Shown here piece by piece: positions 1 to 26,886 of a stretch of DNA of 26,886 nt. The translations under genes were made by a program, and so were the position numbers. The notes beneath the pieces are model-generated. The model ran no database searches and was not told where the DNA came from. It saw only the letters and a list, made by a program, of their open reading frames with translations. Every line of letters starts with the position of its first letter. Positions within the stretch are counted from its first letter, which is position 1. The DNA comes from an uncultured Polyangiaceae bacterium (lineage in GTDB: Bacteria > Myxococcota_A > Polyangia > Polyangiales > Polyangiaceae): NCBI GenBank assembly GCA_964652985.1, contig CAZZDE010000006.1, positions 42,892 through 69,777 on the forward strand, read 5' to 3'.

Positions 1-34
1 GCACCCCCGGAGGATAGACGCTATCCTGAGAGCC

Positions 35-904
35 GTGAGCCGCTTCGCCTTCGTGCCGTTCGGTGCCGACGCGCCTCCGCGTGCGGTGTGCTGCGACGGG
101 CTCGTCGACGGCACCGCGATCCATCTGAGTCACTGGCCGGGCAATCGCACGCCGTCGGACTTCAAGCGCGACACGTCGGTCGAGATCGCGCTCGCGTACG
201 GTGCGACCGGGGAGCGGTCGTCGCTCGTCGTGAACAACCACTTCGACACCGACGGCGTGCTCGCGGTCTTCTGTCTCCTCCAGCCGGAGATCGCGCGAGC
301 TCATGCCGATCTCGTGATCGGAGCGGCCGAGGTCGGCGATTTCGGTGCCTGGCCTCGGAGCCCTCGCGCGTTCTGGCTCGACGCGGCGGTGGCGAAGATC
401 TCCGGTGGCCGCTCCGACGCGGCGGCCTACGAGCGCACGCTGCCCCTACTCGCGGAGCTGTGCGAGCGAATCGACCACCGCGAGGATCTTTGGGGCGACG
501 CCTGGAAGGCGCTCACCGACGAAGACGCTCGCGCCCAGCGCGATCTGCAGGTCTCGGTCGACGGACCGATCGCGATCTTTCGTCACGCCCCGGGCGCCGA
601 CTTCTCGACCGCGGTCCTGGCGAAGCGCGCCCCGGAGAGCGCGACCCGCTGGCTGCGCGCGTTCGAGCGCCCCGACGGGACGTTCGACTACCGCTACGAC
701 TTGCCGCCATGGGCATGGGCCGATACGGTGCGTCGTCCCATTTTGGGACGACCCAAGCGCAACGCGATCGCCGCGAAGGCGCCCGGCTCGTGGGCGCTCA
801 AGGGAGACCTCGGCATGGTCGGGATCATCCGCACGCGCGCGCCCATCGCGAACGCCCCCGACGACGTCGCGCGCGCGCTGCTCACCGGCGACGCGGCGGC
901 GTGA
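35..904 (+). CDS. hypothetical cytoplasmic protein (no family recognised)
   Basis: 289-aa ORF with protein-like composition and GC3-rich codons. The GTG start at 35 may not be the true N-terminus; the gene could begin before the window. It converges on the CAP-domain gene with a 6-nt gap. Confidence 0.5.
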   Translation: MSRFAFVPFGADAPPRAVCCDGLVDGTAIHLSHWPGNRTPSDFKRDTSVEIALAYGATGERSSLVVNNHFDTDGVLAVFCLLQPEIARAHADLVIGAAEVGDFGAWPRSPRAFWLDAAVAKISGGRSDAAAYERTLPLLAELCERIDHREDLWGDAWKALTDEDARAQRDLQVSVDGPIAIFRHAPGADFSTAVLAKRAPESATRWLRAFERPDGTFDYRYDLPPWAWADTVRRPILGRPKRNAIAAKAPGSWALKGDLGMVGIIRTRAPIANAPDDVARALLTGDAAA

Positions 905-910
905 GCGCGA

Positions 911-1522
911 TCACTGGAAGTCCTGGACGCTCCAGAACTTGCCGTTGCCCATGTCGTAGAAGCCGCAGAAGACCTTCGTGTACTTCGTGCTCGACATGTT
1001 GATGTAGTGCCCGTGGGTGTTGAAGTCGACGCCGGGCCCTTCGTTCCACATCATCTGAAGGCAGCCGTCGAGCGACTGCTGCATGTTCGCGGTCGGCCAG
1101 CCGGGGCACTCGTTCTGCGCGAACTCGCTGCACTGCCCGAACGCGCTGTGGGCCTTGTTGGCGAGCGCGTCCGTCTTCGACTGTCCGTCGGCGCACGCTT
1201 CCTTCGACGACAGGCGCGCGAGCGCCGGCAAGCTGAGCGTCGCCCGGTACTGGTTGATCTTGTCGACGCAGTGCTGCTGAATCGAGCTCGAACCGGCGTC
1301 GACCACCGGCGGCGGCGAGCCGGAGTCGACCACCGGAGGGGGAGGGGGCGTGCCGGAGTCCTTCGCCGTACCGCCGTCGGTCTTGGGCGGCGGCGTGCCG
1401 CTGTCCTTGGTCGGCGTCGGCCCGCTGTCGGCGGTGGGATCGATCGTCGGGTCGGGATCGGCGGAGCAGGCGGCGGCGACGAGGGCCACCAGGGCGATCG
1501 GCAAGACGTGGATCGAGCGCAT
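911..1522 (-). CDS. CAP/SCP/PR-1 (cysteine-rich secretory protein) domain lipoprotein with a Pro-rich linker
   Basis: Signal peptide plus lipobox (LVALVAAAC). A Pro/Thr/Gly-rich low-complexity linker (TPPPKTDGG...TPPPPPVVDSGSPPPVVD). The C-terminal ~120 aa carry the CAP-domain motif pattern (HCVDKINQYRA, HNxxR-like, GHYTQMVW-like MMWNEGPG, conserved Cys). Confidence 0.8.
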   Translation of the reverse strand: MRSIHVLPIALVALVAAACSADPDPTIDPTADSGPTPTKDSGTPPPKTDGGTAKDSGTPPPPPVVDSGSPPPVVDAGSSSIQQHCVDKINQYRATLSLPALARLSSKEACADGQSKTDALANKAHSAFGQCSEFAQNECPGWPTANMQQSLDGCLQMMWNEGPGVDFNTHGHYINMSSTKYTKVFCGFYDMGNGKFWSVQDFQ

Positions 1523-1635
1523 TCCCCGTCACGATGCACGCGGCGCGCCAGCCGGGCGGCGCGAGAATCGCTTGGATTTCCGTCGGATTTTGGGGGCGAT
1601 TGCCCCCGGTCAGTGGATCTTTTCCCCGGTCGCGC

Positions 1636-3285
1636 TCACTGCACGCCGAACGCGGCGTACGGGGAGCTCGGCACCACCCGCACGTCGTCGGTGGGCAGGG
1701 GCAGCTTGTCCCAGGCCTCGGGGTGGTCCGGCGGTACCAAGTTGGTATTCGCGGTCTTCGCTCGATACATCTCGGCGTCGTACATGACGAGATCGCCGAC
1801 CGCGTAGGCGATCGCGGGTTGCCCGGGGGCGAGCGTCGCCTTGGCGCCCCACGCCGACAGCCGCGCGACCGGGACGTCGGGGTAGCCCGACGCGACGAAC
1901 GCGAGCACCACGACCGGGCCGTTGACGTTGCCCTTCGTCGTCACGTTGGCTTTCACCGTGTCGGGACCCATGCCGGCGACGATCGCGCGGCTGCCCTCCC
2001 AGTGGTTCCCGTCGAAGAGGATTGGTCCCTTCAACGCGGCGTTGATCCCGAAGACGACGCCGGGGTCTTTCGCCGTCGGGTCGAGCGGCGTGTACGCGAA
2101 GTCGAGCCCGCGGAAGAAGTTGCCGAGCAGCGTCACCGACGACGGCGCGGCCGACGTCCCATTCAGGTACCCGCCGAGGCTCCGCGTGTCGGCGAAGTAG
2201 TTGTCGTGGAAGGTCACGTTGCGGTCGCCGTCGCCGGTCTCAGGTGCGCTGAAGAAGCTCAGGAACGTCCCCGCGCCGCCGATGACGACGTTGTGATCGA
2301 GCTCGATGTTCCCCTCGCGGGTGTGCACCTGGCTCGCGCCGTCCTGGTAGTTGCCGAAGTTGTCGAGCCAGTGCAGCGCGTTGAACGCGACCGTGTTGTG
2401 GTGCACGTGGGTCTTGTCGCCGAGATCCTGGATCTGGAGCCCCTCGCTCCCCGACCGGATCAGGCGGTTGTTGTAGACCTGGAGGTTCGGGAGCAGGTTG
2501 CCCGGCGGCGCGCCGGTCCAGCCGAAGTAGAACGCCTCGGACCCGGAGTCGTGGACGTACGTGTCGTGGACGCGGACGTTCGCCATCGGCTTCGGCGGAT
2601 CGTTCGCGGCGCGCGCGTTCAAGAGGCGAATCCCAGCGAACCCGGCGCGCGTGACCTCGACGTACTCGAGCTCGAAGTCGGTCGCGTCGCCGACGCTGAT
2701 CCCCATGTGGGTGTACTGCCCCTTGGCGTATCCGTCGTCGCTGAGGAACCCGTACTTGCCGCGCGACGTGGCATACGCGCCGCAGCGGTGACCGGGGAAC
2801 GCCGCATCGCCGGTCTTCGCGTCCGGATCGTAGCGCCCGGTGAGGATCCAGTTCGCGCCGCCGCCCATCGACCAGACGTAGTTGGTGTTGTCGCCGGGGG
2901 GACCGACCTGTACCTGCCCACCGACGTTCGTGATGACGAGCGGGCGCTTCGCGTCGCGCGTCGGCAGGTTGGTGATGCTGAGCTGCTTGTACTTGCCGGC
3001 CGGGATGTAGAGCCGATCGAGCGTGGCCCAATCGACCGAAGGGAACGCCTTCTGGATGTCCCCGATCGCGTACGCGCCGTTCGTCGCCGGTGGGAGCGTG
3101 AAGGTCGTGACCGGCGGCGGAAAATGACCGAATGGCTCGCACGACGTCGGCGGTCCGCCGTCGGTGACGACCGCTCCGTCGGAGACGGTCGGCGAATCGA
3201 CGCCAGCGTCGTTGCCCGGCGTGTTCGACGAAGAGTCACCGCATCCGAACGTGGCGATCGCTGCCGCAACGAGGATCCTGCGCAT
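1636..3285 (-). CDS. secreted right-handed parallel beta-helix lipoprotein (polysaccharide lyase/hydrolase-like) with a C-terminal CBM5/12-type carbohydrate-binding domain
   Basis: Lipoprotein signal (AIATFGCGDSS). Repeated beta-helix rungs with N/H/D ladders (VHDTYVHDSG, VHHNTVAFN, LDHNVVIGG, FHDNYFAD). The last ~60 aa match the CBM5/12 (chitin-binding type 3) pattern AYAVGDLVMYDAEMYRAK....PPDHPEAWDKL. Confidence 0.8.
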   Translation of the reverse strand: MRRILVAAAIATFGCGDSSSNTPGNDAGVDSPTVSDGAVVTDGGPPTSCEPFGHFPPPVTTFTLPPATNGAYAIGDIQKAFPSVDWATLDRLYIPAGKYKQLSITNLPTRDAKRPLVITNVGGQVQVGPPGDNTNYVWSMGGGANWILTGRYDPDAKTGDAAFPGHRCGAYATSRGKYGFLSDDGYAKGQYTHMGISVGDATDFELEYVEVTRAGFAGIRLLNARAANDPPKPMANVRVHDTYVHDSGSEAFYFGWTGAPPGNLLPNLQVYNNRLIRSGSEGLQIQDLGDKTHVHHNTVAFNALHWLDNFGNYQDGASQVHTREGNIELDHNVVIGGAGTFLSFFSAPETGDGDRNVTFHDNYFADTRSLGGYLNGTSAAPSSVTLLGNFFRGLDFAYTPLDPTAKDPGVVFGINAALKGPILFDGNHWEGSRAIVAGMGPDTVKANVTTKGNVNGPVVVLAFVASGYPDVPVARLSAWGAKATLAPGQPAIAYAVGDLVMYDAEMYRAKTANTNLVPPDHPEAWDKLPLPTDDVRVVPSSPYAAFGVQ

Positions 3286-3303
3286 CGCCTCAGCGTAGCG
3301 TGT

Positions 3304-3651
3304 TCAGCGCGTCTGGAGATCCTGCGCTTCGTAGATCGTCACCTGATCGAGCTTCTTCTCGGCGATGGCGGTGCGAAGGATCTCACGGGCGCGCGCGGCG
3401 TCACGAGCGGGCACGTTCACGGTGTAGCCGAGCGAACCGCCCGCCGACCACTCGATGTGGTTCTCGTTCATGAGGGTCACGATCTTCGCCCCGGTCACGT
3501 CGTCGGAGCCGAGGTAGCCGGCGACCGGCTCCCACTGGGCCGACGCGGCCGGCGCGGGGGTGGAGTCCACCGGCGTCGGATCGGTCGAAGCGCAATGGAT
3601 CGAGGTGGCGGCGAAAACGAGGGCGAGGGCAACGTGGCGAGGCGAGAGCAT
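3304..3651 (-). CDS. small secreted protein, hypothetical
   Basis: 115-aa ORF with an N-terminal signal peptide (VALALVFAATSIHCAST) and protein-like composition. Same strand as the two secreted genes downstream of it. Confidence 0.5.
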   Translation of the reverse strand: MLSPRHVALALVFAATSIHCASTDPTPVDSTPAPAASAQWEPVAGYLGSDDVTGAKIVTLMNENHIEWSAGGSLGYTVNVPARDAARAREILRTAIAEKKLDQVTIYEAQDLQTR

Positions 3652-3682
3652 GCCGTTTCTACGCCGCCGAGCGGCGAACGAT

Positions 3683-4564
3683 CTACGCCGGCAGCAACGA
3701 CTGTCTCCACGCCTCGAGGAGCGCGCTGTCGTCGACGTCGTGCGGGTGGAACCCGGGGCGGAAGTACTTCAGCCACCCGCGGCCGAGGCTCCACATCCCG
3801 GCGGGATCGACGAAGAGGAAACGACCCAGCTTCGACCACTCTTCCGCGGACGTCAGGCACCCGTCGGCGTGCATCATCACGACCTGGTGCTCGAGCACCT
3901 TCACCCAGAAGAACGCCGACGCGACGAGCATCATCCCCATCCGCTCGACCTCGGTTCCTCCGGCCGCACGGAACACGTCGAACGCGACCGACTTGTGCTC
4001 GCTCTCTTCGGCGGCGTGCCAGCGCCAGAGCGCCGCCATGTTCGGGTCGGCGCCTTCCAGGTTCTTCGGATCCCCCAAGACCAAGAGCGCCATCGACGCC
4101 GTGTAGTGCTCGAGCGCGCACGTCACCGCGAGCTGTGCGCGCTTCGGTAGCACCGTCTTCGCGAAGCGAAGCAGCCGCTCCACCTTCTTCTCGAGCCGCG
4201 CGACGGGATATCCGCTGCTCGCGAGGTGCGCGTTGTACCCGTCGTGCTCGCGACCGTGGATGCCCTCTTGGGCAGTGAAGAGCGCGACGTCGCGCTGGAG
4301 CTCGGCCTCGGCGTACTGCCGGTGCGCGCGCACCGACCCGAGGAAGAAGCGCTCGCCCGCGGGGAAGAAGATGGAGAGTCCATCGAAGTAGATCGTCACC
4401 GCGCGTCCGCGCCCATGCCAGTACTTCGGCACGCCATCGAGGGAGAACCGGAGGTTGCGCACTTCGAGCATGCGTCGATGATGAGGTGGCGCGTGCCCGA
4501 GCGGCAGGTTAGCGTGTGCCAAGTTCTTGTCATTTGGGGCCATGGCGAAAGGCGAGGCATTCAT
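3683..4564 (-). CDS. predicted metal-dependent hydrolase (COG3687 / Pfam PF10118-like)
   Basis: FFPAGERFF and HAAEESEHK motifs and overall His/Glu-rich helical composition, typical of the PF10118 metal-dependent hydrolase family. The start may be the internal MAPNDKN (4543) or MLEVRNL (4471), since the longest ORF overlaps the AraC start. Confidence 0.65.
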   Translation of the reverse strand: MNASPFAMAPNDKNLAHANLPLGHAPPHHRRMLEVRNLRFSLDGVPKYWHGRGRAVTIYFDGLSIFFPAGERFFLGSVRAHRQYAEAELQRDVALFTAQEGIHGREHDGYNAHLASSGYPVARLEKKVERLLRFAKTVLPKRAQLAVTCALEHYTASMALLVLGDPKNLEGADPNMAALWRWHAAEESEHKSVAFDVFRAAGGTEVERMGMMLVASAFFWVKVLEHQVVMMHADGCLTSAEEWSKLGRFLFVDPAGMWSLGRGWLKYFRPGFHPHDVDDSALLEAWRQSLLPA

Positions 4565-5552
4565 CCCGGCGATCCACGCGCTCCACCTCGCCGAGGTGAC
4601 GTCGCGCTACGGCGTGTCGTGCGCGCAGCTGCTCGCCGGGTCGGGCCTCTCGGAGAGCGATCTCTCCGAGCCCGACGAGACGATCTCGATCGCCGTCGCC
4701 GAGCGGCTCGTCGAGCGCGCGCGCACGCTCACCGGCGAGCCCGCGATCGGGCTCCTCCTCGGCATGCAGATGCGGATCTCGGCGCACGGCTACCTCGGGT
4801 TCGCGGCGATGGTCGCGTCGACCGTCGGCGAGGCGCTGGAGATCGCGACGAGGTTCGCGCCGACGCGAACCAACGCGCTGGCGTTGCGTCTCGTCGTCGA
4901 CGACGAGACGGCCGCGCTCGTAATCGAGGAGCGGGCTTCGCTCGCCGGAGCGCGCGAGGCGGTCCTCTTCGCGCTGATCGAAGGCATCCGCCAGATCGGG
5001 CAGGCGCTCACCGGCAAGACGCTCACCGGCTCGGCCGAGGTCACGTTCGCGGAGCCTCCGTGGTTCGGGAAGCTCGCGGGCTTCGCAGGTGCCGGCCGCG
5101 TCCGCTTTCGCCGGCCGGAGAACCGCATCCTCTTCGATCGTGCGGTGCTCGATCTCCCGCTCGTACTCGCCGATCCCGCCGCGTTCCGCCTCGCGACGGA
5201 GCAATGCGAGCGCGCGCTCGCCGCGATTCGCGACGCGACCCGAGTCACGTCGAAGGTGCGCTCGCTGCTCGTGCGGCGCGGCGGGCTCGAACGCTCGCTC
5301 GACGACGTGGCGCACGTACTCCACGTGTCGCCCCGGACGCTCAAGCGGCACCTCGCCGCGGAGGGTACGACGTTCAAGGCGCTCCACGATGCGGCGCGAC
5401 GCGAAGCCGCGGTTCGCCTCGTCGAGAGCACCGATCTCACGCTCGAAGCGATCGCCGAGCGGCTCGGCTACTCCGACGTCGCGAACTTCACGCGAGCGTT
5501 CCGTCGCTGGACCGGGAAGACCCCCGGCGCCGCGCGCCGATCGTTGCGGTGA
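4542..5552 (+). CDS. AraC-family transcriptional regulator with an N-terminal Arabinose_bd-like (PF12625) ligand domain
   Basis: C-terminal double HTH typical of AraC/XylS (SLDDVAHVLHVSPRTLKRHL...LGYSDVANFTRAFRRWTGKTP). The N-terminal ~170 aa resemble the AraC_binding_2/Arabinose_bd domain. It is divergent from the PF10118 hydrolase. The start is 4527 or 4542. Confidence 0.85.
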   Translation: MAKGEAFIPAIHALHLAEVTSRYGVSCAQLLAGSGLSESDLSEPDETISIAVAERLVERARTLTGEPAIGLLLGMQMRISAHGYLGFAAMVASTVGEALEIATRFAPTRTNALALRLVVDDETAALVIEERASLAGAREAVLFALIEGIRQIGQALTGKTLTGSAEVTFAEPPWFGKLAGFAGAGRVRFRRPENRILFDRAVLDLPLVLADPAAFRLATEQCERALAAIRDATRVTSKVRSLLVRRGGLERSLDDVAHVLHVSPRTLKRHLAAEGTTFKALHDAARREAAVRLVESTDLTLEAIAERLGYSDVANFTRAFRRWTGKTPGAARRSLR

Positions 5553-5555
5553 GCG

Positions 5556-6353
5556 TCACGGGCGCACGACGCGCGCCATGCTCGTCACGTCGAAGAGTCG
5601 GCGCTGATTGCCGTCGCGGCTCCACTCGCCCTCGACGACGTACTCGCCGCCGACCGGCTCCGCATCGAGGTCGAGCGGCACGAGCGCGGGAAACGCGTGC
5701 GTCCCGTCCGCCGCGGAGAACGCGGCGTGGGGCGGCGGGCACTGCGAGCACGCGGCGCCCGGTGGGCAGGGTGCGCACTTCGGCGGTGGCGCGCGGAAGG
5801 TCACGAGCATCCGCAGCATCTGTCCGTCGCCGTAGCCCTCGGCGTCTTCGAGGCGGAGCACGCCCTGCGGCACGCCGTGCGTCACGAGCACCGTCGGCGG
5901 CGGTAGACCGAAGTCGGTGCCGGACGGGTCGGTGATGTCCACCACGCGCGCGATGCGCTCGGCTCGCAGCTTGGCGAACCCGCTGCTCGAGTCGAACGAG
6001 CCATCGAGGACGTAGACGGCCCCGACGGTCATGCGCGAGCCGCCGAGCCCTTCGACCGCGAGCTTCGCGTCGCCAGAGGTGCTCTTGAACGTCGCGTAGT
6101 CGAGGCAGACGGAACAGCTCGCCCCAGCGGGGCACGGCGGGCACTCGGGGACCGGAGCGATGAACACCGCCGCGACGCGGACGGCGACGCCCGGCTGCGC
6201 CGCGTTGGCGGCATCCACCGAGAGCGTTCCCGGTGGGATGCTGGACACCGTCGGGATGCTCGGCGTCGCGTCGCTCGGTGCGCGGGCGTCCTTGCCGTGA
6301 CCACACGCGGCGACGACGAGGAGGAAGGCTGCGAACCAGATCCGAGCGCGCAT
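5556..6353 (-). CDS. lipoprotein with internally duplicated CxxCPxGAxCSxC modules, hypothetical
   Basis: Start chosen at MRARIWFAAFLLVVAACGHG (lipobox). Two ~55-aa repeats each begin with P(E/K)C(P/A)PCP(A/P)GA(S/A)CSxC. It is the last gene of a minus-strand run with the MTase. Confidence 0.6.
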   Translation of the reverse strand: MRARIWFAAFLLVVAACGHGKDARAPSDATPSIPTVSSIPPGTLSVDAANAAQPGVAVRVAAVFIAPVPECPPCPAGASCSVCLDYATFKSTSGDAKLAVEGLGGSRMTVGAVYVLDGSFDSSSGFAKLRAERIARVVDITDPSGTDFGLPPPTVLVTHGVPQGVLRLEDAEGYGDGQMLRMLVTFRAPPPKCAPCPPGAACSQCPPPHAAFSAADGTHAFPALVPLDLDAEPVGGEYVVEGEWSRDGNQRRLFDVTSMARVVRP

Positions 6354-6384
6354 CGAGACGGACAACGGGCGGCCTCGTTCGATC

Positions 6385-7122
6385 TTACGCCGAGGGCTTG
6401 CGAACGACGATCGTGCGCATCCCACGGCGATCTTCGCTGCGCTCGATCTCGAAGCCGGTCTCGCGAAGGCGCTTCTCCGCCCAATCCGGGGCGATCCGCA
6501 GCTTCTTGTAGTCGCTGACCTTCATCTCCCACCCATCGAAGCTGCGGCGGTGGATCACGTCGTACACCCGCACGTGGTCGCCTTCGTACTCGAGGAAGCA
6601 CGTGAAGACGGTGCTCGCGTCGGCGCGGACCGGGATGAAGCGCGCCGCGCCGACGAGCTCACGCGTGAAATCGCGAAACGCCACGATGAGCTTCCCACCC
6701 GGCGCGAGCAGACGAAACGTCTCGCGAAAGAGTCGCTGCACGTCTCCGAAGCTCGAGAGGTGCGTGAGCGTGTCGCCCATGCAGACGACGAGCTCCAGGT
6801 TTCCTTCCGCGCCGGCGACGTAGTGCAGGATGTCGTCGCACACCGTTCGCACCGGCAGGCCCTTCGCGTTCGCCGCGAGCTCGGCGAGGAGCGACTTCGA
6901 GAGATCGACGGCGGTGATCTCGAAGCCGAGCTCGGCCAACGGGAGCGTCTGGAATCCGGTGCCCGCGCCGACGTCGAGCGCGCGCTTCGAGGCGGCCGGC
7001 GCGATCCCGAGCTCGACGAACAGCGCCTTGTTCTCCGACACGCGCTCCGGCAGACCGCCGAAGAGCCACGAGTAGTGTTCCGCGAGGTGAGTGTCGTAAT
7101 GCTCCGCGATGCCCGCGCTCAT
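6385..7122 (-). CDS. class I SAM-dependent methyltransferase
   Basis: Motif I LDVGAGTGFQTLPLAELGFEITAVDLS, acidic post-I and motif IV-like LLAPGGKLIV. The true start is MSAGIAEHYD. Its ATG (7122..7120) overlaps the TGA (7121..7119) of the upstream lipoprotein gene as ATGA. The 651-aa ORF in the track is an upstream read-through artefact. Confidence 0.8.
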   Translation of the reverse strand: MSAGIAEHYDTHLAEHYSWLFGGLPERVSENKALFVELGIAPAASKRALDVGAGTGFQTLPLAELGFEITAVDLSKSLLAELAANAKGLPVRTVCDDILHYVAGAEGNLELVVCMGDTLTHLSSFGDVQRLFRETFRLLAPGGKLIVAFRDFTRELVGAARFIPVRADASTVFTCFLEYEGDHVRVYDVIHRRSFDGWEMKVSDYKKLRIAPDWAEKRLRETGFEIERSEDRRGMRTIVVRKPSA

Positions 7123-8255
7123 TTGAGCGCGATCGGAGGAAGCACGCCGATCCAGGCCTTCATCTCGTTCGGGTAGACGCACACCTTGAGCGCGGAGTCC
7201 TTGCACGCGGAGTCGCCGACGAGGACGTTGCACTGCGACGCCACCGCCTGGTTCGCTTGTGCGATGGGCATGCCCCACATCCGCGCGCACGCGATGTTGA
7301 CGAACGTCTGCTCGTCGTCGACGCGCTTCTCGTCGTCGCGCGCGACCGTGAAGCCGGGCTTCTCGCACGCTTGCTTCGCGAAATTCAGCGCGACCTGATC
7401 GTCTTTGACGAACGTGCCATCGGCCTTGGAGTGGAGGAGCATCGCGGGGCCCTGCGCGACCGACGCCTGACCATTGCAGCGCGCCGGGATGCGCGAGCGG
7501 TACGGGCCGTAGGTGACGAGATCCGGCCGCCCGTCGTTGTCGGCGTCGGTCGTGCGGAAGAACGGGTACTGGCCGATCGGGTACATCGCGACCTGGCCAC
7601 CCTTGAACGAGACGATCTGGCCGATCGGGTCCTTCGGACCTTCCTTGGTCTGATCGTGTCCGACGATGATGAGCTCCTCTTCTCCGTCGCCGTCGAAGTC
7701 GAAGACGGTCGTCGAGTTGAACACGACGCGGTCGCTGTCGTGCGCGGCGAAGCTGCGCGTCGCCGTGCGCGGGCTCTGCCCGGGGAGCGCCATCGAGGCC
7801 TTCGCGCCCGTCTTGTCCACGTGGATCGCGAACGCGACGGCGGAGTACCCGTGCTGCTCCTCCTTGAGATCCTGCACCCCGAGGCCCCACGCGCCTCCGC
7901 TCTTCGTGCGCACGCACTCGGAGAAGATGCGGCGACCCTCCTCGCCGAAGCTTCCGGCGTGGCTCATGGGATCCTTCGAGTCCGCGAGCTCCTTCAGGCG
8001 AGCGAGCGCCGGCGCGCGGTCGGCGTCGAGCGCCTTGCACGCGTCGAAGCCGATGGCGCCGCTCGAGACGGGAGCCACGACGCCGGTAGCCGCCGCCGAC
8101 GACGTCGCCGGTGCGCTGGTCGACGCGCTCGGCGTCGCCGAAGGCGTGACCGGAGGCGTGTTCGTCGCGCCGCCGCCGCACGCAGCGAACGAGAGCGGGA
8201 GGAGCGCGAACGGCGCGAGGACGAGGATCGAGAGCTTGCTTCGCATGGGCGGCAT
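7119..8255 (-). CDS. lipoprotein with FG-GAP/VCBS-like Ca-binding repeats, hypothetical
   Basis: Signal plus lipobox (MRSKLSILVLAPFALLPLSFAACGGG) and a Thr/Ser/Pro/Ala linker. The two motifs FDFDGDGEEELIIVG and TDADNDGRPDLVTYG resemble FG-GAP (integrin-alpha beta-propeller) blades. The start is MPPM at 8255 or MRSK at 8246. Confidence 0.65.
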   Translation of the reverse strand: MPPMRSKLSILVLAPFALLPLSFAACGGGATNTPPVTPSATPSASTSAPATSSAAATGVVAPVSSGAIGFDACKALDADRAPALARLKELADSKDPMSHAGSFGEEGRRIFSECVRTKSGGAWGLGVQDLKEEQHGYSAVAFAIHVDKTGAKASMALPGQSPRTATRSFAAHDSDRVVFNSTTVFDFDGDGEEELIIVGHDQTKEGPKDPIGQIVSFKGGQVAMYPIGQYPFFRTTDADNDGRPDLVTYGPYRSRIPARCNGQASVAQGPAMLLHSKADGTFVKDDQVALNFAKQACEKPGFTVARDDEKRVDDEQTFVNIACARMWGMPIAQANQAVASQCNVLVGDSACKDSALKVCVYPNEMKAWIGVLPPIALK

Positions 8256-8327
8256 TTCTCCCACGACCTGGCGGGTGAGGGAAGACCGATCGTGCGGAAA
8301 CGCGGTAGAGTCGGCCGCGGAGGAACG

Positions 8328-16709: not shown

Positions 16710-17744
16710 TCACGGCACGAGCACCAGCTTCCCGGTGGTGCGACCGGACTCGAGGTCCGCGTGGGCGCGCGCGACGTCCGCGAGCGGGTAGGTGGTGACG
16801 GGCGGCGGAGCGAGCTTGCCCTCGCCGAACCAACGCTCGACCGCGCCGAGCCCGTCGTCGATCAGATCTTGCCGGTCGAACAGGTAGCTCAGGTTGAACG
16901 CCATCACGCTCTTGCTCGACCCGGTCATCTCGAGCGGATCGAAGCGCGGTGTCCGCAGCCAGTCGAGCGCGAGCTTCGGCCAGTTCGGTCGTCCGCCTTC
17001 GCGCGGCATCATCGAGTGGAAGCCATAGACGACGAGCTTCCCGGTGCGGCGCAGGTGCGCGTAGCTCTCGCGCAGCGTCGAGACGCCGTTCGCGTCGAGC
17101 ACCACGTCGAAGCCGTCGGGCGCGAAGCGCTGGGCCATGCGCCAGAGATCCTCGCGGCTCTTGTCGATCACGACGTCCGCGCCGAGCTGCTGCACGAGCG
17201 CGACCTTGTGAGACCCTCCGACGACGCCGGCAACGTGCGCGCCCGCGAGCTTGGCCATCTGGACGAGGACCGTCCCGACACCGCCGGCCGCCGAGTGAAC
17301 GAGGACGCGCGCGCCCGGTCGCGGGTGCGCGAGCTCGAACAGCGCGTACCACGCCGTGAGGTGGACCGAAGGCATCGCGGCCGCTTCGATCTCGGTGAGC
17401 ACGGACGGCCGGCGAAACACGAGCCGCCGATCGACCACGACGTGGGTGGAGTAGCCGCCGAAGCGCGTGACCGCGTAGACCTCGTCGCCGACGCGAAGGT
17501 CGACGCCGTCGCCGACGGCATCGACGACTCCGGCGACCTCGAAGCCCGGCGTGATCGGCCAGCCGACGTAGTAGCGAGCCGATTCGTAGAGGCCCATCCG
17601 AACGATCGTGTCGGCGAAGTTCACGCCGATCGCGCGGACGGCGACGCGCACCTCGCCGCGCTCGGGCGCGGCCGGCGTGAACCTCTCGAGCTTCAGCTCT
17701 TCGTGGCCGCCCGCGCGATGGACGACGACTTTGGTGCCGTCCAC
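16710..17744 (-). CDS. zinc-binding alcohol dehydrogenase / quinone oxidoreductase family (MDR superfamily)
   Basis: N-terminal GroES-like region (GEVRVAVRAIGVNFADTIVRMGLY), a Rossmann motif HSAAGGVGTVLVQMAKLAGAHV and a C-terminal GKLVL. The probable GTG start is at 17744 (VDGTKVVVHRAGG). Track ORF sequence upstream of this start is out-of-frame extension. Confidence 0.8.
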   Translation of the reverse strand: MDGTKVVVHRAGGHEELKLERFTPAAPERGEVRVAVRAIGVNFADTIVRMGLYESARYYVGWPITPGFEVAGVVDAVGDGVDLRVGDEVYAVTRFGGYSTHVVVDRRLVFRRPSVLTEIEAAAMPSVHLTAWYALFELAHPRPGARVLVHSAAGGVGTVLVQMAKLAGAHVAGVVGGSHKVALVQQLGADVVIDKSREDLWRMAQRFAPDGFDVVLDANGVSTLRESYAHLRRTGKLVVYGFHSMMPREGGRPNWPKLALDWLRTPRFDPLEMTGSSKSVMAFNLSYLFDRQDLIDDGLGAVERWFGEGKLAPPPVTTYPLADVARAHADLESGRTTGKLVLVP

Positions 17745-17872
17745 GTCAGGTCCGCGGACGGGACGTTCGTCCGGCTTCGCCCATGCGGAGGCCGTTGCGC
17801 GCGTAGTGGACCGTGTGGCTCTTGCACTTGGGGCAGGTTCCGTCTCGCATCGGCCGAGGGTAACCCGTCTCG

Positions 17873-18292
17873 TCACTCGTAGGTGCGCGCCTCGAGCACG
17901 TTGCCTTCGGGATCCTGGAAGTAGAACCAATGACGCGAAGTGCCGCGAGCGCCGAACGAGGTCTCCCCCACGCGGTGCATCTTGACGTTCGCTTGCTTCA
18001 AGCGCGCCGCGAGCGCTTCGAACTCCGCCTTGTCCATCCCGAGGCACACGTGGTTCATCGGCTTGCCGGCGGCCGTGGGCTTGTCTTCGCCGGTGAAGTG
18101 GGCGGCGAACTGCGCGGCGAGCGACGGCGTGAGATCGAGGATCGACGATTCGCTCAAGCGCACGCTCGGAAACGGTGCAGTCCCGGCGAGGAACTCGTCG
18201 CCGCGAACGGCGGGAAGCCCGACGACCTTCGTATAGAACTCGAGCGCTCGCTTCGCGTCCTCCACCCAGAGCACGACATGGTCGATGTGCAT
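17873..18292 (-). CDS. VOC-family (glyoxalase/bleomycin-resistance/dioxygenase) protein
   Basis: MHIDHVVLWVEDAKRALEFYTKVVGL ... HVCLGM ... WFYFQDPEGNVLE. The paired betaabbb modules with His/Glu metal ligands are typical of VOC. Confidence 0.8.
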   Translation of the reverse strand: MHIDHVVLWVEDAKRALEFYTKVVGLPAVRGDEFLAGTAPFPSVRLSESSILDLTPSLAAQFAAHFTGEDKPTAAGKPMNHVCLGMDKAEFEALAARLKQANVKMHRVGETSFGARGTSRHWFYFQDPEGNVLEARTYE

Positions 18293-18354
18293 GGGCTGAA
18301 TCTACGCGAGCACATCGCGCCGGTCATCGCCTGAGCTGTACTCTTCTCGAACGC

Positions 18355-20925
18355 ATGGCGACCACGAAGAAGAAAGCGTCATCACCCAAGGGCACGACCA
18401 AGTCCGGCGCTGCCAAGAAGTCGACGAAGCCGGGCTCGAGTCCGACCGCCCCCGCCGTGGTCGTTCACGCGGGGCAAGAGCTCGTCGCGATCGACGGTGG
18501 GTCGATGGTCATGGGCACCTCGATGGACGATCTCCTCGCCATGGTCCGCGTCGTGGCGCCCGCCGAGCTCGCCGAGCTCGAGCACGACGGGTTCGGAGAA
18601 TCTCGCCCTCCGCGCATCGTCGCGGTCGCACCGTTTCTCCTCGGACGATCGCTCGCGGATCGCGCGAAGCTCGGCCTCGAGGCGAACGGCGATCTCGCGG
18701 AGCAACTGCGCGCGCTCGGGCTCCGACTGCCGTCGGAGGCGGAGTGGGAGTGGGTCGCGCGCGAGGGCGGCGCCACGCGCTTCGTGTCCACTCGGCCCCC
18801 CGAGGGCGCGTTCGCGAAGACCAAGGACGTCCTCCGTGCGCTCCGCACCGAAGAGAACGGGTGGGGCGTGCGGCAGCTAAACGACGAGGGCGAGATCGTC
18901 GCGGATGCGTGGCACCCGTCGCTCGCCGGCGCACCACCGACGAGTGCCGCCTGGGAGCCCGAGCGCGGGCCGGGCGTCACGCGCACGGGGCACACCGCGT
19001 TTCAGGGATCGTCCGAGATCCGCGCGCTGTCGGCTGCGCATCGGGTCGCGCATCGCGGCGACGTCTCGGTTGCCGCGTTTCGCGTCGCGCGCGACGTGCC
19101 CGGGGCCGCCGCGCCTGCGCCCGACGCGTCGTTGCTCGCGACCTCCGTGCGCGACACCGTCGCCGCGCTGTCCGGGTCGGCGAAGAAGGAGCGAACGTTC
19201 GCGTTCGAGGTCCTCCGCATGCTCGGCCGCGACGGTCTGCACGACGTCGAGGCCGACGAGCTGGTCGCCCCGCTCCTCGCCGTCGCCGGCTCGCGCGACA
19301 AGTCCGAGGTCGCCGCCGCACTGCGCGCGATCGCCGACATCGCGTGCCGCGGACGTCGCGAGCTCGTCGAGGCGCGGCTCGCGCGTCGCGAACATCCGTT
19401 GCGAACCGCGCTGCTGCCCCGCATGGCCCCGCTGCTCGATCGCCTCGACGATCGAGATCCGGCAGTGCGCGCGGCTGCCGCGTGCGTCGCATGTGCGCTG
19501 CCCGAAGGCGCCGCGCGCCTCGCCGCGCGCGCGGCCGTCGAGGAGGAGCCCAACGCGCTGGCGAGTCTCGTCCTCGCGCTCGCGTGTCGGGGTGACGTCG
19601 CGCGGGCTCGCGACGTGCTCGCCGCGAATCCGCCGCATCCGCCGATCGCGCGCGCCACCGCCGCGCTCGCGCTCGCGGTGGGTGGCGCCATGCCCGAGCC
19701 GCCGTCCGTCGCGTTCGTCGCGGCGCTGAGCGAAGGCCTCGGCCTCGCCGCGACGGAGGCCTCGATGCCGTGGCTCGGCCCCGGCTTCACCGCGGTGATC
19801 CTATCCGTCGTCGAGCGCGGCGGCCCCGCGCTGCGGGACAGCGCGATCGAGGCGCTCGTGAAGGCCGCGCACGCGGCGGAGTCGTGGCCCGCGGTGGGGC
19901 TCCTGAAGTCGGCGCTCGCGCTCGCCTTCGGACCGCCGAGCGCGACGCCATCCTCGGAGCTGCGCAACGCTGCCACGCTGACGCCCGCGGTGCGGGCGCT
20001 CCTGACCGCGGCGAGCGAGCCCAAGCTCAGCCCGGTGGCAGGGCACCTCGGCTTGCCGTCGTACGCGGTTCCGGGCGATCTCGCCGTTCGGCGGATTTGG
20101 CTCGGGCTCGAGGCCCCGACCGCGGCGGATCGAAGCATCGAGACGGACTGGGAAGGTGCGCGGCGCACGTGGTCGATCGCGGCTTGGCTGCGCGCAGTCT
20201 GGGACAAGCACCGCCTCGCGTTCGCGCCCGATCACGCGCGTGCGCACACGGCGATGCAGCAGGAGGTCGCACCGGTGGTCGCTGGTTGGGATCCCATCCT
20301 GCGGCTCGAGCTCTCGCTCGACGGGATGCGCATCGTGATGCTCCCCGAGTTGGCGCCCGCGGTCGTAGCCCCCGCGGCGCTGGCCCACGACGCAGAGAAG
20401 GCGCGCGACGTCATGCAGAGCGCGCTCGCGCGCGCGCTTCGCGCTTCGCCAGCGAACCTCATCGACTGGAAGCTCGTCGAGATCGGGCTTCTCCTTCACC
20501 CCGGCGGCGACCTGCCGGCAGGGCTCGTCGAGGCCATCGCGGGGCGCTTCTACATGCTCTACGGCGATCACATGCTCGCGGCGGTCGGAGCGATGTCGCC
20601 CGCGCAGCGCGAGCAGTTCTTGGTGGAACGCTTCGAACGAGCTGTCGACGCGTACCCCAGCTCGCTCCTCGGCGTTTCGCTGCACGGCTTCGTGACGCGG
20701 CACGCGTTGCCACAGGTCGTTGCGCACCCCTCCGAGCGAACGGCTCGCGCGCTCGTCCGCGTCGCCGGGCGCGGGCCGATGCGGCGCGAGTGTTGGACGG
20801 AAATCGAGGCGGCGCGGGTTCCCGCGATCACGTCGGCGCTCGCCGCGCTCGGCCCGTTTCGCGAGCTCGATGCGAACGCGTCGCCGGAGCAGGTCCAGCG
20901 GTTCGTCGACGCGTACGTGGCGTGA
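18355..20925 (+). CDS. FGE-sulfatase (SUMF1-like) domain protein with a Lys-rich histone-H1-like N-tail and a C-terminal HEAT/PBS-lyase-like repeat region
   Basis: N-tail MATTKKKASSPKGTTKSGAAKKSTKPGSSPT. FGE-domain signatures (VAIDGGSMVMG, RPPRIVAVAPFLLGRSLA, LRLPSEAEWEWVAREG, WGVRQLNDEGEIVADAW). Then ~550 aa of Ala/Leu/Arg-rich alpha-solenoid with HEAT-like units (DKSEVAAALRAIADIA, DRDPAVRAAAACVACAL). Confidence 0.75.
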   Translation: MATTKKKASSPKGTTKSGAAKKSTKPGSSPTAPAVVVHAGQELVAIDGGSMVMGTSMDDLLAMVRVVAPAELAELEHDGFGESRPPRIVAVAPFLLGRSLADRAKLGLEANGDLAEQLRALGLRLPSEAEWEWVAREGGATRFVSTRPPEGAFAKTKDVLRALRTEENGWGVRQLNDEGEIVADAWHPSLAGAPPTSAAWEPERGPGVTRTGHTAFQGSSEIRALSAAHRVAHRGDVSVAAFRVARDVPGAAAPAPDASLLATSVRDTVAALSGSAKKERTFAFEVLRMLGRDGLHDVEADELVAPLLAVAGSRDKSEVAAALRAIADIACRGRRELVEARLARREHPLRTALLPRMAPLLDRLDDRDPAVRAAAACVACALPEGAARLAARAAVEEEPNALASLVLALACRGDVARARDVLAANPPHPPIARATAALALAVGGAMPEPPSVAFVAALSEGLGLAATEASMPWLGPGFTAVILSVVERGGPALRDSAIEALVKAAHAAESWPAVGLLKSALALAFGPPSATPSSELRNAATLTPAVRALLTAASEPKLSPVAGHLGLPSYAVPGDLAVRRIWLGLEAPTAADRSIETDWEGARRTWSIAAWLRAVWDKHRLAFAPDHARAHTAMQQEVAPVVAGWDPILRLELSLDGMRIVMLPELAPAVVAPAALAHDAEKARDVMQSALARALRASPANLIDWKLVEIGLLLHPGGDLPAGLVEAIAGRFYMLYGDHMLAAVGAMSPAQREQFLVERFERAVDAYPSSLLGVSLHGFVTRHALPQVVAHPSERTARALVRVAGRGPMRRECWTEIEAARVPAITSALAALGPFRELDANASPEQVQRFVDAYVA

Positions 20926-21040
20926 CACCGCGGGCGATCAGCCCGGGTCGTGTCGTTCACACTACACCGCGTTCCCGCGGACAATTCCGCACGCGCGACG
21001 CTGGCCCACGAGTTGCGTCCCCGAGTCCTCGGAGGGACAC

Positions 21041-22033
21041 ATGCGCACATTTGTCTTCACGGCGTTCGCGACCGGGGTGATCACGGTGCTGGCGTGCGGT
21101 GGCTCGGCTTCAGTGACCGGCCCCGACGACGCCTGTGGTCAGTATTACGATGCGCTCACCGCGTACGCCAAGCGCTGCTCGTCGAGCACCCTCAGCGGCG
21201 AGCGCAGCGACTTCCTCGCCATCTGCAAGGCCGCCCTCGCGGCTCCGGGCACGTCGATCACGCAGGGCATGCTCGCCAACTGCGCGAGCGCAGTGAACGG
21301 CACCACCCTGTGTTCGTTGAACGACATCGCCGCGTGCAAACCGGGGCCGGGATCGCTCGCGGACGGCACCGCGTGTGGAAGCGACGCGCAGTGCGCGAGC
21401 GGCGACTGCAAGACGACGACGACGAACGGTCTCTCGTGCGGCACCTGCGTGAAGACCGCGAAGGAAGGCGAGGCCTGCAACGTTGCGCCGACGAACACTG
21501 CGTGCGCGACCGACCTGCGATGCGACAAGAACGTGTGCGTGAAGAACGTCACGATCCCGCCCGGTGGCACGTGCTCGTTCACCGGGAGCCCGGGCTCGAA
21601 CTGCGCCGCGGGGACGGCGTGCAACGCGCCGCCGACGCCGAACGCGACTGGGACGTGCGCGCCCATCCCGAAGGAAGGGCAGCCGTGCACGACGACCTGC
21701 GACACCAACCTCGTGTGCTCCAACTCGGTGTGCATCGCCCGCGTCGACGTCGGCGCTGCCTGCACCACCAACAGCCAGTGCAAGAACGGTCTCTACTGCG
21801 ACACGACGACCAAGACCTGCGCCACGACCAAGATCGCGAAGGTCGGAGAGCCCTGCGGAACGACGGGCACCAAGTGCGACGCGGGCTTGGCGTGCACGTC
21901 GAACGGGACGAGCTCGACCTGCGTCGCGTTGAAGCGGAACGGCGAGGCGTGCACCGCCAACGACCGGTGCGCGGAGTTCCTCAACTGCATCAACGGCGTC
22001 TGCGGGATCAACGATCCCGGTCTGTGCAAGTGA
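21041..22033 (+). CDS. Cys-rich tandem-repeat lipoprotein (myxobacterial Cys-rich-repeat type)
   Basis: Lipobox VITVLACGGS, then ~8 tandem modules of ~35-40 aa with a G-x-(A/T)C-x(5-7)-C-x-(S/N)GxC-x(n)-C-x-x-C pattern. Examples: DGTACGSDAQCASGDCK, EGEACNVAPTNTACATDLRCDKNVC, VGAACTTNSQCKNGLYCD, NGEACTANDRCAEFLNC. Confidence 0.7.
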   Translation: MRTFVFTAFATGVITVLACGGSASVTGPDDACGQYYDALTAYAKRCSSSTLSGERSDFLAICKAALAAPGTSITQGMLANCASAVNGTTLCSLNDIAACKPGPGSLADGTACGSDAQCASGDCKTTTTNGLSCGTCVKTAKEGEACNVAPTNTACATDLRCDKNVCVKNVTIPPGGTCSFTGSPGSNCAAGTACNAPPTPNATGTCAPIPKEGQPCTTTCDTNLVCSNSVCIARVDVGAACTTNSQCKNGLYCDTTTKTCATTKIAKVGEPCGTTGTKCDAGLACTSNGTSSTCVALKRNGEACTANDRCAEFLNCINGVCGINDPGLCK

Positions 22034-22072
22034 GGTGACTACTGATGCACTGAGCAGAGCGGTGCTCGCTGT

Positions 22073-22089
22073 CGTACCATTTAGGTACG
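22073..22089 (+). terminator. hairpin cgtacc-attta-ggtacg, 40 nt after the Cys-rich repeat gene
   Basis: Perfect 6-bp inverted repeat with a 5-nt AT loop, read from the sequence. It lies in the only distinctly lower-GC intergenic stretch of the window. Confidence 0.3.
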
Positions 22090-22172
22090 GATCCTCGACA
22101 AATGCGTGCAAGATCAAAGTATTGCGCAGGTGATTGCCGCGTCGGCGTTTCGAGGGATAGCCTCGCTCGACC
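22090..22172 (+). promoter_or_regulatory. lower-GC intergenic region, probable promoter/5'UTR of the lipoprotein gene at 22173
   Basis: atcctcgacaaatgcgtgcaagatcaaagtattgcgcaggtgattgccg is conspicuously AT-richer than the surrounding DNA. No sigma-factor motif is confidently assignable. Confidence 0.25.
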
Positions 22173-22751
22173 ATGATCAAACCCCACCTCCCGATGCTCG
22201 CGCTCGCCGTCGTCTTCTCTGCCGGTTGCAAGAAGGACACGCCGACCCAAACGACGACGACCTCGGCGACGGTCGCGGCGACCACGACGGCTGCCGCAGC
22301 ACCGAAGAAGGGCGAATGCCAAGCGGGTTACACGAAGGTCGAGCAGATGGCCTTCTGCATCAAGCTGCCGGAGGGCTACACCGCGGACCCGCCCACGAAG
22401 GGGGACGATCCGAAGGAGCCGTTCTCGGTCGACTTCGAGAAGAACGGAGACAAGATCGATGGATTCACGTGTCACGTCACCACCGACACGTTCGCCTCGG
22501 TGAAGGAGGACAACGAGAGCTTCGTCGACAAGACGAAGCACGACGTGAAGGACACGGGTGACCTCCTCGGCGGCAAGGGTTGGTACTTCTTCTCGTCGAC
22601 GAAGGGCGCCAAGGAGGGTGGCACGATCGGCGTCTACGTGCAGGTGCCGAAGTACGTGGTCGTCTGCGAGCAAGCCGGCAACGGAAACTGGAAGGGCTAC
22701 CAGGCGACGCTCGAAATCTGGAAGACGATCATGCCGCTCGAAGGCGGCTGA
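22173..22751 (+). CDS. lipoprotein, hypothetical (Lys/Asp/Thr-rich)
   Basis: MLALAVVFSAGCKKD lipobox and a Thr-rich linker (TQTTTTSATVAATTTAAAAP). 192 aa. Confidence 0.6.
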   Translation: MIKPHLPMLALAVVFSAGCKKDTPTQTTTTSATVAATTTAAAAPKKGECQAGYTKVEQMAFCIKLPEGYTADPPTKGDDPKEPFSVDFEKNGDKIDGFTCHVTTDTFASVKEDNESFVDKTKHDVKDTGDLLGGKGWYFFSSTKGAKEGGTIGVYVQVPKYVVVCEQAGNGNWKGYQATLEIWKTIMPLEGG

Positions 22752-22768
22752 GTCCCACCGCACCGGCG

Positions 22769-23266
22769 ATGCTACGCTTCCCAGCGATGAAGCTCGTGAG
22801 CGCGACGATCGTCGTCACTGCGATTGGCTTGCTGGGTCTCGAGTCGAGCGCGCTCGCCTGCATCGATGCCGGAGCCCCGAACGCGGCATGCAACGACGGC
22901 GGCGCGGAGTGGATTTCGTGCAAGGCCCACTCGGATTGCCCGCAGCCGCAACTCTGTTTCGAGGGTACTTGCAGCTGCATCACGAAGTGCCCGTTCGGCG
23001 AGAGCTGCAGCGGGAGTGCATGTGCGTGCATTGCCATGGCCCCGGGGTGCCGTTGGGACATCATGTCGTGCCACGACCGCGGTCGCGACACCGCCATCAC
23101 GTGCAGTGCCGACGCGGGGACCGCCGACGCGGGGACCGCCGACGCTGCTGGCGGCGGATGCGCGGCAGGCGGTCGCCCGCCATCGGGAGCCGGCCCAATC
23201 ACGCTCGGAGCCCTCGTGGCGACCGTGCTGCTGCGCCGTCGGCGTGGCGGACGCGCTGCGCGCTAG
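22769..23266 (+). CDS. secreted Cys-rich protein with a MYXO-CTERM sorting signal
   Basis: N-terminal signal peptide and a Cys-rich module (CNDGGAEWISCKAHSDCPQPQLCFEGTCSCITKCPFGESCSGSACAC). The C-terminus GGGCAAGG...ITLGALVATVLLRRRRGG has the GC motif plus hydrophobic helix plus Arg cluster that defines the MYXO-CTERM tail. The start is 22769 or 22787. Confidence 0.7.
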   Translation: MLRFPAMKLVSATIVVTAIGLLGLESSALACIDAGAPNAACNDGGAEWISCKAHSDCPQPQLCFEGTCSCITKCPFGESCSGSACACIAMAPGCRWDIMSCHDRGRDTAITCSADAGTADAGTADAAGGGCAAGGRPPSGAGPITLGALVATVLLRRRRGGRAAR

Positions 23267-23288
23267 CGCAGTCGCGCGCGGAGAGTCC

Positions 23289-23699
23289 TCAGCGCGCACC
23301 CGACCCGCAGGTCATGCAGCGCTTGTCGTTCTTGCAGTAGAGGTCCAGGTCCTGGAACATCGAGATCGCGCCCGACGCGCGAACGGTGTCGCACGCTGCT
23401 TCCTCGTTCGCCGTGTCGCGCGGTTGGATCGTGCTGTTGATCTCGGCGAGTGGAGCGCCGCCGGGATCGCGAAAGATGCAGAGCGCCGTGATCGTCGGCT
23501 TGCCCGGGCAGTCGGCGTGGGCGCAGTACGCGTCGAGCGTCTTCTCCGCTTCGGCGCTCTCGCTCGCCTGGTACTGCACGTCCCTGGCGCACGCGGCGTG
23601 AGCCTTGGCCTTGTCGTCTTCGGTCGCCGGGGCCGTCTTCGCGCAGCCGATCGCCACCATCGATGCGAACGTGACGACGACGCACGTGCGGAAGGTCAT
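23289..23699 (-). CDS. small lipoprotein, hypothetical
   Basis: Start chosen at MTFRTCVVVTFASMVAIGCAKT (lipobox). About 136 aa with 8 Cys. Convergent with the MYXO-CTERM gene. Confidence 0.5.
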   Translation of the reverse strand: MTFRTCVVVTFASMVAIGCAKTAPATEDDKAKAHAACARDVQYQASESAEAEKTLDAYCAHADCPGKPTITALCIFRDPGGAPLAEINSTIQPRDTANEEAACDTVRASGAISMFQDLDLYCKNDKRCMTCGSGAR

Positions 23700-23805
23700 C
23701 GGCGAAAGGTAACAAGGGAATCGCGCGGTTGCCGTGGTCATCTCCACGACGTTTGCGATTCGCGCCAGCTGCTACGATGGCAATCGCGTGTTGGTCAATA
23801 GCCGC

Positions 23806-25554
23806 ATGACCCGCCTGCTCTTCGAAGCCGCCGAGGACGCCGGAATTCCCCGCGCGTCGGTGATCGGTCCGCTGGGGCTCGACGAGCACTCGCTGGTCGA
23901 TCCCAAAGCGCGCGTCGAGTGGTCCACGCTGGTCGCGTGCTGCAATCAACTGTCGCGCCTCGTGAACGACGACCCCGAGCGCCTTCGCTACATCGGCACG
24001 CGCATGTCGCGCGCTCCGGCGTACGAGCCGCTCCGCCGTCTCGCTCGCGGGGTCGTCTCGGTCGAGCGCTTGCACGATCTCGCCGCGCGGTGGGTCGCAC
24101 CGATCAACTTCCCGCACTGCGTGATCCACCTCGAGCATCAGCCGGGACGCTTGATGACCATCCGCGGGTCGATCCCCGACGCGTACGTCGCGTGCAAGCC
24201 GTTCATGCACCTCTTCGAGGGTTCCATCACTCACCTCTCGACCTTGCTGGGGCTTCCGCCCGCCGTCATTCGGCGGAGCGTCGCCACGGATCGCACCCTC
24301 GACCTCGTCGTCGAGCTTCCGCCCTCCCGCACATGGCCCGGCCGGATCAAGGACAACCTCCGCGTGATCGTCTCCGCGCCAGCAGCGCTTCGGGTGCTCG
24401 AAGAGCAACGGGCCGAGCTCCTCGCCAGCGTGGAGGCGCTTCGAGCGCAGCGCGAGGACCTTCGCGTGCTGCTCGATCGGCTGCCCAACCTCGTCCTCGT
24501 CCACTTCGGCGGAAAAGTCGTCTGGGCGAACCGGCGCTTCGTCCACGCGCTCGGCTACGAGCGCCTTGCCGACATCGTCGGCACGCCGTTGCTCGATCAC
24601 GTCGCGCCGCGATCGCGCGATGCCGTGCGCGGTCGGATGGAAAGTCCGGTGGACGCCGAAGGCTCCCTCGACCTGCGCGAGTTCGTCCTCCTCTCCCGGA
24701 GCGGCGCCGAGATCGTGGTCGAGGTCGCGCCGACCCAGGGCGTCGTCTTCGAGGGCGTGCCGTCACGGCTCGTCGTCGGTCGCGACGTGAGTGACCGCGT
24801 GCAGATGGAGCAGAAGCTCATCGCCGCCGACCGGCTTGCCGCGGTCGGTCTCCTCGCAGCCGGCGTCGCCCACGAGGTGAACAACCCTCTGGCCTACATC
24901 CTCAACAACATCGAGATTGCCCGAAAGGAGCTCTCGCACCTCGGGCCAGAGGCCGAGGTCAGTCGCAACGTCCTCGGCGTCGCGCTCGAAGGGGTCGACC
25001 GCATCCGCGCGATCGTGCGCGATCTCTTGCTGCTCTCGCGCGGCGATGGCGAGCGCCAGACCGGCTCGGTCGACGTGAGGGCGGTCACCGAGTCGACGCT
25101 CTCGCTCGCCGCCGGCGAGATAGGCGGGACCGCGGAGCTCGTTCGCGAAATCGAGCCGGTGCCGATGGTGCGGGGGAGCGATTCACGGGTCGCCCAAGTG
25201 CTGCTCAACCTGATCGGCAACGCGCTCGAAGCGATGCGTGGTCGGCCGCGGTCCGGGAACGTCCTCCGCGTGTCCGTGGGAGTCGACACCGACGGACGAG
25301 TGCTCCTCGAGGTCTCGGACACGGGGCGCGGCATTGGCCCGAACGATCTGGGCCGCGTCTTCGAGCCGTTCTTCACGACGAAGGCGGCCGGACAAGGCAC
25401 CGGGCTCGGACTCGCGATCGCGCAGCAGCTCGTCGTCGAGATGGGCGGCGAGATCGAGGTCGTCTCCGAGCTCGGCCGCGGAACGACCTTTCGCGTGCAT
25501 CTACCGCCTATCGCTGCGCAGCGCGCAGCCAATCCAGAGCTTCTTCGCGGGTAG
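23806..25554 (+). CDS. soluble sensor histidine kinase (N-terminal Arabinose_bd-like domain, then PAS, HisKA, HATPase_c)
   Basis: H-box AAGVAHEVNNPLAYI. N-box LLNLIGNALEAM. G1 DTGRGI and G2 GTGLGLAIA. A PAS-like middle region (VLVHFGGKVVWANRRFVHALGYE). There is no TM segment. The N-terminal ~200 aa resemble the ligand domain of the AraC regulator at 4542. Confidence 0.85.
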   Translation: MTRLLFEAAEDAGIPRASVIGPLGLDEHSLVDPKARVEWSTLVACCNQLSRLVNDDPERLRYIGTRMSRAPAYEPLRRLARGVVSVERLHDLAARWVAPINFPHCVIHLEHQPGRLMTIRGSIPDAYVACKPFMHLFEGSITHLSTLLGLPPAVIRRSVATDRTLDLVVELPPSRTWPGRIKDNLRVIVSAPAALRVLEEQRAELLASVEALRAQREDLRVLLDRLPNLVLVHFGGKVVWANRRFVHALGYERLADIVGTPLLDHVAPRSRDAVRGRMESPVDAEGSLDLREFVLLSRSGAEIVVEVAPTQGVVFEGVPSRLVVGRDVSDRVQMEQKLIAADRLAAVGLLAAGVAHEVNNPLAYILNNIEIARKELSHLGPEAEVSRNVLGVALEGVDRIRAIVRDLLLLSRGDGERQTGSVDVRAVTESTLSLAAGEIGGTAELVREIEPVPMVRGSDSRVAQVLLNLIGNALEAMRGRPRSGNVLRVSVGVDTDGRVLLEVSDTGRGIGPNDLGRVFEPFFTTKAAGQGTGLGLAIAQQLVVEMGGEIEVVSELGRGTTFRVHLPPIAAQRAANPELLRG

Positions 25555-25875
25555 CGAACGTCTCGAGCGCGAGCACTGCGGCCTTCGCGATGCGCCGCGC
25601 CTGCACTTCGGACACGGAGCCGGAGACGACGCGCGCCGTGCGCATCATGCCCTTCTTCCGCGCGTACGCGTTCAGGTCGGCGAGCGACACGAGCAGCGAC
25701 GGCGCGAGCACCGTCATCTTCCGTTGGTCGACGAGGCACGACCACGGGCCGTCGATCGCGTCGATCATCGCGCGCGTCTTCTCGATGTACTGCGCCACGT
25801 CCTCGGCGGAGGGGCGGGGCGGGTAGACGACCTCGAGGATGCGCGCGTCCTCGTGGAATGCGATCTCGAAAGGCA
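25508..25875 (-). CDS. small SpoIIAA-like/STAS-fold protein, hypothetical
   Basis: GTG start inferred at VPFEIAFHED. The C-terminal pattern ...MTVLAPSLLVSLADLNAYARKKGMMRTARVV.....EEALDWL is like the DUF3478/SpoIIAA-like family. It sits 5 nt downstream of the ATP-grasp gene. Its 3' end overlaps the HK 3' end by ~46 nt, so one of the two stops or starts may be mis-set. Confidence 0.4.
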
Positions 25876-25880
25876 CGCGG

Positions 25881-26882
25881 TCATCCTCGCATGGATCGGC
25901 GGCCCGTGCGGCGCCTGTGTCGGGCCAGCGCGGCGCGGACGAGCTGGCGGGTGAAGCCCACGTGACCCGCAGGATCGTTCGCGAGGCACAGGTCCGCGCT
26001 CCCGTAGTCCTTGGGGAGGTAGTACACGCCGCAGTTGGGGTTGATCTCCAGCATGTACGGAACGCCGTCGCGATCGACCCGAAGATCGCACCGCCCGAAG
26101 CTCGCGCCGTGGAGCGCGACGAAGAACCTCGCAGCAGCGTCGCGCAGGCGCGCGTCGAGGGCGGGATCGGCGACCGGCGCACCCATCATCTTCCCGTAGT
26201 CCACCCACTTCATCTTGGCGTGCTTGAACGTCTCGCCTTCGGGGAAGACGTATTGGATGGGCGTGTAGGTCGTCGGGTGCGCCGGGTCGTCGGGGTTCTC
26301 GGCCACGAGGACGGTGCACTCCGTCCCTTCGATGAACTCCTCGATCAGCGCGGCGCCGTGCTTGCCGATGATCTTCTTCGCCTGAGCGCGAAGACCGGCG
26401 GCGGTCGTCACGCGCGATCGCTTCGTGAGGTCGACGCTGGAGTAGCTCGAGTAGTGCTTCACGAAGAGCGGAAAGCGCAACGTCGCCGCGGCCCGCTCGA
26501 CGTCCTTGGCGTTGCGCGCGAGCACGAACGCCGGAGTGGCGATGCCCTGTGACTTGCACGCGCGCTTCATCGTCTTGCGCGAAGGCTCGTAGAAGATCGA
26601 CGTCGCGCCGGTGAACGGGACGCCGGCGCGCTCGAGCGTCTTCACGACCTCGATGCCGGGGACGGTCTTCTGGTCGGCCGCTCCGTCGCACAGGTTGAAG
26701 TAGAGGTCGAAGCCTTCGGCGATTCGCCTCTTCACCTGCTTCACCGACGTCGGTCGCTTCAGGTACTCGACCTCCCACGTGGCCTCTGGGTAGAAGGGCC
26801 TCGGGTCACAGGGCCAGTCGTCCTTGGGGAACGGGTCGGCGAGGAGATCCTGATTCGTCAGGAGACAGATGCGCATGGGCAC
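25881..26882 (-). CDS. ATP-grasp domain enzyme (D-Ala-D-Ala ligase-like fold)
   Basis: FPLFVKHYSSYSSVDLTK, LIEEFIEGTECTV and GRCDLRVDRDGVPYMLEINPNCGV match ATP-grasp B/C subdomain motifs. The start is at MPMRICLL (26882) or MRICLL (26876), near the window edge. Confidence 0.75.
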   Translation of the reverse strand: MPMRICLLTNQDLLADPFPKDDWPCDPRPFYPEATWEVEYLKRPTSVKQVKRRIAEGFDLYFNLCDGAADQKTVPGIEVVKTLERAGVPFTGATSIFYEPSRKTMKRACKSQGIATPAFVLARNAKDVERAAATLRFPLFVKHYSSYSSVDLTKRSRVTTAAGLRAQAKKIIGKHGAALIEEFIEGTECTVLVAENPDDPAHPTTYTPIQYVFPEGETFKHAKMKWVDYGKMMGAPVADPALDARLRDAAARFFVALHGASFGRCDLRVDRDGVPYMLEINPNCGVYYLPKDYGSADLCLANDPAGHVGFTRQLVRAALARHRRRTGRRSMRG

Positions 26883-26886
26883 GCGG

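Follow-up and report, generated by a model that had tools for sequence, protein, structure and literature searches.

A Cys-free FGE-like domain fused to a HEAT-type solenoid in a Polyangiaceae protein whose relatives adjoin Rhs genes with predicted deaminase tips: a candidate orphan immunity protein

Two folds considered here have experimental precedent among immunity proteins. For the FGE-like fold it is Tsi3 (WP_032046197.1), which confers immunity in a T6SS by protein-protein binding (2021, bioRxiv 10.1101/2021.05.21.445229); for HEAT repeats it is YibA/Imm-HEAT, which protects against Rhs toxins (E. coli rhsA-yibA; Zhang et al. 2012). The characterized immunity protein of the BaDTF3 (Pput_2613-like) double-stranded DNA deaminase toxins, DddBI/Imm10, is a small jellyroll DNA mimic (PMC13346905; PMC3482391). 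The FGE fold itself is represented by the formylglycine-generating enzymes (SUMF1 and the T. curvata and S. coelicolor FGEs) and by PvdO of Pseudomonas aeruginosa (PDB 5HHA), a periplasmic pyoverdine-maturation protein of ~280 aa that has the full fold.

The protein analyzed here is encoded in a 26,886-nt stretch of DNA (the window) from an uncultured Polyangiaceae bacterium (GenBank contig CAZZDE010000006.1). Its open reading frame lies where an earlier note, made from the sequence alone, had placed it, and the three-part anatomy given there (Lys-rich tail, FGE-like domain, HEAT-like solenoid) proved correct. The gene and its parts are as follows.

17873-18292, minus strand: divergent glyoxalase-family gene
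18293..18354, between the two genes: 62-nt divergent intergenic spacer, GC 0.61
18355..20925, plus strand: complete coding sequence of the 856-aa protein, stop codon 20923-20925
18355..18456, plus strand: Lys/Ser/Thr/Pro/Ala-rich disordered basic tail, residues 1-34, MATTKKKASSPKGTTKSGAAKKSTKPGSSPTAPA, delimited by composition, pLDDT, GC3 and the start of the homolog P0002
18457..19104, plus strand: degenerate Cys-free FGE/C-type-lectin-like fold of PvdO/Tsi3-like type, residues 35-250
18640..18699, plus strand: short variable loop, residues 96-115, in place of the ~60-70-residue middle subdomain of true FGEs (HMM alignments)
18724..18753, plus strand: RLPSEAEWEW, the best-conserved FGE-superfamily motif, retained and invariant in alignments A1 and A3
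19000..19020, plus strand: FQGSSEI, residues 216-222, a hydrophobic/polar segment where the alignment places the two Cu-binding catalytic cysteines of FGE (SFLCHESYC)
19126..19929, plus strand: about eight HEAT-like helical hairpins, residues 258-525, including LDDRDPAVRAAAA at 364-376
20089..20175, plus strand: family signature RRIWLGLEAPTAADR and, after it, the sole beta-hairpin in the C-domain, residues 579-607
20176..20922, plus strand: helical C-terminal portion of the solenoid domain, residues 608-856, model pLDDT 76-97

The true start is likely the ATG at 18355. An in-frame upstream GTG at 18175 was rejected, since it would overlap the divergent glyoxalase gene by 118 nt and both the homolog P0002 and the gene callers favor the ATG. 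The coding sequence is identical at the DNA level on five other contigs, where gene callers pick the same 856-aa product. P0002, which is 46% identical to the window protein over 98% of its length, also begins with MAAKKKS in a similar upstream context, and the GC3 of the tail codons is 0.84, versus a GC of 0.61 in the spacer. On these four grounds the Lys-rich tail, as the earlier note had it, belongs to the protein and does not lie upstream of the true start. Neither a sigma-70 consensus nor a clear Shine-Dalgarno sequence was found in the spacer.

Compared with Pfam on its own, the window protein scores below the cut-off for FGE-sulfatase (PF03781; E = 0.017, 15.2 bits, cut-off 23.3), and the match spans only profile positions 106-233. 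A profile of the N-domain family (55 sequences) matches the structures of PvdO (3.8e-19), T. curvata FGE (~1e-11) and human SUMF1 (1e-7), in support of an FGE (C-type-lectin-like) fold. The RLPSEAEWEW motif aligns to RLPTEAEWE of FGE, TvpA and PorK. Residues 1-330 contain no Cys, so that the two Cu-binding catalytic cysteines of FGE (SFLCHxSYC) are missing; their positions align to F216/Q217 and I222 in comparisons with T. curvata FGE (6s07/5nxl) that are locally weak, and the absence of the pair does not hinge on these alignments because the whole domain is Cys-free. Judged from its sequence, the FGE fold is non-catalytic, since it has no Cys pair, its middle subdomain is deleted and its score falls under the Pfam cut-off. 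The earlier note had proposed the fold, had found no obvious catalytic Cys pair and had described FGE-fold domains of myxobacteria as often non-catalytic; for this protein, the profile searches and the Cys-free sequence agree with it.

The domain has its fold and the RLPxEAEWE motif in common with FGE and differs from it in the Cys pair, the GN of the GNVWEW loop (missing in the HMM alignment), the middle subdomain, the lack of a nearby sulfatase gene (a frequent though not obligatory neighbor) and the sub-threshold Pfam score. PvdO is the best structural relative both of this domain and of Tsi3, and in both the FGE fold lacks the catalytic Cys pair. Unlike PvdO, the window protein has no signal peptide by eye and no pyoverdine gene context, has lost the middle subdomain and is fused to a solenoid. 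The deleted subdomain and the fusion to a 600-aa solenoid also set it apart from Tsi3.

Residues 258-856 (~600 aa) are helical except for the single beta-hairpin and form a solenoid of tandem antiparallel helical hairpins. Regular HEAT hairpins are limited to residues ~258-525, and the rest is a family-specific helical domain. The window protein itself stays under the threshold for Pfam HEAT (E = 0.58) and has no above-threshold match to HEAT or HEAT_2; HEAT_2 is matched by 13 of 44 relatives (E <= 0.01), in agreement with the earlier note, which had called the C-terminal alpha-solenoid HEAT-like. A Foldseek comparison with the PDB returned generic HEAT/ARM matches only and nothing specific to residues 530-856. 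The family-specific hairpin motif, RRxWLGLxPPGxxDR, contains residues R579, R580, L585, D592 and R593, which are invariant in alignment A1, as is W606. In the predicted AlphaFold2 structure, for which a 44-sequence model was used and a 4-sequence model dropped (N-domain pLDDT < 50), the FGE-like domain and the solenoid seem packed into one body. The likeness to YibA is at the level of the fold: YibA has ~270-280 aa, whereas the present domain has ~600 aa, including the RRxWLGLxPPG hairpin and a further helical portion. Moreover, Imm-HEAT proteins are linked to Ntox34 or Tox-REase-7, and the present domain to Pput_2613-like deaminase tips.

The protein falls outside all Pfam and NCBIfam models, and the NCBIfam scan gave nothing meaningful. 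An exhaustive HMMER search with a profile of four whole-family proteins yielded 6,670 matches at E < 1e-3, 54 of them at E < 1e-30; this search was needed because homolog searches by word index stopped at 4 and then 9 matches, apparently overwhelmed by words of low complexity. Both modules also exist as stand-alone genes, and fused and permuted forms occur as well, with the domain order reversed in P0063 and P0100. Some relatives carry an extra N-terminal domain of ~135 aa that has no match in Pfam or the PDB. The family is large, previously unannotated and outside every curated model.

The genomic context of the relatives was examined in loci retrieved by two routes only, the motif PSEAE[WL]EW and likeness to the window protein, a selection unbiased as to toxins. 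An Rhs protein is encoded in all nine Sorangium/Polyangiaceae/Polyangia loci (L014, L015, L016, L017, L019, L022, L024, L029 and L031). Measured from stop to stop, eight of these ORFs span ~1040-1380 aa, while that of L029 is truncated by the contig end; the proteins show 34-51% identity to the L016 copy. The H[ST]E and PC(P/V)xCH motifs are kept in 9/9 tips; four of the five tips scanned pass the Pput2613-deam Pfam cut-off of 25 (25.6-34.7 bits), and the fifth, from L019, reaches 18.2 bits. By motifs and profile scores, the Rhs tips are predicted Pput_2613/BaDTF3-like double-stranded DNA cytosine deaminases.

Homologs of the C-domain lie directly downstream of the Rhs gene, on the same strand and 8-65 nt away:

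L016, 6142-7824, same strand: C-domain homolog 8 nt past the Rhs gene, profile E 1.6e-35
L031, 9642-11384, same strand: C-domain homolog ~20 nt past the Rhs gene, profile E 8e-29
L014, 10532-12415, same strand: C-domain homolog ~60 nt past the Rhs gene, profile E 3.6e-34
L015, 10581-12494, same strand: C-domain homolog ~60 nt past the Rhs gene, profile E 6e-34

An hhalign comparison of target-clade C-domains with these Rhs-linked helical proteins gave a probability of 99.75% (E = 2.6e-27, 489 columns) and reached ~residue 800; RRRWIGLAPPGPVE and RRRWLGLAPPGPLE are the forms that the signature motif takes in stand-alone proteins linked to Rhs genes. Pairwise, the C-domain and the Rhs-linked proteins are distant (E ~1e-5), which counts against an immunity reading.

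Homologs of the N-domain occur at the Rhs loci too (33-37% identity, E 1e-11 to 1e-21, BLASTP). They stand tail-to-tail with the Rhs 3' end at a distance of 2-55 nt in L019, L022, L029 and the metagenome locus L052; close the array convergently in L014, L015, L031 and the metagenome loci L057 and L060; come last in a same-strand array in L016; and, in L017, lie ~0.7 kb downstream of the Rhs gene on the same strand. The convergent FGE-like gene of L014, a locus of Sorangium cellulosum So ceGT47 (NZ_CP012670.1, 3347883-3364437), is at 7749-8672. Behind the Rhs-deaminase of L024 come two proteins that combine an FGE-like and a helical part in the architecture of the window protein. Stand-alone or fused homologs adjoin the 3' end of a toxin gene in L014-L017, L019, L022, L024, L029, L031, L052 and L060. 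Genes at the 3' tip of Rhs-deaminase toxin genes are in the position of immunity genes, and both modules of the window protein are homologous to occupants of that position (hhalign, BLASTP). This Rhs-deaminase linkage is the only contextual signal of the family. The tail-to-tail placement and the paralog arrays are the unusual arrangements reported for tsi3, although the linked toxins here are Myxococcota Rhs proteins with deaminase tips, not Tse3, and the window copy has no toxin neighbor. The likeness to Tsi3 is by features only, namely the Cys-less FGE fold, the relation to PvdO and the opposite-strand arrangement; the Tsi3 study defines sequence membership by an RPS-BLAST E < 1e-50 to the Tsi3 profile.

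We hypothesize, with belief and doubt in about equal parts, that the window protein is an orphan, non-enzymatic toxin binder of the immunity type directed against deaminase toxins. It would be a cytoplasmic, non-catalytic two-module protein binder that joins an FGE/C-type-lectin-like domain to a ~600-aa HEAT-type solenoid and that most likely would act by stoichiometric capture and neutralization of a deaminase toxin domain delivered by a neighboring cell. By eye, no hydrophobic segment is visible at the N-terminus, as would suit a target that acts in the cytoplasm, for example a DNA deaminase (PMC13346905). As no toxin gene adjoins it in the window, this copy would count as an orphan among immunity genes, with its own promoter. 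The proposed role, blocking of a BaDTF3-type deaminase tip, is that of DddBI, whose fold is entirely different; that the characterized BaDTF3 immunity protein is a small jellyroll counts against the immunity reading. Should the present family prove to confer immunity, its solution would be independent of DddBI.

The main rival, which we regard as possible but doubtful, holds that the protein is a scaffold or adaptor with a non-toxin partner, for example a regulator or assembly factor, of common ancestry with the Rhs-linked immunity proteins and recruited, in lineages of the Sandaracinaceae and Kofleriaceae type, for housekeeping or regulation. The 20 window ORFs scanned against Pfam include no sulfatase, kinase or toxin (including Rhs) gene, so the earlier note was right that no sulfatase or kinase partner is adjacent; nor does the gene lie next to the 3' end of a toxin gene, as an Rhs immunity gene would. 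The same is seen across about ten fused-clade loci (the window, L006, L008, L009, L010, L011, L023, L035, L050 and L065), none of which has an adjacent toxin, and a Pfam scan of the genes downstream of fused relatives found no toxin either. This observation weighs against the immunity reading and favors a scaffold. Also in favor of a scaffold are the upstream synteny that the Kofleriaceae orthologs L009 and L035 have in common, which fits stable inheritance better than a mobile immunity cassette, the moderate divergence from P0002, and the use of HEAT solenoids and FGE folds as generic interaction modules. However, apart from L009 and L035, the fused-clade loci have no recurrent neighbor that would point to an alternative partner, and the sole contextual signal is the linkage to Rhs-deaminases. 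If this rival holds, the gene is an ordinary scaffold.

In the Lys-rich tail, eight Lys fall within the first 25 residues, residues 1-38 carry a net charge of +8, and residues 1-30 are predicted to be disordered (AlphaFold2 pLDDT ~31); the Lys content of the C-terminal 594 residues is 1.5%. Of 125 family members, 12 (~10%) have 6 or more Lys in the 25 residues ahead of the FGE-like domain, usually as a linker behind an extra N-terminal domain; the linkers of P0021 and P0018 are clearly H1-like (AKKA-type), and that of P0022 is basic and Lys/Arg/Ser-rich. The H1-like tail is real, yet it is not conserved among the closest relatives: three Lys (KKK) are left in P0002, and P0003 and P0004 lack it. 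If the tail has a role, it might be to keep the protein at the DNA, the place at which a DNA deaminase has to work.

In one Kofleriaceae locus (L008), the homolog gene overlaps by ATGA, and so is translationally coupled to, a gene with a strong Endo_dU match (1.9e-54). As deamination of cytosine yields dU, at which Endo_dU cuts, the coupling is circumstantially in line with the immunity reading. An extended form of that reading, which we consider rather unlikely, is a nucleoid-tethered orphan immunity factor whose H1-like tail would park the HEAT and FGE-like trap on the chromosome, coupled in some lineages to dU repair. If true, it would represent an undescribed anti-deaminase defense module and a new class of natural protein inhibitors of BaDTF3/DddB-type base-editing deaminases.

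The earlier note had taken the tail to suggest an association with the nucleoid or a polyanion; that the protein should function chiefly in this way, by means of its tail, is improbable. The charge and disorder of the tail and the Lys-rich segments of P0021, P0018, P0022 and the other members would suit such a function, but the tail accounts for only ~30 of 856 residues and, reduced to KKK in P0002 and absent from P0003 and P0004, is not a defining feature. Furthermore, a similar MATKKK start is found on the Rhs-linked helical protein of L031, and the A-rich tail codons may partly reflect a translation-initiation preference in this ~69% GC genome.

The variable loop differs between strains. 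Strain variant L082 differs from the window at 5 nt, all at 18640-18697 and 4 of them nonsynonymous, so that loop 96-115 is the sole region differing between the two; this clustering is again circumstantially in keeping with the immunity reading. A diversity-generating retroelement was rejected as the source of the loop differences, as the substitutions (C>A, G>C three times and G>A) are not adenine-specific and there is no reverse transcriptase among the window ORFs scanned. In targets of such retroelements, the variable region is at the C-terminal end of the fold (PMC7159879), whereas the substitutions here are mid-fold. It is very improbable that the protein is a retroelement target or a binding or neutralizing effector module of an NTP-dependent conflict system, comparable to the FGS domains of vWA-MoxR/STAND ternary systems: no vWA, MoxR, STAND or reverse-transcriptase family appears in the Pfam matches of the 20 window ORFs, and the PADLOC defense models gave zero matches.

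Finally, an active formylglycine-generating enzyme or EgtB-/PvdO-type oxidase, suggested by the overall fold and RLPSEAEWEW, can be set aside almost entirely given the Cys-free residues 1-330, the deleted middle subdomain, the sub-threshold Pfam score and the lack of a DinB domain (needed for EgtB) and of a sulfatase or pyoverdine gene nearby.

The gene, otherwise labelled "FGE-sulfatase/HEAT hypothetical", is better assigned to a large family without a curated model. DNA-deaminase toxins are the source of the DddA/DddB base editors. If the immunity reading is true, the family would be a third, structurally unrelated solution against these toxins and could provide new natural inhibitors to control base editors. 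The FGE-fold (Tsi3) and HEAT (YibA) immunity themes would extend to Myxococcota, as a fused or split pair, and the window copy and its kin would be concrete orphan immunity genes in social, predatory bacteria.

Taken alone, the 856-aa target protein (window 18355–20925, plus strand) falls below the Pfam thresholds for FGE-sulfatase (E = 0.017) and HEAT (E = 0.58), and an NCBIfam scan of it returned no match. A family profile of its N-domain, built from 55 sequences, matches PvdO (3.8e-19) and bona fide FGEs (1e-7 to 1e-11). The AlphaFold2 model computed with 44 family sequences as input has a mean pLDDT of 89.8 and a pTM of 0.85; in an earlier model with just four sequences, the N-domain was unusable. 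The structural neighbours of the rest of the model are HEAT/ARM solenoids (alphaRep, 12.8; CpcE/F, 11.0 and 9.7; YibA, 9.1), and Foldseek matches for the model include importin-beta and AP2-beta. The HEAT-like C-terminal solenoid proposed in the earlier note holds for residues 258–525; the region is not one uniform solenoid, as residues 579–856 differ. The C-domain comprises the following elements:

Residues 258–525: about eight HEAT-like hairpins
Residues 579–607: the family signature RRIWLGLEAPTAADR and the only beta-hairpin of the C-domain
Residues 608–856: a further helical domain

The family to which the target belongs is covered by no curated model. Apart from the target's own cluster, a word-index search recovered only three clusters of homologous proteins, and an exhaustive HMMER search with a four-protein profile reached 6,670 proteins below an E value of 1e-3, and 54 below 1e-30. 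The fused arrangement of the target recurs in P0002, P0003, P0004, P0008, P0016 and P0023. In P0012, P0018, P0021, P0022 and P0026, and in loci L010, L011 and L026–L028, the FGE-like domain is preceded by an extra, conserved domain of ~135 aa (MANVMAIVSKAVF...LFLVTVRPP..LWLVAILE.P...LQTPRVLT), without a match in Pfam and PDB comparisons, and a Lys-rich linker such as APAKKKTAKAKAKKAPTKKTAKKATKKATAKKAPP. Stand-alone FGE-like (~260–300 aa) and helical (~560–640 aa) proteins also exist, and P0063 and P0100 carry the modules in reverse order. The existence of these split, fused and permuted forms indicates joint action of the two modules, and a single compact predicted body would be in keeping with the high pTM of the fused model.

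A scan of loci in one genome per species, for which the motif PSEAE[WL]EW and resemblance to the target protein were the sole criteria, revealed an Rhs/YD-repeat protein in each of the nine loci that come from Sorangium, Polyangiaceae or Polyangia:

L016: Rhs-deaminase (+) 2096–6130; helical (+) 6142–7824; FGE-like (+) 7779–8672
L014: Rhs-deaminase (−) 12414–15530; helical (−) 10532–12415; FGE-like (+) 7749–8672, convergent
L015: Rhs-deaminase (−) 12498–16457; helical (−) 10581–12494; FGE-like (+) 7845–8672, convergent
L031: Rhs-deaminase (−) 11388–15452; helical (−) 9642–11384 and a second (−) 5986–8037; two FGE-like (+) 7815–9607, convergent
L017: Rhs-deaminase (+) 3219–7223; no helical gene; FGE-like (+) 7791–8657
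L019: Rhs-deaminase (−) 1489–5451; no helical gene; FGE-like (+) 234–1475, tail-to-tail
L022: Rhs-deaminase (−) 8535–12665; no helical gene; FGE-like (+) 7512–8474, tail-to-tail
L029: Rhs-deaminase (−) 2310–4493; no helical gene; FGE-like (+) 974–2302, tail-to-tail
L024: Rhs-deaminase (+) 3–3698; two fused FGE-like and helical proteins (+) 3948–6671 and 7683–10460

Eight of the nine Rhs proteins are ~1040–1380 aa long as stop-to-stop ORFs, the L029 copy being cut by the contig end, and they are 34–51% identical to the L016 copy. Each tip, following the DPxGL core, retains H[ST]E and PC(P/V)xCH; four of the five tips scanned score above the cut-off of 25 for the Pput_2613-like deaminase Pfam family (25.6–34.7 bits; L019, 18.2 bits), which corresponds to the double-stranded DNA cytosine deaminase toxin BaDTF3/DddB (PMC13346905; PMC3239186). 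These toxins also have Gly-rich N-termini, and the L015 array encodes a further 615-aa helical protein (8712–10559, minus strand). The Rhs and FGE-like genes of L019, L022 and L029 end 2–55 nt from each other. The same pattern appears on metagenome contigs, where the FGE-like gene is convergent to the Rhs gene in L052 and L060 and to a helical gene in L057. L019 also encodes another Rhs protein whose tip is of a different kind, and the 218-aa gene after it is unrelated; this speaks for a linkage specific to the tip type. As judged from sequence comparison, the homology of the target modules to the Rhs-locus proteins is solid: N-domain homologs are 33–37% identical (E down to 8e-21), and C-domain homologs have profile E values of 1e-29 to 1e-35, with a profile-profile probability of 99.75% (E = 2.6e-27); the RRxWLGLxPPG motif is among the 489 of ~587 columns aligned. 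The literature searched contains no mention of a linkage of this family to Rhs toxins with double-stranded DNA deaminase tips.

As a rule, immunity to an Rhs tip is encoded by the genes directly 3' of it (PMC3150448; PMC3482391). Both target folds have experimental precedents in immunity: YibA, a HEAT protein, neutralises RhsA-CT of E. coli, and Tsi3, which is FGE-like, serves in T6SS immunity, its unusual reported gene arrangement recurring among relatives of the target's N-domain. One caveat is that the immunity protein characterised for BaDTF3, Imm10/DddBI, has a jellyroll fold; the nine Rhs toxins are flanked by homologs of the target modules instead. Given the positional rule, these precedents and the module forms, we read the target as an immunity-type toxin binder, and give about even chances to its being an orphan of this type with its own promoter. 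On delivery, the toxin domain would be captured by the FGE-like loop surface together with the solenoid; its most plausible identity is a BaDTF3-like DNA deaminase. What is new in the target is that FGE-like and HEAT-type putative immunity modules, each of a known kind, are joined in one polypeptide.

The main competing explanation, which we consider possible though distinctly less probable, is a scaffold whose partner is unrelated to toxins. The window neighbourhood gives no clue to the role: the neighbours are a glyoxalase, a zinc-dependent alcohol dehydrogenase family gene, a Cys-rich lipoprotein, a histidine kinase and a major-vault-protein-like gene, with a GerE/LuxR-type regulator nearby (Pfam GerE, on the identical contig L001). 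Pfam scans of these neighbours found no sulfatase, kinase-partner or toxin gene, in line with the earlier note's statement on sulfatase and kinase partners. Among the examined members of the fused clade to which the target belongs, none adjoins a toxin gene, and no conserved neighbourhood was found among the fused-relative loci; Kofleriaceae orthologs show some synteny. Two conflict-system or toxin-type genes lie farther off: an EAD1-TPR-PNP_UDP_1 protein (L006 1–3881, minus strand) ~6 kb upstream of P0002, and a 1,732-aa eCIS_core (DUF4157) protein (L008 1–1407, minus strand) ~8.6 kb upstream of P0003, neither adjoining. Directly 3' of the target are a 330-aa Cys-rich predicted lipoprotein (21041–22033, plus strand; Dickkopf_N 6e-8, EB module 5.5e-4) and then a 192-aa lipoprotein-like ORF without a Pfam match (22173–22751, plus strand), with no evident tie to it.

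A nucleoid protein, as the histone-H1-like tail had suggested, is improbable because the tail is not conserved. The tail itself belongs to the protein and does not lie upstream of the true start. In this window of ~69% GC, the stop-to-stop frame extends upstream to 18133 and includes a GTG at 18175, running antisense to a divergent glyoxalase-family gene (17873–18292, minus strand; Pfam Glyoxalase 8.5e-13); with translation from the first ATG (18355), a spacer of 62 nt separates the two genes. This start is supported by the gene callers' choice of the same product for identical DNA on five other contigs, by the MAAKKKS start of the 46%-identical P0002, which has a similar upstream context, and by a coding-like GC3 of 0.84 in the tail codons. 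The tail, predicted by AlphaFold2 to be disordered, has eight Lys among its first 25 residues and a net charge of +8, and the C-terminal 594 residues are 1.5% Lys. A Lys-rich segment precedes the FGE-like domain in 12 of 125 family members and is thus recurrent, not a defining feature. Just upstream of the FGE-like gene with the extra N-terminal domain, L026 (4207–6939) and L027 (4560–7301) encode an M1-aminopeptidase-like protein of ~910 aa, so labelled by reading of its sequence, with C-terminal HEAT-like repeats and a Lys-rich tail (KKPAKGAKKAARKKAASPAKKSARR); such tails seem frequent in these genomes.

In most of the 14 kb that the window shares with its strain variant L082, divergence is ~0.1%, but the mismatches are clustered. 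All five differences in the 2,571 nt of the target gene (18640–18697; four nonsynonymous) fall within the variable loop of its FGE-like domain (codons 96–115), and 15 lie at the 3' end of the vault-like gene (13226–13445); this pattern points to short tracts of recombination or to diversifying selection acting locally. The latter gene (11400–13487, plus strand; 695 aa) is identified by its MVP_shoulder (4e-26) and Vault_3 (1.4e-7) matches; two Pfam-less ORFs (9886–10872 and 10879–11391) precede it and a class-III aminotransferase follows, an arrangement kept in L082. That the target is a conflict-system or diversity-generating-retroelement module is very unlikely: the window ORFs scanned include no vWA, MoxR, STAND or reverse-transcriptase gene, PADLOC gave no match, and the substitutions in the target are not adenine-specific. 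In the Kofleriaceae MAG locus L008 (JAWKQV010000006.1), and there only, an Endo_dU/DUF99 gene (12649–13212; 1.9e-54) starts 4 bp before the P0003 stop codon (ATGA overlap); this family cleaves DNA at dU, which cytosine deamination generates (PMC11585767). This overlap and the clustering in codons 96–115 are circumstantial, and fit immunity.

Activity as an FGE can practically be dismissed, as the target lacks the enzyme's defining feature: residues 1–330 contain no Cys, so the Cu-binding pair is missing, its positions aligning with F216/Q217 and I222. The domain is degenerate in two further ways, the ~60–70-residue middle segment of true FGEs being reduced to a 20-residue loop (residues 96–115) and the GN of the GNVWEW loop being absent, to judge from the HMM alignment. 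This bears out the earlier proposal of a non-catalytic FGE-fold binding module; a link to toxin immunity was not part of that note.

For the toxin-binding, immunity-type role, the function of this orphan copy rests on inference; the linkage to Rhs deaminases at the level of the family merits follow-up.
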